From: an uncultured Verrucomicrobiae bacterium
GTDB lineage: Bacteria; Verrucomicrobiota; Verrucomicrobiia; Limisphaerales; UBA11358
Length of the DNA: 64,000 bases
Assembly: GCA_963827205.1 (NCBI GenBank)
Contig: CAWHAH010000002.1
Span: 57,369 to 121,368 of the forward strand
Direction: 5' to 3'
In this document: one piece after another, positions 1 through 64,000 of the stretch
Numbering within the stretch: position 1 is the stretch's first letter
Layout of the letters: every line of letters begins with the position of its first letter
Program-made: the position numbers and the translations under genes
Notes under the pieces: model-generated
Told to the model about the DNA's origin: nothing
The model's database searches: none
The model's input: only the letters and a program-made list of their open reading frames with translations

Positions 1-747
1 GGGCGTGGGTGCCGAACCGTAACCGAGCGGCGCCCACGAGTGAAACGGCCAGAGCGAAACCAGGATTCCAAATCCGAATAACAGCAGCGGGAAGATAAAA
101 TTTTGCGCGGTGACCGCCAGCGGATGATTTTCGTCGTGGACATAACGAATAAGCTTCGGAATGTCGAATGTGTTCGCGCCGGATTGGAGGTAAAGCGCGA
201 TGAGGCCGATGAGCGCGATGAGCGCGCCGACGCTCAGGTAAAGCGTGATCTGGAACGTCGCGTAATTCTTGCGTTCGCCGCGGCCCCAGACGCCGATCAT
301 GATGAACGTCGGCACCAGCGCGAGTTCGTGCAGGAAATAAAAGAAAAACAAATCGAGCGACGCGAACGCGCCAAGGATGCCGCCGCTCATGACCAGCAAC
401 AGGATGTAAAATTCCTTCTCGCGCTCCTTGATTTCCCACGAGCAGCACGCCGCCGCGAATGCCACGATGGCGCCCATCAAAATCAGCCCGACGTTCAGGC
501 CATCCACGCCAACGTGATAGCTGATGCCGAGCGATTCGACCCACGAAATCTGCTGAACGAAGCGATAACCGTCCACATCCGCCGGAGCCCCGGCGTATTG
601 GCAAAACATCTTCACCGCCAGCACGGCTGAGATGAGAGTCGCCAGGACCGCGATGGCGCGTATGACGACGCGGTAATTGCGCGGCACCAGCACCAGCCCC
701 AGCGCCGCCAGCAGCGGCCAACCCAAAATGTAAGTCAGAATGGACAT
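1..747 (-). CDS. nuoM: NADH-quinone oxidoreductase subunit M (runs off the window)
   Basis: Hand translation from ATG 747: MSILTYILGWPLLAALG...YHVGVDGLN...SLDLFFFYFLHELALVPTFIMIGVWG...LWPFHSWAP; follows nuoL. Confidence 0.93.
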   Translation of the reverse strand, partial: MSILTYILGWPLLAALGLVLVPRNYRVVIRAIAVLATLISAVLAVKMFCQYAGAPADVDGYRFVQQISWVESLGISYHVGVDGLNVGLILMGAIVAFAAACCSWEIKEREKEFYILLLVMSGGILGAFASLDLFFFYFLHELALVPTFIMIGVWGRGERKNYATFQITLYLSVGALIALIGLIALYLQSGANTFDIPKLIRYVHDENHPLAVTAQNFIFPLLLFGFGILVSLWPFHSWAPLGYGSAPTP

Positions 748-802
748 CAGTTGCAAAATCCAGATTCCGAGAGTTGAAATTTGAAATAAGAGGGAACGCT
801 CG

Positions 803-934
803 CCCTCACCCTGACCCTCTCCCCCAGGGAGAGGGAACAGCAAAGATCGCTGCCCGAAATTTCCAGTGGTGCTCGCCTCGCCAACCGATTGACGACAATT
901 CTCCCTCTCCTGGGGGAGAGGGCCAGGGTGAGGG
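803..934. repeat. Inverted pair of CCCTCACCCyGrCCCTCTCCC..GGGAGAGGG palindromic units (REPIN/MITE-like)
   Basis: Unit at 803-836 and reverse-complement unit at 903-934; related pairs at 9819, 23863, 39723, 48108. Confidence 0.85.
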
Positions 935-979
935 CGGACCAAGCACCACTCACTTCAATGCGTTTGTTGTCGTTGATTA

Positions 980-2855
980 TCATTTTCCCAAAACGAAATA
1001 GAGCACCACCGCCACGCCGAACACAAACAGCAAGGCGTAGGTCTGGAGGTTGCCGGTTTGCAACAGGCGCAGCGCGCGGCCCGTAAAATCCGTGCCGCCG
1101 CGAACCAGCCCGATGCAAAAGCCTTCGACGAACCAGCGGTCAATCCAATCGGCAACCGCCGCGATGAAATCATGCAGGCGGATGACCGTGGCTTCGTAAA
1201 TTTCGTCGAAGTAAAACTTGTTTCTCATCGCAGTCGCCAATCCGCCGAGTTTTTCCGGTAACGGGTCCTTGTCGGCTTTGGCGTAAAGCGTGAACGCGCC
1301 GAAGAAACCGACGATGACGGCGAGAATTCCGAGCGACGCGGCCAGCGGCGCTTGCGCGAACGGTTCAATCAAAGTTTGCGCGAAGCCGGCGGATGGCTCC
1401 GCTCCGCCGACAAACATCGCGTGATAAATTCCTTGAATGCCGATCACGCCGCCAATGACGCTGAACAGAGCGAGCGCAATCAGCGGCCACGTCATCACGG
1501 CGGGGGATTCGTGCGCGTGCGAGGCGATCTCGGACTTTTCCTTGCCAAAGAAAACGACGAAGAACAGCCGGAACAGTGTAAAACGTCGTCAGGCCGGCGA
1601 TAAAAACACCGTTCACGAAAAGCAGGTAATTATGCTGATCGCAGAGCTTGTGCGAGGATGCTGAATCCTTGCTGAATAAAACCGCTCAACGGCGGCACGC
1701 CCGCAAGCGCCAGCGTGCCGATGAGAACGTCCAGAACGTGACGGGCATTTTCTTTCTCAGGCCGCCCATTTTCCAGATGTCCTGCTCGTCATGCAGCGCG
1801 TGGATGACCGAGCCGGCGCCGAGAAACAGCAGCGCCTTGAAAAACGCGTGTGTCGTCAGATGAAACATCGCCGGCGTCGGGCCGGCCAGGCCGACCGCCA
1901 TGACCATGTAACCGAGTTGCGAGAGCGTCGAGTAGGCGAGGATGCGTTTGATGTCGTTTTGCTGGACGGCAATCGATCGCGGCGAGCAGCGCGGTGAAAC
2001 CGCCAATGTAGGCGATGACGTGCAGCGCGTCGGCGTTGAGCAAAAACAAAACGCGGCAGAGCATGTAAACGCCGGCGGCCACCATCGTCGCGGCGTGGAT
2101 CAAGCGCGCTGACCGGCGTCGGGCCTTCCATGGCGTCCGGCAACCAGACGTGCAGCGGGAATTGCGCGGATTTGCCCATCGCGCCGCAGAAAATCAAAAG
2201 GCCGGCAATAGTGGCCATCGTTCCGAGCGCCGCGGGATTTGCGGCGAGCGTTGAGTTTGCAAGTTGCGAAAAATTCAGCGAACCGAGCGTGGCCCACACC
2301 ACCAGAATGCCCAGCAAAAATCCGAAGTCGCCGAGGCGATTGGTGAAGAACGCTTTTTTCGCCGCATCGGCCGCGCTGGGTTTTTCAAACCAGAACCCGA
2401 TGAGCAGGTAGCTGGACACGCCGACCAGTTCCCAGAAGATGAACAGTCTCGATGAAATTGTTCGCCAGCACGATGCCGAGCATCGAAAACGTGAACAGGC
2501 TCATGCACGCGAAGAAGCGCGCCATGCTCCGGTCGGCGTCCATGTAGCCGTAGGAATAAATGTGGATCGCGCCGCCGACGCCGGTGACAATGAGCATCAT
2601 CATCTCGCTCAGGCGGTCGAGCTTCAGGCCGAAGTCAATGTTCAGGTTGCCGATGGACAGCCAGTTGACGGCAGTCTCGGCGGTGAGCCAGCCGTTGACC
2701 GCGATGAAGGCGACGGTGGAGACGAAGCCGATGACAATCGCACCGATGGACAAGAGAGCGCTCACGTTGCGATGTTTCAACGTGAACAGCGTGATGACCG
2801 CCGCGGAAATGAGCGGCAGGAACAGAATCAGCCAGGGCAGATATTCGTATTTCAT
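980..2855 (-). CDS. nuoL: NADH-quinone oxidoreductase subunit L, split by several frameshifts (likely sequencing indels)
   Basis: Consecutive ORF fragments carry NuoL motifs: [83 protein letters not shown]. Confidence 0.9.
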
Positions 2856-2858
2856 CCG

Positions 2859-3164
2859 TTAGAGCTTCATCGTGGTCAGGTCTTCGACGTGCGCCGACTG
2901 GCGTTTACGGTAAAGCGCGACGATGAGCGCCAGGCCCACCGCCACTTCCGCCGCCGCAACGGTGATGATGAAAAAGACCAGGACCTGGCCGTCCAGTTTG
3001 TTGTTGAACCGTGAAAAGGAAACGAGCGCGAGATTGGCCGCGTTGAGCATCAGTTCCAGCGACATGTAAATGACGAGCAGATTGCGCCGCATGATCACGC
3101 CCAACAATCCAAGGGCGAACAACAAGAAACTCACCGTCAAATAATGTTCTAAGCCTACGTTCAT
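2859..3164 (-). CDS. nuoK: NADH-quinone oxidoreductase subunit K
   Basis: 101 aa; RRNLL..MSLELMLNAANL, VAAAEVAVGLAL. Confidence 0.96.
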   Translation of the reverse strand: MNVGLEHYLTVSFLLFALGLLGVIMRRNLLVIYMSLELMLNAANLALVSFSRFNNKLDGQVLVFFIITVAAAEVAVGLALIVALYRKRQSAHVEDLTTMKL

Positions 3165-3176
3165 ATTTTCGATAAC

Positions 3177-3247
3177 GAGGATGGAGGATGGAGAATAGAG
3201 GATGGAATCAGCACGAGCGCGTCGCCATCTTCCATCTTCAATCCTCT
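3177..3247. repeat. Inverted 7-bp-period array (GAGGATG)n...(CCATCTT)n
   Basis: gaggatg gaggatg gagaata gaggatg ... ccatctt ccatctt caatcct in the nuoJ-nuoK gap. Confidence 0.75.
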
Positions 3248-3258
3248 GTCTTCGCTTC

Positions 3259-3768
3259 TCATTTCAGGTCTTTCTTGCTCAACAAAATCACGCCCACCAT
3301 CGCCACCAACAGCAGCACCGAGACGACTTCAAACGGCAGCACGTATTGGGTAAACAGGAGGTGGCCAAGCGCGGCGGTTCCGCCTTCAAGTTGCGGCGCG
3401 GGCAAATCCGAGCCTGGATGGGCCGTTTTCAACGCCTTCAAGGAAATCGCCACGATGGCACCGACGGAAACCAACCCGCCCACCAATCCGAACATTTTGA
3501 TTTTGCGGCGCTGTTCCTCCTTCAAATCCAGCAGCATGATGACAAACAGGAACAGCACGATGACCGCGCCGGCATAGACGATGATTTGGACGGCGGCGAG
3601 GAAGAACGCGTGCAGCAGCACGAACAAGCCGGCCAACGAAACGATGGTCAGCACCAGAAACATCGCGCTCGTGACCGGGCTGCGGCTGAACGGATTGGCC
3701 ACGACGAGGACGCCGCACAACAGCGTCAGCGCCGCAAACACGTAAAATAAAATGTCAGGCAGTCCCAT
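3259..3768 (-). CDS. nuoJ: NADH-quinone oxidoreductase subunit J
   Basis: AAVQIIVYAGAVIVLFLFVIMLL, YVLPFEVVSVLLLVAMVG. Confidence 0.96.
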   Translation of the reverse strand: MGLPDILFYVFAALTLLCGVLVVANPFSRSPVTSAMFLVLTIVSLAGLFVLLHAFFLAAVQIIVYAGAVIVLFLFVIMLLDLKEEQRRKIKMFGLVGGLVSVGAIVAISLKALKTAHPGSDLPAPQLEGGTAALGHLLFTQYVLPFEVVSVLLLVAMVGVILLSKKDLK

Positions 3769-3772
3769 TTAG

Positions 3773-3900
3773 AAATTCCAAATTCCAAGCTCCAAGCTCC
3801 AGAGAAAATTCATACTCCCAAAATCCAAAGTGCTACGCCAATGGATTGAAGCTTGAGATTTGGAGTTTCTCTGGATTTTGGATGTTGGTGCCTGGAGTTT
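3773..3900. repeat. Inverted 7-bp-period array (AAxTCCA)n...(TTGGAxx)n
   Basis: aattcca aattcca agctcca agctcca ... ttggagtttctctggattttggatgttggtgcctggagttt; related copy at 38402-38523. Confidence 0.8.
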
Positions 3901-3905
3901 CATTC

Positions 3906-4463
3906 TCAAACCTTCACTGGAAAAGTTTCCTGTTCCTTCGCTTCCTCCAACTTGTGTTGCCATTTCTGGATGCCGCCGTGCGTGCCGCCGAGAGCGAGGA
4001 GCTTTTCCTTGTCGTAAATCATCTCGTCGCGGCTCTGGCCCGTGAGCGAGTAATCCTTCAACAGGAAAATGGCCTCCTCCGGGCAGACTTCCTGGCAGAA
4101 ACCGCAGTAAATGCAGCGCAGCATGTTGATTTCAAATTCCAGCGGCGTTTTTTCCGCATTCGGACGGTCGGCCAACGGGCCGGTTGGGCCGGGTGGAATG
4201 ATTTTGATGGCCTTCGGCGGGCAAACGAATTCGCAAAGCTGACAGCTGACACACTTGGTGTTGCCGTCTTGGTCGCGCACGAGATAGGGCGCGCCGCGAT
4301 AATCCAGCGGCACGGCCCATTTCTGCTCGGGATACTCCATCGTGACGGTTTTGCCGCCGAACAACGAGCGGAACAAATGCCGGGCCGTGACCTTGAATCC
4401 ACCGACAATCGCCGGCAGATAAAGTCGTTCCCAAAACGTCAATGGTTTGCGATTAACGATCAT
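3906..4463 (-). CDS. nuoI: NADH-quinone oxidoreductase subunit I
   Basis: Two CxxCxxCxxxCP motifs; ATG overlaps the nuoH stop (ATGA). Confidence 0.96.
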   Translation of the reverse strand: MIVNRKPLTFWERLYLPAIVGGFKVTARHLFRSLFGGKTVTMEYPEQKWAVPLDYRGAPYLVRDQDGNTKCVSCQLCEFVCPPKAIKIIPPGPTGPLADRPNAEKTPLEFEINMLRCIYCGFCQEVCPEEAIFLLKDYSLTGQSRDEMIYDKEKLLALGGTHGGIQKWQHKLEEAKEQETFPVKV

Positions 4464-5524
4464 CTGACTCTCATCCACAGCACAACCGCCGTCACCAGAA
4501 TGTTCACGAGCGCCAGCGGTACGAACCGCCGCCAGCCCAGGTCCATCAGTTGGTCATACCGGAAACGCGGAAACATCCAGCGCACCCAGATGAACAGCAC
4601 CATGAACAGCAGCATCTTCACCAAAAAAATCAAGATGTGCGCGAGGCCCGCACCCAGGGTTGCCGCCGGATGGTCCAGTCCCCAGAACGGCAGCGTCCAG
4701 CCGCCGAAAAACAGCGTCACCATCATCGCCGCTGACGCAATCATGTTGGAATATTCGCCGAGGAAAAACAGCGCGAATTTCATTGAGCTGTATTCGGTGT
4801 GATAGCCGCCGACCAGCTCGGTTTCCGCCTCGGGCAAATCGAACGGCAGGCGGTTGGTTTCGGCAAACGACGCGACGAGGAAAATGATGAATGAAACCGG
4901 TGAGAAAAACACCAGCCAGCCGTGTTGCGCCTGCCAGCCGATGATGTGGCTCAGATTCAGACTGCCCACGATCAGCAACACGGGGATCACCGACATGCCC
5001 ATCGAAATCTCATAGGAAATCATCTGCGCACTGGATCGGATGCCGCCGAGGAACGGATATTTCGAGTTCGCCGCGTAGCCCGCGAGCACGATGCCGTAAA
5101 CGCCCAGCGACACGATGCCGAACGTGTAGAGGATGCCGACGTTCAAATCGGCGATGACCATTTTCTGATGGCCGAGTTGTGAGCCGAAGGGGATCACCGC
5201 GATCACGAGCATCGACGGAATGATCGCCAGCGCCGGCGCGAGCCAGAAGTAAATTTTCCGCACGCCCGCCGGCGTGAAATCTTCCTTCAGGAAAAATTTC
5301 AAGCCGTCCGCCAGCGGCTGGAAAATGCCGAGGCGGGTCAAAGCCGGACCGACCACCGGAATGTATTTCATGAAGGGCGGCGCCGCGCGGTTCGGTCCGA
5401 CGCGGTCCTGAATCCACGCCGAAATCTTGCGCTCGGCCAGAACCGCATAGGCCACCATGCCCTGCACCACGCCGATGACGATGGCGATTTTTATGAGGCT
5501 GAAGATGACGAAATCCCAATTCAT
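4460..5524 (-). CDS. nuoH: NADH-quinone oxidoreductase subunit H
   Basis: ERKISAWIQDRVGPNR, QPLADGLK, ETNRLPFDLPEAETEL, PRFRYDQLM. Confidence 0.97.
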   Translation of the reverse strand: MNWDFVIFSLIKIAIVIGVVQGMVAYAVLAERKISAWIQDRVGPNRAAPPFMKYIPVVGPALTRLGIFQPLADGLKFFLKEDFTPAGVRKIYFWLAPALAIIPSMLVIAVIPFGSQLGHQKMVIADLNVGILYTFGIVSLGVYGIVLAGYAANSKYPFLGGIRSSAQMISYEISMGMSVIPVLLIVGSLNLSHIIGWQAQHGWLVFFSPVSFIIFLVASFAETNRLPFDLPEAETELVGGYHTEYSSMKFALFFLGEYSNMIASAAMMVTLFFGGWTLPFWGLDHPAATLGAGLAHILIFLVKMLLFMVLFIWVRWMFPRFRYDQLMDLGWRRFVPLALVNILVTAVVLWMRVR

Positions 5525-5525
5525 T

Positions 5526-7214
5526 TTAGATTGGCACCGTCACACCCGTGTTGCCGAGGCTCGCCCACGTCAAACCGTTGAACGCAGGCACGTCCTTGGC
5601 CATCTCGTTGAACAACCCTTCAATACTCAGGAAACCGTCCTGGCCGGTGACGTTGTAAACCAGATCGTGCAAAAATTCCCACTCGGGCCGCGCTTCGCCG
5701 GGCGCTTCGACCGCCTTCATGAATTTCTGGACGCGGCCCTTGACGTTCGTGAACGTTCCGCGTTTCTCGACCTGCGCGCTCCCGGGCAACAGATAATGCG
5801 CCAGCTTCGTCGTCGCGTTCGGCAAAATGTCGCTGACGATGAGCGTCTCCAGTTTGCCGAGCAATTCGGCGTCAATGCCGCTCTTCGTCACGTCTTCGCC
5901 GAAAACAATCAACGTCTTGATCTTTCCGGCCCGGATGAATTCGGCGATGGGCATGAGCTTGATGCCCACGCTCGCCTGGCAAATGCCGATGAGCCGGGCG
6001 CCGGTCTTGTTCGGATTACGGTCGGCGTTCAACAACAGCTTGTCGCCCTCGCCAAAACGCCCGACCGAATCGGTCACCGCCCCGAATTTGTCCGCCAGCT
6101 TTTTGAGCAGCCACAATTCCTCGTTCGTCTGCCGGGCCGAAGCGATGATGGCCACCGAACCGTGCGGTGCCTTTTTCAGTTTGTCGGCAATTTCATTGAG
6201 TGCGGCCGTCCAGGTCGTTTTCCGGCCGCGAACCAGAACGTCCTTCAACCGGTCTTCGCGATGAATCCACCTGTAATTCAAACGTCCGTAATCGCACATC
6301 CAGCACGCGTTGACGGCGTCGTTTTCGCGCGGCGTGTAGCGGTAAACTTTTTCTTCGCGCGAGCCGACGATGATGTTGCAGCCCGTCGCACAGCTTGTGC
6401 AGACACTCTTGGTTTCCTTGAGGAACCAGACGCGCATCTGGAACCGGAAATCCTTCGAGGTGAGCGCGCCGACGGGACAAATGTCCACGGTGTTCAGCGT
6501 GTAATTGTTGTCGAACACCTTGCCCGGATACGCCGTGAGCGTGTTGTAACTGCCGCGATTGACGATGCCGAGCGCGTCGTCGCCCGCGATGTCCCGCGTG
6601 AACCGGATGCAGCGCGTGCACAGGATGCAGCGTTCGTCGTCGAGCACGATGCGCGGACCGAGGTCAACCGCCTTCGGTTTGTGAACCTTCGGCTCGACAA
6701 AGCGGCTCGCGCTCTGGCCATAATCCACCGAGTATTCCTGCAACTTGCATTCGCCCGCCTGGTCGCAAATCGGGCAATCGAGCGGATGATTGATGAGCAG
6801 GAATTCGAGCACGCCCCGGCGCATCTGTTTCACGCTGGGCGTGTTTGTGTAGATTTCCATGCCGGGCGATATCGGTGTGGCACAGGCAATGGCCGGACGC
6901 GGCGACTTCATGATTTTGGGCGTGCCGTCGGGATTCAAGATCGGCTTGCGATCCGGACCAAGCGCCGGCGTGCCGAACTCGACGAGGCACATGCGGCAAT
7001 TGCCGGCTACCGGCAACTTCGGGTGATAGCAATAATGCGGGACTTCCATCCGCGCCAGTTCGCACGCCTGGATCATCGTGGTCGGAATCGGCTTGCCGGA
7101 AATCGGGTCGGGCATCGTTTTCGGCACTCCGATCTCGCACCCATCCACCTTCACCTTGATTTTTTCAATCGCCGGTGCGGCGGGCTTTGTTTCCGTTGTG
7201 GCGGTGGTGCTCAC
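5526..7214 (-). CDS. nuoG: NADH-quinone oxidoreductase subunit G (short, 562 aa)
   Basis: CYHPKLPVAGNCRMCLVE, HPLDCPICDQAGECKLQ, RCILCTRCIRF, CTSCATGC. Confidence 0.94.
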   Translation of the reverse strand: MSTTATTETKPAAPAIEKIKVKVDGCEIGVPKTMPDPISGKPIPTTMIQACELARMEVPHYCYHPKLPVAGNCRMCLVEFGTPALGPDRKPILNPDGTPKIMKSPRPAIACATPISPGMEIYTNTPSVKQMRRGVLEFLLINHPLDCPICDQAGECKLQEYSVDYGQSASRFVEPKVHKPKAVDLGPRIVLDDERCILCTRCIRFTRDIAGDDALGIVNRGSYNTLTAYPGKVFDNNYTLNTVDICPVGALTSKDFRFQMRVWFLKETKSVCTSCATGCNIIVGSREEKVYRYTPRENDAVNACWMCDYGRLNYRWIHREDRLKDVLVRGRKTTWTAALNEIADKLKKAPHGSVAIIASARQTNEELWLLKKLADKFGAVTDSVGRFGEGDKLLLNADRNPNKTGARLIGICQASVGIKLMPIAEFIRAGKIKTLIVFGEDVTKSGIDAELLGKLETLIVSDILPNATTKLAHYLLPGSAQVEKRGTFTNVKGRVQKFMKAVEAPGEARPEWEFLHDLVYNVTGQDGFLSIEGLFNEMAKDVPAFNGLTWASLGNTGVTVPI

Positions 7215-7215
7215 T

Positions 7216-8277
7216 TCAATTTAATGCGCTTAAAACTTTGGTGAACCACTCCATGTCACCGGTTGAATCTTCGGATTTGCAAAAGACGTTAACGCTATAA
7301 CCGTCATTGCGAAATTCATTCTCGTTGAATCCGTTTTTCTTGAGAGCTTCTTCAATTTTAGCCTTTGCGGCTGGTTTAATTCCCACATCTTGTTTGTAAC
7401 AATAAAACCAAACGGACAGTCGCGGCCCAAGAGGGGCATTAGATTCGTATCCAAACCATCCCGCTACTTTTACTTCGGACTGAACGATTCGAGCTATCTT
7501 TGGAAAATCTTTCGGGACAATGCTCAATCCCAAAGCCTCTGGATCGACTTCTTTCAATAATTTATACCTAAAACCAACACCAAATTTTCCAAGGACGCCT
7601 ATTAGTATCGCCAACGGTTGTGTTGCTTGATTTGCAAGTTTCATATTTTTCATTCTCCTCGATGTAAAAATGGAAACCCCAAAACGTGCAAGACAGTCAT
7701 AAACCTCTGTTTCCAATTTTGTTTCCTCTGAAACTTCTTCTCGCAAGAATTTTGACCATTCAGCGGGAAAACAAATCAAGCTTGCATTCCTTTCTCCAGC
7801 TTTTGACCACGAAGCCTTTTTCTCGACCGTTATGTATTTCAAGCGAGCCCAATTTTCTTTGGCAGCAATTTGGGTGATTTCCCAACCATAACCGGCACAA
7901 CAACCATCTCTCGATGGCAGTTTAAATGCTGGGCTTGATGGGTTTTGGTGACCTGCAAGTTCGGCTCCAATCTTAAATTCAGTGACAATTAACGAATTGG
8001 AAGCTCTATGTTTGAGAACCAAATCCCCCCAGTTTTCAGGCTCTATCAAAATTTCCCAGCCATCCATCTCTGACGTGTCATTCAATCCGCAAACTTTTTC
8101 AAGAAAATGCTTTCGGAATCCAGAATCGTGCTCAAGGACAAAGCCGATTATACCAACTGCAAATCGCTCCTGCTGTTCCATGCGTTGTTTGCGAAGCGGA
8201 TCATCTTCGTCCAAGCCCGACCACCTCTGGCTTGAATACCTGCTGCGCTCAAAAAGAGTTGTAAAAGTCGGATACAT
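7216..8277 (-). CDS. Hypothetical protein with N-terminal PD-(D/E)XK nuclease-like motif
   Basis: 353-aa ORF, AT-richer than flanks; QERFAV...WGDLVLK...LIVTEFKIGAEL..HQ resembles the E...D...ExK...Q pattern. Confidence 0.6.
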   Translation of the reverse strand: MYPTFTTLFERSRYSSQRWSGLDEDDPLRKQRMEQQERFAVGIIGFVLEHDSGFRKHFLEKVCGLNDTSEMDGWEILIEPENWGDLVLKHRASNSLIVTEFKIGAELAGHQNPSSPAFKLPSRDGCCAGYGWEITQIAAKENWARLKYITVEKKASWSKAGERNASLICFPAEWSKFLREEVSEETKLETEVYDCLARFGVSIFTSRRMKNMKLANQATQPLAILIGVLGKFGVGFRYKLLKEVDPEALGLSIVPKDFPKIARIVQSEVKVAGWFGYESNAPLGPRLSVWFYCYKQDVGIKPAAKAKIEEALKKNGFNENEFRNDGYSVNVFCKSEDSTGDMEWFTKVLSALN

Positions 8278-8284
8278 TTTACCT

Positions 8285-9727
8285 TCAATGCGCGGTCGCT
8301 AATTCTTTTCGTTCCGTTGGCGTCGTGGCCGTTTCAACATTTTCCTTCGCGCGGCGTTCCTCGTCGGCCTTGCCCTTGGCGACAAATTCGTCTTTGAACT
8401 TCGCGATAAAACTTTGCACCGGCCACGAGCAGGCCTCGCCAAAGGCGCAAATCGTGCGGCCGCCGGGAATATTGTCGGCGATTTTCACCAGGTAATCGGC
8501 GTCGCTCGCGCGGCCTTCGCCGTGCGTGAGCCGATGGAGCGCCTTGCTCATCCAGAGTGAACCTTCGCGGCAGGGCGTGCACTGGCCGCAGCTTTCGTGC
8601 GCGTAAAATTCGGCAATGTTCGCCAGCGCTTCGACGATATCGGTCGAATCGTCCATCACGATGATGGCGCTGGAGCCGCTCATCGAACCGGCGGCGATGA
8701 GCGAATCGAAATCATAAGGCAAATCGAGCATGTCCACTTCCTGTTCGACGACCTGGCCGTCCGGGCCTTTGCGCTTGAGCTTGAATTTCTCGCCCGCCTT
8801 GAAAACTTTCGCCGACGAACCGCCGGGAATGACAGCCTTCAACGAACGTCCGGGACGCAGTCCCCCGCCAAACGCCGGATCGTTGATGAGCTGGCCGATG
8901 GTGACCTTGCCGGTCTCGATTTCGTAATAGCCGGGGCGCTTGACGTGGCCGCTGAGGCTGACGATGCGCGTACCGGTATTGTTCGGCGTGCCGAGTTTCG
9001 CATATTCCGCGCCGCCCATTGCGACGATATGCTTCACGTTGCAAAGCGTTTCGACGTTGTTGACGATGGTCGGACACATCCACAAGCCGAGCACCGCCGG
9101 AAAATACGGCGGTTTGATACGCGGATATGGCCGTTTGCCTTCGAGCGATTCGATGAGGCCGGTTTCCTCGCCACAAATATAGGCGCCCGCGCCGCGATGA
9201 ATGTAAATTTCCAGATTGTAGCTGCTGCCCAAAATGTTTTTGCCGAGGAAATTTTTGGCGCGGGCTTCGGCCAATGCCTTGTTCAACAACTTCGCACCGT
9301 CGGGCATTTCGCCGCGGATGTAGATATAGGCCAGATGCACGTCGTTGGCGTAGCACGCGATGATGGTGCCTTCAAGCAACTGATGCGGGTCTTTGTAAAT
9401 GATTTGCCGGTCCTTGAACGTGCCCGGCTCGGATTCGTCAGCGTTGCAAATCAGGTAAATCGGTTTGCCACTTTTGCGGTCAACGAAACTCCATTTCAGA
9501 CCGCACGAAAATCCCGCGCCGCCGCGTCCGCGCAGGCCGGAGGTCATGACTTCCTGGCGGATTTGTTCCTGGGGTGATCGGGTCTTGCCGTCGGGCAAGT
9601 TTTGGGGCTGCATCGCCAGTACCTTTTTCAGAACTTCATAGCCGCCGTGGCGCAAATAGCATTCGATGTCGGGCGTGTAACCCGGCTGATCGGCATATTT
9701 CAAAATCAATTTGTATTCCTGCGGCAT
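8285..9727 (-). CDS. nuoF: NADH-quinone oxidoreductase subunit F
   Basis: GLRGRGGAGF, CNADESEPGTFKDR, GAGAYICGEETGL, ESCGQCTPCREG; start taken at ATG 9727. Confidence 0.97.
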   Translation of the reverse strand: MPQEYKLILKYADQPGYTPDIECYLRHGGYEVLKKVLAMQPQNLPDGKTRSPQEQIRQEVMTSGLRGRGGAGFSCGLKWSFVDRKSGKPIYLICNADESEPGTFKDRQIIYKDPHQLLEGTIIACYANDVHLAYIYIRGEMPDGAKLLNKALAEARAKNFLGKNILGSSYNLEIYIHRGAGAYICGEETGLIESLEGKRPYPRIKPPYFPAVLGLWMCPTIVNNVETLCNVKHIVAMGGAEYAKLGTPNNTGTRIVSLSGHVKRPGYYEIETGKVTIGQLINDPAFGGGLRPGRSLKAVIPGGSSAKVFKAGEKFKLKRKGPDGQVVEQEVDMLDLPYDFDSLIAAGSMSGSSAIIVMDDSTDIVEALANIAEFYAHESCGQCTPCREGSLWMSKALHRLTHGEGRASDADYLVKIADNIPGGRTICAFGEACSWPVQSFIAKFKDEFVAKGKADEERRAKENVETATTPTERKELATAH

Positions 9728-9818
9728 GGCTAATTGCGTGATGTCCGCCTCCGCTGTGCTCCGTCGCGACAAGCGTGATGCGTGATGCGTGATGCCCGAT
9801 AGTTTGTTGTTACGACCA

Positions 9819-10009
9819 CCCTCACCCCGGCCCTCTCCCCCAGGAGAGGGAGAATCATTTGCCGGTCACTGGCGGCTTTGAAATGACCGGCCATCGTGCG
9901 CTTATTGGCGCAAACGGCAGAGAAGCGGCGACTGCAACTGCGATGGGCAAATTTTCCAATGACACGCGCAACTTCCCCCTCTCCCCGGGGGAGAGGGCCG
10001 GGGTGAGGG
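9819..10009. repeat. Inverted pair of CCCTCACCC..GAGAGGG palindromic units
   Basis: ccctcaccccggccctctcccccaggagaggg at 9819; ccctctccccgggggagagggccggggtgaggg ending 10009. Confidence 0.85.
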
Positions 10010-10055
10010 CGAGCGTAAAGAGCATGCCTTTGTCGCAGGGAAACGGTTTGGCAGC

Positions 10056-10083
10056 TTGACTGGCCAACGAAACTGTTTAGCCT
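10056..10083 (+). promoter_or_regulatory. Putative sigma70 promoter of tRNA-Gln
   Basis: TTGACT-16 nt-TAGCCT, 16 nt upstream of the tRNA. Confidence 0.55.
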
Positions 10084-10099
10084 AGCCAATGCTCCGGCT

Positions 10100-10173
10100 T
10101 GCCCGATGGTGTAACGGTAGCACAGCAGACTCTGGATCTGTTTGTCATGGTTCAAATCCATGTCGGGCAGCCA
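10100..10173 (+). tRNA. tRNA-Gln(CTG)
   Basis: Acceptor TGCCCGA/TCGGGCA, anticodon arm GCAGA-CTCTGGA-TCTGT, T arm CATGG-TTCAAAT-CCATG, CCA end. Confidence 0.95.
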
Positions 10174-10225
10174 ACTGCCATTTGCGATTTTTGATTGACG
10201 ATTTACGAGTTGCATCAGCTCCAGT

Positions 10226-10759
10226 TCATTTACAATTCGCCACGATTTCGTCGGCTTTGTTGTGGCTGACATCTTCGTAAAAGGCGTCGTTGCACATCAT
10301 CACCGGCGCGGTGCCGCAACTGGCGAGACATTCGACGAATTCGACCGTGAACCTTCCGTCCTTCGTCGTTTGCGGGCCATGCGCGTGCGCGTCCAGGCCC
10401 AGCTTCTCGCAAAAATGTTGGTGCAGAGCATACGCGCCGCCCAGCGCGCAACTCAATGTCCGGCAGACCTTGATTTGATATTTGCCCATCGGCTGCTGCC
10501 GCAGCATCGGATAAAACGTCACCAGTTCGTAAACGTTGATGGGCTGCAATTCGAGTTTCCGTGCCGTCCACTCGACCGCCTCCTGCGAAATCCAGCCGAA
10601 TCGTTCCTGGACGGCGTGCAGCACCATGAGCGACGCGGCGCGCTTGACGGGATAATGCGTGATGAGCTCGTTCACCTCGGCTTCCAACGCGGCGGGCACG
10701 ACGAAACCGCCCTGTTGCCGGAGCGGATTCGGAATCGGTTCGGTGTGCGCGGCGTTCAT
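10226..10759 (-). CDS. nuoE: NADH-quinone oxidoreductase subunit E
   Basis: VTFYPM, VCRTLSCALGG, VECLASCGTAPVM; ATG overlaps the nuoD stop. Confidence 0.95.
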   Translation of the reverse strand: MNAAHTEPIPNPLRQQGGFVVPAALEAEVNELITHYPVKRAASLMVLHAVQERFGWISQEAVEWTARKLELQPINVYELVTFYPMLRQQPMGKYQIKVCRTLSCALGGAYALHQHFCEKLGLDAHAHGPQTTKDGRFTVEFVECLASCGTAPVMMCNDAFYEDVSHNKADEIVANCK

Positions 10760-12028
10760 CGGTCGCACTCTCCCATCACGAAATCGAGCGAACCCAGAAT
10801 CGCCACGGTGTCGCTGACGAGGCAGCCGGGGAAAATTTTGGGGATGATGCTCAGGTTCACAAAACTGGGCGCGCGAATCTTCATCCGGTAAGGCGTGCCG
10901 CCGCCCTTGCTGTTGATGTAAAAACCGAGTTCGCCTTTCGGGTTTTCGTGGCCGAAATAAATTTCACCGGGCGGACAATTCACGCCCTGTGTCACAAGAA
11001 TGAATTGATGAATCAATTCCTCCATCTTCGTCATCACCTTTTGCTTCGGGGGCAAAACGATCTTGCCATCCGGCACGTTCACCGGCTCCTTCGTTTTATT
11101 GTCCGCGCCGCCGGGGATTTTTTGGATGCACTGCTCCAAAATGCGGACGCTCTGGCGCATTTCCTCCATGCGCACGAGGTAACGGTCATAGCAATCGCCG
11201 ACCGAGCCGACCGGAATGTCGAATTCCAAATCCTTGTAGCACAGATACGGCTGCTGCCTTGCGCAAGTCCCACTCGATGCCACTGCCGCGCAAATTCGGA
11301 CCACTCAAGCCGTAGTCAATCGCGTCTTCCTTTGAAATCACGGCGAGGTTTCGGACGCGGTCCACCCAGATGCGATTGCGCGTGAGCAGCGTCTCAACTT
11401 CGTTGAGCGCAGGGATGAATTCGTCGCAAAATTTTTGGCACTGGTCCAGCCAGCCCGGCGGCAAATCACGCATCACGCCGCCGATGCGCGTGTAACTGGT
11501 GGTGAAACGGGCGCCGCTGATGGCCTCGGCCAGATTGTAAATTTTCTCACGGTCGGTGAACGTGAGCAGAAACACCGTCACCGCGCCCAAGTCCATCGCG
11601 AACGCTCCAAGGCCAAGCAAATGCGAGGAAATGCGCGCCAATTCCGCGCACATCACGCGGATGTACTGGCAGCGCGGCGGCAAATCGTTTTCGATGCCGA
11701 GCAGTTTTTCCACCGCGAGCGCGTAGGCGACGTTGTTGGCCAGCGGCGCAAGGTAATCCAATCGGTCCGTGTAGGGAATGAACTGGGTGTAGGTCATGTT
11801 CTCGGCGATTTTTTCGTCGCCGCGATGCAAATAGCCCACGTCCGGATCGGCCTTGGTGATGATTTCGCCGTCCAGTTCGAGCACGATGCGCAACACGCCG
11901 TGCGTGGCCGGATGCGACGGCCCCATGTTCAGGACCATCTTCTCGCCCTGAACGTCCTGAAGCTCTTCCGCCGCCTGCGCCGTTCGCGCAGCAGAATCGC
12001 GAATTCCGATGTCTTGAACCGTGGCCAT
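10756..12028 (-). CDS. nuoD: NADH-quinone oxidoreductase subunit D, one apparent extra base near 11255
   Basis: LNMGPSHPATHGVLR, GYLHRG..K, RLDY in one frame; GDCYDRY, ENPKGELG, GSLDFVMGECDR in the next; DLRKAQPYLCY is restored by removing one base. Confidence 0.93.
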
Positions 12029-12033
12029 GAAAA

Positions 12034-12612
12034 TTATCCTTCGGGATTGCGCACGCGCGGTTCGCGTTCGATGGCGTCCTCGCCGCCGGCCACGGTTACG
12101 AACGGCCCGCCTTCGAGTGGTGCGGATTTGGTGAACGCGACGCCCGGAAGGTCGCTTGATTTGCCGGCAAGCGGGAAATCCTTGCGCAGAGGGAAATATG
12201 GATAGCCTTCCCACATCAATATCCGGCGCAAATCGGGATGCCCGCGGAACCGGACGCCCATCATGTCATAGATTTCACGCTCGTGCCAGTTGGCGGTCTT
12301 CCAAACTGTGGTGACGGTCGGCAGTTCGGATTTTTCCTCACTCACCCCGATTTTGAACCGTAACTCACCGCCGTGCCGGAGGCCGCGTAAATGGTAAACA
12401 ATTGTCCAGCGCGGATCGTCGCCGTAGTTGTCCACGCTGCTGATGTCCACGAGATAATTGAAATCCAGATCGTTCTTCGCGTAGCGGCAGACATCGGCGA
12501 TTTTCTCGGCATCAGCGATTTTAAGGGTGATTTCGCCGCGAAATTCAGCAGGTTCGGCGATGAGATCGCCAAACCTGGCCTTTAATTTCTGTGCGGATTC
12601 GAGCGAAGTCAT
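12034..12612 (-). CDS. nuoC: NADH-quinone oxidoreductase subunit C
   Basis: ANWHEREIYDMMGVRFRGHPDLRRILM..YFPLRKDFP. Confidence 0.95.
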   Translation of the reverse strand: MTSLESAQKLKARFGDLIAEPAEFRGEITLKIADAEKIADVCRYAKNDLDFNYLVDISSVDNYGDDPRWTIVYHLRGLRHGGELRFKIGVSEEKSELPTVTTVWKTANWHEREIYDMMGVRFRGHPDLRRILMWEGYPYFPLRKDFPLAGKSSDLPGVAFTKSAPLEGGPFVTVAGGEDAIEREPRVRNPEG

Positions 12613-12630
12613 TTTGAAGAGCGGCAATTC

Positions 12631-12754
12631 AATGACGAATAACCAAACCCTGATGACGAAAGAATGACGAGGCACAAATGACTAAAACCTGCGCCATTCC
12701 TCATTTGGACATTTGGAAATTCTTTAGTCATTCGGATTCAGGAATTAGTCATTT
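12631..12754. repeat. Degenerate inverted 7-bp-period array (AATGACG/AATGACT ... GTCATT)
   Basis: aatgacgaataacc...aatgacg..aatgact / catttggacatttgg..tagtcattc..tagtcattt in the nuoB-nuoC gap. Confidence 0.65.
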
Positions 12755-12777
12755 GCTTCCTTGCGCTCTCACATCAA

Positions 12778-13308
12778 TCAAGCGGTTTGATGTTTGAACG
12801 CTTTGACCGCCATGAGATTCTCCAGCACCGGTTGGGTGCTGATTTTGTTCTGCAATTTGATCAGCGCGTCGAGCACGGCTTCCGGCCTCGGCGGGCAGCC
12901 GGACACGTAAACGTCCACCGGAATGATGTTGTCCACGCCTTGCAATACGGCGTAGCTGCGATACATGCCGCCGGTCGAGGCGCAGGCGCCCATGGCGATG
13001 ACCCATTTCGGCTCCGGCATCTGGTCGTAAATGCGTTTGACGGCCATCGCCATTTTGTAGGTGACCGTGCCGGCCACAATCATGCAGTCTGACTGGCGGG
13101 GGGAAAAACGCATGACTTCGGACCCAAACCGGGAAATGTCGAACCGGCTGGCGCCCGCCGCCATCAATTCGATGGCGCAGCAGGCCAGGCCCATCGGCAT
13201 CGGCCAGACGGAATTTTTGCGAAACCAGTTCAACGCCGCGTCCACCCGGGTGACGATGACGTCGCCTTCGATCTTCGTGTTGTAACCCACTTCAGTTTCG
13301 GTTCGCAT
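12778..13308 (-). CDS. nuoB: NADH-quinone oxidoreductase subunit B
   Basis: [34 protein letters not shown]. Confidence 0.96.
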
Positions 13309-13510
13309 AAACACAGCGCGCCCTGAATCGGGCGCGGGAACAACGTAATCGGGGCGGAAAAGCGAGGCAAGTTGAATTTGTGATTTTTTTCACAAGACGA
13401 CTTAATTTCACGCAAATTTAACAAACGCAGATTGCATCATCATGTTATCAAGTTGCGCTTGTGACCGGCGGCGGCTGGTATAGCATTGGCATCTGCGGCG
13501 GGTGAGAATT

Positions 13511-14260
13511 ATGAAAACTTTTGCGGAATTGAACTTTCCCGGACGGCTCGTTGCGGTCGAGGGCCTCGACGGCTCGGGCAAGTCCACGCAAATTTATCTG
13601 CTCAAGCGCTGGCTCGAGGCCGAGGGCATCAAGGTCTATTTCAGCGAGTGGAACTCCTCCGAACTCGTGAAATCCGCCACGAGCAAGGGAAAAAAGCGCG
13701 AGTTGCTGACGCCGACGACGTTCAGCCTCATCCACGCGACGGACTTTGCCGACCGTTATGAGCGGCACCTGCTGCCGTTGCTGCGCGCGGGCTATGTCGT
13801 GTTGTGCGACCGCTACATTTTTACGGCGTTCGCGCGCGACGTAGTGCGTGGTTGCCCGCCCGAATGGGTGCGCGGCATTTACAGTTTCGCCGCGCAGCCC
13901 GACCTCACGTTTTTCTTCAAGGCGGATTTGGAGGTGTCGCTTAACCGCATCCTCGAAGGCCGGCCCAAGTTGAAGTTTTTCGAAGCGGGCATGGATCTGC
14001 GGCTGTCGAGCGATCCCTACGAAAGTTTCCGCATCTTTCAAGGCCGCATTCTGGAGCAGTATATGGCGATGAGCGCGGAATTTCATTTCGTGGTGACGGA
14101 CGCCAATCAAAATGTGGAAACGCAGCAGGCCGCCGTCCGCAAACTGGTTGGGGAGCGGATTGACCTGGAACGTTTCCGGCGCCGCAGCCCATTGCCGTTG
14201 CCGCCACCCATGCAGCGCACCAACAAGGTTGAGGAAATGGAGGAGGATTCGGCCGCATGA
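13511..14260 (+). CDS. Thymidylate kinase-like protein 1
   Basis: VEGLDGSGKST P-loop, LCDRY motif, PDL. Confidence 0.85.
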   Translation: MKTFAELNFPGRLVAVEGLDGSGKSTQIYLLKRWLEAEGIKVYFSEWNSSELVKSATSKGKKRELLTPTTFSLIHATDFADRYERHLLPLLRAGYVVLCDRYIFTAFARDVVRGCPPEWVRGIYSFAAQPDLTFFFKADLEVSLNRILEGRPKLKFFEAGMDLRLSSDPYESFRIFQGRILEQYMAMSAEFHFVVTDANQNVETQQAAVRKLVGERIDLERFRRRSPLPLPPPMQRTNKVEEMEEDSAA

Positions 14261-14985
14261 ACACGAACATCGTCAAGCCAGTTGCCGGGCGGACCAGTCA
14301 TCGCCGTTTCTACGGCCATGGCATTCCCCGTGTGCGGCTGGAAGACCTGGCAGGCAAATTGATCGTGGTCGAGGGCGCGGACGGTTCGGGCCGCTCCACG
14401 CAAATCGCGCGGCTGGTGGACTGGCTGGAAACCAGCGGCCACGCCACGGTGCAGGTCGGCCTCAAACGTTCCACGCTCGTCAGTTCCGAACTCGACAAGG
14501 CGCAGGAAGGAAATATTTTGAGCCGGACGACGTTGAGTCTGTTTTACGCGACGGATTTCGCCGACCAGTTGGAAAACATCATTTTGCCGGCGCTCAAGGC
14601 CGGGCTCATCGTGCTGTCCGACCGTTACATTTACACGCTCATGGCGCGCGACGTGGTCCGCGGCATGGACGAAGGGTGGCTGAAAAACCTTTATGGCATC
14701 GCGCTGGAACCGGACGCGGTTTTCTATCTCGAAGTCGGGGCCGAAGAACTGGTGCAGCGGAACCTTTCGAAAAAGGCGGCGCTGGATTACTGGGAAAGCG
14801 GCATGGACCTCGGCCTGTCGCGCGACATGTTCGACAGCTTCCTGAAATATCAGATGGCCATGCAGACCGTCTTCCGCCAATTGCAGAAGACTTACGGTTT
14901 CACCATCGTGGACGGCAATCGCTCCGTGGAGACGATCACGGAAGCGTTGTGGGGAAAAATTCGCGCGTTGCTGGCGGAAAAATAA
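14257..14985 (+). CDS. Thymidylate kinase-like protein 2 (P-loop Lys replaced by Arg)
   Basis: VEGADGSGRST, LSDRY; ATGA overlap with the upstream paralog. Confidence 0.82.
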   Translation: MNTNIVKPVAGRTSHRRFYGHGIPRVRLEDLAGKLIVVEGADGSGRSTQIARLVDWLETSGHATVQVGLKRSTLVSSELDKAQEGNILSRTTLSLFYATDFADQLENIILPALKAGLIVLSDRYIYTLMARDVVRGMDEGWLKNLYGIALEPDAVFYLEVGAEELVQRNLSKKAALDYWESGMDLGLSRDMFDSFLKYQMAMQTVFRQLQKTYGFTIVDGNRSVETITEALWGKIRALLAEK

Positions 14986-14991
14986 AAAACA

Positions 14992-15474
14992 TCAGGAACT
15001 CCGCGGCGGAACATTGGTGGCCGCATCGGGCGGTGGGTTGATCGGCGGCAAGGTTGCGGGCGCGTTCGTGGGCGCCGTCGGCCGGCGCGGGGAAAGCTGT
15101 TTCATCAACCCTTCAAACTGTTTCCTTTGCTCCGGCGTCAACACGGCGCGAATGCGCTGGCGCACATCCTGCGAGACGAGCCGCCAAAGATCGCGGCTGC
15201 GTTCCTGGCCGTCGGCGATGATTTTCCCGATTTTTTCGCGCTGTTCCGGCGTCAGGTGCAAAGCTGCATCCAGTTGTTCGACAAACTGCTGGTTCAGCAT
15301 TTGCGGGCGCGGCAATTGCGATTCCTGGGAACCGGGCCGGTCATGGCGCGCCCCGGCGAACGGCCGGCGGATTTCCGGGTGCGCGCGTTCAACGTAATTG
15401 ACGAGCAACCCGCCCGTCACCACGCCGCAGCCAAAAATCACCACGGTGGCCAGAATGATCTTCCAGGAATTCAC
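14992..15474 (-). CDS. Membrane-anchored Spy/CpxP-like helical protein
   Basis: N-terminal hydrophobic anchor, two LTPEQR motifs; third gene of the ECF cluster. Confidence 0.7.
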   Translation of the reverse strand: MNSWKIILATVVIFGCGVVTGGLLVNYVERAHPEIRRPFAGARHDRPGSQESQLPRPQMLNQQFVEQLDAALHLTPEQREKIGKIIADGQERSRDLWRLVSQDVRQRIRAVLTPEQRKQFEGLMKQLSPRRPTAPTNAPATLPPINPPPDAATNVPPRSS

Positions 15475-15776
15475 TGTGCTTGGTCGTTTTGATCCACTGA
15501 AGCCAGCAGCGTGTTCTCAAAATTCTGCGAGAGGTCGGCGGAATTGGATGAGGCTGTCGAGTTGACGAAGACCCATACGCCGAGCAATAACACAATCGCC
15601 ACACAGGAGGCCGCCGCCTGCCAAAGCCTGCGGGTCCACAACCCCCACTGGTCCGCCCCGGTGCGTGACGCCAGCAACGCCATGACGCGTTTTTCAAAGG
15701 CGTAAGGCACGCGGTCATCCGGCGCCTGGGCACGGGCGGCAGCGAGCAATTTCTCTTGCAGTTCGGCGATGTTCAT
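15471..15776 (-). CDS. Putative anti-sigma factor (single transmembrane helix)
   Basis: VPYAFEKRVMA plus one TM helix, directly downstream of the ECF sigma gene. Confidence 0.7.
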   Translation of the reverse strand: MNIAELQEKLLAAARAQAPDDRVPYAFEKRVMALLASRTGADQWGLWTRRLWQAAASCVAIVLLLGVWVFVNSTASSNSADLSQNFENTLLASVDQNDQAQ

Positions 15777-15815
15777 TCAGACACAATTTATCAGACGAGC
15801 GGTTGGGGTTCCGGG

Positions 15816-16391
15816 TTACAGATACTTCCCCGTCGCCATTTTCATCAGGATTTTCCGCATCTCCGCGCGCGCCCGGAATGCGCGCACCTTCACCAGCGGC
15901 ACCGACCAACCGGTAAGTTGGGCGATTTCCCTGACCGACCGGTCCTCAATCTCCAGCAGTGTGATGACCAGCCGCGCCGGCGGTGACAGCTTTTCCAGCA
16001 CGCGTCCGACCAGCAACCTTGCCGCGTCGGCGGTTTCAGCGGCGGTTTCGGGTTGGGTGACAAAACGTTCCAACCAATCGGCTTCCGGCCCGGTCAAATC
16101 CGAAAACGCCGACTCCCGATTGCGCTGGTGGCCGCGCAAAAAATCGTAGCACGTCCGCACCGTCAGGCGCATCAGCCAGTGCTCAAACGGCGCTTCACCA
16201 CGGAAGCTGTTGAGTTTTTCAAACGCCTTGAGCCAGACCTCCTGCGCGATGTCTTCAATCTCGCTTTCACGGCGGGCGTAACGGCGGACGGTGGCGAAAA
16301 CACGCGGCGAATATTTTTGAACCAGCGGCTCGAAACTCGCGGGGTCGCCTTGCAAGACCGCGGCAATCAACTCCGCCTCAGTCCGTTCCAT
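15816..16391 (-). CDS. ECF RNA polymerase sigma factor
   Basis: EDIAQEVWLKAF..L.SFRG..FEHWL; region 4 SVREIAQLTG...VKVRAFRAR. Confidence 0.93.
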   Translation of the reverse strand: MERTEAELIAAVLQGDPASFEPLVQKYSPRVFATVRRYARRESEIEDIAQEVWLKAFEKLNSFRGEAPFEHWLMRLTVRTCYDFLRGHQRNRESAFSDLTGPEADWLERFVTQPETAAETADAARLLVGRVLEKLSPPARLVITLLEIEDRSVREIAQLTGWSVPLVKVRAFRARAEMRKILMKMATGKYL

Positions 16392-16452
16392 GTCGCGATT
16401 ATGCCGGGAGTTTGGTCCCGGCCAAAGGCAAAATCCGTTCCGGCTGACACGC

Positions 16453-16707
16453 TCAAGGCCGCGTGATGTGAAGCGCCCCCTCGAAGTCGCGGGAAAATTG
16501 CGAAATGGCCCCGGTGATTTTGCGTGGCTGCTCGATCAGGGTGTCCCACATGTTCCCGGCGTTTTCCGGGCGGCGTCGAATCAACTCGACCGCCGCCGTC
16601 ATCAGCGACAGGCTGTTGTTCACGTCGTGGCGCAGGTCGGCGAGTTTCTGGTTGAACTCGCGTATCTGCTCGGTGCTCAAGGTGACGGGTTCATTCGGCA
16701 AAGGCAT
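16453..16707 (-). CDS. Small stand-alone HisKA/DHp-like protein
   Basis: 84 aa; H-box-like LADLRHDVNNSLSLM; no ATPase domain. Confidence 0.6.
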   Translation of the reverse strand: MPLPNEPVTLSTEQIREFNQKLADLRHDVNNSLSLMTAAVELIRRRPENAGNMWDTLIEQPRKITGAISQFSRDFEGALHITRP

Positions 16708-16764
16708 TCCGGAAGATGCTCACAGTGCGGGGCGAAATCAAGCGGGTTTCCCGAAAGAGTGAAT

Positions 16765-16841
16765 TGGAGCGAGCGAAGGGATTCGAACCCTCGACACTCA
16801 CGTTGGCAACGTGATGCTCTACCAGGCTGAGCTACGCTCGC
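16765..16841 (-). tRNA. tRNA-Gly(GCC)
   Basis: Acceptor GCGAGCG/CGCTCGC, TCACG-TTGCCAA-CGTGA, GTTCGAATC, CCA. Confidence 0.96.
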
Positions 16842-16893
16842 TTCCAGAAAGGCGGGAAGGCTATGCCCGCCCGCGGAATTTGCAAGCCTGATT

Positions 16894-17328
16894 TCAGGCC
16901 GGCTTGGTCGAACCGCCCAGCACCGAACGGATCACCTTGAGCAAATCGTCGTGGTCAATCGGTTTGTGGAAAAACGCCACGGCGCCGCTGCTCGTGGCCC
17001 GTTGCTTGTATTTGGGGTCTTCGCTGCCGGTGATGATGATGATGGGAATTTTTTTAGCGGTGTCCAGCCGTTGAAACCATTCCATGACACGAAAGCCGTC
17101 CCACGGCACACCGTCCACGGCCGGCGGAAATCCGATGTCCAGCAGGATTAAATCAGGATTTTCCTTGCGCGCGGCGGCGACGGCTTCCGCCCCGTCCAAC
17201 GCGGTGAAGACCTGATAACCAGCCCCCTGCAGTTTCAGAGAAACTGTTTTAAGGATGATCTCGTTATCATCCACCACCAGAATTTTCTTTACCGGCCCGG
17301 ATGCGGATTCAGTTTTCATAAACGTCAT
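16894..17328 (-). CDS. Single-domain response regulator (start 17328 or 17319)
   Basis: KILVVDDN, PDLILLDI, IIIITG, FHKP. Confidence 0.9.
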   Translation of the reverse strand: MTFMKTESASGPVKKILVVDDNEIILKTVSLKLQGAGYQVFTALDGAEAVAAARKENPDLILLDIGFPPAVDGVPWDGFRVMEWFQRLDTAKKIPIIIITGSEDPKYKQRATSSGAVAFFHKPIDHDDLLKVIRSVLGGSTKPA

Positions 17329-17453
17329 TACCGAAACTCGGTTCGCATTTCCCCAACGGCGTTGTCGGCAAGAAATAGCAAACCGGACATGTCCTGCAAA
17401 GCACATTTTATGCCCTTTGACTTTGGTCCCGCCCCCCATGCTAAACTGCGCGT

Positions 17454-18182
17454 GTGAGCAATGTTTTTTATGTTCCGGGCGAACAACGCGCCGTGAAGGT
17501 CAACGACCTTTTCGCCGCCATTGCCCGGCGCTACGATTTGCTTAACGATCTGCAAAGTTTCGGCCTCCACCGCTGCTGGAAACGCTGCGTCGTCGAGCTT
17601 GCCGCCGTGAAACCCGGCGACCGGGCGCTGGATTTGTGCTGCGGCACCGGCGACCTGGCGCTGGCGCTCGCCCAACGCGGCGCGGAAGTCGTCGGCCTGG
17701 ATTTCAGCGGGGCCATGCTCGAAATCGCGGAAAAACGCCGGCAGAAAAATCCTGAATTCCAGGTTCACAATCTGAAATTCGTTCAGGGAGACGCGCAACA
17801 GATCCCGTTTCCCGATGCGATGTTCGACGCGGTCACCGTCGGTTATGGTTTGCGGAACCTGGCGAGTTGGGAAACCGGTCTGGCGGAAATGCGCCGCGTG
17901 GCCAAACCGGGCGGACGGCTGGTGGTGCTGGATTTTGGCAGGCCGGCGAATGCCGTTTGGCGCGCGGTTTATTTCACGCACCTTAAAATTTCCGTGCCGC
18001 TGCTGGGTTGGATTTTTTGCGGCAACGCGCAGGCTTACGCTTATATCCTCGAATCGCTGAAACATTATCCGGCGCAAAACGGCGTCGCGGAGAAAATGCG
18101 GGAACTGAAGCTGTCAAACGTGCGCGTCATCAATTTGCTCGGCGGGGCAATGGCCATCAACTACGGCGAGAAACCGGTTTGA
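17454..18182 (+). CDS. ubiE: UbiE/MenG family quinone C-methyltransferase
   Basis: F.AIARRYDLLND..SFGLH..W, LDLCCGTGD, YGLRN, AYAYILES. Confidence 0.9.
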   Translation: MSNVFYVPGEQRAVKVNDLFAAIARRYDLLNDLQSFGLHRCWKRCVVELAAVKPGDRALDLCCGTGDLALALAQRGAEVVGLDFSGAMLEIAEKRRQKNPEFQVHNLKFVQGDAQQIPFPDAMFDAVTVGYGLRNLASWETGLAEMRRVAKPGGRLVVLDFGRPANAVWRAVYFTHLKISVPLLGWIFCGNAQAYAYILESLKHYPAQNGVAEKMRELKLSNVRVINLLGGAMAINYGEKPV

Positions 18183-19029
18183 CCGGCAACTCGATTATTT
18201 GCAGCTCGCGCGCGGCTTCCACTTTCAGTTTTGCCCGCTGTCTGGCCACCAGTTGGCGTGCGTGCCTGACCAAGATGTCAATTTTTTTATCGTCATGATC
18301 CGGGTCGTGATGAAACAGGCAAAGTTGTTTGACCCCGGCTTTCAGCGCGAGCGCGACCGAATCGTCCACACATCCGTGTCCCCAACCGATGTGTTTCTTG
18401 TATTCCGCGGAATCATACTGCGAATCCAGAATCAGCACATCCACGTCGTGCAGGAATTCTATCGTCTCCCGGTCCTCACCGCCCTGGCGGGATTCGGCAT
18501 CAGGGAAAAACGCCACCAACCCTTCGGGCGAACGCAGCCGGTAACCCACGCACAACCCCGGATGGTTCGCCCGTAGCGCCCGCACACAGACCGAGCCGAT
18601 GTTGAGATTGAAATCCTTGAGCTCCTCAATTTCGATGTTGCTGGGCAGTTTGGCGAACGGCACGGGGAAATACGTGCTTTCCATCTGGCCGGTCAGCGCG
18701 TTCACCAGACCCTTGCGCGCGCCTTCCCCGCCGAGAATCCGCAGACGGCAGCGCGGATCGTAAATTGGCGCAAAGAACGGCAGACCTTGAATGTGGTCCC
18801 AATGCGTGTGCGTCAGCAGCAACGTCAGGTTCAGCGGCCGATTCCTGAATTCGGCCAGCAAGGCGCGACCCAGCGCGCGCAACCCCGTGCCTGCATCAAG
18901 GATGATGATGTCGTCAGCCGAACGCACCTCAACGCAGGACGTGTTGCCGCCATAACGCACCGTGGCCGGTCCCGGCGTGGGGATCGAGCCGCGCACACCC
19001 CAAAATTTTACGCAGGTGGCGGTTTTGAT
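18157..19029 (-). CDS. MBL-fold metallohydrolase
   Basis: VKFWGVRGSIPTPG, YGGNTSC, THTHWDHIQG, FHHDP; the conserved N-terminus extends to an ATC codon at 19029. Confidence 0.88.
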   Translation of the reverse strand: MKTATCVKFWGVRGSIPTPGPATVRYGGNTSCVEVRSADDIIILDAGTGLRALGRALLAEFRNRPLNLTLLLTHTHWDHIQGLPFFAPIYDPRCRLRILGGEGARKGLVNALTGQMESTYFPVPFAKLPSNIEIEELKDFNLNIGSVCVRALRANHPGLCVGYRLRSPEGLVAFFPDAESRQGGEDRETIEFLHDVDVLILDSQYDSAEYKKHIGWGHGCVDDSVALALKAGVKQLCLFHHDPDHDDKKIDILVRHARQLVARQRAKLKVEAARELQIIELPVKPVSRRS

Positions 19030-19096
19030 GGCGGCAATGTAGTGCGCGTCGGCGGAAAATAAAACTGAAAACCGCTCTCCGGGTCGCCGGAAAATC

Positions 19097-19125
19097 TTGC
19101 ATCGGCTGATGCGGCGGACTAATTT
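19097..19125 (+). promoter_or_regulatory. Putative sigma70 promoter of the tRNA-Lys repeat locus
   Basis: TTGCAT-17 nt-TAATTT, 13 nt before the first tRNA-like unit. Confidence 0.55.
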
Positions 19126-19138
19126 CCCGCGCTCCGGC

Positions 19139-19417
19139 GGGTTGGTAGCTCAGCCGGTAGGGCAGCCCCGAAAGTTTTCGGGGTTGGTCCCGGGGTCAGG
19201 GTGTTGACCTCGGGTTGTTGGATAAATTTTGGGGTTGGTAGCTCAGTCGGAAGAGCAGCCGCGAAAGTGTTCGGGGTTGGTCCCGGGGTCAGGGTGCTGA
19301 CCTCGGGTTGTTGGATGAATTTTGGGGTTGGTAGCTCAGTCGGAAGAGCAGCCGCGAAAGTGTTCGGGGTTGGTCCCGGGGTCAGGGTGCTGACCTCGGG
19401 TTGTTGGATAAAATTTG
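19139..19417 (+). repeat. Three tandem 93-bp tRNA-Lys-derived units
   Basis: Units start at 19139, 19232, 19325; the real tRNA starts at 19418 in the same register. Unit = tRNA 5' strand + D arm, 18-bp palindrome in place of the anticodon arm, TTGGTCCCGGG, then a different hairpin. Confidence 0.95.
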
Positions 19418-19493
19418 GGGTTGGTAGCTCAGTCGGTAGAGCAGCGGCCTTTTAAGCCGTTGGTCCCGGGTTCGAGTCCCGGCCAACCCACCA
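19418..19493 (+). tRNA. tRNA-Lys(TTT)
   Basis: Acceptor GGGTTGG/CCAACCC, GCGGC-CTTTTAA-GCCGT, CCGGG-TTCGAGT-CCCGG, ACCA; 76 nt. Confidence 0.97.
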
Positions 19494-19511
19494 ACTTCTT
19501 CAGGTAATCGC

Positions 19512-19763
19512 ATGGCTTGGGCTTACATTCTGCGTGGCGATGCGGGGCGGCATTATATCGGCTCAACTACTGATCTGGAGCGCCGACTCCGTGAACACCG
19601 CCGCGGCCATACGCATTCGACAAGGCGTATCGGTGACAATTTGGAGGTTGTGGCAGCAGTAGAAATGGACTCGCTCGACGAGGCACGTGCCTTGGAGCGC
19701 GAGATGAAACGCAAGAAAAATCCCCGGCTGGCGCTCGCATTGCTGCAAGGCCGGTTGTCGTAG
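19512..19763 (+). CDS. Minimal GIY-YIG nuclease family protein
   Basis: 83 aa; AYIL...HYIGST.DLERRL.EH..G..ST...EARALEREMK matches the GIY-YIG core (Y, Y-I-G, R, H, E). Confidence 0.9.
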   Translation: MAWAYILRGDAGRHYIGSTTDLERRLREHRRGHTHSTRRIGDNLEVVAAVEMDSLDEARALEREMKRKKNPRLALALLQGRLS

Positions 19764-19820
19764 AGCAGCCCCGAAAGTTTTCGGGGTTGGTCCCGGGTTC
19801 GAGTCCCGGCCAACCCACCA
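19757..19820 (+). pseudogene. 5'-truncated tRNA-Lys copy with the anticodon arm replaced by CCCCGAAAGTTTTCGGGG
   Basis: TAGAGCAG + palindrome (19769-19786); 19786-19820 is identical to tRNA 19459-19493, including CCA. Confidence 0.9.
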
Positions 19821-20100
19821 CTCCACCCGATGAAGATTTTTCGACGAGGAGCGACCACGGCAAAGCCGTGGAACCACGAGCTTTTTTGCAGTCGAGGACC
19901 GGGTTCGAGCTGACGATTTCAAGAGCAAGAACCCGCTCCTGTTGAAGCGAACCAGAAACAGCGGTTTAATCCACGTTTTCAGCGTCTAATACCATTGCTT
20001 GCATTGCAGGGGCGGTCTGTGACCGCCGCTACAGTAAATTAAGGAGCAACCGCTGGCAAAATGATGTGGCGATTCCGCCGTCAGCCGCTAACCTGTCGCC

Positions 20101-21159
20101 ATGCGTTTTATTGGCAGTGTCATCGAAAAATTGCAGCGGCACCCGAAGCGGGTGGTTTTTCCCGAAGGCGAGGAACCCCGCATCCTGCAGGCGGCGCGGC
20201 AGTTTCATGCCTTGCGGCTCGGTGCGCCCATCGTGCTCGGCAACCAGGCAAAAGTGAAGGCAACCGCCGCGGGACTGAACATTCCACTCGAGAACATCCG
20301 CGTCATTGATCCCGCCGCGAGCGAGGAGTTGGACAATTTCGCCCGGCGTTTTCATGCGCTTTACCGCGACAAGGGCATTCGCGCCACCGAAGCGCGCGAG
20401 GCGCTGCTTCAGCCGAATTTTTTCGGCGCGATGATGATCGCCATGCACCAGGCGGACGGCCTGGTTTCCGGCGCGGCGCACATCACCGGCAGTGTCCTGC
20501 GGCCGTTGATCCAAATTGTCCAGGCCGCGCCCGGCATTGCGACGGTGTCGAGTTGCATGGTTATGGAGGTTGAAGACACGCGCCTCGGCGAAAACGGCGT
20601 GCTGTTCATGGCCGATTGCGGCGTGGTGCCCGAGCCCAGCGTGGAGGAGCTGGCCGACATCGCCATCACCACTGCGCGGCTCGCGCGGCATCTGCTCAAC
20701 GTGCGCCCGCGCGTGGCGTTGCTGTCGTTTTCCACCAAGGGCAGCGCGACGCATCCGTCGGTCGGCAAGGTGCAGGCGGCCACGGCCCTGGCCAAACTCA
20801 AGGCCGAGCAATCGCTGCTGGAAGCCGATTTCGACGGCGAATTGCAGGTGGACGCCGCCCTGGTCCCGGAAATTGCCGAGCGCAAAATGCTCGACAGCAA
20901 GATCGCCGGGCGCGCGAACGTGCTGATTTTCCCCGAACTGAATTCCGGCAACATCGCCAGTAAACTCGTCCGGCTGGTCGGCCACGCCAACGCCTACGGA
21001 CACATTTTGACCGGCCTGAACCGCCCCGCCGCCGACGTGACGCGCGGCTCGAACGCGCACGACATTCTCGGCGTCGCCGCCATCATCGGCGTGCAGGCGA
21101 CCGATTATCACAAGCTTTATCCCAACGCCGACCCGCGTCTGCCCGGCGACGAGCCATAA
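20101..21159 (+). CDS. pta: Phosphate acetyl/acyltransferase (PTA_PTB family)
   Basis: KRVVFPEGEEPRIL, MADCGV, VALLSFSTKGS, DGELQVDAAL, ANVLIFP.L.SGNI. Confidence 0.88.
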   Translation: MRFIGSVIEKLQRHPKRVVFPEGEEPRILQAARQFHALRLGAPIVLGNQAKVKATAAGLNIPLENIRVIDPAASEELDNFARRFHALYRDKGIRATEAREALLQPNFFGAMMIAMHQADGLVSGAAHITGSVLRPLIQIVQAAPGIATVSSCMVMEVEDTRLGENGVLFMADCGVVPEPSVEELADIAITTARLARHLLNVRPRVALLSFSTKGSATHPSVGKVQAATALAKLKAEQSLLEADFDGELQVDAALVPEIAERKMLDSKIAGRANVLIFPELNSGNIASKLVRLVGHANAYGHILTGLNRPAADVTRGSNAHDILGVAAIIGVQATDYHKLYPNADPRLPGDEP

Positions 21160-21163
21160 AAAT

Positions 21164-22255
21164 ATGAAAATCAATCCCGCCCTGAACAATCTGCCGGTGT
21201 ATCAGCCCGGCCGTCCGATTGAGGAAGTCGCGCGCGAACTGGGCCTGTCCGCGGCCGGCATCATCAAGCTGGCGTCGAACGAAAATCCGCTGGGGCCGTC
21301 GCCGCTGGCGCTGGCGGCGATGCAAAAGGCGCTGGCGGGTGTGAATTTGTATCCCGACGGGAACGCGTTTTATCTCAAGCAGAAACTGGCGGCCAAACTC
21401 GGGGTCGAACCGGCGAACCTGATTTTGGGCAACGGCTCGAACGAAATCATCGAGTTTATCGGGCATGCGTTGCTGGCGCCGGGTGCGGACGTGGTGGTGT
21501 CGCAATACTGTTTTGCGGTTTATCCGATCGTCACGAAACTGTTTGGGGCCAACCTGATCACCGTGCCGGCGAAGAACTACGGGCACGATTTGGCGGCGAT
21601 GCTGAAGGCCCTGACGCCGCGCACGCGCATCGTGTTCGTGGCGAACCCGAACAATCCCACGGGCACGCGCGCGGCGCGCGAGGAGGTCAGCCGGTTCATC
21701 AACGCAGTGCCGGAAGAGGTGCTGGTGGTGATGGACGAGGCCTACATTGAATTTTTGAATGACCCGGTGGATTTGTCACCGTTAGTCCACCAAAACCTCC
21801 GGCCGAACCTGATATTGCTGCGGACATTTTCAAAGATATACGGCCTGGCCGGCCTGCGCATCGGTTACGGCATCGGGAATTCGGGCTTCGTTGCGGCGCT
21901 GGAAAAGATTCGGCAGCCGTTCAATCTGAATCTGCTGGCGCAGACTGCGGCGCTGGCGGCGCTGGACGACGTGGAACACATCCGCCGGACGCGGCAGAAC
22001 AATTTTGCCGGATTGGAATATTTCGAGCGGGCGTTCGGTGATATGAAGGTCGAATTCATCCCGTCGGCGGCGAATTTCATTTTGGTGCGCGTGGGCGACG
22101 GGCAAGGGGTGTTTGAGGCGCTGCAAAAGGCAGGGGTGATCGTGCGACCGATGGGCGGGTATCAATTGCCGGAATGGATTCGCATCACGATCGGCACACC
22201 GCAGGAAAACGAGCGATGCCTGGCGGCATTGAAGATGGCGCTGAAGCGAAAGTAA
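21164..22255 (+). CDS. hisC: Histidinol-phosphate aminotransferase
   Basis: KLASNENPLG, NPNNPTG, DEAY, RTFSKIYGLAGLRIGY. Confidence 0.95.
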   Translation: MKINPALNNLPVYQPGRPIEEVARELGLSAAGIIKLASNENPLGPSPLALAAMQKALAGVNLYPDGNAFYLKQKLAAKLGVEPANLILGNGSNEIIEFIGHALLAPGADVVVSQYCFAVYPIVTKLFGANLITVPAKNYGHDLAAMLKALTPRTRIVFVANPNNPTGTRAAREEVSRFINAVPEEVLVVMDEAYIEFLNDPVDLSPLVHQNLRPNLILLRTFSKIYGLAGLRIGYGIGNSGFVAALEKIRQPFNLNLLAQTAALAALDDVEHIRRTRQNNFAGLEYFERAFGDMKVEFIPSAANFILVRVGDGQGVFEALQKAGVIVRPMGGYQLPEWIRITIGTPQENERCLAALKMALKRK

Positions 22256-22300
22256 ACTCGGCCTTGGCGTCTGTAGACGAGTCATCACGAAATTCGGATT

Positions 22301-22816
22301 ATGAAAATAAATTTCAGAATATTTGACGTGATAGTGGTTGCTGTAGTCGCAGGAATGGTTTCAGCCGGATGCAGAACACTTTCGCCAGCGGGTGTTGAAG
22401 GACCTCAATCCACTATGGGATTCAATGGGCCACTCAAATTGGTCGCGAAATATAAACCACTGCACCTTTACATTTATGCTGATGTTGCTTCGACAAATAA
22501 ACATCCTGATTTTATAATATTTCAGCGAAATGAGCCTTTAGTTATTGCAGATAACAAAACAAACACAGTTGAAATTATTCTCTGCGAGGAAAATTTTCGC
22601 GGCCAGTTTGCAACAACCTACGATTATAAGGGACAAATTTTGAAACGTTCTTTTGGCACACAAAACGGTGATTCCATGCAAACAAACTACCTCTACTTTG
22701 ACACCAATGGTGATGGTCAGTGGGACAAATTTTTGATGGACGGAGCGGAAAATGGGAGCATAAAGGCATATGATCGAAGCAATCTTTGTTGGGTGCCCAG
22801 GGTTCAGGAAAAATAG
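22301..22816 (+). CDS. Hypothetical lipoprotein
   Basis: AT-rich 171-aa ORF; signal peptide ending SAGC; DTNGDGQWD loop. Confidence 0.65.
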   Translation: MKINFRIFDVIVVAVVAGMVSAGCRTLSPAGVEGPQSTMGFNGPLKLVAKYKPLHLYIYADVASTNKHPDFIIFQRNEPLVIADNKTNTVEIILCEENFRGQFATTYDYKGQILKRSFGTQNGDSMQTNYLYFDTNGDGQWDKFLMDGAENGSIKAYDRSNLCWVPRVQEK

Positions 22817-22902
22817 CGCGGCCATCCGGCCCGCCATGTCGCGTCTGGCCTAAAAGCTCGTTTTTCCTTTTCCCTTCCTCTATTCACCTTCATTTTAATG
22901 GC

Positions 22903-23820
22903 GTGGAGTTGTCCACCGCAGAAATCCGTCAGGCTGTCAAGCTCGCCCTTGCCGAGGACATCGGCAGCGGCGACGCCACGACTCTGGCCACCGTGCCCGA
23001 AACCGCGACAGCCAAAGCCGTCATGCGGGCGCGCGAGCCGCTCGTCGTGGCCGGACTCGCCTTCGCCGAAGCCGCGTTCACTGAACTTTCATCCGAGGCT
23101 CCGAAAGCTGCTAATGATAAAAAGCCGGGGACCCGGTTCATCCGCCGGTCTGACGTCACGACGCTCAAAATTGAACGCCTCGTTCAAGATGGCCAGCACG
23201 TCAATGAGAACGAAACCCTGCTGAAAATTTCCGGGCCGGCGCGCGCCCTGTTGAGCGCCGAGCGGGTCGCGTTGAATTTCGTCCAGCGGCTTTCCGGCAT
23301 CGCCACGCTGACCGCGCAATTTGTCGAAGCCGTCAAAGGAACTCACGCGCAGATTCTGGACACGCGCAAAACCACGCCCGGCTGGCGGCGTTTCGAGAAA
23401 TACGCCGTCACCTGCGGCGGCGGACACAATCATCGCCTCGGCCTGGACGATATGGTGCTCATCAAGGACAATCACCTCGCGGCGCTGCGCGGTGAAAAAC
23501 CGAATGCCATCGCCGCCGCCGTCCAGCGCGCGCGCGAAAAGTTTCCGAACCTGAAAATCGAGGTCGAAGCCGATACGCTGGAGCAGGTCGTGCAAGCCGC
23601 CGACGCGTGGGCGGACATCATTTTGCTCGACAACATGAACCCGATACAACTGCGGCTGGCGGTGCAGAAAGTCAAAGGCCGCATGAAGACCGAAGCCAGC
23701 GGCGGAGTGAATCTGGCAAACGTCCAGGCGATCGCGAAGACCGGCGTGGACTTTATTTCCGTCGGCGCGCTCACGCATTCCGCGCGCGCGGTGGACATTG
23801 GTTTGGATTTTGAGGACTGA
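22903..23820 (+). CDS. nadC: Quinolinate phosphoribosyltransferase
   Basis: ALAEDIGSGDATT, ERVALN, DTRKTTPG, HRLGL.D.VLIKDNH, EASGG; start set at GTG 22903. Confidence 0.95.
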   Translation: MELSTAEIRQAVKLALAEDIGSGDATTLATVPETATAKAVMRAREPLVVAGLAFAEAAFTELSSEAPKAANDKKPGTRFIRRSDVTTLKIERLVQDGQHVNENETLLKISGPARALLSAERVALNFVQRLSGIATLTAQFVEAVKGTHAQILDTRKTTPGWRRFEKYAVTCGGGHNHRLGLDDMVLIKDNHLAALRGEKPNAIAAAVQRAREKFPNLKIEVEADTLEQVVQAADAWADIILLDNMNPIQLRLAVQKVKGRMKTEASGGVNLANVQAIAKTGVDFISVGALTHSARAVDIGLDFED

Positions 23821-23862
23821 ACCACGGATGAACTCAGATGAACACTGACAAATTTAAACGAG

Positions 23863-23925
23863 CCCCTCACCCCGTCCCTCTCCCCGCTAGGCGGGGAGAG
23901 TGTAGCCTCTGGCCGGGTGAGGGGG
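23863..23925. repeat. CCCTCACCC..GAGAG palindromic element
   Basis: cccctcaccccgtccctctccccgctaggcggggagag...ccgggtgagggg. Confidence 0.75.
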
Positions 23926-23977
23926 TTCTTTTTCCCGGCATTCGTGTCCTTTCGAGGTCGCTGCTGGTTGATAATTC

Positions 23978-24958
23978 ATGACCACTGACGCAAAAATTCT
24001 CACCGCGTTGCGCGCGCATCCCGACGGCGTATCAGGCGCCGACCTCGCGGAGCAGTTGGGTGTCACGCGCGCGGCGATTTGGGGGCACATCGAGGCATTG
24101 CGCCAGCTCGGCTATGACATCGAGGCCGGCCCGCACTTCGGCTACCGCCTCGTGAGCGCGCCCGACGCGCTTTACGCGGATGATTTGCTGGCGCGCCTGG
24201 GCAAAACAAAAATCGTGGGACGCGACATCCACGTGTTCGAGCAGACAACTTCCACGAATGACGTGATTGAAAAGCTCGCGCGCGACGGCGTGAAGGAAGG
24301 CGCGGTGGTTTTTGCCGAATCGCAAACGAAAGGCCGGGGCCGGCTTGGTCGCGCGTGGATGTCGCCGGCGCGAAAAGGGCTTTGGTTTTCCATTTTGTTG
24401 CGGCCGGAGTTGCGTCCGCAGGAAACGACGCAACTCACCGTCGCTTCTGCTACGGCCCTTCGGCGCGCGATCCAGTCCGAAACCGGCCTGAACCCCGAAA
24501 TCAAATGGCCGAACGACATTTTGATTGGCGGCAAAAAAGTCGCGGGCATCCTGACCGAGTTGAGCGCCGAATTGGATCGCATCAAACACGTCATCCTCGG
24601 CGTCGGCGTGGACGTGAACCTGGGTGCGAACGAGTTTCCGCAGGAGTTGCGCAAGCTGGCCACCTCGCTGAAAATTGAAACCGGCAAAGCGGTTTCCCGG
24701 CCGGAACTGGCGACGGCCATTTTGCGCGAACTGGATTGCGACTACGCCCGTGTCTGCGGCAACTTGTTTGCAAACGTAGCCGACGAGTGGGAAGCGCATT
24801 GCACGACGATTGGCCGCGTGGTGACGATCCGGGTCGGCGGGCGGCAGGTTCGCGGTCGGGCCGAGTCGCTGGATGACGATGGTGCGTTGTTGTTGCGGAC
24901 CGAACACGGCCATTTGGAACGCATCACGGGCGGGGATGTAACGTTGGAAAATAAATGA
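23978..24958 (+). CDS. birA: Bifunctional biotin ligase/repressor
   Basis: N-terminal HTH; STND, QTKGRGRLGRAW, IKWPND, KVAGIL. Confidence 0.96.
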   Translation: MTTDAKILTALRAHPDGVSGADLAEQLGVTRAAIWGHIEALRQLGYDIEAGPHFGYRLVSAPDALYADDLLARLGKTKIVGRDIHVFEQTTSTNDVIEKLARDGVKEGAVVFAESQTKGRGRLGRAWMSPARKGLWFSILLRPELRPQETTQLTVASATALRRAIQSETGLNPEIKWPNDILIGGKKVAGILTELSAELDRIKHVILGVGVDVNLGANEFPQELRKLATSLKIETGKAVSRPELATAILRELDCDYARVCGNLFANVADEWEAHCTTIGRVVTIRVGGRQVRGRAESLDDDGALLLRTEHGHLERITGGDVTLENK

Positions 24959-25036
24959 ATCCGCTATTTCGCGCATGGACACGAATTTCCTGGAACCAAG
25001 GCTGCGTTCGCGCGAATTAGCGTAATTCGCGGATTT

Positions 25037-25795
25037 ATGCTTTTGCTTTTCGACATCGGTAACACGAACACGCACCTTGGTCTGGCCAATGACCGGCGCG
25101 TGGTGAAGAACACGAATATGCCCACATCGCTTTGGTTTCGGGGCGCGGCGGGAATGCTGGTGAAAAAATTCGTGGGCCGCGCGAGTCTGGAAGGCGTGGC
25201 GCTGTGCAGCGTGGTGCCGCGCGCAACGCCACACGTCCGCAAAACCGTCCGACGATTCTGGGATTTGAACGCATTCGAACTCACGCCGAAAACCCTGCGC
25301 GGTATCGGCATTGATTATCCGAAGCCGGATACAATCGGGCAGGATCGCCTGGCGAACGCCGTGGCCGCGCGCAAGCGCTTCGGCGCGCCGGCGGTGGTGG
25401 TGGATTTCGGGACGGCGGTCACGTTTGATGTCGTCAATCGCGCGGGCAATTACGCCGGCGGCATCATTGCGCCGGGGCTGGCGGCGATGACGGATTATCT
25501 GCACGAGAGAACGGCGTTGCTGCCGCGCATCAAAATCCGCGAAGTCCGAACCGCGGTTGGCCGGAGCACGGAGCAAGCGATGCTGGTCGGCGCGGTGCAT
25601 GGTTATCGCGGGTTGGTTCGGGAATTGATCGCCGAATTGAAGCGCGAATTGAAAGTGAAACGTTTGCCGGTGGTGGCGACGGGCGGTTACGCCGGATTGA
25701 TTGCCGCACGTTTGCCGGAAATTTCAGCCGTCGAACCCAACCTGACACTTGAAGGATTGCGACTCGTCTGGCGGGCGTTGGAATTCAAGCTTTAG
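25037..25795 (+). CDS. coaX: Type III pantothenate kinase
   Basis: FDIGNTN, GQDR, VVDFGTAVT, GGIIAPG, ATGG. Confidence 0.95.
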   Translation: MLLLFDIGNTNTHLGLANDRRVVKNTNMPTSLWFRGAAGMLVKKFVGRASLEGVALCSVVPRATPHVRKTVRRFWDLNAFELTPKTLRGIGIDYPKPDTIGQDRLANAVAARKRFGAPAVVVDFGTAVTFDVVNRAGNYAGGIIAPGLAAMTDYLHERTALLPRIKIREVRTAVGRSTEQAMLVGAVHGYRGLVRELIAELKRELKVKRLPVVATGGYAGLIAARLPEISAVEPNLTLEGLRLVWRALEFKL

Positions 25796-25877
25796 CTTGT
25801 TCACGTGAACGGACTGAAGCCCGCTCCAGCAATTCCGCCATTGCCCCTGCGCTCAACTTTCCCCAAAATCCCACGCT

Positions 25878-28796
25878 ATGGCAAGTGGCCGCCGACAATA
25901 TCCGTTTCATTTAATCGAGCCTAAATGGCAGCAATTTTGGAACGAACAGCAGACCTTTCGCGCTTGGAATCCAGGTGAAAAAATTCTTAAGAACCATCCC
26001 TTTGCGCAACGGCATGGCGCTGATTCCATGGTGGCCGGCAAGGTGGCCGACTGCAAAGTCCCCAAATTTTACATTCTCGACATGTTTCCCTACCCGTCCG
26101 GGGCCGGCCTGCACGTCGGGCATCCGGAAGGCTATACCGCTACGGACATCCTCGCCCGCTACAAACGCGCGCTCGGCTTTAACGTGCTGCATCCGATGGG
26201 TTGGGACGCTTTTGGCCTGCCCGCCGAGCAATACGCCGTCAAGACCGGCCAGCATCCGCGCCAGACGACCGAGGCGAACATCGCGACGTTCAAGCGGCAG
26301 ATTCAATCGCTCGGTTTCAGCTACGACTGGTCGCGTGAACTGGCCACCACCGACCCGGATTATTTCAAGTGGACGCAATGGATTTTCCTGAAGCTCTACA
26401 ATTCGTGGTTCAATCCGGAGACGAACAAGGCCGAGCCGATTGAGACACTGAAGTACCCGGCGGAACTTGGTCGGGACGCGCTGCCGCGCGTCCGGGCTGA
26501 CCGGCAGGTCAGCCCTACCGATGATGCGGACGTCGAAGCCAAACGCCGCGAGTATCGCGATTCCAAACGCCTCGCGTACGTCAGCGAGCAACCCGTTTGG
26601 TGGTGTGAGCAACTCGGAACGGTTTTGGCGAACGAGGAAGTCGTGGATGGCAAAAGTGAAGTCGGCGGATTTCCCGTTGTCCGCAAGCCGATGCGCCAAT
26701 GGATGCTCCGCATCACTGCCTATGCCGAGCGATTGCTGAACGACCTCCACTCGATTGACTGGAGCGAGTCGCTCAAGGAAATGCAGCGGAACTGGATTGG
26801 TCGCAGCGAAGGCGCGGAAGTGGACTTTGCGATTGCGGATTGCGGAACGCGGAGTGCGGAATCCGGGAAACGCATACGCGTTTTCACCACGCGCCCCGAC
26901 ACACTTTTCGGTGCTACCTACATGGTGCTCGCGCCGGAACATCGCCTGGTAGATGAAATTACCACCGAAGAACAATGCGATGCGGTCGAGAATTATCGCG
27001 AACGCACGGCGCGCAAAAGCGAACTTGAACGCACCGAACTCGCGAAGGAAAAAACCGGCGTGTTCACCGGCGCTTACGCCATCAATCCCGTCAACGGTGA
27101 GAAGATTCCCATCTGGATTGCCGATTACGTCCTCGCGAGCTACGGCACGGGAGCCATTATGGCCGTGCCGGCGCATGACACGCGGGATTTTGAGTTCGCC
27201 ACCAAGTTTAATCTTCCGATCATTCAGGTGGTTCAACCGCCCGACCCGAAAACTGACTGGCGCGGTTTCGTAGATGACGGCACTTCGGTCAACTCAACCG
27301 GCCCGGAAATTTCCATCACCGGTTTGCCCACCGCCGAAGCCAAAAAGAAAATCACCGCTTGGCTCGAATCAAAAGGTTTCGGCAGGAAAACCGTCAATTA
27401 CAAACTCCGCGACTGGTTATTCAGCCGCCAGCGGTACTGGGGTGAGCCGTTCCCGATTGTCTGGAAGCGCGATCCCGCCGGACCTGGCGGTCAGCCACCA
27501 TATCACGAAGCGTTGCCGGAAAGCGCGTTGCCCGTGCTGCCGCCGACGCTCGAAGATTACAAACCCACCCCCGACGGCCAGCCGCCGCTGGCCCGCGCGA
27601 AGGATTGGGTAAATTTGCCAGACGGTTCAACGCGCGAGACGAACACCATGCCGCAATGGGCCGGTTCCTGCTGGTATTATCTGCGTTTTCTCGACGCAAA
27701 AAATCCGGACGCGTTCGTCGGCAAGGAAGCGGAACAATACTGGATGGGCACGGTAGGGCGCGCTGTCCCCAGCGCGCCGCGGCCGGCTGGAATAGTCGGC
27801 CCTACCCCCGGCGTGGATTTATACGTTGGCGGTACCGAGCACGCCGTCCTCCACCTGCTTTACGCCCGCTTCTGGCACAAGGTTTTGTTCGATCTCGGTT
27901 ATGTCTCAACACCCGAACCATTTTTCAAGCTCGTCAATCAGGGCATGGTGCTGGGCGAGGATAACCAGAAGATGTCGAAGTCGCGCGGCAACGTGATTCC
28001 CGTGGACGTGCCAGTACAGGAAGTCGGCACGGACGCATTCCGGCTTTACGAGATGTTCATGGGTCCGCTCGAAATGGTGAAGCCGTGGAGCACCCGGGGC
28101 GTCGAAGGCGTTTACCGTTTCCTCGGCCGCGTGTGGCGGCTGTTCGCGGACGAAAAAAGCGAAACAGAGTTTGAACAAGCCGAGACGACCACCGACACCC
28201 GTAGCCGCGGATGTGAATCCGCGGACCTCCGCGCTTTCACAAGCGCAGCTACGAAGTTGCTGAACTTGATCAAACTCAGCCCGGCCATCAAAGATGTCGA
28301 ACCAACGCCTGCACAGTTGAAGGCGCTGCACACCTGCATCAAAAAAGTGACGGAAGATTTGGACAACTTTCGTTTCAACACCGCAGTTTCCGCGCTCATG
28401 GTTTTTGTGAACGAAGCGATGGCCTGGGAAACGAAGCCGGTTTCCGTCCTGCGCGATTTTTTGGTTCTGCTCGCCCCCTTCGCGCCGCACCTGGCGGAAG
28501 AATTGTGGGAACGCCTTCACGTTTCACGCATCACGGATCACGCACCAGTTCCCAGCCTCGCGTATGCAGCATGGCCAAAATTCAATTCGGCGTTGCTGGT
28601 GGAATCTGAAATTGAAATTCCCGTGCAAGTAAACGGCAAGTTGCGCGACGTTATCAAAGTCCCGGCCAACGCCGACAATGCCACGCTCGAAGCGGCCGCC
28701 AGGGCATCCGAAAAAGTGCAGCCGTTCGTCGCCGGCAAGACCATCAAGAAAGTCATCGTCGTGCCAAAGAAACTGGTGAACTTGATTGCGACGTAG
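25878..28796 (+). CDS. leuS: Leucine--tRNA ligase with several in-frame repeat-derived inserts
   Basis: [43 protein letters not shown]. Confidence 0.97.
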
Positions 28797-28864
28797 CGGC
28801 TTTCGGCAGAAAGCCGCCATCCAAAATGCTGGAAGTTTGTGGCGCTCCGCCGAGGCGCCGCTAC
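28793..28864. repeat. GTAG-type REPIN between convergent leuS and sahR-like genes
   Basis: GTAGCGGCTTTCGGCAGAAAGCCGC ... GGCGCTCCGCCGAGGCGCCGCTAC. Confidence 0.75.
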
Positions 28865-29793
28865 GCCTTTTCCCCGCCCGCCAGAATCGTCTGGAAATGC
28901 GGGAGCTGTTCCTCGCGGGCAACGGTGCTGATTTCAATTTTTCTGAAACCCGCCTCCTCCAGCCAGCGCTGTAAATCGCTTTCGGCAAATCCCGGCCACC
29001 GGTCGCCGTAAAGTTCGTGTGCCTTCTCGAAGTGGTGCTTGAGCAAATCCAGAATCATGATTTGCCCGCGTGGCCGGAGGATTTTGTGGGCGGCGGCAAT
29101 CGCTTTCTCCGGTGCTTCTGCGTGATGCAATGCCTGGCTCAAAATCACCAGGTCCACGCTGTTCGCCTCAATCGGCGGGTTCTGCAAATCGCCGAGGCGG
29201 AATTCCAAGTTCTTCAGCCCGTTCTTTTTTGCCTTGGCCGCGCCAAACGCGACGATTTTTTCCGAGTTGTCCACAGCAATGACCTTTTTGCAGCGGCGCG
29301 CGAGCAATTCGCTCAACAGGCCTTCGCCCGCACCGAGGTCGGCCACGACGAGCGGTGGCAGGATGCGCAGCAACAAATGTCCGAACGCCTGCCACGAACG
29401 CCCCGGGCCATAGACACGATCGAACCGGCCGGCAATCTGGTTGAAAAAGACCTGCGCCTGCTCGCGGCGGCGAGCGGTGACGCGCTTTAAATTGATCTGG
29501 TCGCCCGCGTGCTCGGGCAACTCCTTCGCGCCGCGGATAGCGAGTTGGATGAATTCGCGCGCCGCGCCATCCGCATTCGGGTTCAGCTTGTAGAATGTCC
29601 GCTTGCCCTCGCGCCGCGATTGCACCAGTTCCGAGTCCTGCAGCAGGCCGAGATGCGTGGAGATGCGCGACTGGCCGAGCCGCGTGATTTCCTGCAGCTC
29701 GTTCACGGACAATTCATCGCGTTCCAGCAGCGCGACAATCCGCAGCCGCGTCGGGTCGGACAAGGTCCGTAAAGATTTCAACGTTGAAGACAT
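28861..29793 (-). CDS. ArsR-family HTH fused to a SAM-dependent methyltransferase domain (SahR-like regulator)
   Basis: LSDPTRLRIV, ELSVNEL, QSRISTHL; ADLGAGEG, QALHHA; divergent from metK-ahcY. Confidence 0.88.
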   Translation of the reverse strand: MSSTLKSLRTLSDPTRLRIVALLERDELSVNELQEITRLGQSRISTHLGLLQDSELVQSRREGKRTFYKLNPNADGAAREFIQLAIRGAKELPEHAGDQINLKRVTARRREQAQVFFNQIAGRFDRVYGPGRSWQAFGHLLLRILPPLVVADLGAGEGLLSELLARRCKKVIAVDNSEKIVAFGAAKAKKNGLKNLEFRLGDLQNPPIEANSVDLVILSQALHHAEAPEKAIAAAHKILRPRGQIMILDLLKHHFEKAHELYGDRWPGFAESDLQRWLEEAGFRKIEISTVAREEQLPHFQTILAGGEKA

Positions 29794-29829
29794 TTTCGTA
29801 TCATCAGATTGCTTGTTCCACCTGCCACG

Positions 29830-29976
29830 CTCATTAACTTCGGGCTTCAGCCCGGTGATACATAAACGCCGAGCCTGAAACCGTTTCAACAATTTTCCGC
29901 CCGTGCGACAAGCCGTTAAAACGGCTGGCATGTTCTGTTCACCAATCACACCGGGCTGAAGCCCGATGTTAATGAG
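29830..29976. repeat. 147-bp MITE-like element with 28-bp terminal inverted repeats
   Basis: CTCATTAACTTCGGGCTTCAGCCCGGTG / CACCGGGCTGAAGCCCGATGTTAATGAG (27/28 match). Confidence 0.8.
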
Positions 29977-30030
29977 AATGAACGGCAGCTTTGCGTTTCA
30001 GACCCACGCCTTTCTTTTCGCAAAAATTAT

Positions 30031-30071
30031 TTGACGCGCGTCATTCCTGATATATCATCTTATCTTGATAC
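30031..30071 (+). promoter_or_regulatory. metK promoter with overlapping SahR-like operator
   Basis: TTGACG-16 nt-TATCAT; imperfect palindrome ATATCA-TCTTATCT-TGATAC at 30052-30071. Confidence 0.6.
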
Positions 30072-30113
30072 GTCAATATGTAATTGGCAGCCAAAACAAC
30101 GCCTCCAAATTGA

Positions 30114-31307
<1,194 letters not shown>

Positions 31308-31334
31308 CCCGTCACGATTCACGCATCACGATTT

Positions 31335-32900
31335 ATGGCAACCATCAAACTTTCCCCTCCACGCACCAAACCTGCCAAAGCCAATGGCAACGGCGCGAGA
31401 CAAGATTATTACGTCCGCGATATTTCGCTGGCCGACTTGGGCCGGCGCGAAATGTCCGTCGCCGAACAGGAAATGCCCGGTCTCATGTCCATCCGCGCCA
31501 AATACGGTCGGCAAAAGCCGCTCAAGGGCGTGCGTGTCTCCGGTTCATTGCACATGACCATCGAGACTGCCGTGCTCATCGAGACGCTGGTCGAACTTGG
31601 CGCGTCCGTGCGTTGGGCGAGTTGCAACATTTTTTCGACGCAGGACCAGGCCGCCGCCGCGATTGCGAAAACCGGCGTGCCGGTGTTCGCGTTCAAGGGC
31701 GAATCGCTGGAGGAATACTGGCAGTTCACGCTCAACATGCTGACGCATCCGGGCAACCAAGGCCCGCAACTGGTCGTGGACGACGGCGGCGACGCCACCT
31801 TGCTCCTGCACAAAGGCTATGAAATGGAACAGGGTGACAACTGGGTCAACACGCCCGGCGACAGCCACGAAGTTTCCGTCGTCAAAAATCTTTTGAAGGA
31901 ATGTGCGAAAGAACGTCCGGGCTGGTTCACGCAGGCCGTCAAGGACTGGAAAGGTGTCAGCGAAGAAACCACCACCGGCGTGCATCGGCTTTACCAGATG
32001 CTCGAGGCTAAAAAACTGCTCGTGCCCGCTATCAACGTCAACGATTCCGTGACCAAATCGAAATTCGATAATCTTTACGGCTGCCGCGAATCGCTCGCCG
32101 ACGGACTCAAACGCGCGCTCGGTGTGATGATTGCCGGCAAGACCGCCTGCGTCTGCGGTTACGGCGACGTCGGCAAGGGCTGCGCCCATTCATTGCGCGG
32201 CTTTGGCGCGCGTGTCATCGTCACCGAGATTGACCCCATCAACGCGTTGCAGGCGGCGATGGAAGGATTCAAGGTCACGACCATCGAGGAGACGCTCGGT
32301 GAAGCGGACATTTACGTGACCACCACCGGCAACTGCAACGTCATCACCTTGGAACACATTTTGAAGATGAAAGACCAAGCCATCGTCTGCAACATCGGCC
32401 ACTTCGACAACGAGATCCAGGTGAACCGGCTCAACACGCATTCAGGGGTCAAGAAGGTGAACATCAAGCCGCAGGTGGACCGCTACGATTTGCCCGCCTG
32501 CGTGGATGAAGCCAGCGCAACAACTCAGCCAGCGCAATCCGGTGACTCGGCTACAGACTCGAAGAGCAACGACACTTCGGCGCGGCGAAGGCCCGGTGAC
32601 CGGAGCATTTATCTGCTAGCCGAGGGCCGGCTGGTGAACCTCGGCTGCGCCGAAGGCCATCCAAGCTTTGTCATGTCGAATTCATTTACGAACCAGGTGC
32701 TCGCGCAACTTGATCTCTGGAAGAACAAGGATAGCTACAAAGTCGGTGTCTATCGTTTGCCCAAGAAACTGGATGAGGAAGTCGCCCGGCTGCACTTGGA
32801 AAAAATCGGCGTGAAACTCACCAGGCTGACGAAGAAACAGGCCGATTATCTCGGCGTGCCGATGGACGGTCCCTACAAGCCGGAGCATTACCGGTATTGA
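31335..32900 (+). CDS. ahcY: Adenosylhomocysteinase
   Basis: [51 protein letters not shown]. Confidence 0.98.
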
Positions 32901-33327
32901 GCGGATCTACCAAAATCTTGCGATACGAACTGGCCATGATATAATTTTTGTCCCGTGCAATGGTCTTTACATAAAGCTATCTTTGAATTGCGCTATCCTG
33001 CGACGTTTTTTGATGTGGGACCGAGCAGGTCAAAATAACGGCTTCTTTACGTAAGGAATTACCAGATTTCGAAGTCTGGTGAAGCAAATCCGGCCAAAGT
33101 TGACCTCAATAATACAAAAAGCAGCGCAATGATCAGTTTCACTGCCATTGGTTGAGGCGTCATTTGGGAATGCGGTCGAGCGCGGCAAGCGCAAATCGCA
33201 GTTGCAATTCCGTGGGCCAGTGGTATTTGTGTCACATGTGCAAGGTCGCCTCAGTATCCGGTAGCCGTAGGTTCCTGCGGCCCGCATTAGGCCGTCCCCA
33301 AGGTCGCAAGCTGGAGAGGAAATATTC

Positions 33328-34260
33328 ATGAACCCCCCGCGTCACAACCGTTACGGATTGAATCGTCGTGAATTCATCAAAACCTCGACCGCGCTGGCGG
33401 GCACGGCGTTGCTCTCACCGTGGGCGCTGGCCGAGACCGGCACAACCGCCAGCCCGACCGTCGCGCGCACCGCCACGGACCAGGTGACGCTGGGCAAGAC
33501 CGGCATCAAACTGAGCCGGCTGGGGTTTGGCACCGGCAGCGACAACGGACACATACAAACCGCGGAGGGCAAGGACGCGTTCGTCAACCTCATTCATTAC
33601 GCCTATGACCGCGGCATCACTTATTTTGACACCGCCCAGGCCTACCAGACATTTGGTTTGATTGCCGATGCCATCAAAGGATTGCCGCGGGAAAAGCTTT
33701 TCATCCAGTCCAAGGTGGACGGCCAGCCGGAGGACGTGCTGGCTGTCATTGACCAGCACCGTAAAACCTTCAACACCGATTACGTTGACAGCCTGCTCAT
33801 TCATTGCATGACGCGCGGCCAGTGGACGGATGAATGGAAACGCATCATGGACGGCTTCAACGAGGCCCGGGAACGGAAATGGATCCGGGCCAAGGGCGTT
33901 TCCTGTCACAGTTTGCCCGCGTTGCGCGCCGCCGTCGCCTCGGATTGGACCGAAGTGCACCTGGTCCGCGTGAACCCGCAGGGCGCTTTCACCGATGGCG
34001 ATAGCGGTTACTGGGGCAGTCGCCGCCATGACATCGCCCCGGTGATGAAGGAAATCAAAACCATGCACACGAAGGGCCGCGGCGTGATTGGCATGAAAAT
34101 CTGCGGCAACGGCACGTTCACCGACCCGGCCGACCGCGAGAAATCCATCCGCTTTGCCATGGCCTGCCGGGACATTGACGCCGTGGTCATCGGGTTCAAA
34201 AGCCGTCAGGAAATTGACGAAGCCATCGAACGGATCAATCGTGCGTTGAAGGAAACTTGA
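33328..34260 (+). CDS. Aldo/keto reductase with Tat-like signal
   Basis: NRREFIK signal; LGKTG..SRLGFGT, FDTAQAY, DYVDSLLIH. Confidence 0.88.
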   Translation: MNPPRHNRYGLNRREFIKTSTALAGTALLSPWALAETGTTASPTVARTATDQVTLGKTGIKLSRLGFGTGSDNGHIQTAEGKDAFVNLIHYAYDRGITYFDTAQAYQTFGLIADAIKGLPREKLFIQSKVDGQPEDVLAVIDQHRKTFNTDYVDSLLIHCMTRGQWTDEWKRIMDGFNEARERKWIRAKGVSCHSLPALRAAVASDWTEVHLVRVNPQGAFTDGDSGYWGSRRHDIAPVMKEIKTMHTKGRGVIGMKICGNGTFTDPADREKSIRFAMACRDIDAVVIGFKSRQEIDEAIERINRALKET

Positions 34261-34505
34261 TCGCGCAGGCCGGAGCAGTGTCAGCATTATCAATGCAGCA
34301 CAGATATTTTTCCTGCAATTGGCCGACAGAGCCATTGCGTTGCTTTCAAAGGCGAATGCGCATCCCGTTCGTCTCTTTGTCAACACGCTGTTTACCCGAT
34401 CAAACCGGCTGGCGCAGCCGCTCGTTTCTCATCGTTTGACGCCGCTCGCCAACGGGAAACGAACCGGTTAATGTTCCCGCGTTCGCCTTAAACAGTTACG
34501 CAACC

Positions 34506-36332
34506 ATGAAATCATCGAATCGCATCATTCTAATGGCAAGCCTGGCACTTTTCACCGCCACCGCCACCGCCGCATGGCAGCCGGCGCAAGGCCCGTTGAT
34601 GACGCGCTGGGCCAAAGACGTGAAATCGGACAAGGCATTGCCCGAATACCCGCGTCCGCAAATGGTGCGCGCCACATGGCAGAACCTCAACGGCCTTTGG
34701 GACTACGCCATCGTCGCAAAAGATTCCGCGCGACCGGTGCAATGGGCCGGGCAAATCCTCGTGCCGTTTCCCATCGAGTCGGCGCTCTCCGGCGTGATGA
34801 AGCCGCTCAGTCCGGACCAGCGCCTTTGGTATCGCCGCGCGTTCGACGTGCCGAAAAAATGGAAGGGCAAACGCGTCCTGCTGCACTTTGGCGCGATGGA
34901 TTGGGAAACGACCGTCTTCGTCAACGGCCAGGAAGTGGGCACGCATCGCGGCGGTTACGATGGGTTCAGTTTTGATATTACCGACGCGCTCAAGCCAGCG
35001 GGCGAGCAGGAAATTGTCGTTGCGGTTTGGGACCCGACTGATGACGGCCCGCAAGCGCACGGCAAGCAGGTGCGCCATCCCAACGGCATTTGGTACACCT
35101 CCACGAGCGGCATCTGGCAGACGGTGTGGCTGGAACCGGTGGACCTCGATCGAATCGAATCTTTAAAGGTTACACCGGACTTCGATCAATCGGCGGTGAA
35201 CGTTGATGTCACAACCTTCGCTTCTCCCGGAGGAGAGTTGACGATCAAGGTGGAGGCATTGGACGGGAAAAAGATTGTCGCGTCGAACCAACTTCCCGTC
35301 ACAAGCGCGAAAGGCCAGTCGCGTTCACATATTAGACTTAACCTTCCGAAGGCGAAGTCGTGGTCGCCAGACAATCCATTCCTGTACGGCCTGAAGCTCA
35401 CGCTCCACGAGGACGGCAAGAAGATGGACGAGGTAAACAGCTATTTCGGCATGAGAAAAATTTCCGTCAGCCCGGACGCCGACGGCACGCCACGTCTTTG
35501 CCTGAACAACCAGCCGCTGTTCCAGTTCGGTCCGCTCGACCAGGGTTTCTGGCCCGATGGAATCTACACCGCGCCCACCGACGAAGCGCTCCGCTACGAC
35601 ATCGAGACGATCAAGAAACTCGGATTCAACCTGGCCCGCAAACACGTCAAGGTGGAGCCGGACCGCTGGTACTATTGGGCGGACAAACTCGGCCTGCTCG
35701 TCTGGCAGGACATGCCGAGCAGCAGCGTCGGCGACAGCCAGACTGACAAAATCCGTGCGGGGAACGAAGAAGCGGCGAATCAGTTCGAAACGGAGCTGAG
35801 AGCGCTCATCGAAGGCCGCGGCAATCATCCCTGCATTGTCATGTGGGTCCCGTTCAACGAGGGCTGGGGACAATACGACACCGCCCGCATCGCTGAAACG
35901 GTCAAACAACTCGACCCCTCGCGCCTCGTGGACAATGCCAGCGGTTGGACCGACCACGGCGCCGGCGATGTGCGGGACATTCATCATTATCCCGCACCGG
36001 CCGTGCCGAAACTTGAAACCAATCGCGCCGCTGTGCTCGGCGAATTCGGCGGACTTGGCCTGCCGGTGCCCGGCCACACGTGGCAGGCGGAAAAGAACTG
36101 GGGCTACCAGAGCTTTACCAACTCCGCCGCGCTCACGGCCGCTTATCTCGAACTCGTGGAAAAATTGCGTCCACTTGCCGGCAAGCCCGGCCTGGCCGCC
36201 GCTGTTTACACGCAGACGACCGATTGCGAGGTCGAGGTGAACGGTCTGATGACTTACGACCGGGCAATCGTCAAAATGGATGCCGCGAAAATCGCCGAAG
36301 CGAACCGGCGGATTTATCTGCCCGCGCCGTAA
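34506..36332 (+). CDS. Secreted glycoside hydrolase family 2
   Basis: Signal peptide; NLNGLWD, LHFGAMD, HRGGY, SGIWQTV, WVPFNEGW, GEFGG. Confidence 0.92.
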   Translation: MKSSNRIILMASLALFTATATAAWQPAQGPLMTRWAKDVKSDKALPEYPRPQMVRATWQNLNGLWDYAIVAKDSARPVQWAGQILVPFPIESALSGVMKPLSPDQRLWYRRAFDVPKKWKGKRVLLHFGAMDWETTVFVNGQEVGTHRGGYDGFSFDITDALKPAGEQEIVVAVWDPTDDGPQAHGKQVRHPNGIWYTSTSGIWQTVWLEPVDLDRIESLKVTPDFDQSAVNVDVTTFASPGGELTIKVEALDGKKIVASNQLPVTSAKGQSRSHIRLNLPKAKSWSPDNPFLYGLKLTLHEDGKKMDEVNSYFGMRKISVSPDADGTPRLCLNNQPLFQFGPLDQGFWPDGIYTAPTDEALRYDIETIKKLGFNLARKHVKVEPDRWYYWADKLGLLVWQDMPSSSVGDSQTDKIRAGNEEAANQFETELRALIEGRGNHPCIVMWVPFNEGWGQYDTARIAETVKQLDPSRLVDNASGWTDHGAGDVRDIHHYPAPAVPKLETNRAAVLGEFGGLGLPVPGHTWQAEKNWGYQSFTNSAALTAAYLELVEKLRPLAGKPGLAAAVYTQTTDCEVEVNGLMTYDRAIVKMDAAKIAEANRRIYLPAP

Positions 36333-36426
36333 TGGTCGGGCTTTTTTTCGGTTTCATTGCTTGACGGGGCCGCCTTCTTCCCGGATGTTCTCCCGCCCGC
36401 AAACAACCAAGCGGCTTAATAACTGA

Positions 36427-37122
36427 ATGAAATCATATCTAATCCCGACCCTCGCCCTCGGATTGCTCGTGAGTTCCGCGGTGGCGCAGGACAAACCCGA
36501 TCTCACGAATCCGAAACAGAAAACCAGCTACGCCCTCGGCGTGAACATCGGTTCAAGCCTCAAGGCCCAGGAACTGGACCTCGATGCCAAGGCTCTGGCT
36601 GCAGGCGTCGCCGACGCGCTGGGGGGCAAGCCGGCGCTGACGGAGGAGGAAGTGCGTGACACGCTGATGAAGCTCAGGCAGGACGTCGCGGCCAAGAGCG
36701 CGGCCGAAGCCGCCAAATATGCCGATGGCGCAAAAAACCTCAAAGATGGCGAGGCTTTTCTCGCGGAGAATGCCAAAAAGGAAGGTGTCAAAACCACGCC
36801 CAGCGGACTGCAATATAAAGTCCTCAAATCCGGCACCGGCGAGATGCCTAAAAAAACCGACACGGTCACGGTGCATTACACCGGCACGCTGATTGACGGG
36901 ACGGTCTTTGACAGTTCCGTGCAACGCGGCCAGCCGGCCACCTTCCCCGTCGGGGGCGTGATCCCGGGCTGGACCGAGGCGCTGCAGATGATGAAGGTGG
37001 GCGACAAGTGGCAATTGTTCCTCCCGGCGAAGCTGGCCTACGGCGAACAAAGCCCAAGCCCGAAGATTGGTCCGAATAGCACCTTGATCTTCGAAGTGGA
37101 ATTGCTTGGCATCGAAAAGTAA
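36427..37122 (+). CDS. FKBP-type peptidyl-prolyl isomerase (FkpA/FklB/Mip-like)
   Basis: SYALG, SGLQY, VHYTGTLIDGTVFDSS, VIPGWTEAL, LIFEVELL. Confidence 0.95.
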   Translation: MKSYLIPTLALGLLVSSAVAQDKPDLTNPKQKTSYALGVNIGSSLKAQELDLDAKALAAGVADALGGKPALTEEEVRDTLMKLRQDVAAKSAAEAAKYADGAKNLKDGEAFLAENAKKEGVKTTPSGLQYKVLKSGTGEMPKKTDTVTVHYTGTLIDGTVFDSSVQRGQPATFPVGGVIPGWTEALQMMKVGDKWQLFLPAKLAYGEQSPSPKIGPNSTLIFEVELLGIEK

Positions 37123-37141
37123 ACGGGTCCGGTTTTACACC

Positions 37142-37172
37142 AGGCGGTCCGCTTCCGGCAGGCCGCCTTTTT
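37142..37172 (+). terminator. Putative intrinsic terminator
   Basis: GGCGGTC/GGCCGCC stem followed by TTTTT, just after the FKBP gene. Confidence 0.55.
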
Positions 37173-37190
37173 ATTTCCACCACAAGGCGC

Positions 37191-38390
37191 TCACCATTCC
37201 CGCAACGCCGATGCAATGGGCAGGCGCGCGGCGCGAATGGCCGGGAACAAACCGCCGATCAGACCGATGGCCGCTGACCACACGATGCCGCGCACCAGCA
37301 AGGGTGGCGTGACTTTGAAGGCGAACGTAACCTGGCTGAAGCTCTGGAAGTTCATCGTCGAGGTGTGAAAATTATTGAAGGCAACGTAGGCCAGCGCACC
37401 GCCGATGACGCCACCGACCAGCGCCAGCAAGAGCGATTCAAGCATGAGTGAAACCACCACCGCGCCGCTGCCGAAGCCGAGCGCCCGCAGCGTGGCGATT
37501 TCCCGTGTCCGCGCTGCGACCGCACCATACATCGTGTTCAGTGCGCCGAACACGGCGCCAACGGCCATCAAAAAAGCGATGAGGAACCCGAGCGTCGTGA
37601 TCAGCCGCGTCATGGTTTCGGATTGCTGGGCGTAATAATCGGATTGCCGGATGACCTGCACGTTGAGCTGCGGATTGGAGGTGAGTGAATCCTTGAACGC
37701 CTGAAACGCGGCCGGCGAATTCAGTTTGGCAGAGACGGATTGGAACGAGTCGCCGCGATGGTAGGCGGCCTGCAACACCTTGGCGTCCGTCCAGATTTCC
37801 GATTCCGCCACGCCGCCGTTGGCCGAAAAGATTCCGGCCACGGGCCATTCATAGCGGCCCACTTTCATGTTCGAGCCGACTTCCAGTCCGGCGAATTCCT
37901 GGGCCGCGCCGCGACCGACGATGACTTCGTCCTTGCCCCAGTCAAACATCCGGCCCTGGATGATTTTCAAATTGTCGCGCACCAGCAACGCGGCCGGCTC
38001 CACGCCACGCAACGGCACGTTGGCGTCCGTGCCGGTCGAGCGTTTGGGCAGGTCAATGATGACGAACAATTCCGCGGACGCGAGCGGGCCCTGGGCCGTG
38101 CGCGCGAGTCCCGGCGCATCGGCGATAATGCGCGTCTCGTCGCGTCCAAACCAACTGACCATTTCGCTGTCGGCGCCGCTGCGCAAAACAATCGCGCCGT
38201 CGGGCGAGCCGGAAACGGTCATGGCCTGCCGGAAACCGGCCGCGATGGAAAGCACGCCGACGAGCACAGCCACGACGCCGGCAATGCCGATGACCGTGGC
38301 CGCCACGGCGCCGCGCCGTTGGGGGAGACTCATCAAACCGAATTTGGTGATGGATCCGATTTGCGAAAACCAGTTGAGGGGGCCGGCCAT
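37191..38390 (-). CDS. ABC transporter permease (MacB/FtsX-like)
   Basis: RTREIATLRALGF, GGLFPAIRAARL; start set at ATG 38390. Confidence 0.92.
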   Translation of the reverse strand: MAGPLNWFSQIGSITKFGLMSLPQRRGAVAATVIGIAGVVAVLVGVLSIAAGFRQAMTVSGSPDGAIVLRSGADSEMVSWFGRDETRIIADAPGLARTAQGPLASAELFVIIDLPKRSTGTDANVPLRGVEPAALLVRDNLKIIQGRMFDWGKDEVIVGRGAAQEFAGLEVGSNMKVGRYEWPVAGIFSANGGVAESEIWTDAKVLQAAYHRGDSFQSVSAKLNSPAAFQAFKDSLTSNPQLNVQVIRQSDYYAQQSETMTRLITTLGFLIAFLMAVGAVFGALNTMYGAVAARTREIATLRALGFGSGAVVVSLMLESLLLALVGGVIGGALAYVAFNNFHTSTMNFQSFSQVTFAFKVTPPLLVRGIVWSAAIGLIGGLFPAIRAARLPIASALREW

Positions 38391-38401
38391 AGTCAATCTC
38401 C

Positions 38402-38523
38402 AAAATCCAAGCGCCAAGCACCAGAGAAGCGCCAACCTTCAAATCCCGGGCGTCCACGTCCGGCGGTTTGGAGCTTGGTGCTTGGAATATCTCTGGAGCT
38501 TGGATGTTGGTGTTTGGAAGTTT
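38402..38523. repeat. Inverted 7-bp-period array, same family as 3773-3900
   Basis: aatccaagcgccaagcaccagagaa ... ttggagcttggtgcttggaatatctctggagcttggatgttggtgtttggaagttt. Confidence 0.8.
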
Positions 38524-38529
38524 TCATTT

Positions 38530-39687
38530 TCACATTCGTCTTAAGGCATCGGCGACACGCAGGCGCATGGCCTGGAGCGCGGGAAAAATTCCGGTGACCA
38601 AACCCAGCACGAGGCTGAGTCCCAGCCCGATGAACAAAGCGCGCGTGGGAAGAAAGAACATGGGCAGCAGACCGGCCAGGTTTTGGGCCAGGACCGGCGT
38701 GATCGCGCGCGCCAGTCCCAAACCAACGGTTCCGCCGATGACAGTGAGCAGGCACGATTCCGCGAGCACGAGCGCCACCACCTGCGCGTTGGTGAAGCCA
38801 ATGGCCTTGAGCACCCCCAACTCGCCCGTCCGCTCGCGCACGGCCTGCGCCATGGTGTTGCCGGTCACGAGCAGGATGGTGAAGAACACCGCACTCAGAA
38901 TCGCCGCGACGATGAAGACGATGTTGCCGATCTGGCTGGCCCAGCCTTGAATAAACGCGCCTTCCGGCTCGGTCTTGGTTTCCGCCGGCGAATTTTCAAA
39001 TTCCTCGTCCACCCGTTTGGTCACTTCCGCCGCCTGCGCCGGATCCTTGATGCGGATGGTGTACCAGCCGACCTGTCCCTTGCCATACGACCGCGACTCG
39101 TCAAAATAATCGTAGCGGAAGAACAACGGCGTGGTGTCCGTGCCCTTATCTTTCCCGTCGTAAATGCCCACGATGTCAAACGTCCAGGTCTGGCTTCCAT
39201 CCGGCAGTGTCCAAATGGTAGATTTAATGGGAATTTTGTCGCCGATTTTCCAATGGAAGCGTTCCGCCGTCCGGCGGCCGACAATGGCGCCCGTCCGCGT
39301 GGCCAGCCAGACCTTCTCCTGTTCCGGCGGCAGGATGATTTCAGGATGTATCTTGAGAAATTTCTCCGGCTCGACGGGATTTTGCATGAAGAAATTTTTC
39401 GGGTCCTGGTAAATGCCGCCGAACCAGGTTTGGTGCGTGGCGAAATCCACGCCGGGGATTCGCTCCATGCGCGCCTCGTAACTCACCGGGAGGAGATTGA
39501 TGATGGAAACTTTTTGACGGACGATCAGCCGGTCCGCGCCGGCCAGTTCCACGCCGCCAACCAGCGCCTGTTGGATGGCCGACAGAAACCCGAACAGGAC
39601 GAATGCCACGACAATGGACAGCAGCGTCAGCGACGTGCGGAGTTTCTTCCGCTTCAAATTGCACCAGATGAGGTGAAGAAATTTCAT
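38530..39687 (-). CDS. ABC transporter permease (MacB/FtsX-like)
   Basis: RKKLRTSLTLLSI, VRERTGELGVLKAIGF, ADALR. Confidence 0.92.
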   Translation of the reverse strand: MKFLHLIWCNLKRKKLRTSLTLLSIVVAFVLFGFLSAIQQALVGGVELAGADRLIVRQKVSIINLLPVSYEARMERIPGVDFATHQTWFGGIYQDPKNFFMQNPVEPEKFLKIHPEIILPPEQEKVWLATRTGAIVGRRTAERFHWKIGDKIPIKSTIWTLPDGSQTWTFDIVGIYDGKDKGTDTTPLFFRYDYFDESRSYGKGQVGWYTIRIKDPAQAAEVTKRVDEEFENSPAETKTEPEGAFIQGWASQIGNIVFIVAAILSAVFFTILLVTGNTMAQAVRERTGELGVLKAIGFTNAQVVALVLAESCLLTVIGGTVGLGLARAITPVLAQNLAGLLPMFFLPTRALFIGLGLSLVLGLVTGIFPALQAMRLRVADALRRM

Positions 39688-39722
39688 CGGTAACTATTTG
39701 GCTTCGAATTGGAATCGATCTT

Positions 39723-39855
39723 CCCCTCACCCAGACCCTCTCCCTCGGGGAGAGGGGACAGCCAAGTTCGCCATTCCAAATTTTTAATGGCGCATGATTC
39801 GCCGACAGATTGCCGATAATTCTCCCTCTCCTGGGGGAGAGGGCCGGGGTGAGGG
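39723..39855. repeat. Inverted pair of CCCTCACCC..GAGAGGG palindromic units
   Basis: Right arm AATTCTCCCTCTCCTGGGGGAGAGGGCCGGGGTGAGGGCGG is nearly identical to 897-937. Confidence 0.85.
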
Positions 39856-39877
39856 CGGGCGTATGGATCTCTGCTGC

Positions 39878-40585
39878 TCATTTCACCTCTCCGTTGCTCA
39901 ATTGTCCCTTGTCAAGATGCAGCGTCCGGATCGCGCGCGCCGAAGCGTGCGGGTCGTGTGTGACCATGATGATGGTTTTACCGTGCTCGCGGTTGAGCGC
40001 CTGGAGCAAATCCAGGATTTCGTCGCCGGCCTTGCGATCCAGGTCGCCGGTGGGTTCGTCGCACAGCAGCAACGTCGGGTCGGTGACGATGCCGCGGGCG
40101 ATACCGACACGCTGCTGTTCGCCGCCCGAGAGCGTGCGCGGATAATGTTTCGCGCGATGCGACAGTCCGACCACCGCCAACGCCGTCTCCACATGCTTTT
40201 GCCGGTCCGCCTTGGAGAGGTGGGTCAACAACAACGGCAGTTCCACGTTCCGCTCCGCGGTCAGCACTGGCATCAGGTTGTAAAGCTGGAAAACGAAACC
40301 AACGTGCCGCGCGCGCCACGCGGCGAGGGCGCGGTCGGACAATTGATCAATGTGCTCACCGGCGACGCTGACCGAGCCTTTGGTCGGGCGGTCAAGGCCA
40401 CCGATCAAATTCAACAGCGTGGTCTTCCCGGAACCCGACGGCCCCATTAGCGCGAGGAATTCGCCGGCGGGAACCCGCAAATGCAGGTCTGACAGAACGT
40501 GAATGTCTTCCGAGCCGCGATGGAAAACCTTTTCCACGCCCTCGACCAGCACCAGCGCGCTGGAGTTTGATTTGCTTTCGTTCAT
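39878..40585 (-). CDS. ABC transporter ATP-binding protein
   Basis: GPSGSGKT, LSGGEQQRV, CDEPTGDLD, VTHD. Confidence 0.96.
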   Translation of the reverse strand: MNESKSNSSALVLVEGVEKVFHRGSEDIHVLSDLHLRVPAGEFLALMGPSGSGKTTLLNLIGGLDRPTKGSVSVAGEHIDQLSDRALAAWRARHVGFVFQLYNLMPVLTAERNVELPLLLTHLSKADRQKHVETALAVVGLSHRAKHYPRTLSGGEQQRVGIARGIVTDPTLLLCDEPTGDLDRKAGDEILDLLQALNREHGKTIIMVTHDPHASARAIRTLHLDKGQLSNGEVK

Positions 40586-41796
40586 AGCTTTTTCTCCTTC
40601 ACTGCCATTCCGTCCTTCAAATCGGCCGGTGCGTCCACAACGACTCTTTCGCCCGCGGACACGCCCGCGCTTAACACGGAATCATCGCCTAGTGTGTCAA
40701 TGACGGTGACCGCGCGACGTTCGGCATGGCCATCCTGAACGACGAACACCACGTCGCGTCCGTCGCGGTTGAGCACCGCGCTTTTGGGAACGATCACCCC
40801 GCGGCCTGCCGCCGATCCGCCGTTGTCGCGGAAGGCCACCTTCACCGACATGTCCGGCAGAATGCGGGGGTCGAGTTGGTCAAAACCGACGCGCACCTTG
40901 ACCGTGGACTTGTCGCGGTCGGCGGTCGGGATGATGGCGATGACTTTGCAGGGAATTTTCCAGTCGGGATACGCGTCCAGCGTCGCTTCGACCGGTTGGC
41001 CCGGCTCGACCCGGTTGATGTAGCTTTCGTTTACGTCAATTTCAATTTCCAGCGAAGTCATGTCCACAATCGTCCCGATGCCCGTGCGCGTGAAACCGCC
41101 ACCAGCCGACACCGGCGAAATCATTTCACCCGGCTGCGCGTCCTTGGTGGTGATCACGCCGTCAAACGGCGCGCGGATGATCATGTCATCCATCTGCTGC
41201 TGCCACATCGCCACGTTGCGATCGGCAACGGTGACATCGAGTTTCTGCTGCGCCAGGTGTGCCTCCAACGCTTTGGCATTCGACTCGGCCAGGTCCAGGT
41301 CGGATTGCGATGCGATGTGTTGCTTGGCCAGTTCGGTGGTGCGCTGGAATTCCAAATTTGCGTCTTTGAGTTGCGCCTCGGTTTCCGCCAGCGCGGCCTT
41401 GGCTGAGGCCAACTGGGCCACGGCCACGTCGAGGCTGGTCTTGACGTTTGAATCATCCAGCCGCGCGACAACCTGCTCGTTGGTGACTTTCATGCCCTCC
41501 TCGATGAGCACTTCCATGACCTTGCCGGTGACTTTGGAGGAAACGGTTGCCTCCCGGCGGGCGGTGACGTAACCGGAAGCGTTCAACACAATCCGGTCGG
41601 CGCCGCCTGCGTTGGCGTCGCGCGCCACGACCGCGCTGACTTCGATGGCATCCGACCGCGAGCGCCAGACCATCAGCGCAATGATAAATAGCAGCAGCGC
41701 GCCCCAAATGGCAAAAAGCCACCTTCGGGAACGGGGCGCTCGATCCGGGCGACGTTCAATCCGCAAATCGTCGAGCGGAGGTTTGGCTGAACTCAT
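40582..41796 (-). CDS. Periplasmic adaptor (MacA/RND MFP family)
   Basis: N-terminal TM, ASGYV, IRAPFDG, coiled coil; start uncertain (41796 or 41808). Confidence 0.92.
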   Translation of the reverse strand: MSSAKPPLDDLRIERRPDRAPRSRRWLFAIWGALLLFIIALMVWRSRSDAIEVSAVVARDANAGGADRIVLNASGYVTARREATVSSKVTGKVMEVLIEEGMKVTNEQVVARLDDSNVKTSLDVAVAQLASAKAALAETEAQLKDANLEFQRTTELAKQHIASQSDLDLAESNAKALEAHLAQQKLDVTVADRNVAMWQQQMDDMIIRAPFDGVITTKDAQPGEMISPVSAGGGFTRTGIGTIVDMTSLEIEIDVNESYINRVEPGQPVEATLDAYPDWKIPCKVIAIIPTADRDKSTVKVRVGFDQLDPRILPDMSVKVAFRDNGGSAAGRGVIVPKSAVLNRDGRDVVFVVQDGHAERRAVTVIDTLGDDSVLSAGVSAGERVVVDAPADLKDGMAVKEKKL

Positions 41797-41972
41797 AAAA
41801 GTGTCCATGAAAAGCAAACCGGTTTTTGCCGTCGCGGTCAAGCCGCGCTCTGCGAAAATTCCCGATTCGCCCCCACAAATATTGGCGCGAAGGAGACAAA
41901 GCTTATCGGGGAGACCGGCCGGCCATCGTTGCGCGCTTGAACAATCCGGCGTCATTGCGGAAGATTTGAAAC

Positions 41973-42857
41973 ATGTTTCGCATCGGCATTGATCTCGGCG
42001 GCACCAAGATTGAAGGCATTGTTCTCGATGCCCAAGGCAAAGAACTTTTCCGCAAGCGCGTGGATACGCAGCAGGAAAAAGGCTATGTCCACATCCTGGA
42101 TCGGGTCAAGGAACTGCACAACGAAATGGCTGCGACTTTTCAACATCAGCCGCACACGTTCGGCATCGGTACGCCCGGCGCCATCTCGCCGCGCACCGGC
42201 CTGTTGAAAAATTCCAACACCGTCTGCATGAACAGCCAGCCGTTGAAGGTGGACCTCGAACGGATGCTCGGCCGGAAGATCGAAATCCAAAACGACGCGA
42301 ATTGTTTCGCCATGGCCGAGGCGCTGCACGGCGCAGGCCGGGGAAAGCAGCTGGTTTTCGGCGTCATCATGGGCACGGGTTGTGGCGGAGGAATTGTTTA
42401 CAAGGGTGAAGTCATCACCGGCCCGCAGGCCATCGCCGGTGAGTGGGGCCACATGTCCATCGCCCCGGACGGTCCGCTCTGCTACTGCGGCCAGCGCGGT
42501 TGCGTGGAGACGTTCATCAGCGGCGGCGGATTGGAGGCGCGTTACGCTGAAAAGTTCGGAACGAAACGGCCGTTTAAGGATATCGCAAAAGATTATTACG
42601 CCGGCGACGCGAAGACGGTGGAGTTCATGAAAATTTTTTTCCGCAACTTTGGCCGTGCGCTCGCCAATCTCATTGACGTGCTGGACCCGGACGTGATCGT
42701 GCTCGGCGGCGGCGTCTCAAATTTTGATGCGCTCTACGCGGAAGGCGTCGCCGAGGTGGCAAAATATGTTTTCAGCGATTGTTTGGAAACGCCCATCGTG
42801 AAAAACCAACTCGGCGATTCCGCCGGCGTCATCGGCGCGGCGTTGATCGGGGTTTGA
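41973..42857 (+). CDS. ROK family sugar kinase (Mak-like)
   Basis: GIDLGGTK, NDANCFA, GTGCGGG, GEWGH, CYCGQRGCVE. Confidence 0.93.
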   Translation: MFRIGIDLGGTKIEGIVLDAQGKELFRKRVDTQQEKGYVHILDRVKELHNEMAATFQHQPHTFGIGTPGAISPRTGLLKNSNTVCMNSQPLKVDLERMLGRKIEIQNDANCFAMAEALHGAGRGKQLVFGVIMGTGCGGGIVYKGEVITGPQAIAGEWGHMSIAPDGPLCYCGQRGCVETFISGGGLEARYAEKFGTKRPFKDIAKDYYAGDAKTVEFMKIFFRNFGRALANLIDVLDPDVIVLGGGVSNFDALYAEGVAEVAKYVFSDCLETPIVKNQLGDSAGVIGAALIGV

Positions 42858-43022
42858 AGCGTCAAACTTGGGACAGGCGTCCGGCCCGTCTCTAATTATT
42901 CAAAACCGGGCCAAATGTAAGACCTGCCTTTGAAAACGGACGAGCAGCCATTTGCTTTTTCAATGTTCACCCAAAATTTTTCAATTCGTTCCCTGGACTT
43001 GTTTTTGTGATCATTGCAGTGC

Positions 43023-43886
43023 ATGAATCAAACAAGCCAACGGCCAAAGCGTGTAGTCCTAAGTCGCGTCGTTTGGCTGCTGCTGTTGGTTTGTGGTTCA
43101 CTGTATTTGCTCGGTTGCGTGGTCATGGCCATTGCTCAACGCGCATTCATTTATTTCCCCTCCGTTTTTACCCGGGAACAAGTGGACCAGGTGGCGTACT
43201 CGGCGCAGCTCGAACGTTGGACAAATTCGGCCGGCCAGTTCATCGGATTAAAACGTCTTTCACTCAAGCAACCGGCGGAAGGAACGGTCATGATCCTGTA
43301 TGGCAACGGCAGCACGGCGATTGGCTGCGAGCATTACGTGAATGACATTCAAAGCGTTGCTGCGTTTGACGTTTTTATTCTGGAATATCCCGGCTATGAG
43401 GATCGCCCCGGTTCTCCAAACCAAAGCAGTTTGTTCAACGCGGCCAAGGAAGCGTTTGACATACTGCCCATCAACCAGCCAATTTATCTTGTCGGCGAAT
43501 CCCTCGGCACCGGCGTCGCTTCATATCTGGCAGGCACTTATCCCGACAAGGTGGCCGGCATGGTTTTGATTTCACCTTTCCATCGTTTGACTGATGTTGC
43601 ACAAAACCACTATCCGCTGCTGCCTGTCCGTTTGTTGCTCGTGGATCGGTTTGCTTCGGAAAACTATCTCCGCCATTATTACGGCAAAGTCGGAGTCACG
43701 GTTGATGGCCGAGACACGATTGTCCCGGAGAAATTCGGGCTTCGCCTTTACAATGGCTATGCCGGTCCGAAGAAGCTTTGGGAATTTCCCGGGGGTGGAC
43801 ACTGCGAAATCATGGAGCAACCGTCGAAATTCTGGAAGGAAGCCGTCGAATTCTGGCAAACCAACTCTTCTTCGCAGCGCAGATGA
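43023..43886 (+). CDS. Alpha/beta hydrolase, membrane anchored
   Basis: YGNG, EYPGY, GESLG nucleophile elbow, DTIVP, GGH. Confidence 0.88.
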   Translation: MNQTSQRPKRVVLSRVVWLLLLVCGSLYLLGCVVMAIAQRAFIYFPSVFTREQVDQVAYSAQLERWTNSAGQFIGLKRLSLKQPAEGTVMILYGNGSTAIGCEHYVNDIQSVAAFDVFILEYPGYEDRPGSPNQSSLFNAAKEAFDILPINQPIYLVGESLGTGVASYLAGTYPDKVAGMVLISPFHRLTDVAQNHYPLLPVRLLLVDRFASENYLRHYYGKVGVTVDGRDTIVPEKFGLRLYNGYAGPKKLWEFPGGGHCEIMEQPSKFWKEAVEFWQTNSSSQRR

Positions 43887-43938
43887 ATTTTCAAGTTTCC
43901 GGCTGCAAATCTCAATTCCCGCCTGTTATGGTGCGGAC

Positions 43939-44658
43939 GTGATTACGTTGCTCATTGCCACGCGCAACGCCCACAAAACGGGCGAAATCCGCGCCATCCT
44001 CGGCGACCGGTTTCAATTTCTTACACTCAACGATTTTTCCGGGGCGCCGAAGATCGTCGAGGACGCCGCCACGTTTGCCGGCAACGCGACAAAAAAGGCC
44101 GTTGAACTCGCGCGCTGGCTCTCCATCACGCCACCCGCCACTCGCCACTCGTCACCCATTTTTGTTCTGGCCGATGATTCAGGCTTGGAAGTGGACGCAT
44201 TGAACGGCGCGCCCGGGGTGCATTCGGCGCGCTTTGGTGCGCTGGGCCGGAGCGCGGGCGGCTCGCCCGCGAGTTCTGCCGGCAACACGCCCGACGCCGA
44301 CAATAACGCCAAATTGCTGCGCTTGCTCCAGGATGTTCCGCCGGCAAAGCGGACGGCGCGCTTTCATTGCGTGTTGGCGTTGACGCCGGTGTTGTCCGGA
44401 AAAATTGAGAGCGCGTCGCCAGTCTGCTATGCGGATGAATTCGAGATGCAGACGGAACTGTTCGACGGCGTGTGTGAGGGACGAATCATTTTTGGACCGC
44501 GCGGGAAGAATGGTTTTGGTTACGACCCGCTGTTCGTGCCGTTGGGTTTTGAGCAAACGTTTGCCGAGCTGGGCGAAACCGCGAAAAACAAGTTGAGCCA
44601 CCGCGCCAAGGCGCTGGAGAAGCTCAAGGAATTTTTCATCGCGAACAAGTTGCGGTAG
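43939..44658 (+). CDS. rdgB: Non-canonical purine NTP pyrophosphatase
   Basis: ATRNAHK..E, ADDSGLEVDAL.GAPGV.SAR, GFGYDP, KNKLSHR; start GTG 43939. Confidence 0.95.
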   Translation: MITLLIATRNAHKTGEIRAILGDRFQFLTLNDFSGAPKIVEDAATFAGNATKKAVELARWLSITPPATRHSSPIFVLADDSGLEVDALNGAPGVHSARFGALGRSAGGSPASSAGNTPDADNNAKLLRLLQDVPPAKRTARFHCVLALTPVLSGKIESASPVCYADEFEMQTELFDGVCEGRIIFGPRGKNGFGYDPLFVPLGFEQTFAELGETAKNKLSHRAKALEKLKEFFIANKLR

Positions 44659-44717
44659 GGCTGCGCTGCCGCGCAGCTTTAGATTTTGGAGGCGCGGGCA
44701 GCGTGTCTCTATCAAAA

Positions 44718-45569
44718 TTATTTCAGCAAGCTTCCCAGTTGCAGCTTCCGGCGGAGCAGGCCGTTGCTGGCGATCATCCGGAATTTCCCGCCCGGCGCGG
44801 GCCGCGTGTAAAATTCGCCGCCGGAGCATTCGACCATCAACGCGCCCGCTGCGACGTCCCACAGATTGATGATGCGTTCGATGTAAGCATCAAGGCGACC
44901 GGAGGCGACGTAGGCCAGTTCGAGTGCCGCCGAGCCCATGATTCGGACCTTCAACGCGCGTCGCGAAAGACGGGTCAGGTATGGCAGGCTTTTCGCCAGA
45001 TTTTGTTTACTCTTGGAAAACCCCATCGCGATGACAGCTTTGCCTACGTCCGCGCAGCGGCTGACTCGGACGACGCGCCCATTGAGCCGCGTTGGCCCGC
45101 CGCGAATGGCCGTCCAGAGTTCGTCGGTGAACGGGCAGTAAATCACGCCGAGGAGAGTGACGTGTGACGCGTGACGTGTGACGCGACGCCGCATTCGATT
45201 TCGGCTACTTTTCTCGACACTCGGCACTCGACACTCGTCACGCTTCTGTAGGGCTATGGACACGGCGGCGTGTGGAATGCCAAAGAAATAATTGACCGTG
45301 CCGTCAATCGGGTCCACCACCCAGCGATATTCGGCATTTACGTCGCCCGTGCAGCCTTCCTCGCCGAGCAGTGAAATTTTCGGAAACGCGGCGCGCAGGG
45401 TTCGCTCGATGAGTTTCTGGCAGCGCACATCGAGTTCGAGCTTGATATCGTGGGCGTCGGTGGCGTTGACGCGCTTGGGCGCATTCCAGTTGTCGCGCAT
45501 GAGCTTCCCGGCGGCGCGGGCGGCTTTGACGGCTACGGCCAGGGATTTGTTCAAGGAGACGGTTTTCAT
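44718..45569 (-). CDS. suhB: Inositol monophosphatase family protein
   Basis: LGEE, WVVDPIDGTVN, GSAALELAYVA.G, WDVAAG. Confidence 0.9.
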   Translation of the reverse strand: MKTVSLNKSLAVAVKAARAAGKLMRDNWNAPKRVNATDAHDIKLELDVRCQKLIERTLRAAFPKISLLGEEGCTGDVNAEYRWVVDPIDGTVNYFFGIPHAAVSIALQKRDECRVPSVEKSSRNRMRRRVTRHASHVTLLGVIYCPFTDELWTAIRGGPTRLNGRVVRVSRCADVGKAVIAMGFSKSKQNLAKSLPYLTRLSRRALKVRIMGSAALELAYVASGRLDAYIERIINLWDVAAGALMVECSGGEFYTRPAPGGKFRMIASNGLLRRKLQLGSLLK

Positions 45570-45582
45570 AAAAATCGGGTTG

Positions 45583-47295
45583 TTAGGGAATGACCTCATT
45601 GCGTCCAGCGATTTGCTGTTCCTGTTCCTTGCGCTTTTGGTCGAGGAGATTGTTTTCGGCGGCTTCGACGACACTGAGCAAGTTCGCGGCCTCCAACAGG
45701 CGCGGCGCGGTGACGTAACTTGCGCCGGCGGCGTAAAGTTTGGGGATGTCCTCCAGCAATTCGGCGTGCACGACGATTTTTGCGTCCGGATTCAGTTCGC
45801 GGAGTTGCCGAAGCATTTTCAGATTGTCCGCACCCTTGAGCACGGTGTTGGGCAGCGTGCAGATGATGATTTCGCATTCCGTCACGCCGGCGTGGAGCAA
45901 TGTGTCGCGCTGCGTGATGTCGCCGTAGACGACATAAATGCCGCGTTGGCGAAGCTTTTCGTGAACGTTCGGATTGAAATCCACGACAACGGTTTCCGCC
46001 AGCAAATCGGAGCGGTCCCGGCCAATTTCTTCAAGCAACGAACTGGCCGTCCAGGAAAAGCCGAGCAGGCAGATGCGTTTTGGTTTTGCTTCGCGGCCGG
46101 GTTCGGACGCGGTTTGGTCGAGATCGCGCAAATCCAGATGGTTCAGCCACGGTGTGGCTTTGCGGAGCAGTAGATCATTTTTCAGAATCGCGTAGGTCGA
46201 ACCGATTGCGAGGAACGCGAAGGAAAACGCCGCGATCCCGATGGAATTTCCCGAGACATCGCCGCCGGTCCGGCCGAGCGCGAGCAGCACAAGGGAAAGC
46301 TCGCTCAACTGGCAGAGGTTGACGGCTGGCAACAGGCTGACGCGATAGCCCTGCCGCATGAAGTAAAGCGGCGGGAAGACCGTCACGAACCGGCTGGCTA
46401 CGAGAAACAGGCAGAAGAAAACCGTCCAGAGCAGATACCCCCACGTCGGCTCGGGAATGGTCATGCCGAGCGCGACGAAAAAGAGCGTCACAAAAAAATC
46501 GCGGATGCTCGTGACCTTGGCGACCACGTCGAGCGTGTAAGGGAACGTGGAAACCATCACGCCGGCGATGAGCGCACCCATGGCCGTGGACAAACCGAGC
46601 CAGTTGGCAAAACCGGCCATCGCCAGGCACCAGGCCAGGGCGCCGACCAGGACCAGTTCCGGCAAACGCGCAACGGACCGGAAGACCGGCGGCAACACAA
46701 ACCGGCTGGCCAAAAAGGCCACCGCCAGGAGCAGAATCACATTGCCGAAGGCGTGTGCCAGTGGGCCCAAGGCGGGATTTTTCAGGTTCGGCTGGAGGGC
46801 GAGAAACAGGATGACGAACAAGTCCTGCAACACGAGTACGCCCAGCGTGACCCGACCGACGAGCGATTCAAGTTCGCGTTTGTCGTAAAGGATTTTGACA
46901 ATGATGACCGTACTGCTCATCGCCGCCGCCACACCGAGGTAAAGCGCTTCCAATCGCGTTTCCGCCGGGCCAACCCAATCGAACACCAGCCAGCCGAGCA
47001 ACACGCAACCGAGGATTTGCACCAGCGCGGTAACCGTGATGACTCTGCCCGCGCTCAACATTTTTTTGAGGTCAATCTCCAGCCCGATCATGAACAGCAA
47101 CAGCGACAGGCCGATTTCGGAAATGGTCTGGATGTTCTGGGTGTTGGTGATCCATTGGAAACCGTGTGGGCCGATGACAAAGCCCGCGACCAGGTAGGCC
47201 AGCAACACCGGCTGGCGCGCCACCTGCGACACCACCGCCAGCACCCACGCGGCGATGATGCAAATGGCGATATCACTGACGAGGCCTTGCTCCAT
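45583..47295 (-). CDS. CPA2 cation:proton antiporter with C-terminal TrkA-N domain (Kef-like)
   Basis: LLFMIGLE, SSTVII.K, LVLQD, RDFFV.LFF; YGDITQ. Confidence 0.9.
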   Translation of the reverse strand: MEQGLVSDIAICIIAAWVLAVVSQVARQPVLLAYLVAGFVIGPHGFQWITNTQNIQTISEIGLSLLLFMIGLEIDLKKMLSAGRVITVTALVQILGCVLLGWLVFDWVGPAETRLEALYLGVAAAMSSTVIIVKILYDKRELESLVGRVTLGVLVLQDLFVILFLALQPNLKNPALGPLAHAFGNVILLLAVAFLASRFVLPPVFRSVARLPELVLVGALAWCLAMAGFANWLGLSTAMGALIAGVMVSTFPYTLDVVAKVTSIRDFFVTLFFVALGMTIPEPTWGYLLWTVFFCLFLVASRFVTVFPPLYFMRQGYRVSLLPAVNLCQLSELSLVLLALGRTGGDVSGNSIGIAAFSFAFLAIGSTYAILKNDLLLRKATPWLNHLDLRDLDQTASEPGREAKPKRICLLGFSWTASSLLEEIGRDRSDLLAETVVVDFNPNVHEKLRQRGIYVVYGDITQRDTLLHAGVTECEIIICTLPNTVLKGADNLKMLRQLRELNPDAKIVVHAELLEDIPKLYAAGASYVTAPRLLEAANLLSVVEAAENNLLDQKRKEQEQQIAGRNEVIP

Positions 47296-47395
47296 GCGCG
47301 CGCGAGCTTAAGCGAAGAACCGCAATATCGTCGAGGTTGTAGTATCGGCGCTGTCCGCCGATTCGATCGAGCCACAGGCGCGACGCTACCAATGC

Positions 47396-50300
47396 TCAAC
47401 CCAACGCAGCCAAGGCTGCTTTCACGTGATCGCGTTTGCCATGCAACTCGGCGAGACGCTGTTTGTGTTCCTCCAGAACATGCGCGGGAACTTTTTGCGT
47501 GAAATTCGGATTGGCTAGCTTCTGTTCGACCTTGGCGGCATCGGCTTCGATTTTCTCCAGCTCCTTTTTCAGCCGCGTTGTCTCGGCTTCCTTGTCAATC
47601 AAACCTTCCAGCGGCAGATATAAATCGCCCAACTCGACACGCGCGGTCATCGTGTTCTTTGCCGGTTTGAAGTCCGCATGGCTCTCGACCGTCTCGGCGT
47701 TGAGCAGCAGCTTGAGCACTTCGAGGTCGTGCGCCGCCAGTTCGCGCGCCGGTTTGAGGATGAATTTGACCTTCTTGTTTGCGGCAATGTTTGCCGTGCG
47801 CCGCAGGTTGCGGCCTTGCGTGACGAGTTCGTTCCGCGCCTCGATGTGCTTTTCGTCCTGCCCTGTCAGGCCGTAGTGCGATTTGAAATCGTCGTTGAGC
47901 GGCTTCGGCCACGGCGCGAACATGATGGTCTGGCCGCCCTGGTTTTCCGGCATGTCCCCGGCATAACCCATCCCGTGCCAGAGTTCCTCCGTGATGAACG
48001 GCAGGAACGGATGAAACAGCCTCAGCGTGTGCGAGAGAACGAAGTCGATGACGGCGAGAGTGTTGGCCTTGCGCGCCTCGTTCAACGAGGCCGCGTCCAT
48101 TGCTGTTCCCTCTCCGCCGCGCGGAGCGGGGGGGAGAGGGTCAGGGTGAGGTGGGGCCGTTGCTTTGCGCGAAGCGTCACTTTCCTTCTCACCCCTCACC
48201 GCGGCCCTCTCCCCGTTGAGGGGAGAGGGAGACACATCGGGCGCTGGCCGTGTAAGAACCGCTTTGCTCGCCTCGACATACCAGTCGCAATATTCGCTCC
48301 AGAAAAAGCGGTAAAGCGTCGCCGTCGCGTCGCTGAATTTGTACTCGGCAAAGGCCGTATTCATTTCGCGAATGGCCGCGTCGAGCTTGAGCAGAATCCA
48401 TTTGTCGTCAGACGTCAGAAGTTGGGGATTGATTTCGCCCTGAACTTCAAACGTAGCGCAGGCCTCTCGCCTGCCTTCATTTCGAACTCGATGCAGCCGG
48501 GACGGCTGCGCTACCAACCATTTGCCGGAAGCGGCAGGCGTTCCAGAGCTTGTTGCAGAAATTGCGGCCCAGCTCGACGTTCTGTTCGTCGAACAAAATG
48601 TCCTGGCCGAGCGGCGCGCTGCGCATCGTGCCGAACCGGAGTGCGTCGGCGCCGTATTTGCCGATGAGATCGAGCGGGTCGGGCGAATTGCCGAGGCTCT
48701 TGGACATCTTGCGACCCTGCTTGTCGCGGATGATGCCGGTGAAATAGACATTCCGGAACGGCAAATCCCCCATGAACTCGTAACCCGCCATGATCATGCG
48801 CGCGACCCAGAAGAAAATGATGTCCGGCCCGGTGACCAAATCGGTGGTGGGATAAAATTTCTTCAACGTGTCGGTCTGCTCCGGCCAGCCCATCGTCGCA
48901 AACGGCCAGAGCCACGAACTGAACCAGGTGTCCAGCACGTCGGGGTCTTGGGTGAAGCCGATCTTTTCCAATGCCTTTGCTTCGTGTTCCGGAGAGTGTC
49001 GCAACCTCTTCGATACGGACAACCGTTGACTATTCCGCAACGTTTATCCCAATAAGAAAACTCTCCGGCGAATATCCTGGAGAAGCTTATTTCCTGAAAA
49101 GGATGAAGTGCTATGTTGGCAGCTCTCTTCGCTTGAACTTCAGGCGTATCAAATGGCGCGAGGTCCTTCTTAACAGCTTCAGCAGCTTTTCTGTCATTTT
49201 CAGTCCATTCAGATTGGGGCTTGACCTTCATTTTTCGCCGCCACACCGGGATGCGGTGTCCCCACCAAAGCTGGCGGCTGATGCACCAGTCTTTGATGTT
49301 GCCCATCCAGTGGTCATAGACCTTCGCCCAACGCTGCGGATGGAAACGCATTTGGGGGGGAGCGCACGCGCCCTCGCGTGCGGGTTTGTCAATATCATCC
49401 GAATCTTGCACGTCCTTTGAGCTGTCGGCGAGGGCGCCGACAGCAGCAGGCGAGACGCCCGCGCTACGCTCCTGCTCCACGCACGCACGGGATTTTTCCA
49501 CGCTCGGATATTTCAAAAACCATTGCTCGCTCAGATACGGCTCGATGGGCACATGACTGCGCTGGCTGTAACCGACATTGTGGACGTAATCCTCTGTCTT
49601 CAATAGCAGGCCCTGCTCGGTTAATTTCTCGACCGCGGCCTGGCGCGCCTTTATGCGGTCCAAGCCCGCGAATTCCTTGCCGGCGTCCTGCGTCATGTGG
49701 CCGTCGAGGCCGATGACGACCGTCAATGGGAGTTGATGCCGCACGGCCATTTCGTAGTCGGCCGGATCGTGCGCCGGGGTCACCTTCACGCAGCCGGTAC
49801 CGAACTTCGGATCCACCAGTTCGTCGGCAATGACCGGGATGGGCTTGTTCTGGAGCGGCAACAGGCATTTTCGCCCGATCAGTTTCGTGTAACGCGGGTC
49901 GTTTGGATTTACCGCCACCGCCTCGTCGCCGAGCATGGTTTCCGGGCGCGTCGTGGCCACAACCACGAATTCATCAGCATTGGGCTGGCCTGTGTCGTCG
50001 AGCAGTGGGTATTTGATGTGCCAGAGATGCCCTTTTTCCTCAATCATCTCGACTTCCTCGTCGGAGAGGGCAGTGCGCGCAGCGGGATCCCAGTTCACCA
50101 TGCGTTTGCCGCGATAGATGAGGCCCTTTTTGTAAAGCTCGACGAACACCTTCTGCACGCAGCGCGAATATTCCGGGTCCATCGTGAAGCGTTCGCGCGT
50201 CCAGTCGCACGACGCGCCGAGCTTCTTGAGCTGCTGGATGATGATGCCGCCGTGCTTTTCTTTCCATTGCCAGACGCGTTCGAGGAATTTCTCGCGACCC

Positions 50301-50626
50301 AAGTCATCGCGATGTTTGATTTCACCGGCTTTCTTCAGCGCTTTCTCGACGACGGTTTGGGTGGCAATGCCGGCGTGGTCCGTGCCCGGCAACCAGAGGA
50401 CTTCCTTGCCGTCCATGCGCGCCTTGCGGGCGAGGATGTCCTGGATGGTGTTGTTGAGGACGTGGCCCATCGTGAGCACGCCGGTGACATTCGGCGGCGG
50501 AATGACGATGGAATAGGCCGGCTTTTTTGATTGTGCATTGGCGACGAAAAATTTTCCGTCGAGCCAGAATTGATACCACTTCTCTTCGACGGACTGCGGT
50601 TCGTAGGCCTTGGAAATTTCAGACAT
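47396..50626 (-). CDS. valS: Valine--tRNA ligase with repeat-derived inserts and at least two apparent frameshifts (~49020, ~48480)
   Basis: [59 protein letters not shown]-like motif, C-terminal coiled coil. Confidence 0.94.
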
Positions 50627-50638
50627 AATCACCAGGGA

Positions 50639-50722
50639 AACATTCAACGCTCAACATTCAACACCGAACGTCCAACGACCGAAATTCGATGTTGGGCGTT
50701 GAATGTTAAATGTTCGATGTTC
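50639..50722. repeat. Inverted 7-bp-period array (AACATTC)n...(GATGTT/AATGTT)n
   Basis: aacattc aacgctc aacattc aacaccg aacgtcc ... gatgttg ggcgttg aatgtta aatgttc gatgttc. Confidence 0.85.
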
Positions 50723-52280
50723 ACTTCTTTAACAGCGCGTATTCCATGCTGTCCACGAGGGCCTGCAGGCTGGCCTCGATGATGTTCTCGCTCACGCCGA
50801 CGGTGCCCCATTCGCGCCGGCCGTCGCTGGATTCGATGAGGACGCGTGTTTTGGCGGCGGTGCCGGTCGCGCTGTCGAGGATGCGCACCTTGTAATCGGT
50901 GAGCGCCACGTTCTGGAGTTGCGGGAAGAACTTCGCCAGCGCCAACCGCAACGCCCCGTCGAGTGCGTTCACCGGGCCGTCGCCATCGGCCACCGTGTGG
51001 GCGGTTTTGCCGCCGACAACGACTTTCACCGTCGCCTCGCAAATGTTTTCGTTGCCATCGCGCCGCATGGAGACGTGATACGCATCCACGTGGAACGATG
51101 GATCGCGGTGCTTGAGCGCCTGGCCGATGAGCAACGCCAGCGACGCCTCAGCGGCTTCATATTCGTAGCCCTGGCCTTCCAGTTCCTTGACGCGCGCCGT
51201 GATCGCCTTCACCTCCGGCATATCGGGTTTGAGCTTGAAACCGAGTTCAGCGGCTTTCATTAAAATGTTCGTGCGACCCGACATGTCGCTCACGAGCACA
51301 CGGCGGAAATTCCCGACGGCGGCCGGGTCAATGTGTTCGTAGCTGCGCGCCACGCGGTCAATCGCGTGCACGTGCATCCCGCCCTTGTGCGCAAATGCCG
51401 TCTGCCCCACCCACGGCTGGCGCGGGTCGTGCCGGACGTTGGCGATCTCATCCACGAATTCGGAAAGTTCCTTGAGCTTGGCCAGCGAGTTCGCGGGCAC
51501 GCCGGTCTTTTTCAATTTGAAATGCAAGAGCGGGATGACACTAATCAGATTGCAGTTGCCCGTGCGTTCGCCGTAGCCGTTGATGGTGCCCTGCACCTGG
51601 GTGGCGCCGGCTTCAATGCCGGCCAGGGCGTTGGCCACGCCCACGCCGCAATCGTTGTGCGTGTGGATGCCGATGCGAGCCGTGAGTTTACCCTTCGCCA
51701 GCGCGGTGATGCGCGCAACTTCCTCCGGCAGACAGCCGCCGTTTGTATCGCACAACGCGATGCATTCCGCGCCCGCCTTCTCCGCTGCCTGCCACGTGGC
51801 CAGCGCGTAGTCCGGTTCGTCCTTGAATCCATCGAAGCTGTGTTCGGCATCGTAGATGACCGTTTTGCCGTGGTCCTTCAAAAAACGGATGGTGTCGGCG
51901 ATCATCGCCAGGTTTTCGTCTGGCCTGACGCGCAACACCTCGATGACGTGCAACAGCCACGTCTTGCCGACGATGGTGACGACCGGTGTTTTCGCGTCGA
52001 GAATCTGCCGCATCAACCCGTCCTTTTCGACAGCGACGCCTTTGCGGCGGGTCATGCTGAACGCCGCGATTTGGGCGTTCTTCCACTTGCGCCGGCTCGC
52101 CTGCGCGAAAAATTCCAGGTCCTTCGGGTTGGAGCCGGGCCAGCCGCCTTCGATGTAATGGACCCCGAACGCGTCGAGCTTTTCGGCGATGCGGAGCTTG
52201 TCCGCCACCGAGAAATTGATGCCTTCGCCCTGCGAACCGTCGCGCAGGGTCGTGTCATAGATTTCAACCTGGGGTTTCAT
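50721..52280 (-). CDS. cimA: Citramalate synthase
   Basis: YDTTLRDGSQGE, IEGGWPGSNPKD, YDAEH, HTHND, AFAHKGGMH, GDGPVNALD. Confidence 0.92.
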   Translation of the reverse strand: MKPQVEIYDTTLRDGSQGEGINFSVADKLRIAEKLDAFGVHYIEGGWPGSNPKDLEFFAQASRRKWKNAQIAAFSMTRRKGVAVEKDGLMRQILDAKTPVVTIVGKTWLLHVIEVLRVRPDENLAMIADTIRFLKDHGKTVIYDAEHSFDGFKDEPDYALATWQAAEKAGAECIALCDTNGGCLPEEVARITALAKGKLTARIGIHTHNDCGVGVANALAGIEAGATQVQGTINGYGERTGNCNLISVIPLLHFKLKKTGVPANSLAKLKELSEFVDEIANVRHDPRQPWVGQTAFAHKGGMHVHAIDRVARSYEHIDPAAVGNFRRVLVSDMSGRTNILMKAAELGFKLKPDMPEVKAITARVKELEGQGYEYEAAEASLALLIGQALKHRDPSFHVDAYHVSMRRDGNENICEATVKVVVGGKTAHTVADGDGPVNALDGALRLALAKFFPQLQNVALTDYKVRILDSATGTAAKTRVLIESSDGRREWGTVGVSENIIEASLQALVDSMEYALLKK

Positions 52281-52570
52281 AAAATGCCCGTGAAAAAACG
52301 GCGGATAATATCACTGAAATTCGCGGGACTGGCAAATCCCAAAACCGGGAATCAACAAGCAGTCTTTTTCGATTGCCGCGTTGTCCAAAGCCGGTGCTGA
52401 TTTCAGGCAGGAATGTTCTCCGAACGCGGGGCGCAACCCGGGCAGCGCCCGCAAAATGTCTGACGTAAACTTATCTTGTTATTATTATTACATTTTTAGC
52501 TGTTTGCTAACAATTGCGTGACAAGGGGATTACCGGCGGGTAAACTGTTTCCCAACACTTCAGGCATTAT

Positions 52571-53878
52571 ATGAGCACGCAAACCCACTTCGCGCTGACC
52601 CAGGCTGACATTCCCAAACAATGGTATAATCTGCTGGCGGACTTTCCGGAGCCGCTGCCCCCGCCGCTGCACCCGGGCACCAAACAACCGATACCGCCGG
52701 AAGCCTTGCTGGCGATTTTCCCGGAAAACCTCGTCAAACAGGAAATGTGCCCCGACCGCTGGGTCCCGGTCCCCGACGAGGTCCGCGACATTTACGCCCT
52801 CTGGCGGCCGACGCCGCTGCTGCGCGCGGTGCGCTTCGAGAAGGCGCTCCAGACCCCGGCGCACATTTATTACAAATACGAAGGCGCCAGCCCCGCTGGC
52901 AGCCACAAACCCAACACCGCCGTTGCACAGGCTTATTACAACAAGGTCGCCGGCACCAAACGGCTCGCCACTGAAACGGGCGCAGGCCAATGGGGTTCGG
53001 CCCTGGCACTGGGGTGCAGGCTCTTTGGCCTGGAATGCAATGTCTATATGGTCAAGGTCAGCTACGAGCAAAAGCCCTATCGCCGGATGCTCATGCACAC
53101 CTGGGGCGCCACGGTGCATCCCAGCCCCAGCGACCAGACCGAATACGGGCGCAAGGTTCGGGCGCAGGATCCGAAATGCCCAGGCAGCCTCGGCATTGCC
53201 ATCAGCGAGGCCATCGAGGACACCGTCAAGCATCCCGACACAAAATACTCGCTCGGCAGCGTGTTGAATCACGTTTGCATGCACCAGACCGTCATCGGCC
53301 AGGAATCCATCCGGCAGATGGAAATGGCCGGCGAGGAACCGGATGCCATTATCGGTTGCTGCGGGGGCGGCAGCAACTTTGCCGGGATGGCGTTCCCGTT
53401 CATCCACAAGATGATCACCGAAAAAAAGAAATATCGGATCGTTGGCGTCGAACCCACGGCCTGTCCCTCCCTCACCAAAGGCGACCTGCGCTATGACTTC
53501 GGCGACACGGCGGAGATGACGCCCCTGCTGATGATGTACACGCTTGGCCACAAATTCATGCCGCCGCCGATCCACGCGGGCGGGCTGCGCTATCACGGCA
53601 TGGCGCCAATGGTCAGCCACGCGCTGAAGCTGAAATTGATCGAAGCGGAGGCGTATCATCAGACGAAGGTCTTCGAGGCCGGAATCCTCTTTGCGCGCAG
53701 CGAAGGCATTGTGCCCGCGCCGGAAACGGCCCACGCCATAGCGTCGGTGGTTCAGGAGGCGATCAAGGCGCGGGAAGCCGGGAAGAAACGGGTCATTCTT
53801 TTCAATTTCTCCGGTCACGGCATGCTCGACTTGAGTGCGTATGAAGCTTACTTGACCGGCAAATTGCAGGATGTTTAA
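52571..53878 (+). CDS. trpB2: TrpB2-type tryptophan synthase beta chain
   Basis: [49 protein letters not shown]. Confidence 0.93.
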
Positions 53879-53908
53879 CCCCAATTCCGAACCCGAAAAT
53901 TACAACCT

Positions 53909-54793
53909 ATGAAAACTCAACTTTTCCATTACGTGCTGGCAGTCGGTTTTGCCGCATTGCCAGGTTTGCTACAGGCCCAACCCTCGGCCCAATATGTGCC
54001 GGGCTCCGAGGGTATCAAGGGAGCCTCGCTGCCGCCGCCCGGGGTCTATGCCCGCGACTACAATTACTTTTACTGGGCTGACCAGTTCAACGACCCCTCC
54101 GGCAATGATGCCCACGTCCCCAACGCCAATGTCTTCACCTACGCCACCATCCCCCGTGTGATTTGGATCACCGACACAAAATTCCTTGGCGGATATGTTG
54201 GCGTGGACGCCCTGCTGCCGCTGGTTGATCAACACGTGAAGGCCGGGACATTTGACGGTACCACCTTCGGTATCGGGGATTTCTTTGGCGAAGGCACGCT
54301 CTCGTGGCATCTCAAACAATTTGACTTCGCGGTCGGCAGCGGCGTTTGGGCGCCCACGGGCGATTCCGCCCCCCAGCCCACCACGCGCATTGGCGCGGGC
54401 TACTGGACCTTCATGCAAACCGCCGGGGCCACCTGGTATATTGATGAGGGAAAAACCTGGGCCGTGTCGGCGTTGAACCGGTATGAATTCAGCACCGAAC
54501 AGCGCGACACGCACGTTATTCCCGGACAGGCCTACACGCTCGAATGGGGCGTGAGCAAAACCGTGGCGAAAGTCGTTGATTTGGGCGCGGTCGGCTATTA
54601 CCAGCAACAGGTGGATCCCAACGGTGGTGCATCGTGGAGCAGCCGCAACCGCGTGGCCGCCGTCGGCCCGGAAGTCAGTATGGCTTTCCCGAAGCAGATG
54701 TTCTTCGCTTCGCTTCGATACAACTACGAGTTCATGGCTGAATCCCGCGCGCAAGGCAACGCTGTCACGCTCACGCTCACGAAGCGGTTCTAG
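53909..54793 (+). CDS. Outer-membrane beta-barrel, SphA / phenol-degradation MetA-like family
   Basis: Signal peptide, GASLPPPG.Y, GIGD, APTG, GYYQQQ, C-terminal alternating strand ending in F. Confidence 0.75.
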   Translation: MKTQLFHYVLAVGFAALPGLLQAQPSAQYVPGSEGIKGASLPPPGVYARDYNYFYWADQFNDPSGNDAHVPNANVFTYATIPRVIWITDTKFLGGYVGVDALLPLVDQHVKAGTFDGTTFGIGDFFGEGTLSWHLKQFDFAVGSGVWAPTGDSAPQPTTRIGAGYWTFMQTAGATWYIDEGKTWAVSALNRYEFSTEQRDTHVIPGQAYTLEWGVSKTVAKVVDLGAVGYYQQQVDPNGGASWSSRNRVAAVGPEVSMAFPKQMFFASLRYNYEFMAESRAQGNAVTLTLTKRF

Positions 54794-54824
54794 GCCGGGT
54801 GCGGAAACCATTTCCCTGTCATCG

Positions 54825-54852
54825 AAGGGCCGGCCAGGAGCCGGCCCTTTTT
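54825..54852 (+). terminator. Intrinsic terminator
   Basis: GGGCCGGC-CAGGA-GCCGGCCC followed by TTTTT. Confidence 0.8.
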
Positions 54853-54922
54853 GCGGACACCGACCACTGATGCCGACCAGTGTAATGATTGCGAATTGCT
54901 GGCGCGGAACTAGATTGAGGAC

Positions 54923-55102
54923 GTGGAAATTTCTGAAAACATCCAATGCCCGTTTTGTGGCCAGAAGTTTGAGGTGGTGATTGATACGAGCGTGCCGTTC
55001 CAGCGGTTTGTGACGGATTGCGAGGTGTGCTGCCGCCCGTTCGAGATCATCGCAGAATGCGAGCCGGGCGAAATTCTGAGCTTGGACGCGGTGGCGAATT
55101 GA
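54923..55102 (+). CDS. CPXCG-motif cysteine-rich small protein (59 aa, absent from the ORF track)
   Basis: [23 protein letters not shown]...[11 protein letters not shown]...AN*. Confidence 0.85.
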
Positions 55103-55117
55103 GGCAGCCTGCGCGCG

Positions 55118-55429
55118 ATGCATAATTTTGCCAACACGGTTCTCTGGATTTACATCATCCTGCTGCTCGTCGGCGGGCTGATTGGTTTTTTGAAGGCGAA
55201 AAGCAAGGTGTCGCTCATCACGTCGGCGGTGTTCGCAGCCGTGCTGGTATTGACCCAAACCGGAATTTTTGAGCCAAGAGTGGCGCACCAACTGGTCAAC
55301 ATCCTCATGGCCGTGCTGCTGGTGGTCTTCGCGCTGCGGCTGGCGAAAACGAAAAAGTTCATGCCAAGCGGCCTCATGCTGGTGGTGACGATTGCCGCTC
55401 TGGCATTACAGAATCTTTTCAAGAATTGA
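55118..55429 (+). CDS. TMEM14 family membrane protein
   Basis: Y..LLLVGGLIGF.KAKS..SL, KTKKFMPSG. Confidence 0.85.
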   Translation: MHNFANTVLWIYIILLLVGGLIGFLKAKSKVSLITSAVFAAVLVLTQTGIFEPRVAHQLVNILMAVLLVVFALRLAKTKKFMPSGLMLVVTIAALALQNLFKN

Positions 55430-55758
55430 AACCGGCGCGCTTTTGGCGGCCGGAATTTGTATTGGCAGCCTGCGCACAACCAATTACCGGATGAAACGCG
55501 CCGACGCTTTCTCATTCGAACCCTTTCCCGGCAAACCTCTCCCGTCCTGAGATTTTGTTGCCGCAGTTTTTTGCTGGCAAGGCAGGCTGATCACCGTGTA
55601 AACCGCCGCAAAATCCCGGCGGTCAGGAGCGACAAGGTGCGATGTTACCGTTGTCTGGCAGGGCACGTGTGGAGATCGGCGACGAAGGAATTCAGACTTT
55701 TCAGATTGCGTTCCGGGAAATGCTGTTTTAACCTGCGGTTCGGTTGAATTATTGAATT

Positions 55759-57108
55759 ATGAGCGCACCAACCGCGTCATACAGTTCTTGCTGCCTGTTG
55801 TCTTCTTGCTTGGGTTTGGTTCCGCTGCTTTGTCTCCTTCACCCGCTGGCGCTGAGAGCGGATGACCTTGGTCCGACCAATCAGATTCGGCGAGCGGTGG
55901 AAATTCGCGACCTGACCGTGGCGCAGGCCAGTCAGCATTATCCGGTGAAATTGCAGGGGGTGATCACTTTTTTTGATACAAACCTCTTCATGCGTTTCAT
56001 TCAGGATGAATCGGCCGGGATTTACTTTTTTCCATTCGTAGCCACAAATGGCCCGATCCTAACGGCGGGACAATTGGTGGAACTCGAGGGCACCACAGAT
56101 CCCGGTGAATTTGCTCCGGTGGTGCAACCGAGCCAGATCAAGGTTCTGGGCCCGGGCACTTTTCCGCCGGCCACGCCGGTGACTTACGAGCAGTTGGCCA
56201 GCGGCGAGCAGGATAGTCAGTTCGTCGAAATCCACGGCGTCGTTCGCGCCGTCGATTTCGACCCGCAAACAAAATATTACTCCCTGGAAATCGAAACTGG
56301 CTGCGGACGTGTGACGGCGTTGGTGGCTAATTTGCCCGTTGATAACAAGGATTTGCTGGTTGACAGCACCGTCCAGATTCACGGGGTATGCGCGACCCGT
56401 TTCACCTCGCGGCGGCAATTATTTGATATCCGGCTTCTGCTGCCACGACCGACGGACCTGGTGGTTGAATTGCTCGGGTCGCCCAACCCCTTTGCCACCA
56501 CCCCGCTCCGCCCGATTTCACAGTTGCTGCAGTTTGCGCCGCACAGCCCGTTGGGCCATCGGGTCAAAGTTGAAGGGACGGTGATCTACGCGCAGGACGA
56601 GACCCTGTACATTGAGAACGAAACAGATGGGCTTTACGTGCAAACCAAGCGGGCCAACTCGCTGATTCCGGGAGACCAGGTTGAAGTTTTGGGGTTTCCC
56701 GCCAAGGGCGAATACACTCCCATGCTTCAGGATGCGATTTTCCGAAAGATTGGGAGCGGCGCAATGCCGATGCCTCAGAGCATCACGGCTGACGATGCGT
56801 TGAAGGGCACCTACGATTCCCGGCTGGTGCAGATTGAGGCAACCATACTGGATCGGGCACGCCAAAGCCCGGATGAGTTTTTGGTGCTGCAATCGGACAG
56901 GTGCATCTTCCTCGCCTATCGAGAGCGGAAAACCGGCGGCGTGGATTTTGCCTATTTAAGCAATGGGAGCAAGGTGGCGGTCACCGGCGTGTGCCGGGTG
57001 GATGTGGGTAATGGGTGGCGTGTTGGATCCGACTGGCGCGCCAAATCCTTCAACCTCCTCGTGCGTTGGCCGAGAGACATCGAGGTTCTAACGCAACCGT
57101 CGCCTTAG
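55759..57108 (+). CDS. Secreted protein resembling the extracytoplasmic repeats of the kinase at 61882
   Basis: Signal peptide; FIQDESAGI, EQLASGEQDSQFVEIHGVVR and HRVKVEGTV match EQLMSGAEDSQRIEISGIVR and YRVHVGGVV. Confidence 0.78.
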   Translation: MSAPTASYSSCCLLSSCLGLVPLLCLLHPLALRADDLGPTNQIRRAVEIRDLTVAQASQHYPVKLQGVITFFDTNLFMRFIQDESAGIYFFPFVATNGPILTAGQLVELEGTTDPGEFAPVVQPSQIKVLGPGTFPPATPVTYEQLASGEQDSQFVEIHGVVRAVDFDPQTKYYSLEIETGCGRVTALVANLPVDNKDLLVDSTVQIHGVCATRFTSRRQLFDIRLLLPRPTDLVVELLGSPNPFATTPLRPISQLLQFAPHSPLGHRVKVEGTVIYAQDETLYIENETDGLYVQTKRANSLIPGDQVEVLGFPAKGEYTPMLQDAIFRKIGSGAMPMPQSITADDALKGTYDSRLVQIEATILDRARQSPDEFLVLQSDRCIFLAYRERKTGGVDFAYLSNGSKVAVTGVCRVDVGNGWRVGSDWRAKSFNLLVRWPRDIEVLTQPSP

Positions 57109-58670
57109 CCCGAAAATTTCATTGAAAGAAGTCGCAACGGTGATCTCGGCCCAATGTCTATTGGGTTGAAATGAATACGAAATACACCGCTGCGACGGGT
57201 ACAGTTTGTAACCCCGAACTCTTCCATTTTCCAGCCGTAAAAAAGCGCTCGGTCAGCGCCGGCTTCACCGGCGGGGACGTGACCAGCGATGGCGGCATAG
57301 TGCTCTTGCGCCAGACCGACCGGCGCATCGGTCTGACCAAAGCCCTGGCCAAAGTCCTGCCCGATCCGCGCGCTCCAGAGCGCATCGAACATCCGGTCTT
57401 GAGTTTGGTGCGCCAGCGCATTTACGGGCTGGCTCAAGGTTATGAAGATCTCAACGATCACGACACGTTGCGTCACGATCTGGTTTGGCAAACGGCGGTC
57501 GAACGCGACCAACCGCTGGCCTCCAGTCCGACGTTGTGCCGGTTGGAGAACCGTGCCGACCGCCCAGTGGCTTGGGCGGTGCATCAAGTGATCGTCGATC
57601 AGTTCATCGCTTCGTTTGCGCCAGCGCCCGCGGAGTTGATCCTGGATTTTGATGCGACCGATGACCGGGTGCATGGGCAGCAGGAGGGACGTTTCTTTCA
57701 CGGTTACTATGGTGATTATTGTTTCCTGCCGCTCTATGTGTTTTGCGGGGAACAGTTGCTGGTGTCCTATTTGCGGCCAGCCAACATTGACTCGGCCCGG
57801 CACGCTTGGGCGACTTTGAAGTTTCTGGTGACGCGGCTGCGGCAAGCGTGGCCGAAGGTCAAAATCATTTTCCGTGGGGATTCGGGTTTTTGCCGCTGGC
57901 GTATGCTCCGTTGGTGCGAAGGGCATGAGGTCGGTTACCTCGTGGGGCTGGCCAAGAACGCACGGGTGCTGGGTTTGGCGCAGAGTTTCAGGGAACAGGC
58001 GCAAAGTGATTTCCAGTCGCAGCAACAAAAGCAGCGGCTCTTTGGCGAGGTGAAGTATGCGGCGGACACGTGGGACAAAGAGCGGCGGGTGTTGGTCAAG
58101 GCCGAGCATACCGACCAGGGCAGCAATCCGCGTTTTGTGGTGACCAACTTGGCCGGCGACGCGCAAAAACTCTATGACGAGGTTTATTGCGCTCGCGGGG
58201 AGATGGAGAACCGGATCAAGGAGCAGCAGTTGGGACTGTTTGCGGATCGGACCAGTTGTCATGGGTGGTGGGCCAACCAGTTCCGGCTGCTCTTGAGCAG
58301 TTGCGCGTATGTGTTGATGGAGCGGCTGCGGGCGCTGGCGTTGGCGGGCACGGAACTGGCGCGGGCGCAGGTGGGCACCATCCGGCTGAAGCTTCTTAAG
58401 ATCGGCGCAGTGGTTTTGCGCAATACACGGAAGGTACGTTTGCTACTGAGCAGCAGCTATCCGTATCAGGCGATTTTCCGTCAGGTGGTTGCGGCGCTGG
58501 ATAGCGGTTGAGTCGCGGTGAGTGCTGTCCCCGGCACGCCGACAAACAACGGGGGTAAGGGGGCGTGTGCCTACGTGTTGAAAAACTGGCTGTTTAGACC
58601 GTCATCGGCATCTCTTTGCCAACTTTTGCCGCCGCAAAATTCAACTCGTCAGTCTGATGAAATATGCGGG
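57109..58670 (+). mobile_element. IS1380-family insertion sequence, 1562 bp
   Basis: Inverted repeats CCCGAAAATTTCAT / ATGAAATATGCGGG (12/14 match); TTAG direct repeats at 57105-57108 and 58671-58674. Confidence 0.92.
57171..58511 (+). CDS. IS1380-family DDE transposase
   Basis: FTGGDVTSDGG, GYEDLNDHD.LR.D, LDFDATDD, RGDSGF, YCARGEMENRIKE. Confidence 0.94.
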   Translation: MNTKYTAATGTVCNPELFHFPAVKKRSVSAGFTGGDVTSDGGIVLLRQTDRRIGLTKALAKVLPDPRAPERIEHPVLSLVRQRIYGLAQGYEDLNDHDTLRHDLVWQTAVERDQPLASSPTLCRLENRADRPVAWAVHQVIVDQFIASFAPAPAELILDFDATDDRVHGQQEGRFFHGYYGDYCFLPLYVFCGEQLLVSYLRPANIDSARHAWATLKFLVTRLRQAWPKVKIIFRGDSGFCRWRMLRWCEGHEVGYLVGLAKNARVLGLAQSFREQAQSDFQSQQQKQRLFGEVKYAADTWDKERRVLVKAEHTDQGSNPRFVVTNLAGDAQKLYDEVYCARGEMENRIKEQQLGLFADRTSCHGWWANQFRLLLSSCAYVLMERLRALALAGTELARAQVGTIRLKLLKIGAVVLRNTRKVRLLLSSSYPYQAIFRQVVAALDSG

Positions 58671-58970
58671 TTAGCACCTTGTCGAACTGGACTCAATGTA
58701 CCACGTGAGGCCGTAGTGGCAGTCGCCCTGACGTGGAAGGGGGCAATTTTCGTGGCACAATGCCGCGGGAGGGTTCTCGACCCTGTACAGTTTTGGCTAC
58801 GTTAGCGAATCTATCTGGGGCCACCCGTTCGATCGTTTCGTCCGTTCCCGTCGCATTTTTCCGTTTGCGCAGAACAAGGAAAGCTCGAACTCAATTCCCA
58901 GGAAAACTGCTGTCGGGAAAACTGCTTGCGTGAGCAGACTCTGGCTCGTAATTTCCTAGGTTCCTTGGGC

Positions 58971-59047
58971 GCACCCATAGCTCAATTGGATAGAGCATCT
59001 GACTACGGATCAGAAGGTTTCAGGTTCAACTCCTGATGGGTGCGCCA
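58971..59047 (+). tRNA. tRNA-Arg(ACG)
   Basis: Acceptor GCACCCA/TGGGTGC, TCTGA-CTACGGA-TCAGA, CCA. Confidence 0.96.
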
Positions 59048-59118
59048 GTTTGAAGTTTGATCCGGGGAATGCCCGGATACTTTTGTCCGGTTCGCAACGG
59101 TGCGTTCCGACTGGCCAG

Positions 59119-59193
59119 GCCAATGTAGCTCAGCGGTAGAGCAACGGTTTCGTAAACCGTCGGTCGCCGGTTCAATCCCGGCCATTGGCTCCA
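59119..59193 (+). tRNA. tRNA-Thr(CGT)
   Basis: Acceptor GCCAATG/CATTGGC, ACGGT-TTCGTAA-ACCGT, CCA. Confidence 0.96.
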
Positions 59194-59345
59194 TTCCTCA
59201 GTGCTTGTTTACCAGCTCCGTGCACTTGGTTCAAATATGATGGCCGAGTTTTTTTGCAGACGAGATGTCCCCGGTTCGACCTTAAAAGACAGATGACGCA
59301 TGAGGCTCGGAAATTGGAGGTGTGAAACCTTGGCAAAAGAGAAAA

Positions 59346-60908
59346 TCAGGGAGTAAACGGCGGCAAGGTGGTTTTGCCAACGCTAGCCCGGCGTGTCCAC
59401 GCAAAATAGACCGGGATGCTGATCAACACGATAATCAGGCCCGGCCAGGTGTACTGTGGTTTGTAACGCAACAGCACCAAATCAATGTAAATCGCCACGA
59501 TGATGTAAATGGCCGGTAGTACCGGATAACCAATGGCCTTGTAGGGGCGGTCAGCGTGGGGGCGGGTGCGGCGCAGCACGAACAGACCCGCGATGGTCAG
59601 AATGTAAAAGATCAATACCGCAAAAATGATATAGTCGAGCAACTGACCGTAGCTGCCCGACAGGCACAGGACACAGGTCCAGACCATCTGCACCATCAGG
59701 GAAACCGCCGGGGTGTGATAGCGGGGATGGACCTTCCCCACGGAGCGGAAGAAAAGCCCGTCCTTGGCCATGGCGTAGTACACACGCGCGCCCGCCAGGA
59801 TCAGCCCGTTGTTGCAGCCGAAGGTGGAAATCAGGATGGCCACCGCCATCAGCGCGCCGCCGACGTGGTGGAACACGACCTGCATCGCGGCGGTGCCCAC
59901 CCGGTCCTCGGTCGCATACTGGATACCGCGGGCCAGGACGGTCGGGCCGTTGGGATCGCCTGCCAACGGCAACACGCTAAGGTACACCAAGTTGGTGAGG
60001 ACATAGAGCACGATTACGAGACCGGTGCCCAAGGCCAGAGCCAGGGGCAGGTTACGCTTGGGATTCCGGACCTCGGCTGCGGTGAACGTGACATTGTTCC
60101 AAGCGTCGGCGGAGAACAGCGAACCGGTTTGAGCCACGGCCAGGATGGCGATGGTCCCCACCAGCACCATGGGACCTCCGGTGCCCACTTGGATGAGGTG
60201 CTGGGCGCCCAAGCCGGCGTTGCGCCAGAAATCGGTGAAGTTGGCGGCCACGGCCTCCCGGTTGCGGCCGATGGCGAAGCCCACCACGACCAAACCGAAG
60301 AGCGCGGCCACCTTGGCTGTGGTGAAAATGTTCTGCACCAGTGCGCCCGTCTTGATCCCGAAGATGTTCAGTACCGAGAGGAAAACCACCATCAGGATGG
60401 CAGCCAGGTTCTGGGTGTTGAGACCGACATCCATGTTGCCCAGTACCATGGGACCGATGTGGATAGGCGGTGCCTTCCAAAAGTGGAGGAGCCAATGGGC
60501 GGAAGAGATAGAGGGAAAGAAGAAGCCCAGGAACTTGCCGAAGGCCACACCCACAGCGGCGATGGTGCCGGTCTGGATGACCAGGAAGAAGGTCCAGCCG
60601 TAGAGAAAGCCCCAGAGCGGCCCCAGGGATTCGTGCAGGAAGACGTATTGGCCACCAGCGCGGGGCATCATAGCGGCCAATTCACCATAGGCCAACGCCC
60701 CCGTGATGGTCATGAAGCCGGTGACCAGCCAGGCGGCGATCAACAGGGCGGGCGAATTGACCTCCCGGGCGATCTCGGCGGAGACGATAAAGATACCCGA
60801 ACCGATCATGGAGCCCACGACCAAGGTGGTGGCGCTGGTCAGACCCAGGCCTTTGACCAATTCCGGTTCGGGCGCGGCGTCGATGTCGGCGCGGGCGCGC
60901 TGTTGCAT
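59346..60908 (-). CDS. APC-superfamily amino acid permease
   Basis: GSMIGSGIF, YGELAAMMPRAGGQY, AAEVRNPKRNLP, RVYYAMAKDG. Confidence 0.93.
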   Translation of the reverse strand: MQQRARADIDAAPEPELVKGLGLTSATTLVVGSMIGSGIFIVSAEIAREVNSPALLIAAWLVTGFMTITGALAYGELAAMMPRAGGQYVFLHESLGPLWGFLYGWTFFLVIQTGTIAAVGVAFGKFLGFFFPSISSAHWLLHFWKAPPIHIGPMVLGNMDVGLNTQNLAAILMVVFLSVLNIFGIKTGALVQNIFTTAKVAALFGLVVVGFAIGRNREAVAANFTDFWRNAGLGAQHLIQVGTGGPMVLVGTIAILAVAQTGSLFSADAWNNVTFTAAEVRNPKRNLPLALALGTGLVIVLYVLTNLVYLSVLPLAGDPNGPTVLARGIQYATEDRVGTAAMQVVFHHVGGALMAVAILISTFGCNNGLILAGARVYYAMAKDGLFFRSVGKVHPRYHTPAVSLMVQMVWTCVLCLSGSYGQLLDYIIFAVLIFYILTIAGLFVLRRTRPHADRPYKAIGYPVLPAIYIIVAIYIDLVLLRYKPQYTWPGLIIVLISIPVYFAWTRRASVGKTTLPPFTP

Positions 60909-61289
60909 GGCGTGAGGATGCAAACAATAAATCCGGGAGGCAAGACGCCGAATCAGGTGAATTAACCGGCCGCGCCGGATTCAGAAGCGTTTACTGAAAA
61001 TGCACGAATGTTCCAAAACCAGGAACCGGCCCATTCAACTGCAGGCGTTTTACAGTATCCACCGTTTGATTTTCAGGATGCGGCCCGGTCGGATGGCAAA
61101 TTCTTTGTTCCGGCCTCTCGCCTGAACTCGGTGCCCGCAATATTCGACGGGCATTTCCGGCGATTCCCAGTCGAAAATTTTCACACTCTGATTCAACGCC
61201 AGTTGTAGCTGTCCAGTTGAAACGCATTTTTCAGGATCAACCGCCGAGGCTCATCAGAACAGCTGTGAGAAAAAATCCCGCGTTTGAAG

Positions 61290-61934
61290 TTAAAAATGAA
61301 TGATTCCGCGTTGAATGGCCACCGCAACAGCTTCAGCTCGATCGGCGACACGGAGTTTCGCCAGGATGTTTTTCAGGTACCATTTGACCGTGTTTTCAGA
61401 GATATTCAGAACATCTGCAATTTGCTTATTGGCCAAGCCTTTGACAAGCTCGTTGAGAACTTGCAACTCGCGGGGCGTCAGTTCCTCAAACAAACGTCGT
61501 GACGCAAGGCGTTTTGCAACTTCTTCGGGAATCCAACGCTGTCCGGACGCCACGGCCCGGATGGCGGGCATGAGTTTTTCTTCCGTGGAGTCCTTTAGCA
61601 CATAGCCGGCGGCGCCGGCTTCCAACGCCTTATGAATATCCTCATCTCCGTCAAGGGCTGTCAGCATCAAAATCCGTGCGGCATTGTTGTGTTTGCAAAT
61701 TTCGGCAGTGGCCTCAATGCCACTTTTGACCGGCATGCGCAAGTCCATCAAGGCAAGGTCCGGATTCCATTTTATGAACAGGGCAATTGCCTGAGCTCCA
61801 TCAGTGGCTTCCGCCACAACTTCCATGTCCGGCTCGGTGTTGACCATGGCGATCAACCCCATTCGGACAATATAGTGGTCGTCAGCAACTAGGATCCGAA
61901 TCGGTGACGTTTTTTTCGTAATCGGTCTGTTCAT
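61290..61934 (-). CDS. NarL/LuxR-family response regulator
   Basis: ILVADDH, LMDLRMP, LTPRELQVL...GLANKQIA..L.ISENTVK. Confidence 0.95.
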   Translation of the reverse strand: MNRPITKKTSPIRILVADDHYIVRMGLIAMVNTEPDMEVVAEATDGAQAIALFIKWNPDLALMDLRMPVKSGIEATAEICKHNNAARILMLTALDGDEDIHKALEAGAAGYVLKDSTEEKLMPAIRAVASGQRWIPEEVAKRLASRRLFEELTPRELQVLNELVKGLANKQIADVLNISENTVKWYLKNILAKLRVADRAEAVAVAIQRGIIHF

Positions 61935-64000
61935 TGACGGATCTTGCCATTTGTGCCTGCTCTAGTGGAAGCTCGACACGAATGGTGGTCCCTTTTCCGG
62001 GAGCGCTGGTAATTAAAATTTGTCCACCCAATCGCTTGGCCCGTTCGGACATGCCGAGCAAACCAAAATGGCCGTCGTTTGGGCCGGAGCAATTTTCCGG
62101 TGTAAAACCCTTTCCGTTATCCCGAATGTCCAAAATGACATTTTGGGCGCCAAACTCCAATTCAATCTTCGCCCAATTTGCGCCAGAATGTTTGACCGCG
62201 TTTGTGACGGCCTCTTGACCGATCCGCAATAAATTCTCTTCAATGACTTCAGGCAGAGGATGGATATTGCCTTTGGTTTCAACTTCGACGCGGATACCCG
62301 CGCCGTCGGCAATTCGGTTTCCACTGATTAACAGTGCCTTGGACAAATCAAATTCTTCAAGCTCTCGGCTGCGCAAATCCCAGATGGATCTGCGCAATTC
62401 CACCCGGCTCATGCGCACCATATTCCGGACCAGTCCAAGATGATAGCTGGCAGTTTCCGGATTCTGCTGAAATAACTTTGCGACGGTATTTAACTGTAGA
62501 GTGACCCCGGTCAGCGTTTGTTCAAGGGTGTCATGGAGTTCCTTTGCCAATCGAGTGCGTTCAGTCAGAATGGCCTTGGATTGCACTTCAGCTTCTTTTC
62601 TGGCTGTGATTTGGAATTTTAGTTGTCTGGTTCGCTCTCTGACCCGCAACTCAAGTGTATCGTGAGCTTTTTGCAAGGCCCTTTGATCCAGTTCCCGTTC
62701 ATGGATCAAGTGTCTCAAAGCCAAATTTCTTTTTGAGACCATGATAATCCAGCTTGCGGCAACAATAATGATGACCAATGCTACGGCAAGAATGATTAAT
62801 AAACGTTGAGTGGTCAGCCAAGTCGGTTTGGTAATTATGCTGACATCATATGAAGCCGGTAGTAGTATTCGAAAGGATTCGATTCTTCCATGCTCGTCAC
62901 TTTGAAGAAAACAAATGCCGCCGACCTCGATGATGCTGCCGATAGGGATTGATGCTAATAAAGAATTTGGTTTGACCGTTTCTGCTTCGGCAGTAAAGAC
63001 AAGATTGGTGGTTTGAAGCACCAAGGTGGTTTTTAAAATGTCAGATTCACCGGCTGGCGATGGGATCTCTTCCGCCAGGCGACCAAGCAGTTTGCCTCTG
63101 AGGGTAATAAAGTCTGCATGGTGCAAGCCCTCCAACAATTCCGCTATCGGCACATTCCTTGTCAGCACTTTGGTGCGCGGTTCATCTGTCCTCCGGAAGA
63201 CAGCATCTTCCAACACCGGGAGAAAATTTTCCACCCCAGGAAATCCTACCGCTTCGATCACATCTCCCGGAGATAAAGAGAGCATCTGGCTGCTCTTGAT
63301 TTGTAATCCACCGGTGGCGTCTCTGATAAACACATCTTCGCCTTTTCGCTGGTAGGTGACAACCCCTCCAACATGGACGCGGTAACCGAGCGAACGACCT
63401 CCGTGGTATTGACCAATATTATTAATGGGCGTCAACGGCTCACTAAACGGGTCTGGCACCACCGGTTGCTCAACGACGAAATCTGTTAGAAAAGGAACGT
63501 AAACATCCACGGTTACGAGATGTCTTAATGGCGCATTAAAGGCGGTGGCCGCGGTGCCTTTCACTTGGACCTTGGCGCCAACCAGCGATTGTGGGTCAAC
63601 GCCGGGCGGGATTGGTTCATACGCATGAACACGGTATCCCCCCGAAGCCAATTCCAGTTCAAGTTGCGTGCCGCTTGCTTGCGCGTTTCTCACGATGCCC
63701 GAGATTTCAATCCGTTGACTGTCTTCGGCCCCTGACATCAGTTGTTCGATGGAAACCGGTTTCGCTGCAGGCAGGGGCGCCGTTCCCACTTTTTCCCAAC
63801 GGGGCTGGCTGACAGTAGGAGCGTAGCCTCCCGGAAAACTTATGCCGGTTACGGTTACTACATCGCCAGGAGAAGGCTGTACGTTGCTGATATTCTCGAC
63901 AAAAACGCCGCCACTGGAATCCTGCACGAAAAATCTTCCGCCCCAGTCGGGTTCTGCGGCGGTGACAACGCCCTTGATTGTAATTTTAATTCCACGCGAT
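61882..64000 (-). CDS. Sensor histidine kinase (HisKA_3 type), 5' end outside the window
   Basis: ERTRLAKELHDTLEQ, QEAVTNAVKH, DNGKGF, GLLGMSER; TM helix; repeated extracytoplasmic domains. Confidence 0.92.
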   Translation of the reverse strand, partial: SRGIKITIKGVVTAAEPDWGGRFFVQDSSGGVFVENISNVQPSPGDVVTVTGISFPGGYAPTVSQPRWEKVGTAPLPAAKPVSIEQLMSGAEDSQRIEISGIVRNAQASGTQLELELASGGYRVHAYEPIPPGVDPQSLVGAKVQVKGTAATAFNAPLRHLVTVDVYVPFLTDFVVEQPVVPDPFSEPLTPINNIGQYHGGRSLGYRVHVGGVVTYQRKGEDVFIRDATGGLQIKSSQMLSLSPGDVIEAVGFPGVENFLPVLEDAVFRRTDEPRTKVLTRNVPIAELLEGLHHADFITLRGKLLGRLAEEIPSPAGESDILKTTLVLQTTNLVFTAEAETVKPNSLLASIPIGSIIEVGGICFLQSDEHGRIESFRILLPASYDVSIITKPTWLTTQRLLIILAVALVIIIVAASWIIMVSKRNLALRHLIHERELDQRALQKAHDTLELRVRERTRQLKFQITARKEAEVQSKAILTERTRLAKELHDTLEQTLTGVTLQLNTVAKLFQQNPETASYHLGLVRNMVRMSRVELRRSIWDLRSRELEEFDLSKALLISGNRIADGAGIRVEVETKGNIHPLPEVIEENLLRIGQEAVTNAVKHSGANWAKIELEFGAQNVILDIRDNGKGFTPENCSGPNDGHFGLLGMSERAKRLGGQILITSAPGKGTTIRVELPLEQAQMARSVNEQTDYEKNVTDSDPSC

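What the first reader, a model, noticed from the sequence alone, without database searches (positions are those of the whole stretch)
19097..19820. GIY-YIG nuclease embedded in tRNA-Lys mimics whose anticodon arm is swapped for a fixed palindrome
Seen: promoter-like box, three 93-bp tRNA-Lys-derived units, an intact tRNA-Lys(UUU), an 83-aa GIY-YIG gene 18 nt after the CCA, then another tRNA-Lys copy, all on one strand. In all four derived copies the same 15 nt of the anticodon arm (CGGCCTTTTAAGCCG) are replaced between the flanks GCAG and TTGGTCCCGGG. The replacement is CCCCGAAA-GT-TTTCGGGG (perfect at 19166 and 19769; two substitutions at 19259 and 19352). No integrase, transposase or reverse transcriptase is adjacent. 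Established: GIY-YIG proteins include homing and structure-specific (Slx1-like) nucleases, and tRNA-Lys(UUU) is the target of the anticodon nuclease PrrC. Inference: a minimal selfish module (nuclease plus cognate hairpin) that spreads through tRNA genes, or a nuclease paired with anticodon-less tRNA-shaped RNAs acting as decoys, guides or antitoxins. This is the best candidate for an undescribed system in the window.
Basis: partly seen in the sequence, partly recalled or inferred. Interest (0 to 1): 0.88.

Follow-up and report, generated by a model that had tools for sequence, protein, structure and literature searches.

The report
tRNA-anchored mini GIY-YIG nuclease cassette
A tiny nuclease gene sits directly behind an essential tRNA gene, flanked by crippled partial tRNA copies carrying a fixed palindrome, and this layout recurs at many tRNA genes across distant bacterial phyla, so it looks like an undescribed family of mobile DNA.

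Summary
The window holds three 93-bp tRNA-Lys-derived units, an intact tRNA-Lys(UUU), an 83-aa GIY-YIG ORF 18 nt after the CCA, and a 3' tRNA fragment. All four derived copies carry a palindrome in place of the anticodon arm.

It is not a one-off. The same layout occurs at Lys-UUU, Lys-CUU and Met/Ile2-CAU tRNAs in the same genus. With other palindromes it occurs at Val and Gly tRNAs. A mirror layout (5' fragment with hairpin, ORF, intact tRNA) occurs in Patescibacteria. Of 78 protein-found loci, 68 abut a same-strand tRNA.

- One metagenome holds the empty allele, with exactly 327 bp missing.
- Intact copies are under purifying selection (dN/dS 0.06-0.24), and others are broken.
- The protein is a minimal UPF0213/Slx1-like domain.

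Best reading (about 0.6): a selfish, homing-endonuclease-like cassette that docks at tRNA genes without destroying them. Its nearest relative in behaviour is phage T4/T6 SegB.

The "cognate hairpin" idea is only partly supported. The palindrome arms are sequence-constrained, but the palindrome is also a dispersed REP-like repeat (567 sites in 74 of 163 genomes), sometimes in genomes with no GIY gene. Five literature searches found no description.

The parts
19097..19138 (+). Leader with a weak promoter-like box (TTGCAT, 17 nt, TAATTT) ahead of the first unit
   Evidence: Read. The consensus scan found no site. By eye a similar sequence stands ahead of the upstream unit in orthologous loci L010 and L061.
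19139..19231 (+). Upstream unit 1. It holds tRNA-Lys positions 1-27, the palindrome CCCCGAAAGTTTTCGGGG (19166-19183), the variable region, a second long hairpin in place of the T arm, then an AT-rich tail.
   Evidence: The RNA fold gives two hairpins with z -3.65. It is not called a tRNA.
19232..19324 (+). Upstream unit 2, with palindrome variant CCGCGAAAGTGTTCGGGG (19259-19276) carrying two uncompensated changes
19325..19417 (+). Upstream unit 3, with the same palindrome variant as unit 2 (19352-19369)
19418..19493 (+). Intact tRNA-Lys(UUU), the only tRNA-Lys(UUU) gene found in the 4.5-Mb assembly
   Evidence: ARAGORN (45 tRNAs, one Lys-UUU); Rfam 77.4 bits
19494..19511 (+). 18-nt spacer between the CCA and the ATG. 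There is no room for a promoter of its own, so the ORF is presumably co-transcribed with the tRNA (inference).
   Evidence: In 57 loci with this layout the spacer is 4-92 nt, mostly 6-17.
19512..19763 (+). 83-aa GIY-YIG ORF (minimal UPF0213/Slx1-like domain). Its TAG stop lies in tRNA-derived sequence (TAGAGCAG).
   Evidence: Pfam. PDB profile search: 1zg2 E 2.7e-11, 1ywl, Slx1 4xlg. Invariant Y5, Y15, R24, R25, E62 in A1. dN/dS 0.06-0.24.
19757..19820 (+). Downstream fragment. It holds remnants of the D arm, the palindrome (19769-19786) in place of positions 28-42, then the variable region, T arm, 3' acceptor strand and CCA, identical to the tRNA.
   Evidence: In 44 related loci the homology abuts the palindrome at tRNA positions 26-27 and 42-43.
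19459..19785 (+). 327-bp segment (one repeat unit: tRNA 3' part, spacer, ORF, most of the palindrome) absent from the empty allele seen in run X6. Because 35 letters fit on either side, the joint can be placed anywhere within that repeat.
   Evidence: a contig joins 19458 to 19786 and has 0 differences over 19786-19948. X6 has no cover over 19510-19781.

Best explanation
The locus holds a small selfish DNA cassette: an 83-aa stand-alone GIY-YIG nuclease gene plus a partial tRNA copy that carries a palindrome. The cassette docks at a tRNA gene without inactivating it.

**Shown**
- The ORF always lies a few bases from a same-strand tRNA. It is either 3' of the tRNA and followed by a copy of the tRNA's 3' part, or, mainly in Patescibacteria, 5' of the tRNA and preceded by a copy of its 5' part.
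- In every extra copy one arm is replaced or interrupted by a GC-rich palindrome that abuts the tRNA homology exactly.
- The cassette is present or absent at the same site in near-identical backgrounds. It occurs at different tRNAs and in tandem arrays, and it decays.

**Inferred**
- The ORF rides on the tRNA promoter.
- The nuclease makes breaks in or next to tRNA-gene DNA.
- Homologous repair uses the intact tRNA and the tRNA fragment as arms. That copies the cassette into empty alleles (homing) or produces local tandem duplications, as shown experimentally for phage SegB.
- A single crossover between a tRNA gene and a hairpin-bearing tRNA copy, on the 3' or the 5' side of the palindrome, would yield the two observed layouts.
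- The palindrome marks, and probably disarms or stabilises, the non-functional copy. It splits the repeat into blocks of about 27 and 33 bp or less. Its sequence-constrained arms suggest that a protein, possibly this nuclease, reads it.
For: **Recurrence at other tRNAs in the same genus**
- The layout is found at Lys-CUU (L009), Met/Ile2-CAU (L027, L028) and Lys-UUU (L008).
- Of 45 annotated loci, 20 have tRNA + GIY + hairpin fragment. Fifteen have hairpin unit(s) beside a same-strand tRNA without GIY. Four have GIY remnants or other arrangements. Six have a hairpin with no same-strand tRNA in the stretch.

**Protein-ascertained survey**
- Of 78 loci, 57 have a same-strand tRNA ending 4-92 nt before the ORF and 11 have a same-strand tRNA at the ORF's end.
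- Of the other 10, 8 show tRNA fragments by eye.
- 44 of 55 loci have a copy with at most 2 mismatches of the tRNA's last 25 nt downstream.
- The set covers Verrucomicrobiota, Acidobacteriota, Patescibacteria and others.
- 12 of 15 GIY homologues in five Patescibacteria genomes abut a tRNA.

**Mobility and decay**
- Run X6 holds an empty allele.
- Orthologous Lys-UUU loci occur without GIY (L010, L061) and with it (window, L008).
- Strong GIY matches occur in 23 of 163 same-genus genomes, at 25 sites. Seven of those sites have an in-frame stop or are truncated.
- Tandem GIY-fragment-GIY-fragment arrays occur (L064), and there are remnants of a second ORF start after the fragment (L054, L068, L049).
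- GIY clades follow tRNA type, but L074 at Lys-CUU nests inside a Lys-UUU clade with support 97/85.

**Function of the protein**
- dN/dS is 0.06-0.24 in 18 pairs with a defined dS.
- The GIY-YIG signature residues are invariant.

**Precedent**
- SegB recognises a site containing the tRNA T-psi-C motif and homes (abstract).
- SegB cuts tRNA genes in its own genome and drives recombination-dependent segmental amplification of tRNA + segB (sections 9-10).
Against: - No cleavage, homing or expression has been shown. The only RNA run covered just the tRNA part.
- The protein is 83 aa with no DNA-binding domain, unlike SegB or I-TevI. How it would find a target is open.
- The intact tRNA in cassette-bearing alleles is identical to that in cassette-free alleles. 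Every stretch of the empty allele shorter than about 48 bp also exists in the filled allele. Classical 'cut only the empty allele' discrimination is therefore not explained.
- The empty allele could be a precise deletion between the 35-bp repeats rather than a naive site.
- Upstream units occur without any GIY (8 of 45 loci).
- The palindrome is mostly found outside tRNA contexts and in genomes without GIY, so it need not belong to the cassette.
- No relatives were found in phage or viral collections that could act as vectors.
- Most genomes are MAGs, and relatives are not independent samples.
Confidence: 0.6

Rival explanations
1. A REP/RAYT-like system built on a GIY-YIG nuclease. The 18-21-bp palindromes are the real mobile or maintained units, dispersed through the genome. 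The tRNA-anchored GIY-YIG is their cognate enzyme. Surplus tRNA copies simply collect palindromes, hairpin for hairpin.
For: - The palindromes are dispersed. Class 1 has 567 sites in 74 of 163 genomes, 0-41 per genome. Class 2 has 145 sites in 37 of 163, 0-48 per genome. The reversed-pattern control gives 0-1.
- Arms are invariant while the 4-nt centre is free (69 of 80 exact, 24 different centres), although synonymous sites in the neighbouring ORF are near saturation.
- The ORF is flanked by palindromes.
- 20 of 23 genomes with a strong GIY match have at least 5 class-1 sites, against 20 of 140 without (Fisher p 7e-12, not corrected for relatedness).
- The same CCCCGA(A/C) core stands next to GIY in Patescibacteria.
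- Palindromes also interrupt D loops and T loops or arms of pseudo-copies (L047, L051, L141, L140).
Against: - G100 (41 class-1 sites) has no GIY match at E<=1e-5. G026 (48 class-2 sites) has only a weak one.
- Several dispersed copies sit at orthologous intergenic sites in different species (L213/L215, L208/L217, L210/L219, L204/L209). That looks like stable host features rather than recent insertions.
- In G026 the palindrome is the core of a longer repeat.
- In five Patescibacteria genomes hairpin number does not track GIY number.
- GIY-YIG enzymes are not known to carry out strand transfer (recalled).
Confidence: 0.18
2. A cellular, non-selfish function. The nuclease acts on tRNA or tRNA-like RNA, or on tRNA gene arrays, and is co-expressed with the tRNA. 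The hairpin-bearing copies are processing, stabilising or regulatory RNA elements.
For: - The ORF has no room for its own promoter and lies within 4-24 nt of the tRNA in 55 of 57 loci.
- The palindrome sits 6 nt after the stop (3' layout) or about 30 nt before the start (5' layout). That placement fits an mRNA-stabilising hairpin.
- Purifying selection acts on the ORF.
- Dunin-Horkawicz et al. 2006 note a fusion of a prokaryotic Slx1-like domain to a TrmH-type tRNA methyltransferase and suggest a role in RNA metabolism (passages).
Against: - Distribution is patchy: 23 of 163 genomes have a strong match.
- There is an empty allele in a near-identical background, and there are frequent broken copies.
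- Acceptor pairing is not preserved in downstream fragments.
- A purely structural RNA role predicts compensatory changes in the stem. Among the 11 non-exact inserts, only 1 is compensated and 10 are not.
Confidence: 0.12
3. A toxin-antitoxin or defence module: the nuclease is a toxin, held in check or guided by the tandem tRNA-derived RNAs (type III-like), or the copies act as decoys for anticodon nucleases.
For: Tandem repeats stand upstream of a nuclease gene in the window. Lys tRNAs are targets of known anticodon nucleases (recalled).
Against: - The number of upstream units varies from 0 to 4 among loci, and many GIY loci have none.
- The copies have no anticodon loop to be cut.
- The target tRNAs are diverse: Lys, Met/Ile2, Val, Gly, Asn, Phe, Pro, Ala, His, Glu, Thr, Gln, Trp, Ser.
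- GIY-YIG enzymes are DNA nucleases as far as known (recalled).
- PADLOC was not searched.
Confidence: 0.05
4. An assembly artefact or a chance local duplication without wider meaning.
For: The genome is a MAG. The tandem units are covered only by short contigs, so their copy number is not verified.
Against: - Contigs of two other studies match 19464-19789 exactly.
- The architecture recurs in dozens of independent assemblies and in several phyla.
Confidence: 0.01

Closest known systems
Phage T4/T6 SegB, a free-standing GIY-YIG homing endonuclease in the tRNA gene cluster
   Same: - It is a GIY-YIG nuclease gene embedded among tRNA genes.
- Its recognition site includes the conserved tRNA T-psi-C motif, and it homes into relatives that lack it (abstract).
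- It cuts tRNA genes of its own genome and drives recombination-dependent tandem amplification of a tRNA + segB segment. It is associated with tRNAs of many isotypes in phages (sections 9 and 10).
- Here too there are tandem arrays and a tolerated intact tRNA next to the gene.
   Different: - SegB is phage-borne and larger, with a C-terminal part whose truncation abolishes toxicity.
- The present protein is 83 aa, chromosomal, and closest to UPF0213/Slx1-like domains. It scores 21 bits against a cut-off of 56 on the group I intron endonuclease model.
- No phage relatives were found.
- The passages I read on SegB mention no hairpin-substituted tRNA copies.
UPF0213 / bacterial stand-alone Slx1-like GIY-YIG proteins (BH0048 1zg2, EF2693 1ywl; the YhbQ group, name recalled)
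   Same: These are the best solved-structure sequence matches, with E 2.7e-11 and 1.5e-6. They are the minimal GIY-YIG domain with no auxiliary domain, as described for prokaryotic Slx1-like proteins (passages).
   Different: The function of that family is unknown. The passages read and the searches report no tRNA-gene linkage or palindromes for it.
Free-standing GIY-YIG ORFs of fungal mitochondria that insert at the 3' end of a gene and bring a replacement 3' end (Allomyces atp6; recalled, not read here)
   Same: The insertion is non-disruptive. The element restores the host gene and leaves a displaced partial copy downstream.
   Different: The host gene there is protein-coding, and immunity comes from synonymous differences. 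Here the host gene is a tRNA with an unchanged sequence, and the displaced copy carries a palindrome.
REP elements with their RAYT transposase (recalled)
   Same: Short palindromes with conserved arms are dispersed in intergenic DNA. A nuclease gene is flanked by the palindromes. Nuclease and repeats co-occur at genome level.
   Different: RAYTs are HUH/Y1 enzymes, not GIY-YIG. The link here is statistical and is broken in some genomes (G100, G026).
Integrase-driven genomic islands at tRNA genes (recalled)
   Same: A direct repeat of the tRNA 3' end flanks the insert, the tRNA stays intact, and precise loss regenerates the empty site.
   Different: There is no integrase. The insert is about 330 bp. 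The repeat carries a palindrome in place of the anticodon arm.

Membership tests
GIY-YIG nuclease superfamily (Pfam PF01541) | Profile match above the curated cut-off | tested here: met
   48 bits against 22.6, E 1.6e-12, residues 2-71
GIY-YIG nuclease superfamily (Pfam PF01541) | Conserved Tyr (GIY), Tyr (YIG), Arg and Glu of the active site | tested here: met
   Y5, Y15, R24, R25 and E62 are invariant in 13 sequences. Assigning them to catalytic roles is recalled, not tested.
GIY-YIG nuclease superfamily (Pfam PF01541) | Nuclease activity | not testable with these tools
   Needs biochemistry
UPF0213 / prokaryotic stand-alone Slx1-like | Closest sequence relatives are UPF0213 and Slx1, and the protein consists of the domain alone | tested here: met
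   1zg2 E 2.7e-11, 1ywl 1.5e-6, Slx1 4xlg 2.4e-5, ahead of UvrC 1.6e-3. The protein is 83 aa.
UPF0213 / prokaryotic stand-alone Slx1-like | Lacks the C-terminal Asn typical of the UvrC/homing-endonuclease lineage (criterion) | tested here: inconclusive
   An Asn/Ser stands in the KKNP motif near the C-terminus. Whether it is the equivalent position was not resolved, because no structure was predicted.
Free-standing homing endonuclease gene (SegB-like behaviour) | Presence/absence polymorphism at the same site in related genomes | tested here: met
   Empty allele in X6. L010 and L061 lack the gene, while the window and L008 have it.
Free-standing homing endonuclease gene (SegB-like behaviour) | Site-specific cleavage of the allele that lacks the gene | not testable with these tools
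   Needs a cleavage assay. Every stretch of the empty allele shorter than about 48 bp is also present in the filled allele.
Free-standing homing endonuclease gene (SegB-like behaviour) | Separate DNA-binding domain giving a long recognition site | tested here: not met
   The protein is 83 aa and the Pfam domain covers residues 2-71. It is therefore not filed as a member of the SegB/I-TevI family, only as behaving like one.
Free-standing homing endonuclease gene (SegB-like behaviour) | Sequence membership in the intron/free-standing endonuclease family | tested here: not met
   TIGR01453 scores 21 bits against a cut-off of 56
REP/RAYT-type system | Dispersed palindromes with conserved arms, and a nuclease gene flanked by them | tested here: met
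   567 class-1 and 145 class-2 sites, control 0-1. Palindromes stand on both sides of the ORF in the window.
REP/RAYT-type system | HUH/Y1 transposase | tested here: not met
   The enzyme is GIY-YIG
REP/RAYT-type system | Repeats present only where the enzyme is present | tested here: inconclusive
   20 of 23 against 20 of 140 genomes have at least 5 sites. But G100 has 41 sites and no GIY match. There is no phylogenetic correction.
Integrase-type tRNA-targeting island | Tyrosine or serine recombinase gene in the insert | tested here: not met
   The insert is 327 bp and holds only the GIY ORF. The neighbours are housekeeping genes.
Functional tRNA (for the four derived copies) | Cloverleaf with an anticodon loop, recognised by tRNA models | tested here: not met
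   Not called by ARAGORN or Rfam. Acceptor pairing in 44 related fragments equals the control. One relative (L092) does have a full cloverleaf with a 4-nt loop.
Type III toxin-antitoxin | Tandem RNA repeats upstream of an endoribonuclease toxin of a known family | tested here: not met
   The gene is GIY-YIG. The number of repeats is 0-4 and often 0.

The most novel reading that the evidence does not exclude
The minimal GIY-YIG protein and the 18-21-bp palindromes form a REP/RAYT-like partnership of a new enzymatic type. The nuclease reads the sequence-constrained palindrome arms, either as a cruciform or as a dimer site. It uses breaks there to overwrite stem-loops of surplus tRNA gene copies hairpin for hairpin, to seed palindromes around the genome, and to amplify or move tRNA-gene segments. 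This would give the UPF0213/bacterial Slx1-like family its first function.
Probability: 0.2. Interest if true: 0.9.

Novelty: new variant of a known kind. Interest (0 to 1): 0.8.

Why it matters
If this reading is right:
- Bacterial chromosomes, including the tiny genomes of Patescibacteria, carry a widespread class of tRNA-docking nuclease cassettes that annotation pipelines label only "GIY-YIG nuclease family protein".
- It would extend SegB-type biology (tRNA-gene cutting, homing, segmental amplification) from phages to cellular chromosomes.
- It would give a testable function to the stand-alone Slx1-like/UPF0213 domain. A profile of this cassette clade matches 9,616 50%-identity clusters at E<=1e-3 and 501 at E<=1e-10.
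- It would explain hairpin-bearing pseudo-tRNA fragments next to tRNA genes.
- It links the cassette to a family of sequence-constrained palindromes whose reader is unknown.
- The system is small (an 83-aa protein, an 18-bp site, a 76-bp target), so it is easy to test at the bench.

Tried and rejected
- **Homodimer prediction** of the 83-aa protein: the verdict was 'no answer' (score 0.01). This is evidence neither for nor against dimerisation.
- **tRNA-punctuation idea.** The idea was that the downstream fragment is a tRNA-like RNase P/Z signal. It is rejected as a general explanation. Best acceptor pairing in 44 fragments has mean 4.07, and the control with acceptor strands of other tRNAs has mean 4.07, sd 0.12. 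The window's own fragment can form a 5-bp acceptor-like helix, and L092 has a full cloverleaf.
- **Rfam**: nothing above threshold except the tRNA. The sub-threshold mascRNA-like hits only reflect the acceptor/T-arm.
- **Phage or viral vectors.** There was no tblastn hit in 50,697 phage records. Four weak partial hits (residues 2-31) in IMG/VR were not followed.
- **Expression.** Six RNA runs held about 0.04 of the sampled words. The one laid (X20) covered only 19418-19497, with loose ends from other organisms. This says nothing about expression.
- **Decoys for anticodon nucleases.** Rejected, because the copies have no anticodon loop.
- **High-copy REP in the window's own genome.** Not so. 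There are 18 CCCCGA..TCGGGG sites, rank 114 of 448 GC-rich 6-mer-arm palindromes. It is high-copy in some relatives.
- **Literature.** Searches found no paper on tRNA-flanking bacterial GIY-YIG genes with hairpin-substituted tRNA copies. Subscription journals and supplements were not searchable, so prior description cannot be excluded.
Full report
**1. What is in the window**

The sequence shows the following on the + strand.
- A weak promoter-like box: TTGCAT at 19097-19102, 17 nt, then TAATTT at 19120-19125.
- Three tandem 93-bp units starting at 19139, 19232 and 19325. TRF gives period 93, 3.3 copies and 95% matches.
- An intact tRNA-Lys(UUU) at 19418-19493 (ARAGORN; Rfam 77.4 bits).
- An 18-nt spacer.
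- An 83-codon ORF at 19512-19763.
- A fragment at 19757-19820 that repeats the 3' part of the tRNA through the CCA.

In all four derived copies, tRNA positions 28-42 are replaced by an 18-nt palindrome. It is exact at 19166 and 19769 and has two uncompensated changes at 19259 and 19352. That is 4 hits against 0.04 expected.

The upstream units keep the 5' acceptor strand and D arm, but a long hairpin stands where the T arm should be and there is no 3' acceptor strand. Neither ARAGORN nor Rfam calls any derived copy a tRNA.

The consensus promoter scan finds nothing. Neighbouring genes are housekeeping, with no integrase or transposase. This tRNA is the only tRNA-Lys(UUU) among the 45 tRNAs found in the 4.5-Mb, 91%-complete assembly.

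**2. The protein**

- Pfam GIY-YIG matches at 48 bits against a cut-off of 22.6.
- A profile of 13 relatives hits the solved UPF0213 proteins BH0048 (1zg2, E 2.7e-11) and EF2693 (1ywl), then Slx1, then UvrC.
- Y5, Y15, R24, R25 and E62 are invariant.
- It is the bare catalytic domain. The group I intron endonuclease model is far below its cut-off, 21 against 56 bits.
- Dunin-Horkawicz et al. 2006 (passages read) describe such prokaryotic stand-alone Slx1-like domains as the minimal form of the fold. Their function is unknown. The paper notes one fusion to a TrmH-type tRNA methyltransferase.
- A whole-library profile search gives 9,616 cluster representatives at E<=1e-3, 501 at E<=1e-10 and 10 at E<=1e-30.

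**3. The layout recurs in the same genus**

A DNA search of 60 relatives found the ORF part in three genomes, plus fragments. Reading those loci showed the same layout at other tRNAs:
- tRNA-Lys(CUU) in L009;
- a tRNA with anticodon CAU that resembles tRNA-Ile2 in L027 (the resemblance is recalled);
- another CAU tRNA in L028;
- the orthologous Lys-UUU locus in L008.

A flank-plus-palindrome pattern hits 35 of 163 same-genus genomes at 58 sites. The reversed control gives 0. I annotated 45 loci:

| Arrangement | Loci |
|---|---|
| tRNA, then GIY, then hairpin fragment (two with a broken ORF) | 20 |
| Hairpin unit(s) upstream of a tRNA, no GIY | 8 |
| Hairpin fragment about 50-75 nt downstream of a tRNA, no GIY | 6 |
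| Both upstream unit and downstream fragment, no GIY | 1 |
| GIY remnants or other arrangements | 4 |
| Hairpin without a same-strand tRNA in the fetched stretch | 6 |

Further points from these loci:
- L064 has tRNA-GIY-fragment-GIY-fragment. L054, L068 and L049 have the start of a second ORF after the fragment.
- Palindromes also interrupt the D loop (L047, L051) or replace the T arm (L047) of pseudo-copies.

**4. The layout recurs in distant phyla**

A protein-driven scan of one genome per species returned 78 loci.
- 57 have a same-strand tRNA ending 4-92 nt before the ORF. These are Lys-UUU, Lys-CUU, Met/Ile2-CAU, Val-GAC and Gly-GCC.
- 11 have a same-strand tRNA beginning at or just after the ORF's stop. 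These are Gln, Thr (twice), Phe, Lys, Pro, Ala, His, Asn, Val and Glu, mostly in Patescibacteria.
- Of the remaining 10, 8 show tRNA fragments by eye, one shows only hairpins, and one shows nothing.
- 44 of 55 loci with an upstream tRNA have the tRNA's last 25 nt repeated downstream with at most 2 mismatches.

Other lineages use other palindromes at the same place. In Acidobacteriota-type and Saccharibacteria loci (L143, L141, L138), different palindromes replace exactly the anticodon arm.

In the mirror layout (L147, L135, L140), a 5' fragment of the tRNA carries one or two CCCCGAC..GTCGGGG-type hairpins in its D arm. The ORF follows, and its stop codon lies in the first bases of the intact tRNA.

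In five Patescibacteria genomes, 12 of 15 GIY homologues abut a same-strand tRNA.

In the window's own genome there are four more distant GIY-YIG paralogues. Two follow tRNA-Ala and tRNA-Arg, and one follows a tRNA/tmRNA-like 3' end. They have other repeats and no such palindrome.

**5. Geometry**

In 44 loci of the window's type:
- the palindrome starts about 6 nt after the stop, and the stop is TAG in 38 of 57 loci, lying in tRNA-derived TAGAGCAG;
- the 5' homology to the tRNA ends at position 26-27, and the 3' homology starts at 42-43 and runs to the end of the tRNA;
- the 5' homology starts anywhere from position 2 to 22.

L092 has a complete pseudo-tRNA with the palindrome as its 'anticodon arm'.

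**6. Signs of mobility, selection and decay**

- Contigs of two other studies match 19464-19789 exactly.
- In a third study (X6) there is no cover over the ORF. One contig joins 19458 to 19786, skipping 327 bases with 35 letters fitting either side. It then matches the window's downstream flank without a difference for 163 nt.
- So the tRNA, with its real anticodon arm, is followed directly by the same flank. The upstream units are present there too. This is either an empty allele or a precise loss between the 35-bp repeats.
- Orthologous Lys-UUU loci without GIY (L010, L061) carry a tRNA identical to the window's.
- In 163 same-genus genomes, strong matches (E<=3e-30) occur at 25 sites in 23 genomes. 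Seven of those sites carry an in-frame stop or are truncated, and shorter remnants exist.
- Intact ORFs are under purifying selection. dN/dS is 0.06-0.24 in the 18 of 21 pairs with a defined dS, and dS is 0.3-2.6.
- In a tree of 67 proteins, clades follow tRNA type and palindrome type. But L074, at a Lys-CUU tRNA, nests within a Lys-UUU clade with support 97/85. There are few alignment columns, so many forks are unresolved.

**7. The palindrome**

Within the protein-ascertained loci L073-L133, I collected every 18-nt insert between RGCAG and TTGG(T/C/G). This does not select on the palindrome itself.
- There are 80 inserts.
- 69 have exactly CCCCGAA....TTCGGGG, with 24 different 4-nt centres.
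- 10 have uncompensated changes, and 1 has a compensated change.

The arms stay invariant while synonymous sites in the adjacent ORF are near saturation. That argues for constraint on the arm sequence, not just on pairing.

A second class, CCCCGACA(C/T)..(G/A)TGTCGGGG, goes with a distinct GIY clade at one Met-type tRNA. Because the two are adjacent, this may be linkage only.

The palindrome is not private to the cassette.

| Measure | Class 1 | Class 2 |
|---|---|---|
| Sites | 567 | 145 |
| Genomes with a site (of 163) | 74 | 37 |
| Copies per genome | 0-41 | 0-48 |
| Reversed-pattern control | 0-1 | 0 |

- Only about 46 class-1 sites have the tRNA-like flanks.
- Dispersed copies are mostly intergenic. 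Some sit at orthologous positions in different species. In G026 the palindrome forms the core of a longer repeat.
- In a 0.6-Mb Saccharibacteria genome, similar hairpins are scattered in intergenic DNA, 31 against 2 in the control.
- At genome level, 20 of 23 genomes with a strong GIY match have at least 5 class-1 sites, against 20 of 140 without. This is not corrected for relatedness.
- G100 has 41 sites and no GIY match at E<=1e-5. G026 has 48 class-2 sites and only a weak match.

**8. How it most likely works**

The closest experimentally studied case is SegB.
- It is a GIY-YIG gene in the T4/T6 tRNA cluster. Its site contains the tRNA T-psi-C motif, and it homes into phages that lack it (abstract).
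- It also cuts tRNA genes in its own genome. This triggers recombination-dependent tandem amplification of a tRNA + segB segment, which collapses without selection (sections 9 and 10).

By analogy I read the present locus as a selfish cassette.
- Its nuclease makes breaks in or next to tRNA-gene DNA.
- Its flanking tRNA sequences (the intact gene on one side, the partial copy on the other) serve as homology arms.
- Repair then copies the cassette into an empty allele or makes local tandem duplications such as the three 93-bp units.

A single crossover between a tRNA gene and a hairpin-bearing tRNA copy gives the window's layout if it falls 3' of the palindrome. It gives the Patescibacteria layout if it falls 5' of it.

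All of this is inference. So is the palindrome's role, which could be to disarm a cleavage site, to shorten the repeat tracts, to stabilise the mRNA, or to bind the nuclease.

The main unsolved point is target discrimination. An 83-aa domain has no obvious way to read a long site, and the intact tRNA next to the gene is unchanged. SegB shows that self-cutting can be tolerated.

**9. What was excluded**

- The derived copies are not decoy or guide tRNAs, because acceptor pairing is not preserved.
- No phage link was found.
- No expression data were obtained.
- The dimer prediction gave no answer.

**10. Novelty**

Five full-text searches and the passages read gave no description of:
- chromosomal stand-alone GIY-YIG genes docked at bacterial tRNA genes;
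- tRNA copies with an arm replaced by a palindrome.

Subscription journals and supplements were not visible. I file it as a new variant of a known kind (a free-standing homing-endonuclease-like cassette). An open, bolder reading is that the nuclease and the palindromes form a REP/RAYT-like pair.

Noticed in passing
Own genome outside the window: G000 C50:44368, C4:5931, C6:132682, C37:20697, C2:284418: Class-2 palindromes (CCCCGACAT..ATGTCGGGG) lie inside long open frames. Two unrelated frames read them as PRH(K/P)MSG. This is reminiscent of in-frame palindromic element insertions.
   Followed up: partly
Own genome outside the window: G000 C22:21228-21827, C14:26922-27458, C24:24521-24772, C10:1671-2087: Four distant GIY-YIG paralogues. 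They lie about 250 nt after tRNA-Ala(CGC), after tRNA-Arg(CCG), after a tRNA/tmRNA-like 3' end, and after an integrase gene. They are flanked by direct repeats of a GTCTTCGC..GCGAAGAC-type element rather than by the palindrome studied here.
   Followed up: partly
Relatives: G003:C9:345774-345811, G015:C45:2738-2775, G033:C12:158917-158954, G013:C110:3559-3596, G011:C7:7079-7116, G029:C183:7920-7958, G030:C5:29102-29140: Isolated 38-nt copies of the 5' half of tRNA-Lys(UUU), ending in the anticodon loop at 92-95% identity. They lie kilobases from the intact gene. There are also isolated 3' halves in G039, G022 and G028. These remain unexplained.
   Followed up: no
Relative G163:C13:25521-26763; also G175:C2:1090015-1090549 and G159:C41:457018-457605: Tandem arrays of two to four copies of a more distant GIY-YIG paralogue with a period of about 340-385 bp. 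This suggests ORF-plus-tRNA-like repeats in another subfamily.
   Followed up: no
Loci L130, L131, L087, L097, L075, L079: Contigs labelled Chitinophaga, Bifidobacteriaceae, Alphaproteobacteria or Candidatus Acidoferrum carry cassettes that nest among Verrucomicrobiota sequences. Mis-binning or mislabelling of MAG contigs is likely.
   Followed up: no
Relatives L201, L204, L209, L210, L219, L037, L052, L060: Runs of TTGAGGG/TTCAAAG-like short repeats flank many dispersed palindromes and some tRNA 3' flanks.
   Followed up: no
Saccharibacteria genome G187: L188, L191, L196, L199: Four copies of a conserved intergenic element of about 70 nt (GTCCGCATCGGAAGCCGACCGCAGTCGGCTGAGATAGAGTG...ACACGTGTCTT). 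It looks like a structured RNA or a repeat.
   Followed up: no
window 19866-19895: A hairpin CCACGGC-AAA-GCCGTGG is followed, after a gap, by a T run downstream of the cassette. It is a possible terminator for the tRNA-ORF transcript but was not picked up by the simple scan.
   Followed up: no
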